NCBI GenBank assembly: GCA_964016885.1
Contig: OZ024741.1
Location: 176,700,001-176,764,000, forward strand
Source of the DNA: Eledone cirrhosa
Lineage: Eukaryota
Direction of reading: 5' to 3'
DNA length: 64,000 bases
Part shown: piece after piece, positions 1-64,000 of the stretch
Layout: each line of letters begins with the position of its first letter
How positions within the stretch are numbered: position 1 is the first letter of the stretch
Notes under the pieces: model-generated
Databases searched by the model: none
What the model saw: the letters and a program-made list of their open reading frames with translations, nothing else
What the model was told of the DNA's origin: nothing
Program-made: the position numbers and the translations under genes

Positions 1-1122
1 TTATAGCAAGCAAATTTATGTTTTAACAGTCATAACAGTATAACAGGTAGATTTATAAATTTATAACTTGCTATAAAATAACATAAGATTCATACTCGAA
101 TTACATTATTAAGATGGGAAATTTAATTTTTTAACATCTTAACTTTATAGCATTTAATCCTTAGAGCTATCTAATTTATTAATAAATCACTAGCAATTTC
201 CTTTACGCTCTACTGCTGTTACACATAAGGGATTATTCTTCTGTAAACTGTCGGAATTTCCATGGGCTTAGAAATATTCGGATATTTTAAACCTGCAATT
301 TTTGTTTTAACTAATTAATAATTAATAATAAATTTATATATGTTTTTGCAATAATAACATATTTTTTAATAATATATAATTTTAATAATATATATTCTTT
401 AATAATATATAGGTCTCAATTTGAATAATCTAACATACACATTTAAACCACGGATTGAATTGATAAATTATTAATTAAACATTTAGTCAAATTTATTAAT
501 TAAACATTAGATACAATTCTTCAACTTATCATTATAATGAATCCGGCTATTATTATTTATCCACGCTTTATTGTTTATCCACGCTATGGTATTCATCCAC
601 GCTATATTCATTTCTTCGCTTCTTCTCTCAAAATTATAGTATTACTATCCTTATAATTAATATTCTCTCTCACTTAAATATACTCACGTTTTTCTCTTTC
701 TTTCTTTCGTTTTTTTCTCTTTTTCTCTTTCATTCTCTCTTTTTTTCTTTTTTCCCTATTCCAACGGCTTAATTTAAATATACTGTTATTTTAACCTTTC
801 CGACACTAATTTGCATAATAAACGAACAATACATCTAATAACTCCACTATCCAGGAAATTCCAACCAGAATGGTTGCATTTTTTCAGAGTATGTCAATAT
901 TTATTTATAAAACTAACCTATCTTATATTTTATCTGATGAAAGCGCACCATAATTTGCCTTGGTGGCCCTTGAAATATGTATAATGAAATAAATATGGTT
1001 TTATAAATATAGTTTCCATTTGTTAATATATTGTATATTTACTCCAATAATTTGTTGAGTGCTTTATCCCAGTTATAAAAATATTTTGCTTGTATCCAAA
1101 CAAATTAAATATAACCTCTAAA
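1..1122 (+). mobile_element. 3' UTR / pseudo-LTR of a Penelope-like element, truncated by window start
   Basis: 840-1115 aligns by eye with the pLTR at 21240-21525 (cactatccag...ctgatgaa...gaaatatgtataatgaaataaatatggttttataaatatagtttccatt); pyrimidine-rich UTR upstream; ends in (TA)n. Confidence 0.65.
927..990 (+). ncRNA. type I hammerhead ribozyme (PLE pLTR)
   Basis: stem I attttat/atgaaat; CTGATGA 934-940; stem II containing cacca/tggtg; GAAA 972-975; short stem III tatgta; TA cleavage site. Confidence 0.8.
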
Positions 1123-3059
1123 TATATGTATATATATATGTTAGTATGTATATATACATTTTTAGTATGTAGGCATGTCAAATTCCATTGCTTTAGCCCA
1201 TGTTATGGTCCCATCATCAGCCTTGCTTACACGATAATTTGTTGAGAAATCGAAGTTGTACACATTCGACAGAGTAGCAACATCACTACCGCATTCCCCA
1301 TATACCAAACTATCCCACTGTTTGTTCTGTATTAAATCCATCTAATAACAAGCCAGTGATTCTAGTGAAATACAGTGTTATGTGCTTCTTGTTCGAATAT
1401 GAATTAGGCATTCCTTATAACAACAATCGTGACTAATTATACAACGTTATATTCTGTATATTGCAATTGATTTACAAACACACACACACACAAAGGCACA
1501 CACCTGTGCCTGTCTGTGCTTTTTTTAATGTGTGTATGTGTGTGTGTCTGAGTATGTGTATATATATAATGGTATGCTATAATATATATCATGCGCAAAC
1601 AATAAACATAATAATAATTTAAATGGATGAAACGAAAAAAATATTCAGGATATATTAAATCTAGTATTTACTGTGATGTCCAAAACCAATCGAATTGTAA
1701 AGTTAGGACATGAAACATATAAACACAATACCATATTTCAGACTGTATAAATCACGAAATAATGGTAGATTTATTGAATAGTGATTCTTAAATAGATATC
1801 TGTATATTTGTGTTGAATACAGCCTATCAATATTAACTAGATATCTCCAATCTCCAGATAATAATTTGGCTAGACATCACCGTATACTCATCAATTTTGC
1901 AACACATTGCATTTTATTACTATATCGACTATATATGCTTGGTTAAATTTATTCAATGTTGAACGCTCTAAGGTCGTTCCAATGCGAGAGTCCTCCATCG
2001 CAAAGAGGGAATCTTCTGTCTTTACTTTATCTAAACTCTGACATTTTAATCTGTACTATGTTTATTTTCACAAGTTATATATAGTTTACATAATTTCAAA
2101 TAGTTTCAACCACCAACTCAAAGGTTAAAGATGGTGTTTATGAGAACTATATCATGGGATAACTAATATTATACTATAGTCAAGCAAGTAAGGGAGACTA
2201 TTACCAACTCTTTTTATTTTCTCGAACGCTAATTCACGCCACTATGAATCGCTTGATGCTCGGAGTTCAAGCTGCACTCTTGACATTCATTCTCTGATTT
2301 TTGTGCACTTAACTTTGGGCATGAGAAGAATTATCCGGATATAATTTCTTCTGCTTTCGAAGGCTTTTTACTAGTTGTTCATTTGTAGTAAACCAAACAT
2401 GACTACTCTCTCTCATAAATGGTTTGCTGACAAACATGCATCATCACTGATTGTGACTACAGTTTGATGACGTGCGTCTTTAAAATAAATTATTCCTTTA
2501 TACTGGGAAGGTCAATTATGAGATCTTGTATGTCTCTGCACCTCGAAATGATCAGGGTTCATCCTCCTAACATGTAAACGGTGGATTGCACTTAGGAGAC
2601 GACGGCTCGTCCAACACTCTGCCCCTCTCATACGACGGATAGGTCTGACATTTCGCAAAACGTTACGCCTTACAATCTCATTGTCAATAATATGCCAATG
2701 CCATGAACGTGGGTGCATTGAGGTCCTCTCTTTACTTGTTCGTCTGTCTGAACCATGTGTTTCCTATCAAAATATCGAATTCCTGTCACACCTACAACAG
2801 AAGTGATACATTAACATTTCCCTTTTCATGACGGTCTATGATATTCCACGTAGTCGAGTTACATCCAACTCAAGTATGCAAATCACACAACACTATAGGT
2901 TAGTCATCGTATTTACATCGTTCAAAACTATTCGCAGATCCGCGTTGAATTTACCTATTTCTTGCCGAAGACTCACAGTATTTGACGTGGTCTGCACAGA
3001 ATTCCGCACGTTTTTCAGACAAAACCAGCAGGAAAGGTCAGTGACACAAGATAGGTTGG

Positions 3060-3300
3060 GATGACAACAACTATTTTTTCTTTGGGGTTTCTACCATGGT
3101 TTCATTCACCTACAAGACTTTTGATGGCCATAACTCTCATGAGTTCCTTCCCCATTTGATGAGTTTTGTTTTTTCCTCTGATGATATGTCCAAACCAATT
3201 ACTCTTCTCACCAAGCTATCTTCGTGGGATTGCTAATTTCATCTCCAACGAGTACATGTTACACTGGGTTATATGTTGTCAGTAATGCACGATAGTGACC
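3060..3300 (-). mobile_element. highly decayed RTE-like LINE 3' end
   Basis: minus strand encodes an NWFGHIIRG-like motif (aattggtttggacatatcatcagagg) typical of the RTE-type ORF C-terminus. Confidence 0.35.
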
Positions 3301-4046
3301 TGACATACCTACCGATATACATACATGAAATTACCAGTGCAATCATTTAATGGAACAGTCAAAATATGTAAAACAATCCAAATATTCTGCATGAAATAAC
3401 TGCATGTACACATGTATAGATACAAAACATATGCACATGCACACATATAACTCAAGACATCCACATCCACAAATAGAATAACATCCATAGATACACACAC
3501 ACGTGAATTCTCACATATCTACCTTGTTTATTTTGTCTAAATTCCAATGAAAGAGTATTGTTTCGATGTTAGAAACCGTCTCTATTTGTAACAAATTATA
3601 AAATTATAAAACCAGAATATATATACATAAATACATGCATTAATACATACATAAATACATACATGCATGCATTCATCGTAGGCCCTCAATTTCTGTTTCT
3701 TAAACTTTCTTCCTAATCCTCTGTTTATCCCAAGGCTTGGGTAGATTATACAACCGCCTCCGATGCCACAGTTCTGATCTAACCCAGAATCACGTGTTTG
3801 CGGAAGCGTACTTTTTAACTTTTTCATGCGAAGCACACCTTATTGTTCTTATGATTAAACAGTTAAGTTAAATATGAGAGTTTCTACTATTATGTATGCA
3901 ATTAGAACGATTAAACAAAAAGATGTCAACCTTCATAAAAAAAGATCATAGATAAAAATGATAAACATAGCTAACGCTGCACTATATTTAGTTAAATAAT
4001 CTTCTGGGTGAGCTACCCAGCAATATACCAAACCACGAAACAATTA

Positions 4047-4225
4047 TAATATATTATATTATATTATACTATGTTATATTATACTTTATTATATTATATT
4101 ATTCATACTATGTTATATTATATTATATTATATTATTGTTGGCCTTGTGCCAACAGTAGAAACAATTATATTATATCATATTATTTTATACTGCTATATT
4201 ATATTGTATTATATTATATTATATT
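4047..4225. repeat. (ATATT)n pentamer tract containing a SINE tail fragment (4139-4168)
   Basis: visible periodicity; ggccttgtgccaacagtagaaacaatt matches the SINE 3' end. Confidence 0.8.
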
Positions 4226-4226
4226 A

Positions 4227-4410
4227 GTGGATTGGCAGTATCGGTAGAGGGTCGGACGCCATGCTTGCCAGCATAGTTACGTCCCTTTACGATCTGAGTT
4301 CAAATCCCGCCGAGGTTGACTTTGCCTTTCATCCTTACAGGGTCGATAAAATAAAGTACCAGTAATGCACTGGATAATTGCTGGCCTTGCGCCTAAAGTA
4401 GAAACAATTA
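4227..4410 (+). mobile_element. tRNA-derived SINE, family A, near full length
   Basis: A-box-like tggcagtatcgg, B-box gagttcaaatcc, body actttgcctttcatccttac-gggtcgataaaataaagtaccagt, tail gtagaaacaatt; repeated about 9 times in the window. Confidence 0.85.
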
Positions 4411-5029
4411 TACTATATTTTCAAGTGGAAGTTTGTATTTGTTCGTGTTGATAGCATTTTGTATCTTCTTTCTGCTTTTATAAATTCACGTACGATATAT
4501 ATTTTTTTCCTCACTTGCTTGTTTTCGTTTGTTCATTTATAAACTTTAGTTGGCTGTTTATTTCGGAATCTTTTTCTTATACGTCAACCATTTCGATATT
4601 TAACAATTGACCTAATGAAACACTAGCCATGTGTGTAAGCTGATTTTTGTTCTTTTAAAAGAAATCAGCAGCCTGAATAACTTTATTATAAGAAAGGACG
4701 TCTTGCACATCCTGAAATAATTTGATAAAAACTAGGTATTTGCAACAATGATAAACACATTTTTCAGTTCAACCAGTCACAAGGCCGTTAGATTTAGTCA
4801 CTTTATAATTGTATCTCCATCATATTGTTTTGTTGTTTTTACCAGGTTGTTGCTTTTGTTTTGTTTTGGTCGGTGAAGTGGTTCATTAAGACCATTATGA
4901 TTACACATCAGTATTACTAAATATACAACACAGTGGACATGAGTATTGTATAAGTATTGAATGGCAGTTTCATTCACAGACCCCAAAACACAATGACACA
5001 ACCATATGAAAACAACACAGAAATACGTA

Positions 5030-6753
<1,724 letters not shown>

Positions 6754-7974
6754 TGCATGTATATCTCTATGTTTATATATTACGTATTTCTAATGTGGAA
6801 GCTTCAGTGGGTACATGGGGAGGTGTGTGGTAGGTATGGAAAAAGCTATGGGGAAAATCTAATTTGTTACACTTCCAGAAAATGAATGGCATTAAAAATA
6901 GGATGATTGTGGTAAGAATTAGATTGAGATATTTAAATAATGAAACACGATTGTCCAGGTACTTTCCACATTCACCAGCGGATACATATTTTTCTTCTCT
7001 TCACTTTGCGTAGAGTTTATGGATGAGTTGAGAAGGACAGAACAATTAATGGAAGCTTGAAGATACTATAAACTGACACTGTCCCTGCATGATATCAACG
7101 AACATAATTCAGTATTGTTAACCTTAATATAGGAAACACCTGCTGTATAACATGTCTTGTTATTGAGAACAGCTGAACTATCGTAAAATTGAAAACGTAT
7201 CATGCTGGTGTTGCTTAGCCGTAGGTCAGGGTTGGTAGAGAAGACATACATATTATCAGATGCCATTTCATGCTTCATTGTACACATCTGGTGACATAGT
7301 ACCAAAGTCTATGACACTTCAATATTATTAACCTAAATATGCGGAAAATATACTATATGAAATAAATATCCATTTATTCTCCGTGGTTACATGCATTGTA
7401 GCAAGGTGTTTTCTATAACCTAACACTCAAAATAAGCTAATGCCTCAGTAGATAGGACATGTCATTACACAACGTAGACCATGGACACGATAATGCAAGC
7501 GAGTTTTTTTAGCATTATGGATCTTGAGAAGGATGTATATAGTGTAGACGTGAGTAATGTGGAGTATGTTGTGTATGAACGGTGCAGTGCTGTTTAGTGG
7601 AGGAAGAGGAGGAGGAAGGGATGATGAATAGGAGGAAGGGGAAGGGGATGGGGAAATGGTACGATAGCGGATGAGGAAGAGGAGGAGGTAGAGTTGGATG
7701 AGGATGGGAGGAGGTAGATGACGTTGTGATTGAGAAGCGGAATAAAGTTTTACGGAATGGTTGAAACATGTCGAAGATAGTGGCATCAGTATTGTATCGA
7801 CATTAAAGTTGACAGACTGCACGTAATTCAAACCTGAATGTGATAATTGATAAACTGAAACACACAACTGTTGTTAGAAGGCGTAAACTTAAATATTGCA
7901 TGGATACATACACATATAATGACACACACACACATTTAGTGATCCCATATATTTTTGGATTTATCAACATTAAC

Positions 7975-8138
7975 AAGGGGAATCCCGTTTGGGTCCTCTG
8001 CCCCTACCAATCTCTTAGCATAAGTGGGCGAAGCATAAGTGGGCGAAAAAGAAGAAGAAGAAGAAGAAGAAGAAGAAGAAGAAGAAGAAGAAGAAGAAGA
8101 AGAAGAAGAAGAAGAAGAAGAAGAAGAAGAAGAAGAAG
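7975..8138 (+). mobile_element. probable LINE 3' terminus with (GAA)n tail
   Basis: GC-richer ~75 bp segment with duplicated agcataagtgggcga followed by ~29 GAA units; same tail type as the RTE copies at 32683 and 37541. Confidence 0.45.
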
Positions 8139-9633
8139 ATATATATATATTTCTATATGGTGCTTTCAAAATATAAACTATCGTGTTGAATCGTCTGAAA
8201 ATTAGTGTCCACTAACTCGGTTTTATCAAACTCCATACACTTAATTAAATATGACAGTTACCATAACTGACTAACCTAGATCTAACGTGCCTCTTTCAAA
8301 ACGAGGATAACAATATATTGTTTTTAATAATTTATTGGACAATATGGCTACATATTTTAACTGTAGAATGCAAGGGAAATGGGAAAAACCGTCTTGTGTC
8401 ATTAATGATAACTTATCATTTGTCATTTGTATCATTAGTTTGTGCTATATTTGATAAAATAATTTATCCATAGCATGACTTGTATCTGAGAAGATGATAA
8501 AGAAATAAAGATATATTTCTATTCTTATTTTCCCGAAAACAAAACAAGGATATGATTTTTCTAGGATGTAATATTTGAATTAGTATCATTTTGATTTTGC
8601 GATCATTGTAGTTTGTTATGCTCTTGGCATTTTTCTTCATGCTGATGAGAATTGTTTCTTTTTACCAGTTTGGAACGGAATGGTAAAACTCTAATATACA
8701 TATAATATTCATAGAATCAAGTTATTCAAACAAATATATTACTTACACCCGATTTCCGTTTTTAACATGGTGATAAGGTTACGGATCTCTACCAAGTAAA
8801 ATGATTGAAGTTGCTTTGTATTTCACAGAATGTAAACGAACGTCTTACTTCCAGCGAATTGTAATATTTACTTATTATGAAAGTGTATTCATATACATAT
8901 ATTTGCTTAACTGCTATACCTATTCAATTATTGCATGTATATTTGTATTTCACTATTTAAAAGAATGAGGTGACATTAGTTGATAGTGGATGAGTAAGAA
9001 TGAACTGATCACGTGATTTCTGCTTTCAACTGCAGATTTTATAAATCTAAATTATTCATACAAATATATTTCTTGCATTCTCATTTGTGAATAGAAACAT
9101 ATAAGGTCAACATGTGTACACCCCTTCTTACTTAATTTAAGAACGTTCTATTGAAACAGGCACTCATACATAACAATACATATGAAAATCAAGGAGTTCT
9201 CTCTTTACAATGCGAAATATAAAGCATTTGCCATCCAATGCGCTGTCAGGAAATTATATTACTTCATGTATATCCTGGGTCTATTATCTTACATAACTCT
9301 TCATATATTCATTCATTTAGTTGCGTTCATAAGAGTTATAACAGAGGCATGTCGATATCCATTCACTATATTTACAAACATCATCTATTTTGCTAATTAA
9401 ATAGGTACATCCATTTCTAGCAAAGAATTGGGGACTCGCGTGTTCGTTGCAGACTTCATAATTGTCAGAACAATTTACAATTTGTTTGTAAAACACATAC
9501 CATAAGCAAATCAGTTGGAAACATGATTTTGGTACTCCGTAGAAATTGTCCATTTGCAGAAGCCACGCGATCGCTTCGTTGTGAAAATTCTCCAACGAAA
9601 TCCTGAACTAAAACTATTTTAGCATGTTTAACC

Positions 9634-9752
9634 TTTTTTTAATAATTTTATTAAGCTCATACGTTTTTTAATAATTTTATTAAGCTAATACGTTTTTTAA
9701 TAATTTTATTAAGCTCATACGTTTTTTAATAATTTTATTAAGCTCATACGTT
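9634..9752. repeat. 29-bp minisatellite x4 (ttttttaataattttattaagctcatacg)
   Basis: four adjacent near-identical units with no spacers. Confidence 0.9.
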
Positions 9753-10436
9753 GACCTTATTTATCTTTGTAATTGTAATTTATCCACGATGTTTTTTTAT
9801 CACAACTATTTCGTCAATTCTGAAACTTTCACAATCATCGCATTACATTCTACACCGTATCGACAACCAATCATATTCTAAAATGATAACCACTAAATAC
9901 CTAAACTAAATACGTTTTATCCAACGCATATTTTATGGTAGATACTATCTGCAATAAAACCTATCGCTTTTAAAATTGGCACACAGATACCCATGCCTGC
10001 AATAAATTTATGATATACTGAAGCGAAACCAATATATACATTCGGGATACTTATCTTTCCGAAGACAAACTTCAACTTCTAATTGTGAAGGTATATAAAA
10101 TTATGATACGAAACATTAGTTTAATCATCATTACTGTTCATTTTGTCAACGTAATTATTTTGTACTATTTTAATCTATAATCACTATATAACTGCATATA
10201 GAGTTGCATCATTGTGTAATGCTTCAAAAACAGGGAGATTTTTTGTCAGTCGTCCATGTTTATTTTATTTTGCGTTTCTGTGTAATAATGTTTTTAGCTA
10301 ATAAATCACTTTGCTTACAGCAAACGTCCCTGCATATGTCACTCTCATGGCGCAACTATTCAATGTCAATTTCAACATGTTTCCCCTGTATCATAAAAAA
10401 CGCCCCTATAAATTTTGAAATAAGAATAAAGAGAAC

Positions 10437-10560
10437 GAGAGAGAGAGAGAGAGGGGAGAGAGAGAGTGAGAGAGAGTGAGAGAGAGAAGCCAATAGAAAT
10501 GGAGAGAGACAAGCCAGGAAAACTGGAGAGAGACAAGCCAAGAGAACTGGAGAGAGACAG
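10437..10560. repeat. (GA)n plus ~24-bp repeat (ggagagagacaagcca...) x3
   Basis: direct reading. Confidence 0.8.
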
Positions 10561-11384
10561 GAAAAGGTGAAATGGAATATAGTGATAGATAAATAGACAT
10601 ATCTACCAAAGCAACAGACAATACTTGCTAAAAGGCTGAAATTAGGCCACGATAAGTGCTTCTATACAGGTGAAAGTAAATGCATACATTTACTAATTAA
10701 GAACAAAATTCCTGAAAACATTTATTGAGAGGAGTTAACTTGTATTAATTATCTATCATATTTTAGTAATATATTGTTAAGAAAAATAAAATACAGAAAA
10801 TAATAGCAAACACAACATACAATATTTTTCAGACAGTATTACTTCAGGTTATATGAAACAATAAACAACATTTAGCTATACGTTGAGAACATTTCTTTCT
10901 AGAAAAGACATTTCTGAGTTGCTAACTCTTTCTAATAGCTTCGGTGTTAATTCAATTTCGAAGAATCTATTTTGAGAAGGAATTAAAATATTGAATAACA
11001 AATTTTCAAATTGTTGTTAAAACATTAAAATCATCAAGTAGATTCCACAAATTAATCAAAACAGACTTGCAGCTAAAATTACAAATGTTCGTCCTAATAT
11101 TTTTTCTTTCTGTAGAAATTGGATTTATAAATAGTAAATCGATGTCATAAAATGGATATTTACAGAGACTATTAGAATTTTATTCTGCAGGCAAATCTGT
11201 AGGATTAATCCTGATAATGGTGGGATAAAAACAAACAAAAGCATAATAATATTGGCATTTCATGCACACCAACACATGTGACGTAAGAGAGGACTGTTAC
11301 CAAGGAGGTTCAATATTTTGTTTACTGTAGGTCAGTAATTCAGTACTGGGGTCAGAATAAAGGCTGTATTTCTGCAATAATGTA

Positions 11385-11675
11385 TCATCATTATTATCAT
11401 CACCATTAGTACCATCATCATTAATATCATCATTGTTGTCATCACAACCCCACCACCATTATCATCAACATCATTGTAATCATCATCATCATAACAATCC
11501 TACTCATCATCCTCATCCCCCTCATTATAATCATCATCGCCATCACCATCATCAACATCACAATCATCACTCCTATCACACATATGAACATCGTCTCCTC
11601 ACCATCATCTGTATTATAACCCTCAATATCATCATAACAATCACCATTACCACCATCACAATCATTCCCATTATA
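11385..11675. repeat. degenerate (CAT)n/(CAC)n microsatellite
   Basis: direct reading; explains the His-rich ORF 11433-11768. Confidence 0.85.
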
Positions 11676-12735
11676 ATGAACACGATTAATTATTGCCTTG
11701 TGGTGAGTACTTATTTCGTCACGGCTGATGCAATCTATTTTTGGTCAATATTCTTGCAGAACCTCTGATATTAATTGTCTGGAACCCTGTTTTAAAATTG
11801 TATATTGGCTAGGGATACTTCCTACATCAATAACGCCTATATTGTTTGTGGAAAATCCAGAATCCATCCCGGAAAACTGGGATTGTCTGTCTTAACAAAA
11901 CCTATTTTGTACTATAGCCTGTGTATGTATTAGATATGTTCAATTGCAGTCAGTTATGATAATCTAACTTATGGTTTGGGAAACAGAAGGAATGAGTAAG
12001 TAGTTATTGTGGCTGTGGGAGTAAATATATTATGTTCTGTAAATTCCTTTGGTTGCTGTGACGGACTCAAAGATTTCTGTGGCTAAAAATAGATAAAACT
12101 ACTAGAAGCATACATTTATATTGATCCATCACAGAACAAAATCCAGGAGGCAAATATGTGGTGTACTTTAATACTTTTTTTTAAGAATAAAAAAGGGTGA
12201 AAAAATAGTGTCGTCATCTGAGCTTAGAGCAAGTATATAATGTACGATGTATATTATTGTTTGCTTTGTGGGATTTACATACTGACATTGATAAAAACTG
12301 AATACGTTGCTTCAAGGATTTACAAAATTCTACTCCTAATCAATGTCTTTTTATATTGATCAATCTCATAACATAATCCAGGATGCAATTAAATGATGCA
12401 TGGTGTGTTTTTTTCCTGTTTCGGGATATTTAAATACTTACACATCTAAAAGCAGAATACATTACTGGAAGGCAGTATAGTACTCAATCCCTGATCAAAC
12501 AAATACATCTAGAACATTGATGTTGGAATATAGGATGAATGTGAAGATTATGTTTTTAATATATTACATTAATGATGTATATGTCTCGAGTGTACGGCTA
12601 ACATGTTTCCTCAAGCACACGTGTTCACAGATTTGGAGAAAGCTCATGTTAGCCTTATTTTAGAATTTCGTTTATATGATATCAGTGCGGGAATCCGCTG
12701 TACAACACGGCTTTGTATTATTACATGTCGAATTA

Positions 12736-12940
12736 GGGCGGTGGATTGGCAGTATCGGTATAGGGTCGGACACCGTGTTTTGCAGCATAGAGTTACGGCC
12801 CTTTATGATCTGAGTTCAAATCCTGCCGCGGTTAACGTTGCCTTTCATCCTTACCGGGTCTATAAAATAAAGTACCAGTAATGCACTGGGGTGGATTTAA
12901 TCGACTTTTCCCTCCCCCCAAATTGATGGCCATTTGTCTA
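12736..12940 (+). mobile_element. tRNA-derived SINE, family A (longer 3' variant)
   Basis: gggcggtggattggcagtatcggta...gagttcaaatcc...aaaataaagtaccagtaatgcactggggtggatttaatcgac. Confidence 0.85.
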
Positions 12941-13049
12941 GATAAGAAACCATTTTTACACGTCAAATTAAAAATTGCGGATGCTCCGAATGTCTTACTG
13001 GAGTTTAACAAAACAAATGGACCTACTCTCACCAATAAAGATGTATTTT

Positions 13050-15642
13050 TATACATACATTTATATGCATATTCACAATATTAAACATGTGTGCAAACGG
13101 AAACGCATTAAAGTACTCAAAGCTGGATTTGTTACCTCACGACAAACATGCATTCTATTAACTTCAGGAAGCAGTCAACATCAGATGCCGTCATGATATT
13201 GCCATCATGTCATGATGGATATGATTGGCCAGATTGGAGTAAATATGAAAATGTGTGAACATGTGCTGGGTCCTTATGGGTTTTCTAACCGAAATGACAA
13301 TGGGAATAGACTCATCCATTACTGTGCAATGGACAGAATGCCGATCGGATCATTCATATTTTAACAGAAGTCCATCCTTGAGTTCACAGGTTCCTGCGAG
13401 TATTAGATAAATAACCAGATAGTGAGCTTAGCGATTTATCCTGAATGGAGAGTGCCCTGTTTGGAAGATGTTAGTATGGATGAGGCGCGGGTTTCAGCAG
13501 CGACCACTACCTTGTCATCGCGAAAATGAGGATCAAACTGAGTAGGCAAAAGAATAAGGCAGGAGGTTTCATCACCAAACTAAATGATTCTAGCTTAACC
13601 AGCGTTTAAGAGGTTCAAAACAGGTTCTCTTCGTTAGAAGATACTCCGCCAGGAACAACAAAAGGGTGTGAAATACTAAAGGAAGCTTTAACAACAGCTG
13701 ATGAAGAAGCCCACCATGGAAGCATGATGGGCAACACTTGGCACATATTTAATGAACGGAAAGCTCAGGAACACACTCAGTTATGCAAATAATCTGGTAT
13801 CTTTAATATCATTAAACCACCTATATGTTCAACAGTACAACATCATTTTTATCATTTATCATGCCAAAGACATGAATTATTAATGATTAGTATAATTCAT
13901 CAATCTTTCCCCAACTATATTAATTATGTTTTAAGTTTCATTTTGTTAAATGTCATCTTACAAACTTTATGAGATGATAATAGGATAGTATTATCAAATG
14001 CAGCCCTGGTTCGAATACGTGCAAGTGTGTACTTAGACTTTGAAGCTCCCACGTCTTGAATCACATGATGCAACCACAATATTCCAATAACCACAGTCAG
14101 TTGTATCTATCTTTGAAAGCATAACTGTGATGGGACCAGTGTTTGTTAGAAGAATATGCTGAAAAAGATATAGTAAAACGCAGTTCTAAAAAGAACAAAC
14201 GTCTCTGGTTGGAGAACGAAGCTGAAGAAATATGAGTCAGTGTTAAAAGAAATGAAATGCGTACGGTGTATCTGAATGCCAATATGTTCTCTGGTATGTA
14301 AAACAACCTGTCAGGTCCGATCAATGCAAGGGATGGGACCCTGTCGTACAAAAGTGAAGATAACCTTGCCAGATGGGTCGAGCACTTCAGGAAAGTAATA
14401 AATCGACCAGAACCTGGCGCTCTGGCAGTGATGTGCCGGAGGACTAGCAGAACGGAGCATTTGCCTCCGTCCTACACAAGAGTAATTTGGCAGGATCTGA
14501 CATTACTAGGGAATAATTCTTCCATCTATAACATGAAAGGCATGTTTCTATGTTATTGTGCATCGAAATAAAGAGGCAGTTGATCATGTCATGCGTCTGC
14601 AACAAGCTGGCTCCCGACCCAAACGCTCATGTGCCGATCAAATATCTTCGACACATCATCGAGAAATACAATGGATTAAAAGTACCACTTGCCATCACAT
14701 TGATTGATTTTATTAATCTATTTGATAACCTACACAGACCATGTTTATTGGACATTATGCGGGATTATGACATACAATTCAAGGTCATCTCAGCCATCAA
14801 GAATGTATATCTTTGTTTAAAATGCTGCGTAAGAAGTGAGCATGTCTCTAGTGTATGGTTTGAAGTTGTCACCGATACTCATTGCTTTGGCCATCGCTTG
14901 GATTTTGAGAAGTGCAACACAAGATTAAAGGATTGACTGGAACAGAGGTTTTCACACATTGACTTTGCAGACGATATTGCGGTCATGACAACAATACATC
15001 TAACTTGCACCAACAAACTTGTGCATACATCAGGAGGATGTGGAGGCCATGGGCGACTTCAGCTACCGCAGGAGCTCTATCAACAGAAGTGGGGACATCG
15101 CAAAATAATCTGCATGCAGAATAAGCAAAGCTTCAGCTGCCTTTAAGCAACTCAACAAAATCTGGAGAAGCAAAAGACTTTCACTTGGTATAAAAATGAG
15201 ATTACATAACAGTAACCTACTTTCAACACTCCTGTACGTGGCATATGGAGACTAGGCGATATAACCGACTAGACGCTTTTGGCTCCCAAATGACTATACC
15301 AAATCTTAGCATCAGTTTGGATGACTTCATCATCAGCAAATATGTGTGTCAACGAATCCACCAATAAGATGTCTAATATCATGTGCAAGCGTCTCCGTGG
15401 CTAGTTCGGGCAAGTTACACGATTCCCAACTCAGAGACATGTTAATCACGTAATTTGTGTTGCCCTCATGGAAAAAGCCGAAGAATATGCCTGAAGATGG
15501 ACTGGCGGCAGAAAATCGACAGAGACCCGATACCCGTCAACAAAGGTTGGAATATAACATTGATAGATACAACTGACTGTGGTTATTGGAACATTGTGTT
15601 TGCCTCATGTGTCTCAAGACGTGGGAGCTTCAAAGTCTAAGT
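13050..15642 (+). mobile_element. decayed RTE-type LINE (APE endonuclease + RT), interrupted by an inverted duplication
   Basis: GPYGFSNRNDNGNRL and SDHYLV (APE) at ~13268-13515; IDFINLFDNLHRP in ORF 14550-14936; DFADDI at ~14961; ISKASAAFKQLNKIWRSK at ~15120; many stops and frameshifts. Confidence 0.8.
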
Positions 15643-16090
15643 ACACACTCGCACGTATTCGAACGAGAGCTGCATTTGATAATACTATCCTATTTTCATC
15701 TAATAAAGTTTGTGAGAAGACATTTAACAGAATGAAACTTAAAACATAATTAATATAGTTGGCGAAAGATTGATTAATTATACTAATCATTAATAATTCA
15801 TGTCTTTGGCATGATAAATGATAAAAATGATGTTGTACTGTTGAAAATATAGGTGGTTTAATGATATTAAAGATACCAGTTTATTTGCCTAACTGAGTGT
15901 GTTCCTGATAATGCAGGACACTGTGAAAGTTAAATGATTGTCAATATCCCAAATGACTTGAGAAGCTAATGGCATTGTCTTAATAAGTTTTGTGAATAAA
16001 TACTCTTACCTCACTAGGTTTTGTGGAGATAATACTGTAATCTCTTAATGATGGGATATGAAGTCTGACTATCGCTTTGGTTTAGTTAAT

Positions 16091-16227
16091 AATTGTTTCT
16101 ACTTTAGGCACAAGGCCAGCAATACCCAGTGCATTACTGGTACTTTATTTTATCGTCCCCGTAAGGATGAAAGGCAAAGTCAACCTCGGCGGGATTTAAA
16201 CTCAGATCGTAAAGGGACGTAACTATG
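16091..16227 (-). mobile_element. tRNA-derived SINE, family A (5'-truncated)
   Basis: reverse complement of the 4270-4410 body and tail. Confidence 0.85.
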
Positions 16228-16345
16228 GTAGAAAGCTGAACCATCAAATCTTTTGTAAGCATGTATTAGTATAAGGTCAAGGGGTCAGCTTTTCAAAAAG
16301 AACCGCACATCCAGCTATAATGTAGGGGTGATTGTCCTGTTGATC

Positions 16346-17068
16346 TGTGGCGGACTGGCCAGGTTGCCAGGTGGTCCAATAGAAAGTGGGCCCCAGGGGG
16401 CTCACGGTAGCATTGCAAGAGCCCACGGTAGCATTGCAAGAGCCCACTGTAGCATTGCATGATCCACTGTAGTATTTTAGGGGTCAATACTTTGCTTTCA
16501 AAAAATACCTGAAATCTAAGCGAAATAATAAACTAAAAAATAAATAAATAAAACAATTAAGCAAAGCATTTGGTCAACCAATTCCTCGGGGAATTACTGT
16601 AAACCAAAATATACGATAGTGCAAATAGAAGGAATCAGTGGTTGTACTTTCTACTAAATCTAAAGCTTAGTGTATTCATGCATGCAAACATGCATTTATA
16701 GACACAGACACAAAAGCATATATATATATATATATAGATAGATAGATAGATATATACCCCTCCCCCACACCACCACACACACACGTATATATATATATAT
16801 ATATATATGTGTGTATATAAATACAGAGAGAGTGAGTGTGAAAATCGGAGGATCAGTATTGAAAGACTCTGGATTTCGCAAAATACATAATATATTTTAT
16901 TGGAGATGTCAGATATTTCTCCACAAAAATTTGATTGCACCGTTTTGTTTCCACACTTGTGATTCTTGTAAATGTTATTTATTCATTATAAAAATTTATT
17001 GATAGGACTCTATATGTAGGCGGGCCCCTTTCATCTGGCAACCAATATTTTAGACCTAGTCCGCCACA
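16346..17068. mobile_element. non-autonomous hAT-like DNA transposon (MITE)
   Basis: 11-bp TIR tgtggcggact / agtccgccaca; subterminal ggttgccag and gggccc at both ends; internal 21-bp repeat x3 (16403-16460); right end recurs at 22240-22452; no clear TSD. Confidence 0.65.
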
Positions 17069-17129
17069 TCATATACATATATATATATAATGCCAATCAT
17101 TGTAAGTTTGAATCTAACTGACATGCAAA

Positions 17130-17184
<55 letters not shown>

Positions 17185-17224
17185 GATATTAATAAATGGA
17201 AACTATATTTATAAAACCATATTT

Positions 17225-17287
17225 ATTTCATTATACATATTTCAGTGATACCAAATTAAACTATGGTATGCCTTCATCAGACAGAAT
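17225..17287 (-). ncRNA. type I hammerhead ribozyme (3' pLTR)
   Basis: minus strand: attctgt CTGATGA aggcatacca...tggtatcact GAAA tatgta TA atgaaat. Confidence 0.8.
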
Positions 17288-17912
17288 ACAATATATAACA
17301 GTTTTACAAATAAGCTTTGACGTACCCTTTTAAAGTGCGACCATTATTTTTGGAAGCCATCTGGATAGTGAATTGTTTATATTATTTTAATAAGTCTTAG
17401 TGTTAAGGACAATTAGAAAAAAACGGAGAGAAAGAAAAAAGACGGAGAGAGAGAAAAAAGAAAAAGAAAAAACGTGGAGAAATATCAGAGAGAGAGAAAT
17501 GCATGGAGAAATAAGGAAGAGATAAGTAAAGACAGGAGGAAAGAAAGAAAAAGGAAAAAAAGAAAAAAGGAAGGAACAAGAAAAACAGAGGAAAGCAACA
17601 GAGAGATATCAAATCAACAGACAGATAGAAAGACTGAAGAGAGAGAAATAATATATAGACAGAGGGGGAGATAATGAAAACTTTACGTCATGTCATATTA
17701 AGTTGAGTTAACAATTTATATGAAATGAATAATAAAAATATAAATATTAATATTCATGAATGGGACATAAATATATAATATGAGAAATTAAACATTGTTT
17801 AATATTGATTATATGTTTAGTTTAAAAATTGAGATCATTATACTAAAATTTGAGTTTAAGCATCCAAAATGTACACATTGCTAGAGAAACCACTATCTTA
17901 CGGCAAATATAC

Positions 17913-17950
<38 letters not shown>

Positions 17951-18704
17951 GCACATCCTGAAAATAGAAATTATATCTACTCAAGCCTACAATATAGACA
18001 TACAAAACACAAATGATTTCTCTTAATCACTGCTATACATTCCTTGTGTTATAAAAAATTCACAGTATATATACATAAATATATACGATTAACATTCATG
18101 CCTTCAGATATACGATTACCATTCATGCATTTAACATTCTGTTAAAATTATGCATATCTGCAATCAAAACTGTGTGGGTAGGCATGCACACACATAACTC
18201 TCACCCACACAATACATATACATATATATATATACACATACACATATGTATAAACAAATATTTGCGTGCGTCTTCACCAATTGTTAGACCCACATCACTC
18301 ATGTACACAAAAAGACAGATATACAATCACAAAAAAACATATAACACTTTTATATGCATGTTAATACACACATACATATGTGTATAGAGATAATCAAATA
18401 TCAATATATTACTAAAGGATTATACTTTGGAAATATAATTATAACAATATAAATTTAAAATACCAAAGGATTACATTTTGGAAATACAATTATATCAGTA
18501 TAGTCTAAAGGACAAACGAATTCTAGAAATATCAAAACACTAAATATCTTTAAAACACTATAGAGTATCTTAAGTTAAAATAATATGTTTCATATATTTA
18601 GTATAGAAATTTTTCCTACGTATATTTCAATCAAGATATTGAAAGGGTAGACTTATGAAAATTATGAGAACCTATCAGAATCAAAACAAACCTAATAAAA
18701 ATAA

Positions 18705-19000
18705 ATAAAAATAAGAATAAAAATAAAAATAAAAATAAAAATAAAAATAAAAATAAAAATAAAAATAAAAATAAAACTAAAAATAAAAATAAAAATAAAA
18801 ATAAAAATAAAAATAAAAATAAAAATAAAAATAAAAATAAAAATAAAAATAAAAATAAAAATAAAAGTTAAATAAATATTATATCAATATAATTTAAAAA
18901 TTTGAAAATTTAAAAAGTTTAAAAAATAAAAAAATAAAAAAATAAAAAAATTAAAAAATTAAAAAATTAAAAAATTAAAAAATTAAAAAAAATTTTAAAA
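18705..19000. repeat. (AAAAAT)n and (AAAAAATT)n tracts inside the PLE 3' UTR
   Basis: direct reading. Confidence 0.9.
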
Positions 19001-19209
19001 AAGCCAAGGATTCTACAGATATCCTTATATTTAGTATAGAAATTTATCTTACGTATATTTTATTTAAGACATTGGAAGTATAGACATTTTAGAGTAGTTT
19101 ATTATATCTATGTTTATATTTAGGAAGAAATTTAAAAAGAAAAAGGTGAAGGAATCTAATGATTTATCGACAGGTTTCATATATTAACTAAATTACTTAA
19201 TTAATTATA

Positions 19210-21213
19210 CTACATTTTAAATTTATATTTATATTTAAACGTTGAGTTCAATCTATGTCTGCAGCAACTGAATAAATTATTCCTTAAATTAATGGAATTT
19301 TTGGACTTTAATATAAAGAATATTTGTTCAATACAAAGATCACACTTTTCTGAAGAGGAATTAAAAGGAGTAGCTTTGGAAATAATATTCCAAGTCATCG
19401 AATATTTAACATTATCTCGTTTTAGGTCCCATAGTAGGCTAGATAGCGAAGTTGAAGATTTTTTGTTTGGATCTGTGAAAGAATTTTTATGATTATTGAA
19501 GCGAAATTTAAATTCTGTAGAGGTAGAACCGAAATAGTTAAATGAATTTAAATTAGTTTTAACATTACAATTGTACACTACATTTTTAGCTAAGCAGTTG
19601 TTATTTAACGGACATTTAGATTTATTTCTACAGTTATAGTTATTCAATTGAATATTGCTTGGGTTATTATTGGTATTTTGGTTAGGTTTTAAGTTTCTAT
19701 TATAAATTCTATTAATATTTTATGCTAAATGTTTGGTGGACGAGTACGTTAATTTTATAGTTTGTCTATTAAAAATTGAGTAATATTTATGTGTTCTAGG
19801 GAAGCGTTTGTCAAGAGCTTTAAAGAATAGTTTAGCAATAGGGGTTTTAATATTTAGTGAGAAAGGGGGAGCAAACCATAATATATTTCTAGTTCTATTT
19901 CTTTTTCGGCTTTTGGAATTATTGTAATGTTTTCTATTATAGTTGTTAAAGTTGTTACCATAATTAAAATTGTTATTATTTTGGTTAGTTTGCTTATTAT
20001 TATTATTGTCGATGTATTTAATTTTATTTCTATATCCAGCTCTACCTAACGCTTCGTTGTAATACTGCGCTTTTTCATCAAATATATTTTTATTACATGA
20101 AATTCTTGAAATTCGTTCTTGAACAGAGTTCACAATTGTATTTTTAACAGATCTGGGGTGATTAGAGTTAAAATTAACATAATTCAAGTTTTCATTGAGT
20201 TTGTGAAATGGATAATGAAGACATGTGTTGAGATTTAGTGTTACATCTAGAAAATTGACTATTTTATGGTTATTCTCTATTTCTACTTTTAGATTAAGGT
20301 AATTAAAAAATTGTATAATTTATTTTCTTTTTCTATTTAGTTCACAGCTATTATTTTGTATAAGTAAAAGCATGTCATCACGATATAAGCCTCCGGTTAC
20401 ACCTGGTATTTTTCTATGTAGCGAATTAATTATAAATAGGCCCACAAGGTCCGTTACCTGGGCTGAGTCTGATGATCCCATAGTTATGTCGAAATTATTA
20501 TTTCTATCTGCCCTAGTCCAGAGTTGGTTATTAAATTCTATCAATGTTTTCCTTGCCGATAATATAATGTGCATTTCATTGCTAGTTAGGTCTGTATGAT
20601 TAAATGCGTAATTTAGTGCCTTATTCAGTAGTTTAGGAGTGATAGATGAATAGTAGTTAGCAATATCCAGCTGAATAAACTTATTATAGTTATATTTAAT
20701 TTCTTTAAACCAATCGATAACCTCACTAGTCCCTTTCCATAATTTTAAGTAAGATAAATTAGGTAAGTTTTTAATTTGTTGTATTACTCTGTCTAGAATA
20801 TTTTTGCTAAGTTTGCCCAGGTCAGATTTAGATGGTGCAATTAATCTGACTGGTAAATCATTTTCAAAGTTTCTTTTGTGATCCTTCATATTGATCTTAG
20901 GTTTTCTTGGCATGAAGGGTTGTGTTTTATTCTGAATGTCTAATTCATGCATTATACAAGATGCATCTGTATTCAGTTTTTCAAGTTCGTCCTTATTTGC
21001 TACCTTGTACTTTTTCCTTAGTTCCTTCAATATAAGGTCGTTATAAATGTCCTTTTGTATTCCATAAAGATTATTAGTTTTGTCCGACTTCACTAGAATT
21101 TTCTCTGTTTTCTCCAAGATTTCAATATTATCCTTAATACTTCTTAAGTAATCCTGGCCTTTGAAGTTTTTTTTGAATTTGATGCCTTGGATGATAGATA
21201 TGATATCATTTTC
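19210..21213 (-). pseudogene. disrupted PLE ORF: reverse transcriptase + GIY-YIG endonuclease
   Basis: ORFs 20320-21117 (KSDKT, QLDIANYYSSI, TMGSSDS, GLYRDD), 19720-20187 (SNHP thumb, LWFAPPFS linker), 19210-19647 (NCRNKSKCPL, VVY...YFGST, CDLC, CRH); NFLDVT between the first two. Confidence 0.92.
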
Positions 21214-21327
21214 ACTAAGACTTATTAAAATAATATAAACAATTCACTATCCAGATGGCTTCCAAAAATAATGGTCGCACTTTAAAAGGGTACGTCAAAG
21301 CTTATTTGTAAAACTGTTATATATTGT

Positions 21328-21390
21328 ATTTTGTCTGATGAAGGCATACCATAATTTAATTTGGTATCCCTGAAATATGTATAATGAAAT
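21328..21390 (+). ncRNA. type I hammerhead ribozyme (inverted 5' pLTR)
   Basis: attttgt CTGATGA aggcatacca...tggtatccct GAAA tatgta TA atgaaat. Confidence 0.82.
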
Positions 21391-21679
21391 AAATATGGTT
21401 TTATAAATATAGTTTCCATTTATTAATATCGTATATCTACTCCAAATACTTGTCGAGTGCTTTATATCAGTTATAAAAATATTTACTTGTTGTATCCCAA
21501 CAATTTTAAATATAACTTTTGCATATATATATATAGATATATATATAGGAATAAGAAATAAGGAGGGGAAGAAATGAAGTGCAGCGGAAATGAAACATGG
21601 ATTGCAGGATAAAATATAGTCTAGATAGATGAGAAACAAAACGAGGATGTAGTTTATTGAACACGCAATTGATTTAGAA

Positions 21680-22117
21680 GTCGACCTTAAGTAGGAGCAA
21701 TAACATTAAGAAAGGCATGAACGACACCACATCATTTTGTTTTGAAAACTTTGAAAGTAGGTTTATAAGTATGCAGTTTTATAAGATTTTCGTAGTTGTT
21801 TCTGTGGCCTAGCGGTAGGTACTAGAGACGGTGTAGATCCTGGCCTTAGGTTCAATTCTGGTCAAGAGATACATGTAGCCTTTTTCAGTTTTTATTTTAC
21901 AACCCATAGAAAAAACTGAAAAGGTTTACTGGGAATCATACTCCCGACCAGGATCGAACTTCAGACCAGGACTATGATTCCTCCCACTAGGCTACCGAGA
22001 CAACTACAAAAGTGCAATGGAAATTGATAATTATAAACCTACTGTCAAAATCAAAGTTAAAAAGATGTGGTGTCGTTTATGGCTTTCCTAGAGCTTTTAG
22101 TAATATTTAGGGTCGAC
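21680..22117. mobile_element. degenerate fold-back element made of two converging tRNA-like heads
   Basis: terminal gtcgacc/ggtcgac; arms aacgacaccacatc/gatgtggtgtcgtt, agtaggtttataa/ttataaacctact, gtagttgt/acaactac; A and B boxes on both strands. Confidence 0.6.
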
Positions 22118-22157
22118 TGCTGGTCATTATTGAAAGTCTCATTATTGAAATTCAACC

Positions 22158-22243
22158 TCAAATCCCGCCGGGGTAGATAAAATAAAGTACCAGTAATACA
22201 CTGGGTAATTGATGGCCTTGTGCCAAAAGTAGAAACAATTATT
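22158..22243 (+). mobile_element. truncated, internally deleted SINE, family A
   Basis: tcaaatcccgccg...gataaaataaagtaccagt...gtagaaacaatt; flanking attattgaaat duplicated. Confidence 0.75.
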
Positions 22244-22452
22244 GAAATCTCTGGATTTCGCAAAATAGATAATATATTTTATTGGAGAAGGTAAGAAATT
22301 TTTCCACAAAAGTTTCATTGTACTGTTTTGTTTCCAGTTACGTATTTTTCGAAAATGTTATTTATTCATTCTGAAAATTGAATCATAGCATTCTATATGT
22401 AGGTGGGCCCTCTTCATCTGGCAACCAATATTTTTAGACCCAGTCCGCCACT
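22240..22452. mobile_element. second right-end copy of the hAT-like MITE
   Basis: direct diverged repeat of 16858-17068, ending cagtccgccact. Confidence 0.7.
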
Positions 22453-23221
22453 CTGTGCGTTATTACCCATATAAACCGTCGTATTGTTTCTATTCTTAAC
22501 ATAGATACAATTTGCTACCATATGACTACGCAACAAGTTTTGGCCTCGATATGTGTTAAGCGTTTCACTTATTTTAAGTTCGGATTGATCTTTTAAAACT
22601 TTATCTCAGTACGAACTCTCTGAATATATTATATCATTTTTGGGTACTTGCCAAGCGTAGTATATCTTGCTCTACAGTATCCAATGCCTTCTCACCTTTT
22701 GGGACATTAAGTGTCATTTGAGAGAGATGTGCTTGTTATAACTAGCAGTTTGATCGAGTTACCAGTCTGTCATTGCTTTTACAATAATGAACCGAGGCAT
22801 GCAACACAAATTGTATAAGGGATACTGAGTTAAAGTCACTATATCATGAAGGTACATAATTTCAAATATATCATCACATATTTCTTGGCAGTGACGTTTA
22901 TATTAAAGTAACTCTATAGATAACTGCCAGGAGGAAGGATAATATTATTTATTCTATGCCTCCGTCCGACAAATATAGCTTTACTTATCATTAGGAGGTG
23001 TGTGGCAAAATAGATTATAAACGCCATTGGTAAGATATTTCCCTGGAAATGTTCGTTACGGTGTCCGTATATTTACCGAGAAAACCTAGAGGCAAAGATA
23101 TATCTGAGAATAAAACAAATGCGAACGGCTGATTTTGTCATTATAATATCACGCCTACGACGTTACTCATATTGTTTTGCATCTATCAGGATATTCAGCT
23201 GAAAATGATTAACAGCAATAG

Positions 23222-23345
23222 ATGGGCGTTAACCCTGCGATGGAAGGGCCTCCTGTCTAGGAGGGGGAGTCTTCTATTCTGAGTCGCTTCCGGGCAACGA
23301 AGGTACCCGCCTGATGAGCCTCCGATCTCGGAACAGGTTTTAGTT
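23222..23345 (+). mobile_element. SINE remnant resembling the conserved Deu/Nin central domain
   Basis: taaccctgcgatgga...agggggagt...agtcgcttc...gcctgatgagcc matches my recollection of invertebrate Deu/Nin-type SINE bodies; assignment not verified by search. Confidence 0.5.
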
Positions 23346-23837
23346 TTAACATGTTATATATATATATTAACATATATATATATATGTTTGTGTATGTGTG
23401 TGTGTTTTTATTTGTTTGTGTGTGCTTGTGTGTGGGTTTGTGTATATGCATATTTCTTCTTGTTCACCTACATATTCCTGGGATGGTCGTGGAAGAAAGT
23501 TCTTAAGCTCTACTTCTAGCTGGTCTTGTCTGCAACCGACTAGACCCCCAAGCGAAACTGGCCGATATCGTGGATGCTATTCAACAACCTTGCATCTTGA
23601 TGGCGTAGGGCAGAAAAACGAGAGACATAAAATAACAAATCAGTCACCGAGGAGATCACACGATGTGTGACGAAAGCGCTTTGTCATTAAATAAACAACC
23701 ATCTGGTTATTGAATCAAGCAACCCAAAATTTGTAATAAATTGAAGTGAAAATCAACAGTCACGCGTGTCTTTACTGGCAACATGATCATTCCAAAGTAT
23801 AACAATACATTTACACTATATATATATATATACACTG

Positions 23838-23999
23838 TGGTTGGCGCTATGAAGGTCATTCAGCTGTAGAAACCAGCCTCAAATCAGTTCTGTACGAGCA
23901 AGGACTGGTCACCGAGGTGGCTCGTCTCACAAGGTGAGAACACATTTAACCATTGCTAGCGTGGATAAATGTACGTTAAATGGTAATGTACGTTAAATG

Positions 24000-24003
<4 letters not shown>
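23838..24003 (+). mobile_element. SINE 3' half resembling Meta-domain SINEs with an RTE-like tail
   Basis: tggttggcgctatgaaggtcattcagctgtagaaac resembles ggttggcgtcaggaagggcatccagccgtaaaa; tail acgttaaatggt duplicated. Confidence 0.5.
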
Positions 24004-24047
<44 letters not shown>

Positions 24048-24885
24048 CACATATGAACTCCTTCTAAATGCATCCACTTCGGACGAAGCTACAGCTGGAA
24101 CACTCTAAAATTAGCACCTGGACAAATTAACACTTTGGCATTCGAACCGGCCCTGTCCGGCCGCAGTTCTCTCGCCTCTTTCAGTTCAGACTAGCTGTGG
24201 CCGGCTACTCATGCTGATGATGGGGTGGTGTTCTCGGGGTGAATAATATCGGGGTCTCATAGACTGAATATTGTGTGATATAATTATGTAGGATAGAACA
24301 TTTACTGTGATAATATGATGTTATAAGTGGAGTGATGTAAATGCTGGAAGGTTAAAGAAACCTTTTAGAATGACCCACAATGTAACAATGCCAGTATTTT
24401 AGATAGGAATACGAAGATAAATATTTTTAGAAGCAATTACTACCTCAGTCAACTCAAAGGTCACTCAATCATCTAAACCAATACCACATACAGCTTACCT
24501 TTACCATCATTAACAGTGACTCTATCACCACTACAGCTGCTTGCCGACTCCTACTCCACACACCGCTTCTCCGTCTCCCACTTCCTTACCATAGCCCTGG
24601 TATTACTACCACACCTATCCCCTGTCGCTCCCTCGCCTTCTTCGTAGCCTCCTTCTTCTTCGCCTACTACTTATTTTCCCCCTTCCTCACTTCTTCTCCT
24701 TCCTTCCGTTTCCCTTTCTCCCCCCACTACTCACAGTCGAAGCCAACAATCGAAGCCAAGAAAAGAATCTGCTACCACCTTTTTTGGTCAACACTAACAA
24801 AACTACGGACAAAAATATGAACTTTCCTCTCTAAATATGTATGTCACAACTAAAACAAATGTTCTCCTTTATTATTATTCGTATA

Positions 24886-24999
24886 GTCTGAGTTCAAATC
24901 CCACCGAGGTTAACTTTGATTTCATGATTACGGGGTCGATAAAATAAAGTACCAGTAATACACTGGTTAATTGCTGGCCTTGTGCCAAAGGTAGAAACA
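24886..24999 (+). mobile_element. 5'-truncated SINE, family A, with 15-bp TSD
   Basis: TSD attattattcgtata at 24871-24885 and 25000-25014. Confidence 0.9.
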
Positions 25000-25041
25000 A
25001 TTATTATTCGTATAAATATACAATTTAACTGCACTATACAC

Positions 25042-25096
25042 TTCCGTCGTTGAAAACGCATATAAAGCTGAAACCGGTACTCGATTAAATGCGGAA
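25042..25096 (+). ncRNA. hammerhead-like motif, U3:A8 variant (degenerate stems)
   Basis: ttccgtcg TTGAAAA cgc-atataaa-gct GAAA ccgg TA ctcga...cggaa. Confidence 0.5.
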
Positions 25097-25301
25097 ATAC
25101 CTACTTTATAAATAAATGTTTTGATGTTATACTGAAAAAATCCCTCTAGCATTATCTACTGTATTTTTTTCCTTTTTACTATTTATATATATAGTCTGCC
25201 TTCCATCGTATATATATATATATATATATAAATTAAAATAAAATAAAATAATTAGGTCAAATATGTAAAATTTGACTTCGTTTATTATAAATTATAGATA
25301 T

Positions 25302-25356
25302 ACTGCAATATATATTTCGGTGACAGCCATCATTGGCTGTGACCTCTTCAGGCAGT
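25302..25356 (-). ncRNA. type I hammerhead ribozyme
   Basis: minus strand: actgc CTGAAGA ggtcacagcca-atga-tggctgtcacc GAAA tatata TT gcagt. Confidence 0.8.
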
Positions 25357-25573
25357 CCGAATTGGTGTAGGAAAAACAGGTACACATGTTGTAGTTGTTC
25401 AAGTGTGTTTTACTTCGTAAATACATCGATATGTCCAGCTCCTGGTTGTGTTTCTATTCTTTTAAGGAGCTGGAATCATAAACAACACAACCAGAAGCTG
25501 GATATATCGATGTATTGACGGAGTAAAACACACTTGAACAACATGTGTACCTGTCTTTCCCACCCAAATTCGG

Positions 25574-25628
25574 ACTGCCTGAAGAGTACACAGCCAATGA
25601 TGGCTGTCACCAAAATATATATAGCAGT
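25574..25628 (+). ncRNA. hammerhead copy with G12A mutation (probably inactive)
   Basis: actgc CTGAAGA gtacacagcca...tggctgtcacc AAAA tatata TA gcagt. Confidence 0.65.
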
Positions 25629-25786
25629 ATATCTATAATTTATAATAAACGAAGACAAATTTTATATATTTGACTTAATTATTTTAAATTACTCCAGAGT
25701 AAAAAAAAAACCTGTGTACTCCGTTGAGTGCTCCAATCTGCATAATGAGGTGTTGGTAAACAGCCAACATATGCTAAAAGAAGAAA

Positions 25787-25835
<49 letters not shown>

Positions 25836-25836
<1 letters not shown>

Positions 25837-25886
25837 GCTTCTACAGGACTAGAACTGTTTCATTCGTGAGAAATCATCAGGAAGCT
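25836..25886 (-). ncRNA. type I hammerhead ribozyme
   Basis: minus strand: agcttc CTGATGA tttc-tcac-gaat GAAA cag-ttctagtc-ctg TA gaagct. Confidence 0.8.
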
Positions 25887-26749
25887 GGCTGTCCAAGTAA
25901 ATGGTAGTATATATGTCGTTCGTTCTCTGCTGGTAGGAGAGGGTGGGGATTGGGATGGGTGTAGGTCATTGGTTGAAGGATTTAAAGAAAGGGGATTCAT
26001 TAAAAGCTAATTCTTTAAAGCTATAATATTAACAAAGGCAGAACGAATACTGTAAAGAAGTTCAAAATTGGAATAACACTCCTTCTTTATCACTTAGACT
26101 AACAATGCCCGTAAGACAGGTGTCTAGATGATGGGTGGGGTTTAATGGTTTAAAGAAAAGGGAAATTCTTTAAGGCTAAAATGAGGGTGACAAAGGCAGA
26201 AAAGGTTCCATCAACTGATTTAAGTGTTGGGGTGAACCCCCTATAGTGAAGTTTCTCTACTTCCTCTCCCCCACTTACACATGTACACACACTTACACGC
26301 AGGCACGCATGTGTACGAATGTAAGTGGGCGCATGTGTGAATGTGTTTGTCGATACCTGGAATATATATTAAGAGAAACGTCACCATAGGGGGTTCACCC
26401 CAACACTTGAATCTGTTGATGGAACCTTTTTTGCCTTTGTCACCCTCATTGTTAGTCTTAAAGAATTAGCTTCTAAGGAATTTCCTTTTTCTTTAAACAG
26501 TTGAACCCCACCCATCCTTACAAGCATTGTTAGTCTAAGCGATAAATAAGGAGTGTTATTCCAATTTTGAACTTGTTTACAGTAGGTATTCTTTCTGCCT
26601 TTGTTAATATTATAGCTTTAAAAAATTAGCTTTTAATGAATCCCCTTTCTTTAAATCCTTCAACCAATGACCTACACCCATCCCAATCCCCACCCTCTCC
26701 TACCACCAGATAAGGAAAGACATAAATACTACCATTTACTTGGACAGCC

Positions 26750-26800
26750 AGCTTCCTGATGATTTCTCACGAATGAAACAGTTCTAGTCCTGTAGAAGCT
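26750..26800 (+). ncRNA. type I hammerhead ribozyme
   Basis: identical motif on the plus strand: agcttc CTGATGA...GAAA cag...ctg TA gaagct. Confidence 0.8.
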
Positions 26801-26914
26801 CTTCTATATTAAAACTTTTATTCTCTGCTATGTATTGCGTACCTTACTTACTGTGGTTACCTCCGATTCAACCCGGAATAACTTATATATATATATATAT
26901 ATTATATATATAAT

Positions 26915-26946
26915 AAGAAAGAAGAGTGAAATGGCTGGCTATAACT

Positions 26947-26979
<33 letters not shown>

Positions 26980-27298
26980 ACAAGAAAGAAGAGTGACATG
27001 GTTGGCTATACAATAAGGGCTTCATTCACATTGCTGACAATTGTTTCTTTGATCTGGTACGTCTAGAGTTCGTTACTCGCTTGATGTTGCGTCAATCGAT
27101 CTCCAATACTTTGTTTATAACCAGTCGCTTTCATCTGAGCGTGTGAAACTACATAGAAATCACCGCGAACTCGCAGCATCACTATGGAAACATCTTGTTG
27201 AGTCAAACTAGGCCATACGTTAATACCATCCACTACACGGAGTACTCTAACTGGACTACATCTAAGTGGACTACCTATAAGGATAACCTGTTATCCCG

Positions 27299-27303
<5 letters not shown>
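26915..27303. mobile_element. PLE pLTR fragment with 5' inversion (same family as 44195-44860)
   Basis: 26982-27145 matches 44349-44510 directly while 27150-27300 matches 44197-44330 inverted; flanked by (TA)n. Confidence 0.75.
27033..27140 (-). ncRNA. long-stem-II hammerhead, U4A mutated
   Basis: minus strand: gct CAGATGA [83 nt] GAAA caattg TC agc. Confidence 0.6.
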
Positions 27304-27386
<83 letters not shown>

Positions 27387-27689
27387 GATGGTAGGCAGAC
27401 TTTTGAGAAGTGATTCTAGAGCGGGGAAATCTTACATGCATTAATTTCAGTCTAGAATATCTATTCCTGAGCCGAAGGAACTCACATGCCAACTTGAATT
27501 GGACATGATTGGTTCTCTGGTTAAGTGCATTGGCGACAGAGATAATAAAAAAACGACTTATGTTATATATAGAGAGATTAAGGTTATTAATCTTTGACCT
27601 TTTGCACAATAACTGATTTCCTCTATCATAATTTGATGAAGTCTTGTTCACAAATAATGAAGAAAGGTTTAATTTTGTTTACTTTGTAA

Positions 27690-29491
27690 AAATGCAACCC
27701 TAACGTGAAATTTCTAAAATCGAATATAAATATGGTAGTACTATGACTTTCGCGTGGCTTCTAGGAATTTCTGAACTTTATGAAGTGCATGGTGCTTATA
27801 TCATGTTCAGATCGAAAGCTAGTTACATTGTGGATATACAACTAGTGACATTGTGGATATACAACTGGAAAAACTACGAGTTCCATTCATCTATCCAAAA
27901 CAAGAAAAGTGACCTTGGGGCGATCTATAACAACAGTAACAACAACAGCAACTTCAACTTCCAAATCTGAGTCGCAAGAGTCCAAAAGGTCTTTTTACAA
28001 GAAAATATAAGTAGTATAGCAAAACCAAAACTGCAACCAAATTAATAACATCTTGAAACGCATTAACTGGAAAGCAGCAAATGTTTGTCAGCCATTATAT
28101 CAAGAAAGGATTGACCTTGAGACACCTTCACAATCTGGCATTTACGGATCTAGTATCAAGGAACCTTTTAAACATAAAGATGGAATGAAGAAAACACTAC
28201 ACTTAGCATATTAGTAATTGGATTTTAATGGTAACCGAATATCAAGTGATAGTTTTGAAGAATTAAACAGGAGAAGTTAAGTTGGAAGCATTAGGTCTAC
28301 CAAATGGAAAAGCGGATATTGTTGTCAAAGGCATAACAGGTTTTTTCTGGATGAATGCAGTTTATGGAAGAGCATAAAAATAATTGTTGTGGACACCAGT
28401 AGTAGAAGTGTGATTGTCATTCAGTTACAAAGACTATTTGCTCAAAAGAAAGTGGAAGAACCACAATTCATTGGCTGTCAACATCATGATCTTGATCGAG
28501 TGTTTCGAGCAATAATCGATGACAAACTTGCAGGAAAGAATACATCGCCCAGTATCGAATATCCGTTTATCCATGTCAATAACTGCGAACAGTTCAAGAA
28601 AAACTTCATGAATGGTAAAGAAGAGATTACTAAAACAGTAATTGCTTGATGAAATGAAATTTCTATTTCATTTAAGTCGAGTTTTCCGCATTTTTGAGGA
28701 AACTGGAAGATTTCCTAAAGTGAAGTTTAAAAGAATTCCTAACTTGAGTAATGCAAGATGGAATTGTAGTATAACACTAGCTATTTCGGTTTTTATCCTT
28801 CTACCGGAGAAAAGAGACTTTCTACTCGAAATTGTAGATTCATCTCTTATACATGGGCGGATCATTGGTTTACTGACCAAATCTACAATGCAGATGCTTA
28901 ACAGAAGGCTTGTAGCAGCTTAACAGCTCACAGCAAAAGTATTAAACTCTGTGAAAAAGTTTTGGAATCCAGAATCATTGAGACTCAAAATTCCCAGAAT
29001 AAAGTATGAAGTACGGGCAATGACGTGCCTTTAAGATCTTTATGATGTCTATAAAAAGAAATAGAAATTTTAGTTTAGATTTATTTTGTCAAAGAAAACA
29101 TAATAGTTATATATTACGATCTAATTATGCTAAAATATTCCATATTCCTTTTCTTCATATAGCTTTTTTTACTTGTAGATATAAGTTCCTAATTCTACAT
29201 GCAAGTTTGCAATTTTTGCTTATTTCTAGGTGTGTATGTTATGCTATAGCTATAAACTGTTAAATGAGTTAAAATTAGATAAGTACTATCCAATTACGTC
29301 ATTAGCAAATTGAAAAATAAAACTTCTGAAATATTTTAATTGTTTAACCTTATGGCATATAGGGTAACGTTAAATTTTCTTTTCGGGATTAGGGTTAGGG
29401 TTAGGGTTAAATTCATTTTCATTACGGTCAAACAAAAGTTCATCGATTTATGACACAGGTTCATAGGGTTACAAACATTCCATAACCCTAA
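27690..29491 (+). mobile_element. decayed hAT-like (hATm-type) DNA transposon
   Basis: transposase fragments IVVDT..., PQFIGCQHHDLDR (CxHH), NARWN in ORFs 28389-28923; right end ...ccataacccta resembles a TAGGG-type TIR; left TIR not found. Confidence 0.6.
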
Positions 29492-29597
29492 TGCATAAAT
29501 TCATTTATATATATATATATAAACATGTTTATCTACATGAATATGTATATGCTTGTGTATGAGGGGTGGTGGTGAGTGTGTCTGTCTGTGTATATAA

Positions 29598-29765
29598 GTA
29601 TACGTTACTCATATGATAATGTGGAGTGATTAAATATTTTGATTCGCAATGCCGAGATGCCGAGTGCGACCCTACTGCTTGCCCTCTAGTACACATGTCT
29701 TTACAATAGACCTTTCACGATGAAAGCCATGTGAATGGAATTAGGGAGACGAAACGGAAGTAGGG
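29598..29765 (+). mobile_element. diverged tRNA-derived SINE, second family
   Basis: degenerate A/B-box head followed by tgtctttacaatagacc...aaagccatgtgaatggaatt...agacgaaacggaag, similar to octopus SINEs as recalled. Confidence 0.4.
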
Positions 29766-30812
29766 AATTTGTTTGTAATACAAAGGTAAAGGCTTGTCGC
29801 ATATTCTGTTATGCTGATGCGGTGAAAGAAAATAAGTTCACATGTTAACAGGATATTCAATCACACGTTACTTCACTTGTTGACGTTCGCTTGATCTAAC
29901 AACTGAATGTCTATAATCGTAAATGACGATGTTATAATTTACATGGAGTGGTATACCGTTGGAAGTGCATTTTCAAAACTGAAGCAGTTGTAATTTTATA
30001 ATATTTCAGTGCTAATCAAAATACTCTGGTTCCTGGGAAATGCTCTAAACTCTAATAAAATTATATTATTGAACACGTTAAACCAATCCACAAATCAACT
30101 GAAGACTAGAAGCATGGATCAAGACTTGAATGCATAAATCTTGCTAAAATACATTGAGGTTAGATGCTGGGGTATGCGAAAACTATTTAAAAATCCTAGG
30201 GACATATACAAGTGAAAGCAATAGTCATCTATTAGATTAGAATAGTATAACGGCATATGATATATATAAACATACACACAGGCAAATCTCACATACGCAC
30301 ATGATTTAACCTCCATACTTACTGATCTATCATACTTGAATTTGATAATTTAATATATGTATGAAGAGGTACATTTGGACAATTATAAATGTGCATATAT
30401 TTTAAATACAGATACAATCATATACGTACACCATCCCATACACAAACACATATTCATATTAGTCTATTGTTTAAGCTGAACAGTTTACTAACTATTGCAT
30501 CGTGTTTCAGGCTGCAATCTTCCGAATGTTTATAATTGAAGTAACCGTATAGTTTCATATAAATTTGAAACTGCATTGTGATTTTTCCAATTTTGATTGG
30601 TTTTTCCGAAATAGAAATTACTTTTGTTTGCAAGAAAGAAAATGTAATTGATTTACAACTCTAAGCTACGTTTTACATAGTTTAGTATTCAGCTGGAATA
30701 GCAAATACAAAAGTGAAACGGTAGTAATTAGTGATGGCTTTCTTTTGAAGCACGATGCGCTAGCAAAAATGCTTATTAATTTTTTTGTTTACTTTATGCA
30801 TTAGTTACTATC

Positions 30813-31030
30813 GTAATTGCTTCTGATTTCGGCATGAGGTCAACATTTTGCGGAGAGAGGAATGCGATAATATCGTTAAAATAAAATGACATGTTTTTTA
30901 TTATATCGGATCCGGAAGGATGAAAAGTAAATTTCGGTTGGTTGGATTTGAATTCGGGATATAGAGACTTGTAATTAAATACTTCAAAGCATTTTGTCCG
31001 AATTTCTAACGATTTTACTTACCCTTCATT
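30813..31030 (-). mobile_element. old diverged SINE related to family A
   Basis: ggcatgaggtcaacattttg...tatcggatccggaaggatgaaaagtaaa...ggatttgaattc; a similar relic lies at ~31860-31995. Confidence 0.55.
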
Positions 31031-32682
31031 CCTTACCCACATAATACATGTTAATTGCAAACATATTAAGAATATAATATATAGTTTACATAAATAGACA
31101 TGTCAACCTATATAAACCCAATCGGTGTACCATGAAAAAGTTGCCCCCAAAGGAGGTAATTTTATACAATGAAATCTATAACTATTTTCGCAAGAGAAGA
31201 CATCTGTCACCCAACCCAAAGTGGGTGGGAGATCTCTCCGTCGGAGAGTTGAAACCTCTGCAGACATGTGATAGAAGATATTGTGGCGGTTTTGTATTTT
31301 ACATTTCGTGAGTACACACGGTAACAGTGAATGTGATTGTATTTCAGCAATTTATAATGCGTATATTTTTCTCTTCTCACTGAACTTTCGTCGTTTTTGA
31401 CGATTGTTGTTCTAGTAACTCATTCAAAAGAATAGCCCATTAATTTAACTAATATTTTATAGTGTATGCCACAGACGCGTGTTCACAACGAAACTTCATT
31501 GTATTACAAAGCTGGTTTTTGAAATCTGGGTCTATAGATTTACTAACAAAATATGGGTTAAAAAAAGCTATAAAATCATCGCTTAAGATGATATGCAGGT
31601 GCACGGAACCGTAGATCTCATGATAGTGAAATTTTCTCTGTAACCCCTCAACATTGTGCGCCAAAGATGTCAATGTAGTTACAGTTTATCTGCAGGATAT
31701 ACTGATTTCAGTTCAGGCAATATAGAATGCATATGTAAATATTTCTATTAATTGGCTCGGTTGTATTTCTAACATCCTGGTAGCATCATCATTTAATTAA
31801 TACTGACTACTAATTTATGAGGAAAGGAAAATTGGTTATTTCGAATTAAATACTTGATTTGTACTTTATTTTATTGAGCATGGAATAATGAAATACAATT
31901 TTTACCACGAGGGGATTATAAATCAGAACTTAAAAAGCCCTATCAAATTCAAATAAGCATTTATTCAATATTCCTGCTGATCCTGCCAATCTATCGTCCC
32001 TAAATAGTAAATGAATGCTTATTGATGATATTAATTGGATACGTAATTAAACATAGCTTGAGATAATTAAATAGAAAAATCATGCTTCATATTTCATCTT
32101 ACAATATATATAGATTTTGAAAGAATATATTTATCCTGTACATTCTCAAATATTAATTGAAATATGTGCGGCGACAGTTCATTCTCTGCTGCCCACGCAA
32201 ATAAGGTTTTACTAAACTTTCAAGATTGATTTATTACTCAATAGCGGAGTGTTGGTTTATTAGACACTGGCATTTCAACCGGAAGTCTCAAACGTTCAGT
32301 TTCTCCTTTAAATATCGTTTTCTCGGAATAGAAATTATTTTTCTCTAAATAAAAAAAAAACTTGTTTATTTCCAAATTCATCTTGCATTTTCCATTGTTC
32401 AGTTGGAATGGCATTTGCAAAACTGAATCAGTAATAATTAGTAATGTCTTATTTTGAAACATGGCGTGTTACTGAGATTACTTATTAATACTATTTGGTA
32501 AACTAAGAAACAAATAACTTGTAGCTACTTTCCCTTAAAAAAAGATATTACATATTTATAACAATTATCACAATATGGTGTGTATTGGCGTTAGATCAGA
32601 TGAATACACAGCAGGTACACGTGGTGGATTAACAATTATATATTCACTCAATTAAAATGTCACAATAAAATCCTGTTCGATG

Positions 32683-32713
<31 letters not shown>

Positions 32714-35560
32714 CTTCTTCTTCTTCTTCTTCTTCTTCTTCTTCTTCTTCTTCTTCTTCTTCTTCTTCTTCTTCTTCTTCTTCTTCTTCTTCTTCTTCCT
32801 GAGTGAGTGGTAGGGCCAGAATCACCAAGCACTCCTTCCAGAGGATCCTGCCAAAGCAGCCATCTCCAACTGATCTGGCTGGATAACAAAGCGAGTCCAG
32901 CCAAGCTTCAGGATGCTGTCCAGCCGTCTTGCTCGGTGTCTACCACTGAGCCTCCTGCCGGTTGGCTTTGCCCGTAAAATCTGTTCGGCCATTCTTTCCT
33001 GAGTCATTCCAGCCACACGCCCATATTATCCGTGCTGTAATCTCTCAATCCCTGGTAGCGGTTCTACCTGGAGTGAATCTCTAAGCATTCTATCGAGTAA
33101 CGCTACTCCAAAGACTCGTCCGAGGAATCCCATTTTGGCCGCCTGTATTCGCAATCGTATTCCTTCTGTCATTACCTCAGATTCCTGACCATAGCTAAGC
33201 CTTGGCACGAATTCCAAATTGAAAATACCAAGTTTAGGTTTTAAACCTATCTCTCTTCTTCTGATACCTGAATGCTGAAGATGGCACATTACTGCACCAG
33301 CTCCTGCAATTCTTGCACTTGCTTCAGCCTCCTGACTTCCATCACTTGTGAACACGGCCACTAGATACTTGAACTTCTCTACCTGCTACAGTGTAACTCC
33401 ATTCACATATAGTGTGGACTGTGCAGGCTTCCTCTAGAGGATAAGTGTCTCAGTTTTGTAGCACAGATTTTAACTCCAGCCATGCAGCACTCGGCATCAA
33501 ACATATAAAGTGCAAGTCGGAGATCATCGTATGTCGATTTAATTAAAACTATGTAATCTGAAAATTCCTGCCGACTGATATCCCACCTGCCAGTAGTGTT
33601 ACTACATACAAACGGGCTGCGCATATCAATCCCGTTCATGACAGTAAAAGGAGATATGAGAGTACCCACCTTTAGCGGAGTCCGAATACCACATTGAATA
33701 GTTTTGATTTAGCTGCATTTGTCCGAACACAAATACTTGGGCATTCGTATGGAGACATCAAGGCAACAGGAAGTTGGCCATCGGTCCATACTCCCATACT
33801 CGAGTTCTACAAAACAAGTATTTACTTCCCGGTAATATTTCCACGTTTTCTGTAAGTCATATCACAATGTGAATATTTGGTCGACTCTGTAGCGTCCGGA
33901 GGAAAAGTCGCACTGTTCATCAGCTAGCTTGGACGCCACAATTTCCCTGCATCACTTTGTCAGAGACATATTTCAGACTTTACCGGAGAGGCTTAAATGG
34001 AGATCCCTCTCTAATTGGAACACTCTTTTTGTCTCCCGATTGCCATTGCTTATGTGCCTTTCCAGAGATCCAGAACACACGGCACACACGATTGAGTCAG
34101 AAAATACATTTTTTATTTAAGGCTTTTAACATGTCGAGCCGGATATCAAGTTCTTTAAAAGCTCTTCCACATTTGAGCTGTTTAACTACTTTTGTGACAT
34201 CAAGTTCTGAGTGATTAGTCGCAGCACCCAGATGCACCTTGCATATATAAGAAGATGCTGTTATAATCGGGTTTAGGAGAGCAGCAAATTATTCTTTCCA
34301 ACTCCAGATGTTGTACCACTCTGGAGCGAGTAGAACCCCTGATACGTTACTCATGGTAGATTTGGAGGAGGGCTTACTATTATAAATTTGGCGTATGGTC
34401 TGCCAGAACAATTTATTTGCTGACCTGAAGTCGGATTTCAGCTTAGCCCCAACATTGGAAGCCTTTACTGTCTCTGCTGTGAATCCTCGTGCTTGTTTGC
34501 ATCCCAATTGCAAAATGGAGGACTTATTTTCTAGCCAAGATTTGTAGGCCTCCTTATTTGCTCGGTTGGTATTTTTGACCACTTGGTTGAACCAAGGCAT
34601 CCTCCTGACTCCACTCTAAGCCGCTTTCGCCCGCAGCATGTAACAGTAGAAGCAGAAAATGCTGGACTGAACAATCTCCTCTCTGTCTCAACGTTCTCAA
34701 TTTGGTCAGAGAATGCACTGAATTTGGATGCAATAGTATCTGCATAGCGCCGTCTTCCTTATCCACCAACGCTTCCCAAGTTAACATGTACGCCCGACTG
34801 GACCTGCCAGTTTTGTGAAGATATTTGGCTCTAGGTAGTACCATGTTCTAAATAAATAGATGGTGATCAGGAGACAGCTCAGCCACTCTCTTAAGACGAA
34901 CATCCAGCACAGAACCGAAGAGATAAGAGGGAATAACAAATCTATTATTGATCTCTGTTCCTGATTCCCCTTGTATCATGTATATTTATGGGTGTCTCTG
35001 TTTGAAGAAAATACTTATAATAAAGAGTACATTACTAGAACAAAAATCTAATGCCTCTCCATTCGTATTATACCGGGATCGTCTTTCCTTCCTATCACAC
35101 CTTTCCATGTTAGGTGGACAGCATCAACATGTGCATTAATATCTCCTTTCAGTCACAACTACGTTTAACACTCCAGCGACTTCTTCAAGGAAGGACCTGT
35201 ATTTGGATTCCTTTTTTAGTGCATACAATTTCACCACGTACAGGAGCCTATCTGTCAGCCTAAGCTTCAAGAGGCAAGTCCTCCCTCATCATGGCATCCA
35301 GTCCATAATGGATTCAGACAACTGGGGGCTTGTAAGTAACTTCATACCTGCCTCTGCAGTTATTTCTGGTACAACGCCTGAATAATGTATTTCCATATTC
35401 CATCCAATCCTACAGTATCAGAGCCATGGAACATTGTTGAGGACACCCCGACTATATCTAGCCGGTAGCATCGAGCCTACTTCACTAGTTCCTGCTTATT
35501 ATCTGTATGTATTGTAATATTCCAGGTCCCTTGTTAACCCACGCGAAGCACGATGAGGTA
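32683..35560 (-). mobile_element. near full-length decayed RTE (Expander/BovB-like) LINE with (GAA)n tail
   Basis: APE remnants (ELSPDHHL ~34860), PWFNQVVK, QCDFSSGR, KFKYL, LSYGQES...RIQAAKMGFL, KPTGRRLSGR; (TTC)n 32683-32798 at the 3' end. Confidence 0.85.
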
Positions 35561-36569
35561 TGGATTTGGTACTCTTATTCGTGCCAGTCACTGATCTTGT
35601 ACTTTCTCAAACCCACGAAGCTTTATGACATCCGTTACAAAAATAAAGAAAAACGAAGATTAAGATTAACTAATATTCTTTTCTTAAATGCGGTTTGGAT
35701 GTTGAAATGTTGCCTAAAGTTATATATATATATATGTTGTTTTAAATTGAATTGCCCATCGGAAATACTTAAGGTAATATAATGAACTTATATAAAATCT
35801 AATCCTAAAATAATAGGTATAATATATTCAGAAACGAAATGAAACGTAGTCTGACATATGCACAGCGTTTTAATTCAAGAACAGCGTAGGGTAAATTTGA
35901 AGCCATTGTCACTTGGAATAGAATGAAAATACTTTATTTAATAATTCTAAAAAGCAATAGATACACTATAACTTTCCAGTGCAACTGCTGTGCATAATAA
36001 TATTGTTGTATTAAATTTCGTTACGTTTAATCTCATAGAACTATAAGTTTAAATCGAATAACACTTACTGTACACAATATCATATTTCAAAAAGTCAACA
36101 TTCTTAAGGAAATACATATTTCTGAATATTGTAACTTATGTGAACATTCCTAATTTTCTCACTCCTCAAAAGTCACTGAAGAAGATAATTGGACCTGCCT
36201 TCTCCAGTAAAAATTAACAATCCAACGTGTCCATCATTTTGTAAAACAGAACCCTAACTTACAAAGAGAGTTTGAGTGATAATTATGTCAAATCGAGTAA
36301 CAACCTTAAAGATCGTAGATTTGTCATGTAATTAGGCAATCCAGACACTTGGGCCAGATAAGGATGAATACATTTTTCGTTTTTGTTTAGAATTTGAAAA
36401 GGCGGTTTCACCCTGAAATATTTGGTTGAAAATATAATAAAAGAAGAAAAGAACGAAAATTTAGATTGAGAAAAATAGAATATAAGATAGGAAATTAGAG
36501 AGAAAAGGGGAAAAAGAAAAAAGATAAAACGTGAAGGGTGGGATGGAAAGAACTCTAGAGTCACATAAG

Positions 36570-36890
36570 AATGGGCAGAGGTGAGGGGAGGATGAATGGG
36601 CTCTGGGCCTAGGGCGCGGCAGTAGAGCGGCTGCGTCTCGCGAACAAGACCGCAAAAGTATTCCCGCGGACAATGGCCAGCGACAGCGCTTAAACAGCCA
36701 CTCCAACATGCGGGGTTCCTGCCTTAAACGGGCCGACGACGATCCGATCTTGTGGAGGAGCTCGATTGTATGCCGTCCAAATACGCCTGAGATCTTAACG
36801 GCGAGCGTTTGTCATTATTTGTCTTTTATGCATTTCTCCCGAAATAGACCGCCTTTCTGATGTCCTCACCAACCAATCAATTATTACATA
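36570..36890. promoter_or_regulatory. GC/CpG-rich non-coding island, candidate cis-regulatory element
   Basis: locally high GC and many CpGs in an AT-rich background; CCAAT at ~36873; no similarity to other repeats in the window. Confidence 0.3.
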
Positions 36891-37234
36891 TCTTGCATTG
36901 CTTCATATTAATTATACTACATCATTCTTATTGCATCTGAGCCAGGCTGAACTCTATATCATAATGAATCAGTTCAAATTATCGGAAACATGCGCGACAT
37001 TATGTTGCCAGATCAATTACCATAACCTCTGTCTAAAGCACATCGTTCTTAACATTATAAGGAACGTTACTCCTAATAAATGCTTTAATTTAGACAGGTT
37101 GAAATCTTCATGCAACTTGGTACACATGCTCATAGTGTCGAAAACCATTAAGCAACTACACAAAGAAGCCAACTAACATAAAGTACTTATATCTGCTTTA
37201 CAAGCTAACCTTTAAAGGGCCTTTGGAGGAACGC

Positions 37235-37617
37235 TATTCAATAGAGTGCGTAGGTCGGAAATCATAGAGGCACTCTAGGTAGAGCTGCTACTTCTCCGAA
37301 ATGATAGATGACAGCTCCGATACTATGGGCATGTGGTTAGGATGTATCAAGAAAGAGTCGCTGAACAAATTTTACGGGCAAAAACAACAGCAGGAGACTC
37401 CGTGGTAGATTCCGAGCAATAAGGTTGTACAACATCTATGAGTTTGGTTGGTCTGGCTTTGGGATCCAACCGGAACAGTAGAAGACGGTTGCTGTTGACA
37501 GGACCCGCGAGAGGAACTGTTTGACAACTCTGTCTCTCATGAAGAAGAAGAAGAAGAAGAAGAAGAAGAAGAAGAAGAAGAAGAAGAAGAAGAAGAAGAA
37601 GAAGAAGAAGAAGAAGA
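37235..37617 (+). mobile_element. 5'-truncated RTE LINE 3' end with (GAA)n tail (same family as 32683-35560)
   Basis: QLRYYGHVVRM...AEQILRAKTTAG; homologous to the reverse complement of 32800-33110. Confidence 0.85.
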
Positions 37618-40600
37618 TATTAATATCAGTAAAACTACCAAATCGCAAGGAGCATTTCCATCCGATGTTTTTTGCTATATGCACATTATCAGCTCCAATA
37701 CATATTCGTCACACCAAATCTATATATAGGTTCTAGTCTAATTTCATCTCAGTACCGGTTGTGTAAATGTTAGGGATGCGCGATTAACGAATCTTTAAAA
37801 AGCTGTCTGTCATTCTCAACGTTACAGTTATATCAGCAGAGCAAACGAGAAGAAACTATTGTTTTCATAGTATTTTTCTTTGATAGTGGCCTTTCCATAT
37901 GTTTATTGTAAAGAGACGTATGGTTCCACATACATTCCTATGATATAAATACTAGTTTGTATTATCAAACCATTAAAGTAAATGAATTGAATATAGTGTA
38001 TAATTGATGGATCTTACTAACGCGAATGGGAGGATTCGCCTAGTTAAATATGTATCATGTGTGGATCTTATTTCCTTGAACATTTCATTCGAGTTAAAGT
38101 CTATATGGTGGTGACAAATGAAGGATGTACATTCGTTCACAATATTGTGTTCATGGTAAATTTTGCTGTTGTTTAAGTGTACGAGGAAAGCAGATGATAT
38201 GCGCATTCTGTATCTGAAGACAAGCTGTAATTTTGATGTGTCATGTAATCATTATGTGTTGTACAGTGTCATACTCTAGTGGCTATTATTAGCTGGTAGT
38301 CAAAATTAACTGAATGAAAATATATGTATTTTACTGTTCATGGGATTGTCTGCAGAGTCTGAGAAGAAAACAAATTCACATAGTTAATACATGTGAAAAG
38401 GAAAATATGCAAAATAAAAAAATTCCCACAAAGAATTATCTCAGGGAAGAAAAGAAACAGAGAAAAAAAGCCAAAGACAACAAGTTACCTTCTTTTTTAA
38501 CGTCAAAGAGAACATCTTTCATGCTATTTTATATTTTAGGACTATTAAAGTTTTCTCCGCTGGTCTCGATTAACGTCTAAGAGAACATAGTTTCTGCTAT
38601 CTTCTATTTTAGGACTATTAAGGGTTTCTGCTGGTCCCGATTCAAGTCGTGGAACAGATATTTCAAATATTTCTACATAAAAGGAATCAAGTGATATGAT
38701 TTTAGTTTCACAGAAGGACTTAACACAATACTGTTATTGCCGATATATTGGCGTATCAGCTACAAGGTATTACGCATCGATGCGGGTTCAAATTACTCTG
38801 ACTAAAATATAATCCCTGTTTTACGGGTCAATCGCTACAGGGTCAAAAATATATACTTCTGACATTATCGTTGAATCCGCAATCAAATGTCTACCAGATT
38901 TCTTGATTTAAGCTTTAACTATAACCATAATACATGTCAGTGGAAAAGACAATGCTATATTATTAACTGTAAGTTAATAAATATTAAAGCCTGAACGAAA
39001 TATGTTATTTGAATTAAATATTTTATGAGTGTTAGCGTTACAGATGTTATTAATGTAGTTGTATATCTTCAGGAATAACTGAAATCTTTTCATACAACCG
39101 AGAATGAATATGTAAATATATGAAATATATGGATTAGTGGATTCGTTTACCTTTCTACCAACTTGGTTACATCAATGATTTATTAATCCAGATTGTTAAT
39201 GATATTCATTAGATAGATGATTAACCACAGCTTGAGATAAATTGAAAAGGAAATTCTCTTATATATTTGATATTCAATCTATAGAAACTGTATTCAATTG
39301 CGCATTTCGACTAATGCTAGGTGTTCAATAATAATCTCTGCTGGTGGTATGGCATCATCAACAAATCAAAGCAGACACCAGAAAAATGTCATTCTTCTTA
39401 ATGATCAGAAACTAACTTCCGTCAATTAATAACGCTATACAAATCACACAAGAGGTATAAAACGAAAATACACCCATTACATTTACGAAGGCTCTATAGC
39501 ATTCACGAACATCTCAAACCACAACAAGGAAAGTGGACAACCGAACAATTATCATTAACTTCATCCACCAAAACGTTTCAATTGCTATCCCACCCAAGGA
39601 TGTGCGTTTTCAAATATGTTCCAGTGGCTTCCATTTCTTGGGGATATCTTGTTTAATAACAACTCCATTTACGTCTGAGCGATTCACTCACTCTTTCCTT
39701 TGGCCATATATATTGAACCAATTCTGTCACCGGACTTGTCACTTGTTTTTCAATACATTTTTCTCTACTATTATAATATTGAATGGTTATAACAAATTGG
39801 TCAGCATTCATTCGTTTTATTCTTCTGTACAGAGTTATGATTTAACGTTTATTGTCACTGTCATAATTTCCTGTCATTCGCCTCATTCCCTTAAACTTTC
39901 CAGCTTCCTTTCACTCTTTTTTTGACAGTCTTTGTTCTATTTACTTTGACTTTCTTACGTTTTCAGCCCAAACATGGCATTTCTCACCCCTGCTAATGGT
40001 TTACGTCAATTCCCTGTCTACTAATATCTGTTTTTCAGCCCTAGATCATTCTAATGGTAGGATGCATAAGTTTTCTGTCGCGCACACACTCACATATCAA
40101 GATGCAACGGAGTGGGATCGAATTCAGTACCTTCTTATTTGGAGTAGAGCCCCTTAACTATTCCACTATACTGTGGCCATGTTGGAATATACCCAACAGG
40201 AAAAATAGTCCTGCCATCTAATATACACATATTAGCATTGGAACATGATATCAGCAATCGCAACATTTACTGCGACAATATAAGCCTCGAAAGATATCTG
40301 TTTGCTAGTGTTTTAACATTACTTATATCCTTTTTTGCGGAAGTACATTTAACATCTATATAAAATTCTATTTAAATTTAACATGAATAAGAAGGCAACG
40401 TTTTAAATTAAACATGAAAATGGCGTTTCATTTATCATATATATTTTTTCCATAATAGAAATAACTGTTATATTCAAGGAACTGGGAATAATTAGCTGTA
40501 TATACTATTATGTAGTTGGCACAGAGCGTAGAAGAGCCAACTTATATGTAAAATCATAGTTTCTATCTAATGTTGTTTGTATAAATTACACGCCTCTCTT

Positions 40601-41849
40601 TCCTAATAGAGTTTTAGAAATGTAGCACGATCGTCTTAGATAATTAGATTCCTGAAGCTAACAACATTGTAGATGAGTGAGACTAACTGTATTGCCTATT
40701 TCCCGTGAGCTTTGTGAAACTAATAATATTGCCTTAATAGGGTTTGCGAAGCTAACACCTGTATTTATACCCAATGGCATTTTTCGAAGCCAAAACTATT
40801 GTGTATATTGAATAAGGTTTATTAAGCAAACACGTATCTTTATATAAAAAAATGTTTGTGAAGCTAACACCATTGTGTATACGTCATACAATTTGTATAA
40901 CTAGTGATGATCAGTCACCTTGTTTCATTGTGTTGTCGATGAACCATCTGAGACTTCATAAACAATTTGCAGTGTCAGTTCTGAAGGCCAGATTGAAGAA
41001 ACGTCTTCAATATCCAGCTATATTTGAGGAGGTATCAAAAATTATTTCCTCATCATAAAGCATAGGTTGTGTGGATCAAGTAGTAGTGATCATCTTTTGA
41101 TCCGTAGCGTGAGAGTGAAGGGAAAATAGAGTGTAAAGTAACGCTGAGAATATTAGTGTATATATAAGTGAGCGGTGGAGGACGGAAGAAAGAGAGAGCT
41201 GAGGCTATGTCTTGTTTCCTTCTGTACTGAATTAATTGAGTGTAAGGTCTTTAGCTAGATGACTCCTATTGTAAATTGGCATTCTACATTAGGATACCAC
41301 AAAATGTTTGATTAGTAATCAGTGAAGATATGAGTTACCTGTTTTAAATTTTGAATATATATCAATAATGGATGCTGAAAGATATTCAGAAAAAGGTAAA
41401 GGTGAAGTGTGTTATAAATCAGAGTTAGTTCAAATATTGAATGAATGGAGAACGAAGTCATCATATCAAACCATTTCAGTTTTAACAGAAATGATTCTGT
41501 AAATAATATAAATCTGCTCTAAAATGCTCCACAAATGACAATCAAATTACAGCATATATTTTACCTACAACCTTCGTAGGTTTTGATGGTTGAGTTGTCT
41601 TGTTGTTGCTTGTTATTAGTATGTCAGACTGTACGAACACATATTTTATCAAAGACGATTCAATATTCATCGTAATTGATTTCGTTTTATCTCTCTAATT
41701 AAGACCTACATATCCAATAAGTTCCTTCTTGCTTAATATACTAGGAAGTGGTTTGTGGGGTAATCTATTACAATTTTTGTCGCTTAGGTGGATAACCTAG
41801 ATGCTTCTAAACGATTGAGACAATAATTTTATCATGACGTCCATTAAAA

Positions 41850-42350
41850 ACATAATTGACATGGGCAATGTTATTAACTTGAAATAGCGACTGACAATAA
41901 CCGTGTAGAAAGCAAAACCACATCGTTTGCATATTATTAAACATTGTGTAAATCTTTAGGTTTCGGAATTGGAAGAAACTCACTTGATTCAATAATTAAT
42001 AAGGTTATGAAGAGATATATGGTTTCCTACAATTCCAGAAACGCACTCGAAATTTATAGGAGTTTGCCAAACAAAAAAGGAAAAGGAACATACTGTTACC
42101 ATTACTTAACGTGACATGATAATTGACGACATCGTATAGCAATATGAAAACTGTCAAATGCATTTTTTCTTTCGCTTAGGCTTTCGAAAGAGTGTTTCCA
42201 GATTTGGATACATTCTTCATTAGTTTTGCAATCAGTAATGCATTCATATGCAGATGGAGACGAATAACTATTGAAACTTTTTCAGTTATCAAGATTAAGA
42301 TAGAGTCTAGAATATTTTCAAAAGTCATTAACGAATGATTCCATTGGGAT
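41850..42350 (+). mobile_element. very old LINE RT relic
   Basis: traces resembling RPI-LLNI-K, YGF and F-KAF--V motifs. Confidence 0.3.
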
Positions 42351-42958
42351 ATTAAGGTAGTTAAGTACGTTTAATTCACTCAAGCTTGCCAACTAAAATT
42401 TACATGATATTTTACTAATAGTATTGAAACATCTACTGATCAATTGTAGTGAGGCTCACACGAGAGAGTTTATTCGGCAAACATAAAATGAAACATACTA
42501 GAAGGCGCCATAGTAAGTAGTTTAAATATACTTACATGCCACCCACTTGGTTAGCTCATTTATATTTGCTTGAGACAGATAACTACAAAATCTTCGTTTT
42601 ATACATATATGTATTCTTTATTACTTTAACAACATTCACTTCTGTATTGAAGACATGCTGGGGGAATACGATCAAGTATTTACTCAGATAAATCTTATCG
42701 ACCCTGGTTCTCATTCATATCTGGTATATAATCTTGTACATAAACAATTCTTAACTCAAGCAGCTCAGTCAACACACTCACCCGCACAAGCACAAACACA
42801 TAGAGACATACATGTGTATATATATAGCAAGAAAATAAGTGTTGGTAAAATCCAGTACTTCAGTATGCGGAGAGGGAGCACTCAACGAAGATATAAGTTC
42901 CGGAGTTATAATAGTGAGGAAACATAAGTCAATTGCATGAACTCATAAACCTTTATTT

Positions 42959-43014
42959 ACTGCTATATATATTTCGATGATAGCCATTGAATGGCTATGA
43001 CCTCATCAGGCAGT
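42959..43014 (-). ncRNA. type I hammerhead ribozyme
   Basis: minus strand: actgc CTGATGA ggtcatagccat-tca-atggctatcatc GAAA tatata TA gcagt. Confidence 0.85.
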
Positions 43015-43144
43015 AAGTCAGTTCTTAAATATGCCAGCTCTGTGTTTATAGTGTTGATGGTATCAGAGCCTTGGGACATATGTCCGAAGGCTCTGATACC
43101 ATCAACACTATAAACACAGAGCTGGCATATCTAAGAACTGACTA

Positions 43145-43202
43145 ACTGCCTGATGAGGTCATAACCATTCAATGGCTATCATCGAAATATATATATAGCA
43201 GT
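43145..43202 (+). ncRNA. type I hammerhead ribozyme
   Basis: actgc CTGATGA ggtcataaccattcaatggctatcatc GAAA tatatata TA gcagt. Confidence 0.82.
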
Positions 43203-43255
43203 AAATAAAGGTTTATGAGTTCATGCAATTGAGTTATGTTTTGTCACTATATATA

Positions 43256-43292
<37 letters not shown>

Positions 43293-43502
43293 GTGTCTCT
43301 GTGTCTGTGCCTAACTTTTTAATATATATATATATATATAAAAGAAATAGGATTTCGCTTCAAGCATAGCTTTATACAATATGGATAATATTTCGTATCT
43401 CCAAAGAAATACAGTTTTAGAAAGCCGTAGCTATGCAAACACCGGGGGGGGGGGGGGGGGGCTAACGCCCTCTGGTGATGTCCAGCAGAAGCAAGGGGGG
43501 CA

Positions 43503-43546
43503 ACCGTCTATGCATTTCAGGCTTAACTGGCCTTCGTCAGGACGGT
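43503..43546 (-). ncRNA. canonical type I hammerhead ribozyme
   Basis: minus strand: accgtc CTGACGA aggc-cagttaa-gcct GAAA tgca TA gacggt; palindromic stem III. Confidence 0.9.
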
Positions 43547-43694
43547 CCCTCTCACCGCTTGCGACTGCTGGACTAGAAGACAGCTGAGAATATATACTTT
43601 TCTCGTCTGTGTAAATGAGGTGATTAATCTCATTTGCATATGAAACTATGCTTGAAGCGAAATCCTATTTCTTTTTGATTATAAGTTGAGCCAA

Positions 43695-43808
43695 ACTGAG
43701 TTCAAATCCCGCTAAGGTTAACTTTGCCTTTCATCCTTACGGGGTCGATAAAATAAAGTACTAGTAATGCACTGGGTAATTGCTGGCCTTGTCCCTAACG
43801 TAGAAACA
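43695..43808 (+). mobile_element. 5'-truncated SINE, family A, with 17-bp TSD
   Basis: TSD attataagttgagccaa at 43678-43694 and 43809-43825. Confidence 0.9.
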
Positions 43809-43933
43809 ATTATAAGTTGAGCCAACTTATGCAGCTTCATATGCAAATGAGATTAATCACCTCATTTACACAGACGAGAAAAGTATATATTGTCAGCTGT
43901 CTTCTAGTCCAGCAGTCGCAAGCGGTGGGAGGG

Positions 43934-43977
43934 ACCGTCCTGACGAAGGCCAGTTAAGCCTGAAATGCATGGACGGT
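43934..43977 (+). ncRNA. hammerhead copy with G at the cleavage position (violates the NUH rule)
   Basis: accgtc CTGACGA aggccagttaagcct GAAA tgca TG gacggt. Confidence 0.75.
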
Positions 43978-44155
43978 TGTCCCCCTTGCTGCTGCAGGAT
44001 ATTACCAGAGGGCGTTAGCCCCCCGGTGTTTGCATAGCTACGGCTTCCTAAAACTGTATTTCATTGGAGATACGAAATATTTATACACACACACACACAC
44101 ATATATATATATGTATGTATATGTAAATATATGTATATGTAAATATATGTATATG

Positions 44156-44194
<39 letters not shown>

Positions 44195-44201
<7 letters not shown>

Positions 44202-44860
44202 GACAAGTTATCGTTAGAGGTTATGAGTACTCCGCGTCATGGGTAGTTTTAACGTACGGCTTTGTTTGACTCAACAAGATGTTTCTATAGTTATGCAGCG
44301 AGATCGCGGTAATATCTATGCAGGTTATACTTGGAGTAATAATAGTTAAAGAAAGAAGAGTAACATGGTTGGCTGTACAATAAGGCTTTATTTAAAGTAC
44401 TGACAATTGTTTCGTTGATGAGGTGTATCTAGAGTTCGCTAATCGCTTGAGGTTGCATAAATCGATCTCCAATACATTGTTTACCACTGGTCAACACATC
44501 AGAGTACGTAGATAGGAAAATAATTGACTCGAGGCAAGACTTATACAGAAAAACAGCGTAAAACAAAAAAAAAATAACCTCAATAATAAAATAGCATATA
44601 ATTAAAACAATAACATCAATAATAAAACATGTATGGTAAATAGATAGAGAGGTTACAGGTGTAAAAAGTAAAAAGTAAAATATAAGATAGAGTACATTAA
44701 AAAATAATAAGAAAATGAGGAAATGGAAAATATAAAGAAATAAATGAGTAAGAGAGTGCGAGTAGATATTAATAGTTTGTGAGTAAGTGTTATTATAAAG
44801 ATTCGTTGGTACTAACATGAGAAACCAGATTTGAGATGTAGATAAATACGTCTAAATATA
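44195..44860 (-). mobile_element. PLE 3' UTR/pLTR ending in (TA)n
   Basis: contains an HHR motif; homologous to 26915-27303. Confidence 0.7.
44397..44507 (-). ncRNA. long-stem-II hammerhead, A9U mutated
   Basis: minus strand: gtact CTGATGT gttga[...]tcaac GAAA caattg TC agtac; 82-nt stem II domain. Confidence 0.65.
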
Positions 44861-45278
44861 TCTAGGGTGGGTAACATTCCTGAGATCCATGGACGAGTTG
44901 TCTCCAGCGGTGTCTGTTTTCATCATCTCTGCCATGTCCTGTGTCTCCAAGGGACTGGTGTCTGTCCTTAGGGCATCAACATATGTCAACCTCAGCCTAC
45001 CTATTCTAGTGTGTCTTTGCTAGGTCTCCCACAGGAGCACTGAGTGCAGTGTCAACTCTGAATGTCGCTGAGCATGTCCAGCTAACTTCAGTCTCCTGTT
45101 TTTCTTTCGAGCTGATTTTTGGGAGGCTCCCGTACAGTTCTGAGTTCTTCATCCTCAGAATATTCTGATTGATGTTCAGATCCATCCTCCGAATTCTCGT
45201 GTACCACCCATCCAGTATCTGAGAGACTTTCTTGGTCAGTGTCCAAGTCTCAGACCCGTACAGCAGCACAGACTCCCC
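44861..45278 (-). mobile_element. 5'-truncated RTE-type LINE 3' end
   Basis: ESVLLYGSETWTLTKK...LDGWYTRIRRM; same family as 46591-47018. Confidence 0.85.
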
Positions 45279-45315
45279 TGTATTCGTGAGTGAATAACAA
45301 TAATATTATAATAAT

Positions 45316-45503
45316 TGTTTCTACTATTGGCACAAGGCCAGCAATTATCCCAGCGTATTACTGGTACTTTATTTTATCGAACCCGTAAGGATGAAAGGCA
45401 AAGTTAATCTCGGCGGGATTTGAACACAGATCATAAAGGGCCGTGACTCTATGCTGCAAAGCATGGCGTCTGACCCTCTACTGATACTGCCAATCCACCA
45501 CCC
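45316..45503 (-). mobile_element. full-length SINE, family A, with 17-bp TSD
   Basis: TSD aataatattataataat at 45299-45315 and 45506-45522. Confidence 0.9.
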
Positions 45504-46590
45504 TTAATAATATTATAATAATATCATAATATCATTAACATTCGGTTTGTTTGCAAGCAAACAGCCTCAAAGACACCATGTGTATTTTCTAGAGGAACAA
45601 CGTCATGCTTTTGTTCCAGCGGTAACTGAGAGAAAATAATCGACGATATTGTTTCGGGGTATTTGTTTCTCATCAAGATTGTCTATTCTTCTGTCTGCTA
45701 CTCACTGGAACTGCTGTGAATACATAGTATTCCCAAATGTATACATCAGCGGACTAGCCTCATTTGCATACCGATTTGCATGTCGATTGTTTACACCAGC
45801 ACCCTCACCCGGTTTTCCGAGTTAAATTAAGAAGCAGGTATTTACATATATACTACTACTGCACAGAAACACGCACGAACGCACACATACACGCGCACAC
45901 ATACACACACATACACACACACACATACACATATATATGAAAAGAGTCAGGACCCCGACTGCTGAGCTCCGGCCATTCCGAAGCTAGATGCGAACTCGGA
46001 ACTACCTGTCGAAAAAGCAGGAGCTCAGCCGGCCGGGTCCTGATTCTTTTTCCCATACCCACTCTACAAACCTTAGTATTGTTTACTCTGGTGCGTTATA
46101 GTCCACCTGGCATCTTACTACACTCTCTTTGTTTATATATATACAGAGCTGCTTATAGGAAAGAATAGCGTTGCGACATCTCGTTGATAAACAATGGTAA
46201 GGATGTACAAACACCCGATGTCAGTCGTATATATACTGCATTATACTGGTGATCAAACTTAAAGGAGTATCTATGTGTGAACTAACGCTAAGATGCAATG
46301 GTTAAATAACCTTGTTTGTGCCATAATGCGTGTTTCATTGACACACGTGTATAGTCGTTATGGAATCTTTATAACAGCAACTGTCACCAGTGTAACATCA
46401 ACAGATGTCGCAAGAGCCTTCCTACAATATCTGATTTCTGAACCAGGCGTTATATTTACTATTTACAACTTTTACAATTATTGATGGAGATTTCAAATAT
46501 TCCCACGAAATAATAGTTTACGATGTTCAGAATATAAATAAAATGAGGGTATAATACACACACACTACACACTCACATATATATATATTT

Positions 46591-47452
46591 TCTAGGGCGG
46601 GTAAAATTCCCGAGATCCATGGACGAGTTCTCTCCAGCGGTCTCTGTCCCTCATTATCGCTGCCATGTCCTGCGTCTCCAACAGACCAGTGTCTGTCCTT
46701 ACGGCATCAACATACGTTAACCTTGGTCTTACTCTTCAAGTGTGTCCATGTAGGGGCTCCCACAGGAGCACTGAGTGCAATGTCAACACTGGATGTCGGT
46801 GAGCATGTCCAGCTAACCTCAGTCTCCTCTGTGTCACTTTTGAGTTGTCTTTTGAGAGGCTACCATACAGCTCTGAGTTTTGCATCCACAGTGCATACTG
46901 ATTAATGTTCAGAGCCATACTCAGCATCTCGTGTAGCATCCATCCACCATCTGAGTGAGTTTCTTGGTCAGTGTCCAAGTCTCAGACCCGTAGAGCAGCA
47001 CAGACTCCACTACAGCAGTGAAGATTCTTAACAGGATGATTCTTAACAGGATCCAGTCTGAGTTGGAGAAGAGGCTCAGCGAAAACCAGAACGGCTTCAG
47101 AGAGGGAAGATTAACCACCAGTCACATCCTGATGCTGAGGAGGATATTAGAGGGAGCTAGAGCAAAGTGCCTTCCTGCGGTCATGGTTTTCATTGATTTT
47201 AGGAAAGCTTTTGATTCTGTGGACGGTCACTGCCTGATGATGATCTTACGGGTTTATGGAATCCCCAAGAAGATATTGGACTTGATATCACTGCTCTACA
47301 CCAACAGCAAAGACCAAGTCATTAAACCTGATGGGATGACAGAGTTCTTTGAGATACTGGGTGGAGTGCTTCAGGGAGATACATTGGCTCACTACCTTTT
47401 TATCATCGTAGTGGACTACTGTATGCGCCTTGCACTGGAAAAACACCAGATT
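46591..47452 (-). mobile_element. RTE-type LINE with 5' inversion
   Basis: C-terminus on the minus strand 46591-47018 (VESVLLYGSETW, RRLRLAGH); RT core on the plus strand 47018-47452 (QNGFREGR, DFRKAFDSV, GVLQGDTL). Confidence 0.9.
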
Positions 47453-47457
47453 ACTGT

Positions 47458-47534
<77 letters not shown>

Positions 47535-47535
<1 letters not shown>

Positions 47536-48720
47536 AAAATGAGATGAAATCGAAAATGCAACTGAAGTCTTATTTAAAAAAAAAAAATATATATTTATTT
47601 GGTTCCTTTACCGGTTTCGCAGTTCTTCTGCTTTTCAAAAGGTGAGTTGAGATGGAGGGTCTGTGGTTTTTCTCACATCTGGTTGGTCTCTAAATGTTAC
47701 TTGTTTTATATGGAAAAAGTGGCTCGAAAGCCAGGTTTTTCGAGAAGTAATTTGATTGGTTTGTCAATAATTATAATAAATTTCGCGCCAGTTCGCGTTA
47801 CAATAGTTCTTCAAATAAGAGAGGGGGGGGGGGGTTGTCACAGGTTGTTTTTTCATATATGAGTGTTTGAGTTTCTTTTTACTTGAAAAAAGGAGGCTCA
47901 CGAAGGCTTTTTTTGGGTTGGTTATAAATGAAATTTGGCTGTCATGTGAACAAGTTTTCATTACATTTTTGCGCCCTTATTTGGAAAACTATTCTGTAGT
48001 CTTTATAGTGAATGTTATGACAATGGAGAGATAGTGGTCAAGGGAAAAGGGATTGGGAGAAATGTTCTGGTTCAGTGAATATGGCCAGCTGTCAGAGTTC
48101 AGGTGTCAGAGTTCAGATTTTCTATTGAGACTGAAGATATGTGTTTATTTGTGTGCTTGTGTGTGTGTATATGTGTGTGTGTGTGTATATGTGTGTATTG
48201 GAAGATGATTCTATTTGTAGAGATGGAGGAGGGAGTTGTGTACGTGTGTATATGGGTGTTATGTGTGTGTGTGTGCGAGTATGTTAAGACGGAGAGAATA
48301 TATATTTTGTGTGTGTGTATATATATATGTGTGTAGGAAAGTGGTTCTATTAGTAGAAATGGGGAGGGAGTTGTAGGTGTGGGGGTTGTTATGTGTGTGT
48401 ATGGGTGTTATGTGTGTGGGAGTATGTTTAGCATGTTAAGATGAAGAGAATATATATATATATATTGTGTGTGTGTGTATGTGTGTGTGTAGGAAAGTGA
48501 TTCCTTTAGTAGGAATATTTTTGAATGAACATATTTTCCTGACTTTTTCGTGTTTGCTGTTGTATTGCCAGTGCAAACGTATGTTAAGGTTTATTTAGTT
48601 CGGGTTTTTATTTTATAAAGTAGAAGGTGTTATGTGTGTGTGTGTATGTCATATTGTGGTGTTGACATAATGTATATTAAACCTTATTTAATGTTGGTCT
48701 ATGTATATATATATAAAATT
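47535..48720 (-). mobile_element. PLE-like 3' UTR/pLTR ending in (TA)n
   Basis: HHR variant at 47605; blocks shared with 56127-56430 (aaaaagtggctc, atttgattggtt, tttcgcgcca); internal TG-rich tandem duplications. Confidence 0.55.
47605..47642 (-). ncRNA. minimal hammerhead, U3:A8 core variant
   Basis: minus strand: cctt TTGAAAA gcag-aagaa-ctgc GAAA ccgg TA aagg; stems I and II perfect, stem III palindromic. Confidence 0.75.
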
Positions 48721-48744
48721 ATAATTGGTGCTCTGAAATAGCTA

Positions 48745-49130
48745 TATATATATGAATGTATATATAGTGTATTTTGCAATACACCGTATGCTTAATTAAA
48801 AGCATTTCGAAGACCTTATGCTATTGTTTTAGAGTAGTGACAGACTCACTTACTTTAATTTCAGCAAACAGGAGGAGATAAAGCTGACAAGGCCTTGTTT
48901 CGCATTTATTGATGCTTATCAAAACCAACTACTCATCCCGTCTGCTGTTATCATGGATGTTTGGTTCTTATAGAATTCTAGTAAATAATCAGGAACTGAT
49001 TATACAATTTTGCTGAAATTAAAGTAAGTGAGTCTGTCACTACTCTAAAACAATAGCATAAGGTCTTCGAAATGCTTTTAATTAAGCATACAGTGTATTG
49101 CAAAATACAATATATATACATTCATATATA
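48745..49130. repeat. inverted repeat (~120-bp arms, ~140-nt spacer) between TA tracts
   Basis: 48745-48868 is reverse-complementary to 49009-49130. Confidence 0.9.
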
Positions 49131-49245
49131 TATATATATATATATACATATAGATACACACACACAAGCTCACACACGCACGCACATACATATATATGTG
49201 TGTGCGTGTGTATGTGTGTATATATATATATATAGATATATATTA

Positions 49246-49378
49246 TAATTGTTTCTACGTTTGGCACAAGGCCAGCGATTATTCCAGTGCATTACTGGTA
49301 CTTGATTTTATCGACCCCGTAAGGATGAAAGGCAAAGTTAACCTCGGCGCGATTTGAACTCAGACCGGAATGGGACAT
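49246..49378 (-). mobile_element. 5'-truncated SINE, family A
   Basis: aattgtttctac...actggtact...tatcgaccccgtaaggatgaaaggcaaag...gatttgaactcag. Confidence 0.85.
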
Positions 49379-49381
49379 AAA

Positions 49382-50953
49382 TCTCGGCTGCTATTTCTAG
49401 TTGTCGATAACCCTATTCACGCCACTGGGATGAAGCTGGCACGACGTGTATATTTTAAAAAAATGCAACACGCGCTGCTAGTCATTCGCAGATTTGAATT
49501 TGCTGTGTAAACACAGATAGTTAAATCCTCTCCCTTGTTGAAAATACGGAGTTCGCTACTGTGGTTTACCGATCGATTGATAGTGAAATATATTTATTTA
49601 ATGAAATATATATAGAAAGGTGTATATAAGGAAGATTAATCAATTCATAAGGTATCTATATTTAACATTTATTTAGTTACCTACCTAGCTATGTGTGCTT
49701 ACACACTTTTACAAATTATTCCCCGTGATTGTTTCATATGTTTATTTTAGATATATATATGTCAATCTATTTCTAGCTGATATAAAATGCTCGGATCTAT
49801 TCATTGGAATCTTGGAGCATATTCTACAGTGGATATGGTGCATGTCTCTCTGACATGACACCCTTAATTTAATTTTGTATATATATATATATATTAAATT
49901 AAGGGTCATATCTGAAACATGCGCCATATCCACCGTAGAATAAGCTCAAAGATTCCAATGAATAGATCAGAGCATTTTATATCAATTAGAAATTGATTGA
50001 TATATATATATATTTAAATTAAACACATGAAACAATCACAGGGGATAATTTGTAAAGTGTATAAGCGCACACGGCTAGGTAGGTAACTAATTAAAGTTTA
50101 ACTAGAACTTCAAATATTACCTTTTAAAAATGATTAATCTTCTTTGTATATATTTCATTAAATAAAGAAATATATTTCACCGTTAATCCGTAAACTCACA
50201 GTAGTCAAATCGTGGATCTTCAGCAAGGGAGAAGATTTAACTATCTGTGTTTACACATCCAATGCAAATTTGCGAATGAGCTGTCGCACGTGTTTCATTT
50301 TTAAAACTACACACATCGTGCCAGCGTTATCCTAGTGGTGTGAATAGAGTTATCGACAGCTAGAAATAGCAGCCGAGTCCTTTCAACTGAGGTAGCTCTA
50401 TAATTAAGGGGCCGTGTATTTATCCAAAATTAAATTAAATTAAGGGTCACGTCCGAGACATGCGCCATATCGACCGTAGAATAAGCTCAAAGATTCCAAT
50501 GAATAGATCCGAGCATTTTATATCAACTAGAAATTGATTGACACGGCCTCTTAATTGTAGAGCTAACTCAGTTGAAAGGACTTGGCTGCTGTCGATAACC
50601 CTATTCACGCCACTAGGATGACGCTGGCACGATGTGTGTAGTTTTAAAAATGCAACACGTGCGACAGGTCATTCGCAGATTTGCATTGGATGTGTAAACA
50701 TAGATAGTTAAATCTTCTCCCTTGCTGAAGATCCGAGGACTACTGTGAATTTACAGATTAATGGTGAAATATATTTATTATTTAATGAAATATATACAAG
50801 GAAGATTAGTCATTTTTAAAAGGTAATATTTGAAGTTCTAGTTAAAATTTAATTAGTTTCCTACCTAGCTGTGCGCGCTTACACACTTTACATATTATCC
50901 CCTGTGATTGTTTCATGTGTTTATTTTAAAATATATATCAATCAATTTCTAGT

Positions 50954-50958
<5 letters not shown>
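49382..50958. repeat. compound fold-back array of a ~500-bp repeat in alternating orientations
   Basis: A 49382-49878 (+), B 49893-50418 (-), C 50426-50541 (partial, -), D 50541-50958 (+). Confidence 0.85.
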
Positions 50959-51042
<84 letters not shown>

Positions 51043-51409
51043 CATATATAATGTGGAAATAATGATGACGAGTAAAGGTAAATATATTAATGTTTTTCTT
51101 ATCCAGTGTATTTCAACATATCAACCCTCGTTTCAAATGCAAAGCGAGTGTGATCTATGATATTTTCATTAACTGATCCAAATGCCTCAATTGCGCATGC
51201 CTTGAGTAATAATAGAAACTATTTCCTCCGGATCGAGGAGCACATGACATCAGGAGATTCTTCTGTCAAAAGCACCTTGGCAATTATTGCAGCAGTGACA
51301 TTGAATTCATCATCCAATCGACGAAACGGAATGCGAGGAATTTAAGAGTCAAAGAGTCTCTGATCATCTACTAACAGAAGGCACAACTACACAACATTAT
51401 TGAACTATA

Positions 51410-51900
51410 TATCATAAGGTCATTACCCGATATTCCATGTGTACATTTAAGAAGGTAAAGGGCACGGCACTATAATATGACACATTTACCCTTTCCACAT
51501 AAGAGTCAATATTACAGCATATATAGACCGTGTTGGCATACTGCAATCGTTGACAAATGATGCAGCCATGACAGGCTGGTCATAATAGAAGAGATGGAAA
51601 AGAATTTGGGGAATTTAAGAATTAAAGAGGCCCTAATCATTAACACAGAGGAGTCACAAATACACAAAAGGTCAGTAATACATATCAAATATTCACCACA
51701 CAATGTGTATATTGAAGAAGTACACGGCATTATAATAGGCAAAGGTAACCTCTGAGTTCAAATCCCGCCGAGGTTAACTTTGCCTTTCATCCTTACGGGG
51801 TCGATAAAATAAAGTACCAGTAATGTACTGCAATTGCTGGCCTTGTGCCAAAGGTAGAACACTTATAATAAGCTGCATTTACTTTTTCCAATAAATGCCA
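51410..51900 (+). mobile_element. decayed PLE GIY-YIG remnant interrupted by a SINE
   Basis: IIEEMEKNLGNLRIKEALII at ~51580-51642 resembles the PLE endonuclease C-terminus; IPC/YI traces upstream. Confidence 0.4.
51751..51862 (+). mobile_element. 5'-truncated SINE, family A
   Basis: tctgagttcaaatcccgccgaggttaactttgcc...ggccttgtgccaaaggtagaac. Confidence 0.88.
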
Positions 51901-51934
51901 ATGTTGCATCATATATATATATATACCTTATTGG

Positions 51935-52014
51935 CATATTACAATTGTTTCAATATCGAACAGCCCAGGCCAAAATCCTAGGCCCGACGCTACCACGACA
52001 TCTCATCAGATATA
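51935..52014 (-). ncRNA. type I hammerhead with extended GC-rich stem II
   Basis: minus strand: tatat CTGATGA gatgtcg...tagc.tcgggcc...ggcctgg.gctg..cgatatt GAAA caattg TA atatg. Confidence 0.8.
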
Positions 52015-52085
52015 TGAGTTTATATGTGTATTTAACTAACACACACACACGCATGAATAAACAACTGTTTCAGACACGCACGCAC

Positions 52086-52168
<83 letters not shown>

Positions 52169-53282
52169 CTGGAGAAACCAAGGTTTTTAAATAAAATCGA
52201 TCTTCCATCTCTACAATCTTTTCTATAGAGATGAGAAACATGTAGGTGCCTGCAAACAACGAATCAATCTATTATAATTAATACTCATTCACATAATATA
52301 GATCATCACGTTCATGTCTTCATGAGTTTGGAAGTAACATTTAATTCATCACAATGCATGGCAAGAATGTTTGCAAACAATGAATATAAACAAACAATGA
52401 AAGAAAGCAGAAAACAGATGCATGTATATAAATGGCAAATAGAGTGAAATAGAATTTTTAGAACTTTTAGGCTTGTGAAGTGCATAACTATAAAGTTTTA
52501 TTGTGTAAACGTTAAATAAATAATAGTATAAGAGTGCTATCATGTTTTAATTTTTTAAGAGAGAATCAAATTTATAGACTAGCGGGAATGAAAGAAGGTA
52601 CTTTATAATGGAAATTTAATAATCTCTGCATTAATACATTCCCAAAAAGAAGGTTTATTATTATTGTTTAATCGTGTTTCTCACTCGGGCGTAAAGGAAA
52701 GTCTGAAGCAAAGAACAAAATCACCATGATATCGACAGGATTCGTATTTCCGCAGCACTGGAGGAAAGTTACAAAACAAAAATGCTAAGGTGGTTTATTT
52801 ATGCATAAACGATCTGTTTAATTTATATCCGGTGTTACGATATCAGCATAGAGCATTACATTACTCAATGAATCCGGAGAGTGCTACTTTAAGCATTATT
52901 TGGGTGAATGGGAGTTGTATCAAGATAGGCTTATCTGAGCTTAAGTTCACTTGTGTCATTTTATAAATAATGATACCGGGTACTCAGAGGTACTGTATAG
53001 GTTTACGAGATTAGCGGGTTGGCCTCAGAACCTACGTTAGTATACAGAAGCATATACTTATATCGAACATCTGGAAAATTATATCATGGAACTCCATTAA
53101 CCTCATTGAAAACTATTTGGTACACTGTTCTTTCACTGATATTTACAAAATCATTCCGTAGATACGATTTTTACCAACATGAAGTGAAAACTCTTTTATG
53201 TTACCATATATATATATATATATATATATATATCTATATATATATATAGTTAAAAGAATAGAGGTGTAACACACAAGTTATT

Positions 53283-53675
53283 ATATATTGGTAAACGGAA
53301 TAGAAAATGCTGACAAATTGTTCACAGTTGAAAAATGGTTTAATTAGGAATAAAAGAGTATTAGTAATGGTATGGGTTAGTATTCAGTTGTGGTTTTAAG
53401 TTTTTAAGTTTTTACCGGTTGCGCATTTCTAAATGCTTTTCAAAAATAATTTTAAGATAGAGTGTCCGTGTTGTTTGCTCAGATCAGAGCAAACAACACG
53501 GACACTCTATCTCAAAATTATTTTTGAAAAGCATTTAGAAATGCGCAACCGGTAAAAACTTAAAAACTTAAAACCACAACTGAATACTAACCCATACCAT
53601 TACTAATACTCTTTTATTCCTAATTAAACCATTTTTCAACTGTGAACAATTTGTCAGCATTTTCTATTCCGTTTA

Positions 53676-53684
<9 letters not shown>
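53283..53684. mobile_element. near-perfect spacer-less ~400-bp palindrome (fold-back pLTR) in (TA)n
   Basis: centre at 53483/53484 (gctcaga|tcagagc); about two mismatches seen; arm homologous to 56127-56318. Confidence 0.92.
53521..53558 (+). ncRNA. hammerhead-like motif U3:A8 plus A13C (mirror copy at 53409-53446 on minus)
   Basis: ttt TTGAAAA gcatt-taga-aatgc GCAA ccgg TA aaa. Confidence 0.5.
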
Positions 53685-53728
<44 letters not shown>

Positions 53729-54480
53729 GCCTGTCTGTGTGTACATGTGAGGGTGTGCTTGTGTGTCCGTTATGGGATCGAATTATTAGAGATTACAGAC
53801 TAAATATAAATAAAAGTTTAACTGTTAACAAACTATAAAAACATGTGAAAACCAGCTACCAATATGATAAAATAAAAACAATATATCAGTAGTAATCCTT
53901 TAATTCTCATAATTCGTGAGATCAAACTTTTTATCCATTCAGTAACTCACGTAATTAATCGTTTGAAAATAATAAAGTGATAGCCAAATGAAAGGAAACC
54001 AGCCGAGATTTTCTTAAATCCTTATACTTTCTATGATATTTTAGATATAAATTTGAACTTTAATCCTTCAAAATAATGAACTGATTAGTAAGATATATCA
54101 AATCAATTGTATAACACTAAAAACGTGTTATACGCCCACACACACACGCACACAAGTATACACACACACACACACACACACACATACACACACACACAAA
54201 CACACATATAAATATATATACATATACATATATATATATACATATATATATATATATGGCAGTTTCGATGAGATAATAATACAATCATATACAGCAAACA
54301 ATATTTCAAATCTGAAATGTGATTTTATAGTCCACAGTATGATAGGTAAGGGAAAGTTCAGATTTTAATCCAATTAGTAGATTTCCAGTCACAGTGGTTT
54401 TACAACATCAGAGACCATATATAAAATGAATATAAATAACCAGGATTTAATTACAATAAATTATTTAAAGGTTTTACGAA

Positions 54481-55965
54481 CGTTTGTTCCAAATACTGTA
54501 AGAATTACAGTATTTGGAACAAACGCATCGTAATATTTTCAGCATACTAATAGGTGCAAACCAGCAAATAGAGTCAGACGTAGAGAGTACATATGGTATA
54601 ACCCCGTGTACAATATTTCTATTAGCACTAAGATTATCTCACAATTCTATACACTAATCAATAAACACTTTACAACTTCATATAAATACTATAAAATCTT
54701 TAACTCGCGCACCATTAGACTCTCATACTCCACTGCACCTAACATAGAACAACTAATTAAAAAACTCAACTCAGCAATACTAAATAAGTACATCCCTAAT
54801 GATTCAGCGCACCAGCATAGCAACATACAACGCACTAACACGCAACTACAACCCACCAAACTATCTAGGATACTACTGCAAAACATAAAAATAATTGTAA
54901 CTGCACCAAACCAGGTACGTGCCCACTGAATAACCAGTGCCTAGCACGCAATATTGTCTACCGATGTTCAATAAATTCCAGAACCAACAAATGGTATTAC
55001 ATCGGATGTACCGCAACTTCTTTCAAAGCTCGCCTATACCAACATCGATCTTCGATCAGGCACGAGAAAATGCGCTCCGTAACAACCCTCGCCGATAAAG
55101 CCTGGCAGCTCCCGAGGAACAATCAAGCATTCTGCCTCGATTGGCAAATTATTGCCGCTGCGCCTGCATATAAGCAAAATCATCGACTCTGTAAATTATG
55201 CAATATGGAGATATACTGCATTTTAACGTCGGTAAACAAACTTTTGAACAGCAAAATTGAACGTTCACTGTACTGTAACCATCGTTTGAAAACGACTTTT
55301 TCTTTTTTTAAATTCATGTAATGTTACCTTTTTACACCACCGTTTGCAAATTTCTGTTATGTTTATACACAAGATATGGCTTTCTATAATAATAGTACTA
55401 AACACTGTTTTCTGGACCCCTTTAGAAATAACCTGCTACTATAATAGCCCCAATAACTTGTCTGTAACTCTGTACCACTTTGACCCCTTTAACTAAATGT
55501 TGTCCAAACAACACCACTAGAAGAATTTACTTCTCCCGCCAACCCTAACACGCCTCATTAAGCTAACTGCTGCCAAAACATTCTCTCCTTACAATCTCTA
55601 CTAGTCTGACAGTCTTAATTCCTAGGATTCCCTCCCCCTTACTCACTTCCCTCTTCCTACCTCCTTCTTTCTCTTTTATCTAGTGTATAAAATATTTTCA
55701 TATCATTCCAATACAAAGGTCTGACGACAGCGTGTGTTTGCTTGCAGTGTACCTTCGGTTTATGATAATATTTTTATATTATTCAAATAGCGAGGTATAG
55801 GTAACCCATACACTATAGAAACAATTGTTACCTAATAAATTCTTTATACCCGCATTTCCGTTTCATAAACTTCTTCTCCAAATTTTCTCCGGATTTTAAA
55901 ACACGCTTTATTAAACGTTGAGCAATCTCCGACGTCGGTTGACTCCATCCAATGCAACTACTTAG
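54481..55965 (+). mobile_element. 5'-truncated Penelope-like element (linker + GIY-YIG + pLTR)
   Basis: YIWYNP/YNISISTKI...YYKIFNSRTIRLSYS; CNC...CPLNNQCLARNIVY...YYIG; CKLC...CNH; 45-bp palindrome at the 5' junction; HHR in the 3' region. Confidence 0.88.
55717..55833 (+). ncRNA. hammerhead with 90-nt stem II domain
   Basis: aggt CTGACGA [agcgtgtg/catacact, tacct.cg/cgaggta, ataata/tattat pairings] GAAA caattg TT acct. Confidence 0.72.
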
Positions 55966-55986
55966 TAACATTGGAATACAAATTTA

Positions 55987-56126
<140 letters not shown>

Positions 56127-56650
56127 AAGGTAAAAGGAAAATAAATTGCTGACAAATTTTTCCCACTGAAAAATAGTTTAATTAGGAATAAGTATAAATT
56201 AGTAATAAGTATTGGTTAGTATTCAGTTTTAGTTTTAAGTTTTTACCGGTTGCGAATTTCTAATGCTTTTCAAAATTAATTTTGAGATAGAGCGCTCGTG
56301 ATGTTTGCTCTAATCTGACCAGTTTTGGAAATTCTTCCTGTTTTATGTGAAAAAAGTGGCTCCAGAGGTATTAAGATTTGATTGGTTGTTTAATGTCACG
56401 TGAATAAGTACTATACATTTCGCGCCAAGGACTCAAGTATAGACTACTCCATTCAATGGAAAGCCATCACTAAGTCTAAGCCATACGCAAGGGGAAATCC
56501 GTCGTGCGGACTATGTATTGATGAACGAATAAATATTCTAAAGAAATAATGAAATAGCGATTTCCTAAACACGAAAAATAAATTCTTCACACGTTGTCCA
56601 CACGTCTCAAAACACCTCTTACGTAACTACAAAGCTCCGGATTGAATTAC
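56127..56650. mobile_element. inverted pLTR (56127-56430, minus) joined to a PLE endonuclease C-terminal remnant (plus)
   Basis: IQWKAITKSKPYARGNPSCGLCIDERINILK...FFTRCPH at ~56450-56605; HHR-like TTGAAAA...GCAA ccgg TA at 56240-56277 on minus. Confidence 0.7.
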
Positions 56651-57130
56651 AACAACATCCTAATTTTCTTATCAACTAGAAACCTTTCGGACTTTCGCAG
56701 TTATTTCGCACCTCTCGCGCGCATTTCAGTATTGCCTGTGTCAAGCGATTGTTTTTGCGCATGCGTGTTCGTACGGTTGTCAGTCCTGTTCCGTATAATC
56801 ATGTCCATTACGAGCTGAGGATCCGCTAAGAGGAAACAATTGTTCTCGGTATGGTGAACTAACTTTTGTGTAACCAGCGATTCTGCGGAGGTTACTGATC
56901 TTATCGACCTTTTCCTTCCATTCTCTATCAAGAAAGAATTCTCCAACGTGGGTGGTGGTTTGTACCGTGATGATGGTCTTTTGCCCATGACTTAGTGCGG
57001 CCCACGTGCTTGCGACAGGTTCAGAAAAGAACTCACAGGCTTCTTTAAAGGTTTCAACCTCTCCATACAGGTTGAGGCCAACCTCTCGGTCGTTAATTAC
57101 CTCGACTTTATCCTCAATTTATCGAATGGC

Positions 57131-57934
57131 TTGCATCAGAATGATACGCTTAATTACATAAGTAAGAATTCTAACCATCCTGCCAGCATAACCAAGAACC
57201 TGGTAAGAAACGTTTCTTTGAGGATTTCTCGTCTATCTACTAACGAGCATATTTTCAACGACCATTCCACATATTACAATGAAGCTCTTGCTCGGAGTGG
57301 ATTTGTCGATAATGTAGCATATACAGAGTACGAGAATAGACCTAGAAGAAATAGATACAGACGCATTATATGGTATAATCCACCATATAATATGGAGGTG
57401 GCCACACCATTAGCTAAGATCTTTCTCTCCCTTATTATGAAGCATTTTCCCCCTACACATAAATATTGTAAAATTTTTAATGGAAATACTATAAAGATTT
57501 ATTACTCTACGACTCCTAACCTTGCACATAACATCACAGCTTCAAATTTAGCTAAACTACCTAGCCGTAGGAACACGTGCAACCCTGTCGTTAGTACTAA
57601 CTGTAATTGTAGGAATCGGGTTGACTGCCCTCTATCTGGGAAATGCCTCTCAAGTAACATTGTCTACAAATGTAAGGTTGAAACACCCACTTCCCGTAGG
57701 GCCTACATAGGGTTAACCGCCAATAGATTCAAGCAGTGTCTTTATATGCATACACATTCTTTTCGTTCCCCTTTAAGAAGGAATATGACGTCATTTTCAG
57801 CTTATATCTGGAGTCTAAAAGACAATCACACCGAATATAAGTTACACTGGGAGATCCTAGCTAGGGCTAGATCGTATAACGGAAATAAAAGACCATGTGA
57901 TCTCTGCGCTGCTGAGGCCCTGAAAATACTCTAA
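57131..57934 (+). pseudogene. PLE RT thumb + GIY-YIG endonuclease fragment (premature stop)
   Basis: 267-aa ORF homologous to 19210-20187; the frame continues after the stop (QILNKKYEAISAC). Confidence 0.88.
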
Positions 57935-59047
57935 GCCAAAGACCAAATCTTAAACAAAAAATATGAGGCTATTTCGGCTTGTAAACAAAGCTTTCCTGCA
58001 TTACAGCCCCACATTATATCCTAACGGATAGTTCGAACTATACGCGGATATTATACGTCTTGATGTGGTCGCTAAGTATATGTTATGTTTATACCATTAC
58101 TTATTTGTATAGGTAAGTATATATTACCTGTATGTTTTGTGAAGGTATGTATACTTTCTCGTACGTATATTTGATTGTATATGTTATGGCGTATATTTAT
58201 ATATTCTGGTACATATGCTTTTGGTTATGTGTATACGCGAGTTTTGCGTCTGTGTGAGTATGCGGGTTCGTACGTATGAAGGGTGTGTGTATATGTGTAC
58301 TTCATGTTTTGTTTGACGTACGTCTCCGAACATAAGTGTATTTACATGTAGGTATGTGTGTGCGCTTGTTATATACGTATTTATTTATATACGTTTATTT
58401 AATGTTATGTATACACGCACACACACATATATACATATATATTTTTTTTTTTATATATATTTGTATGTGTATTTGGTGTATACATTCGTATGCGTGCGTG
58501 TACAGGCGTTGCGTGGCTTCTGGATGTGCGTGCGTGTTTTTTTTTGCGTGTACGTGCGTGTATTTGTATACCTATGGCGAGTGTTTTCGCGTATGCTTGT
58601 GTATGTACGTATATGGATGCGTGTATGTATTTATTTAATTTCATTTACCTCTGTATTTTATTTACTTTATTCTTAACTCTGAAGCCGAGTATCATTCGGT
58701 CTCCTAGTTAGAATTTTAGTCTACGACTTCAGTTATACCATTTACGTGGTTTTTTCTTTGCGTGCAATTGTTTTCCCCGCTCCACATATGACGTATTCTC
58801 TTCGTTTTTCCGTTCATTGCCAAAGAACGTTTCTACGACCACCTAAGAGAACATTAGTCTACGACTTCTTTTATACCATAAACGTGGTTTTGTCTTTGCG
58901 TTTTTCACCGCTCCAAATAATGACGTATTATATTCATTTTTTCCCGTTCTTTGCCAGGGAACGTTTCCACGAACCAAAGTAATGTCTTCCTCCGGTTGCA
59001 ACGTTTTTTGAAATCTTCACTTCTGCGTTCACATATTGACTTTGTTA

Positions 59048-59096
59048 GTTTCAGAAGATCCCGTTAAGGATGAAAGCAGCGATTCTTTGCTTAAAC
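59048..59096 (+). ncRNA. hammerhead in PLE 3' end, U4A variant or mutation
   Basis: gttt CAGAAGA tcc-cgttaa-ggat GAAA gca...tgc TT aaac. Confidence 0.6.
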
Positions 59097-59205
59097 ATTA
59101 ATCTGTTATTTTAATAAATATTTGCTCTACGGTTCTTATATATTTGATATATATTTATCCTTATCGAGCCCTCTTTGGATTTTACTCTTCAAATTTTATT
59201 AATAT

Positions 59206-59243
<38 letters not shown>

Positions 59244-59308
59244 AGGCACAAATCCGTTTTAGAAACGGATATCTGAAAATTTGGTAGGAACTAAATAGTA
59301 TTAGTATT

Positions 59309-59378
59309 GACGTACATGGGACACGAACCCACATCTTTCGTTTGCCGGGCCGATGTGTAACCATTACACCAACACGCC
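59309..59378 (-). pseudogene. tRNA-like sequence (pseudo-tRNA or SINE head)
   Basis: minus strand: ggcgtgt tggtgtaatggttacac...gtgggttcgtgtcccat gtacgtc; A and B boxes and T-arm present, acceptor and anticodon stems imperfect. Confidence 0.6.
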
Positions 59379-59435
59379 ACCCATGCATCTTTCCATTCAA
59401 CTAAAACCTATGTAACGATGTCTTATAAAACGATT

Positions 59436-59891
59436 AGGTGAAGGTGCTATGGGATTTCAGGATACAGGCAAACAAAACATTACAACACAATAAGCCTGAC
59501 CTGGTGGATTTTGACAAGGAAAAAAGATCGTGCCTGATTGTAGATGTAGCCTGCTCCTTTGACTCAAGAGTACAGGAAAAGGAGAAGCAAACATTAACCC
59601 ATACCAGGATTTCAAGTGGGAGTTAAAACGGATTTTGGACTTTCATGAGATCAAGGTCGTGCCGATTGTCATAGAAGCACTAGGTACTATCTCAAAGAGT
59701 TTTCAAGGATAGTCAAAGAACATTAGCCCAGCCTCTTTTTGCAACACTTCAAAAGGCATGCTTCCAAAAACTCTCTGATACGTCCTGAATATCTGAGGCT
59801 GCAGGTAGCAGCTTGATGTTCATTTGAAAAAACTTTCCAGTTAAATAACATTAATGACTGAGACTCCAATAATAATTAATAATAATAATAA
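59436..59891 (+). mobile_element. R4/Dong-like LINE 3' end (restriction-like endonuclease) with (TAA)n tail
   Basis: KVLWDFRIQ...HNKPDL...IVDVACSFD...KEK, VVPIVIEALG; taataa tail 59868-59891. Confidence 0.85.
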
Positions 59892-60100
59892 GGATTTCGT
59901 TATTAGCCACACAGGGCTCACATTAAGGAAACATTAAATACGATGCAGGACGATACAGTGTGGGGTTTTCTTTGTGTAAAATAAAATGTATAAAAGAGAC
60001 TAAGAAAATGAACATTTAAAACAAACATAACAACTTCCCCAAAGTTGAGGACACTGGGTTTCTGTCGAGCATCTGTTGTCACGTGTATGACGGATCCGAC

Positions 60101-61180
60101 TATCACATTCCATTTCAGAATTTCCGCACTGTACATAATAATAGACACTGCACTTATCACGTTCCTGCTATCTAGATGTGATTTTATTATGTCCCTTACT
60201 CTCCTTATGTATTCAGATGTTATCAATTCCTTCAATTTATTGTTCTTAATGTCATCTGCATCCAGAACCGCCAAATATGTGGATACTTCTTCAGTGTCGA
60301 TTGCCTTTATCATCTCACCTGTTGGTACCTGGATTACGCTGCTCCTGTTCAATTTGCCTCTCCTCATCACTAGGACTCCACACTTATTAACACAAAATTC
60401 CATACATATATCATTGTAAAAATCGGACATATTTAATAAGTACATCTAACTCCTTTCGCTTTTCCCAAAGAGTTTTAGATCGTCCATGAAAAAGAGGTGG
60501 TTGATGGTAAGCTCTCCTCTTCCCAGCTTGTATCCTGCTTTGACGTTTCGCAATATGAGGGACAAGGGTATGAGGGTAAGGACAAATAACAAAGGGGACA
60601 AACTATCTCCTTGGAAGATACCCCTCTTGATCTTCACGCCTTCCTAGGATTCTCCACCTGATGTTAACTCTGTTTCCTAGGACTTCATACTTTTACATAA
60701 TAGCTGTGTAATGTTGTCTACCACTCTGAAGATCTCTAGGCTTTTGGTTATGCAAGAAGGAGGAACCATGTATAATGCCTTCTTGAAATCTATCCATCCC
60801 ATGGTAATACCAGTATGCCTCCTCTTGCGATTCCTTATTACCATCTTATCAATAAGTAACTGATCTTTTGTACCACGGGACTTCTTTCGCCATCCTTTCT
60901 GTTCGTCCGGCAATAAGTTGTAGATTTCCTCAGACACAATGCTTGTTAGTAGTTTCCACATTACGGACAGACATGTGATAGGCCTATAGTTGGTAACCTC
61001 ATTACCTTTGATTCGGTCTTTCATTGCCTGAACTGTGGTACCATGTGTGAACCACTCTGTTACTTCACCCGATACCAAGCAGTCATTGAACATGGCTGTC
61101 AGTTTTGGGTGGAGGGATGTTACATTTTTTATCCAATATCCTTGCACACCATCTGGGCCTGGTAATTTCCAGTTGGTTAA
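60101..61180 (-). mobile_element. R4/Dong-like LINE RT fragment
   Basis: NWKLPGPDGVQGYWIK, NYRPITCL, EQKG...GTKDQLLID, WIDFKKA, RGIFQGDSLSP, HLFFMDDLKL; 5' end abuts a (TAA)n tract. Confidence 0.9.
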
Positions 61181-61954
61181 TTTATTATTATTATTATTTT
61201 ATGAAGGATTGAGGGATATTATGAATTAGTGATTTAGAAATGAGATATTGTGAGAGCTTCGAGCAGATAAAATGGTATGGAATTAAATCTATATGGAAAT
61301 ACACATAACAGACACATATGTCTCGCTTCAGGTGTGCGAGTAATAAAAGTTGTATAATATTAAGTTGATGATTCAAGTTAAAAAAAATCACCGATATAAT
61401 ACGTTTTGATTATCTCGGCATTACGGCTGCATCAGGGTTTACAGCATTATACACTTCAAACGTGAATAGTTATATAGATATTTAACTGGCTCTAACATTT
61501 TTGTATTTATGAAACTCTTCACAGAAACCCACAAGCAAATACACACCTTTATATTTGAAATGAGAAACATGTTTATTTAGAAGAAACCATGGATATAGAT
61601 TTTAATTCCCTGGCTCATATATTATATATATTTGGTATATCTGCACACATCATAGAAGAGAAAGCTTTAGATAAACTTCTAATTGATATGGTGGTAAAAG
61701 GTTAATGAAAAGACGATATGTCGTACTAATTTCTTCCCAGGGGCATCGGTAACAAGAATAATTTTAATTGGATTCAAGTGCATATCGATATAGTCTTGCC
61801 ATGTGATTTTGTTTGGAATATCGTACTTGGACGATTGCTCAAAGGTGATTAGTTAATTCTTATAATAACAAGCAGAAGCTCAAAGAAATATTAGGACGTT
61901 ATATAATTGTGTAAATTTACCTTTTGAGTTTTGTTTGTTTCATTGATTAACTAT

Positions 61955-61985
<31 letters not shown>

Positions 61986-61998
61986 ACATCTATCTATC

Positions 61999-62045
<47 letters not shown>

Positions 62046-62411
62046 GTGTGTATGTAAGTGTGTGAGTGTGTACGTCTGTGTGTGTGCGGGCGAGTGTATA
62101 CCTGTGTATTTGTGTGGGTTTGCATCCAGGAGAGTGATATTTTATATAAAGTATTCCTGGTATTCCTGGTATTCCTGGTAGAAGATGGTACATTTTGATA
62201 TGATATATATAATTTGCTCTTATGTCTAACAGTTGCAGAAACGAATAACTGGACATTAATTCGTTGGTTCGGATCACATACTATGAATGTATCGGTCTGG
62301 ATTTAGTACAGACACAATGTAATCAAATTTTAATCATATGAGATTTATAAAATAAACTTATTATCATGTATATATCTTGAAAAAAATACTAAAATTATGT
62401 TTTAAAGATTA

Positions 62412-64000
62412 CACCGTGTAACAAAAAATGTTTTTTCTCTGTTCCTGGCTTGTAATCACCTTTTTTGTGTTGCTTAGGTCCCAAATAAATAAAAAAGTGC
62501 TATTAAACAGTTAAAAGTTTGGGTTTGTAAATATTCTAAGCTATTAACTAGAATTATTTGTATGCTGGATTTTCTGTTGTATGTAAGTTTAATTTGCTTA
62601 TGTTAAATGATTTGTTTTATATATGTTTCAGGTTAAATTAAAATTATAAAATAAAGTGTAATACCTAAAGAAAATTATAAAAGTGCAATAAAGTATAACA
62701 TTGTTAAAAAGTGGTTTAAAGAGATTTATTGATACTGGATTTTCGCACCCTGAATAAAGGGTAAGTTGTGTTTTAAGCATTCGTCTCCAGGATGAAGCAG
62801 TGGAACTCGGTCAAGGAGGAAATGCAGTTGACAAGTCAGAGAAGTCGACACGAACCTTTCTCAGGCTTTTACACTCTTAGGGATGGCCTCTGCTTCAACC
62901 ATGACGTGCCTGGACTGTTTGACGTTATTGGGGTGCCGTTTGTGCCCAAGGAGTGGCGGCTATTTATAGACAGCTCCACCACAAGTTTGAAGGTTGTCCT
63001 CCTCCATAATGGAAACAGTCTGCTTGAAGGAAGATTACTACAGTGTGAAAGTCCTCTTGGAGGCTCTACAATACAACCAGTACAATTGTGAAATCATTGG
63101 AGACTTCAGGATGGTAGCTTTCCTGCTTGGACTCCAAACAGGCTGTATCAAATTCCAATGCTTCCTCTGCCTTTGGAACAGCAGAGCTACCTCTGACCAC
63201 TACAAAAGAAAGAACTGGGAGCAGCGAACAGAATTTGTAGTTGGGACCCGGAACGTCATGTGGGAGCCACTGATTGATCCCAGGATTGTGCTCATTCCGC
63301 CACTGCACATTAATTTGGGGTTGATGAAGCAGTTTGTGAAGGCTTTCAACCAAGAATCAGCCGCTTTTAAGCACCTTCTTGAGTTCTTCCCCAAGTTATC
63401 TGAGGCAAAAATCAAAGGTTGAATTTTTGTTGGACCTCAGATAAAGAAGGTGTTTGAGTCTACCGAGTTCTCCAATAAGCTCAATAGGATTGAGAGAACA
63501 GCATGGAACTGTTTCAAGGCAGTTGTTAAAGGCTTCCTGGACAACTACAGAGCTGAAAACTACCAGCAACTGGTGCAGGATCTGATATAGGCTTATGGTG
63601 CAATGGGATGCAGGATGTCGCTTAAACTCCATATGCTGGACGCTCACCTGGAACAATTCAAGGATCATATGGGCGCCTACTCAGAAGAACAAGGCGAACG
63701 ATTTCACCAAGATGTGAAAGAGATAGAGTGGAGGTACCAGGGCCACTACAATGAAAACATGATGGAGGACTATATTTGGGGGCTAGTGCCGGAATGCGAC
63801 TTGGACTACAACCGCAAATCCACGAAATCCAGTCATTTCAGACGTGTATACGTTGCTTTATAAGTGTTATTTGTTTTTACTTATTTGCTTTTGATAAGCT
63901 AGTGTAATAAAATAAATATATACTCTGTTTAATTAATTATATGAAATGATAAATTTTTTAAAATGTGTTTTTTCTTGAAAAATATGAAAATTTCGAAATA
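62412..64000 (+). mobile_element. Chapaev3-like (CMC) DNA transposon, runs past window end
   Basis: starts caccgtgtaacaaaaa after TTA (TWA-type target); transposase remnants downstream; superfamily assignment from recall. Confidence 0.7.
62780..63863 (+). pseudogene. disrupted Chapaev3-like transposase
   Basis: WRLFIDSS..SLKVVLLHNGN, GDFRMV, CFLCLWNSRA, PPLHINLGLMKQFVKA, MSLKLHMLDAHL, SEEQGERFHQD...RYQG; frameshift and stops; N-terminus missing. Confidence 0.85.

Follow-up and report, generated by a model that had tools for sequence, protein, structure and literature searches.

The sequence analysed, referred to here as the window, is a 64-kb stretch of the 3.0-Gb Eledone cirrhosa genome. 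It contains a copy of a Penelope-like element (PLE) with a minimal hammerhead motif, a unit of a retrozyme-like repeat, and further sites with a related core (Table 1). Residue numbers follow the standard hammerhead scheme as in PMC3088659, and the family letters A to E were assigned in this analysis. Stem I of the focal motif has 4 bp (47642-47639 / 47608-47605) and adjoins the UUGAAAA core, in which position 47638 is U3 and position 47633 is A8. Stem II has 4 bp and a 5-nt loop. It is followed by GAAA at 47618-47615 (G12 at 47618) and by palindromic CCGG. U16.1 and A17 lie at 47610 and 47609, and cleavage is predicted after A17 (47609). The core residues U4 G5 A6 N7, A9, G12 A13 A14, A15.1-U16.1, and H17 occur in hammerhead order. 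With a strict descriptor, the window gave two motifs and each of 100 shuffles gave zero. A first-pass annotation of the window had proposed this minus-strand motif with stems I and II, and the match is exact (47642-47605). Its description of stem I as perfect holds for the focal copy and only in part for the family, in which the fourth pair is kept in 52/70 copies and replaced by an A-G mismatch in 13/70.

Table 1. Hammerhead-related features and their host repeats in the window
Feature	Positions	Strand	Details
Family D motif, U3:A8, GAAA intact, one proximal stem I pair	25044..25085	+	Older, decayed copy
Minimal type I hammerhead motif, family A	47605..47642	-	Palindromic ACCGGU for dimer helix III
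5'-truncated family A Penelope-like copy	47528..48702	-	95.8% and 96.4% identity to the two pLTRs of tandem locus L075
Unit of ~320-bp non-coding repeat, retrozyme-like, U3:A8 hammerhead	48715..49006	-	U3 48922, C17 48886
Inverted partner of family B motif	53410..53446	-	Palindrome 53205-53729
Family B hammerhead-like motif, U3:A8 and A13C (GCAA), 3-bp A-U stem I	53521..53557	+	97-99% identity to L167
Family B second sub-lineage motif, U3:A8 and A13C, one stem II mismatch	56241..56276	-	88-93% identity to L170 in motif-holding blocks

An Rfam search of the window did not report the focal motif. Its only output was chance microsatellite matches and, at 48886-48921, a Hammerhead_HH9 match below threshold (17.7 bits, gathering 52), and the window's canonical minimal hammerheads were also absent from the matches listed (150 of 166). 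These are seven CUGANGA candidates in other repeat families, at 934(+), 21335(+), 25351(-), 43009(-), 43150(+), 43540(-), and 52009(-); those at 43009 and 43150 form an inverted pair. A tRNA-like match at 59308-59378 (-) scored 34.6 bits and is possibly the head of a SINE.

Parent element

The window copy holds the last seven codons and the stop of an RT-endonuclease ORF (48700-48677), followed by a 3' region of ~1 kb and the hammerhead. The copy's 3' end (47528) lies 81 nt downstream of the focal motif. This end is the +80 site, with the cleavage site as reference, and (TA)n comes after it. In the parent element, an ORF1 of 409 aa overlaps an ORF2 of 775 aa (P0001). ORF2 encodes RVT_1 (PF00078, residues 295-442) and, at its C terminus, a GIY-YIG domain (PF01541, 682-772), with a CX4CXXC linker before the endonuclease that fits the CX2-5CXXC form of Neptune and Nematis. 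The motif lies ~1 kb after the RT/GIY-YIG stop and, in tandems, ~200 nt ahead of ORF1's first ATG. It is present in both pLTRs of L075, 4,660 nt apart. The parent ORF and this pair of pLTR motifs bear out the earlier placement of the motif as a PLE pLTR hammerhead ahead of an AT-rich tail.

Copies show the hallmarks of EN+ PLEs, namely tandem pLTRs (L075, L068), inverted 5'-truncated copies, an optional tail, and (TA)n targets. The ORF copies examined, chosen for similarity, are 96-100% identical to P0001. Judged from these sequences, the host is a young EN+ PLE, of Neptune/Nematis type by its linker; its relatives in the tree are all unnamed. Neptune and Nematis, as described by Craig et al. 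(2021, PMC8557442), share the C-terminal GIY-YIG domain, the linker, and the (TA)n targets, together with tandem and inverted insertions and an optional frameshifted ORF1. The ORF1/ORF2 overlap of ~90 nt (L068 5154-5244) contains the heptamer A-AAA-AAC where the ORF2 frame begins, which is likely a -1 frameshift site. Identity with Naiad elements, which could have made U3:A8 the explanation for the reported absence of hammerheads in Naiads, was rejected on the C-terminal position of the endonuclease. A PLE ORF at L397 (1711-2748) is 84% identical to P0001 and marks a further sub-family close to A.

Copy ends were mapped in 30 family A copies picked for an intact core. Their 3' ends fall at +80 in 9/30 and at +146-149 in 16/30. 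All 30 reach at least 7 nt upstream of U3 and 28/30 reach at least 32 nt, with 5' ends at 32-43 nt upstream in 16/30; inverted partners among these copies make them non-independent. We infer that most copies were made from RNA uncut at the motif site. At the predicted cleavage site 174 junctions were counted (~1.4% of 12,331 family A matches), and at a control position 106. TA microhomology confounds the cleavage-site count, and both sets include internal indels or duplications, in ~10/30 of the cleavage-site junctions inspected by eye. The 5' ends of short copies cluster 32-49 nt upstream of U3 (16/30 in family A, 10/30 in family B). Contig depth rises ~fivefold at this cluster, a possible transcription start in the pLTR.

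Core state and copy number

A genome search for the U3:A8 core yielded 12,331 family A matches, and the reversed-pattern control yielded 0. Another base at position 3 was found in 112 matches, a count that covers position-3 variants only. None of the 100 listed is canonical, because all 100 keep A8. The U3:A8 core is a family-wide state and the family consensus is not CTGANGA; these counts rule out a copy-specific mutation of a canonical hammerhead. GAAA is conserved in 70/70 family A copies and UA in 69/70. Comparison of three contig sequencing runs with the element detected no core difference at the 10% level. A C3:A8 mismatch core occurs in six family A copies spaced ~9.6 kb apart (G000 C1:348863669-348911674), likely a tandem segmental duplication. 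The annotation's expectation that CUGANGA-based searches would miss the motif was confirmed, since a search with the canonical core and an identical CCGG stem III gave 205 matches against 245 in the reversed-pattern control. One small canonical-core family is visible among the 205.

The annotation also placed the same core elsewhere in the window. At 25042, UUGAAAA and GAAA-CCGG-UA are indeed present (core at 25050), with a single stem I pair next to the core. At 53521 and 56240 the claim is right for UUGAAAA and overlooked A13C, which is fixed in that sister family: at 53524(+), 53443(-), and 56273(-) GAAA is replaced by GCAA and stem I consists of three A-U pairs, and 56273 adds a stem II mismatch. 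These copies lack A13, and we file family B motifs as hammerhead-derived on their sequence, below confirmed membership. The family occupies 53410-53557 and 56241-56276 in the window as well as L167, L170, and L171.

Family B has 11,351 genomic matches, of which 11,195 carry C13 and only 156 do not. Each of its three A-U stem I pairs is kept in 44-46 of 46 copies. It is young, with two ORFs 98.8% identical and two sub-lineages at 94.2%, and its 3' ends fall at +131 (17/30) and +167 (10/30). A further 4,440 matches (control 163) comprise families C, D, and E with decayed A and B copies. Among 100 matches listed for families D and E, 94 are U3:A8, 6 are mismatched, and 0 are C3:G8. No ORF was found for family D; the ORF of L185 groups with family B. 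Stem I is reduced to 2 bp in family C and 1 bp in family D while the core and CCGG persist. Motifs of the U3:A8 clade total at least 28,000, all in one genome and all missed by a canonical search. A Y3/R8 descriptor is therefore needed when hammerheads are counted or when a PLE family is said to lack one.

Lineage and covariation

By their reverse transcriptases (RTs), U3:A8 families A, B, C, and E group in a single clade (SH-aLRT 99) in which B is nested (99). The RTs compared with that of family A are 49-58% identical to it, and the nearest relatives outside the clade carry C3:G8. Together with the D and E counts, this clade upholds the proposal that a whole PLE lineage in this genome uses the core. 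N7 varies within the clade (A, U, C) and U3 and A8 are constant. The first stem I pair is U-A in A, B, and C, A-U in E, and G-C in D, and the fourth stem II pair is G-C in A versus U-A in B-E. A comparison of pairs per family found compensatory changes on both sides of stems I and II across A, B, and E.

Relatives were drawn from loci with related reverse transcriptases in metagenomes (75) and in a genome collection (48); the latter bear bacterial labels and probably represent host DNA. A first scan gave 55 motif hits, against 1 in reversed sequence. Downstream of the ORF, 25 distinct motifs from other organisms comprise 14 C3:G8, 10 U3:A8, 1 U3:G8, and 0 C:A, all with GAAA. A Watson-Crick 3:8 pair is kept in 24/25 (Fisher P value 3e-6, with non-independent rows, 8/10 of the U3:A8 motifs coming from one assembly). 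The tree requires five changes of 3:8 state, at least three of them forced by branches with support of at least 95. A single origin of U3:A8 across PLEs is not favoured by this count. Ten U3:A8 motifs in 25 and five changes on the tree make U3:A8 a recurrent PLE variant. GCAA motifs were absent from the outside-genome relatives scanned.

Both trees come from quick IQ-TREE searches, with branch support given by SH-aLRT only. Chains covering fewer than 240 of 431 RT columns and loci L277-L309 were left out. Elements without a called motif were scored "na" in the larger tree and dropped from the smaller one, and for three elements the core state was assigned manually (L068, by the motif upstream; L188; and L265). 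In one assembly (WLWD01 contigs, L239-L256), closely related PLE families in tandem arrays include C3:G8 and U3:A8 cores and a single U3:G8 core, which makes them well suited to a study of the switch. PLE RT-endonuclease genes also occur in bacteria-labelled assemblies, several of them from invertebrate symbionts (L262-L309; P0015, P0040, P0044, P0061, and P0119), and are likely host DNA contamination.

Neighbouring retrozyme-like repeat

The repeat unit adjoining the 5' junction of the window's family A copy resembles a retrozyme in being a non-coding tandem unit within 150-450 bp that carries a type I hammerhead. Its hammerhead has a 12-nt palindromic stem III and a long distal stem I with two-sided changes. 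The unit measures 322 bp in L390, same-strand spacings are 314-324 bp among the matches listed, and some copies form short tandems. There are 406 matches in the genome, with U3:A8 in 97 of 100 listed. The repeat spans 48715-49136 in the window and occurs at L389-L400. Animal non-LTR retrozymes, as presented in Cervera and de la Pena (2020, PMC7229834) and bioRxiv 10.64898/2026.07.22.740005, similarly have a ~320-bp non-coding unit, short tandems, and a type I hammerhead. The E. cirrhosa repeat differs from these retrozymes in having a U3:A8 core together with a 12-nt palindromic stem III. Because this tandem repeat uses U3:A8 with C17, U3:A8 as such likely works; the comparison suggests that the pair itself is compatible with cleavage.

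Predicted folding

Stem I pairs of the 38-mer have probabilities of 0.70-0.74 and stem II pairs 0.82-0.83. Stems I and II are missing from the minimum-energy fold once 141 nt of flanks are included. A dimer joined through the palindrome folds at -20.3 kcal/mol versus -6.4 for the monomer, and the ACCGGU duplex that would form helix III is predicted at -8.3 kcal/mol. A single motif cannot make helix III by itself; as in other minimal hammerheads of PLEs, it takes a pair of motifs joined at ACCGGU. U3 pairs with A17 with a probability of 0.56 in the 38-mer, and the pair is also present in the minimum-energy dimer. A17 accompanies U3 in 163/168 copies of families A-E and is found in 0/10 outside U3:A8 motifs, all of which have U17 or C17 (8 from one assembly). 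The U3-A17 pair, which the first-pass annotation missed, is predicted to be a trap that damps cleavage. Its counterpart, a C3-G17 trap, has been proposed for minimal hammerheads (PMC3884650, PMC1636495).

Function of the motif

We consider it probable that the focal motif is a minimal hammerhead in the terminal repeat of a young PLE, with a clade-fixed U3:A8 pair, that cuts RNA weakly, as a dimer or with the element's protein. Transcription would start in the upstream pLTR ~40 nt before the core, a position suggested by the 5' end cluster. Two motifs may then pair through the ACCGGU palindrome to make helix III. With U3:A8 in place of C3:G8 the 2'-OH of residue 8 could still act, and pairing of A17 with U3 would damp cleavage. 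The protein would begin reverse transcription at two downstream sites (+80 and ~+148 nt), and mostly uncut RNA would be copied into (TA)n targets, giving many copies of 150-220 nt and inverted pairs. Weak dimer- or protein-gated cleavage is favoured over a non-catalytic role because of the predicted U3-A17 trap, the partial losses caused by A13 changes, and parallels with other PLEs. Alterations of A13 are cited as inhibiting cleavage 10- to 100-fold rather than abolishing it (PMC4075628, citing earlier work), and A13C in family B would likely weaken the motif. Other PLE minimal hammerheads cut weakly (PMC4209133), and PLE hammerhead cleavage occurs with protein help (PMC11167929). Several points count against the favoured reading. 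Among the CUGA-turn double mutants covered by the type III hammerhead mutational scan in PMC9901934, only the G:C swap rescued activity. U3 tends to pair with A17, the flanked fold lacks stems I and II, family B has spread with A13C and a short A-U stem I, stem I is eroded in C and D, and junctions at the predicted cleavage site are few.

A less probable alternative, on balance unlikely, is that catalysis has been lost and the motif is kept as a binding or dimerisation signal, serving in protein recognition, ACCGGU pairing, or as a pLTR promoter or RT start. The fixation of C13 in a family with young copies fits this reading, as do the near-constant A17 beside U3 in families A-E set against U17 or C17 elsewhere, the erosion of stem I in C and D around a retained core and CCGG, and the report that hammerhead mutants had no effect on insertion in vitro by an anole PLE (PMC11167929). 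Against it, N7 is the sole freely varying core position, both strands of stems I and II carry changes in A, B, and E, as the hammerhead fold demands, and A13 changes are reported as not null. Far less credible is that the ribozyme is fully active and that transposition depends on its cutting. Strict 3:8 covariation, the cut-circularise-copy model proposed in PMC4209133, and the use of U3:A8 with C17 by the retrozyme-like tandem repeat speak for it; only ~1% of copies begin at the cleavage site, however, copies picked for an intact core extend well upstream of U3, and the A13C family B thrives. A chance match or a copy-specific mutation of a canonical hammerhead has a negligible probability: the motif is short and A-rich and has no Rfam score, but the match counts against controls and shuffles, with no canonical core among the 100 of 112 listed, oppose it.

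Alongside weak gated cleavage, a tentative and rather doubtful proposal from the sequences is that the clade's hammerhead was locked off, by U3-A17 pairing and erosion of stem I, after the switch to U3:A8. The young, still-spreading branch of more than 11,000 copies with C13 would then be dead yet conserved for a second, non-catalytic job or, if it cuts, would provide a natural U3:A8/C13 core of a kind that the literature searched did not contain.

Comparison with known systems

The U3:A8 motif is family-wide and lineage-wide in E. cirrhosa, but both the variant and its invisibility to CUGANGA searches are already in print. The first-pass annotation's view of U3:A8 as a rare natural variant is at odds with this literature and with the 10/25 outside motifs. 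Natural covariation from C3:G8 to U3:A8 was described in 2011, including ribozymes of this kind already active in vitro (Perreault et al. 2011, PMC3088659). The examples in PMC3088659 are several and scattered, and its relevant section describes a U13a insertion with no A13 substitution. U3-A8 hammerheads in Schistosoma PLEs, missed by the CUGANGA descriptor, were published in 2014 with ~1,300 hits (Cervera and de la Pena 2014, PMC4209133). Elsewhere A13 is altered in two cricket clones (PMC2837043). The sections of PMC6765202, PMC6155905, and PMC11014351 that were consulted hold nothing further on these core variants. A search of the main texts of papers found no fixed natural A13C hammerhead.

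The closest published parallel described in PMC4209133 is the minimal hammerhead of S. mansoni Cercyon, which shares the pLTR position, a helix I of 4-5 bp, the G10.1-C11.1 pair, a short palindromic helix III, the U3-A8 core, mostly truncated copies, and inverted pairs. Unlike Cercyon, E. cirrhosa families A and B have a helix II of 4-5 bp without an extra base after A9. The E. cirrhosa system further differs in its number of matches (at least 28,000), its A17 cleavage site, an A13C sister family, and a Neptune/Nematis-like linker. Poseidon of Anolis carolinensis (Frangieh et al. 2024, PMC11167929) resembles it in using AT-rich targets and uncut RNA as the main template, and the two 3' ends of family A correspond to Poseidon's pair of internal RT start sites, which define its optional tail. 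In E. cirrhosa this tail measures 68 nt (A) and 36 nt (B), unlike that of Poseidon. Poseidon also has a canonical C3:G8 core overlapping the ORF start, and protein-assisted cleavage was demonstrated there. The A/B pair offers a natural comparison of A13 with C13, within one clade and with both families young, on whether PLEs need ribozyme cleavage, a modest lead.
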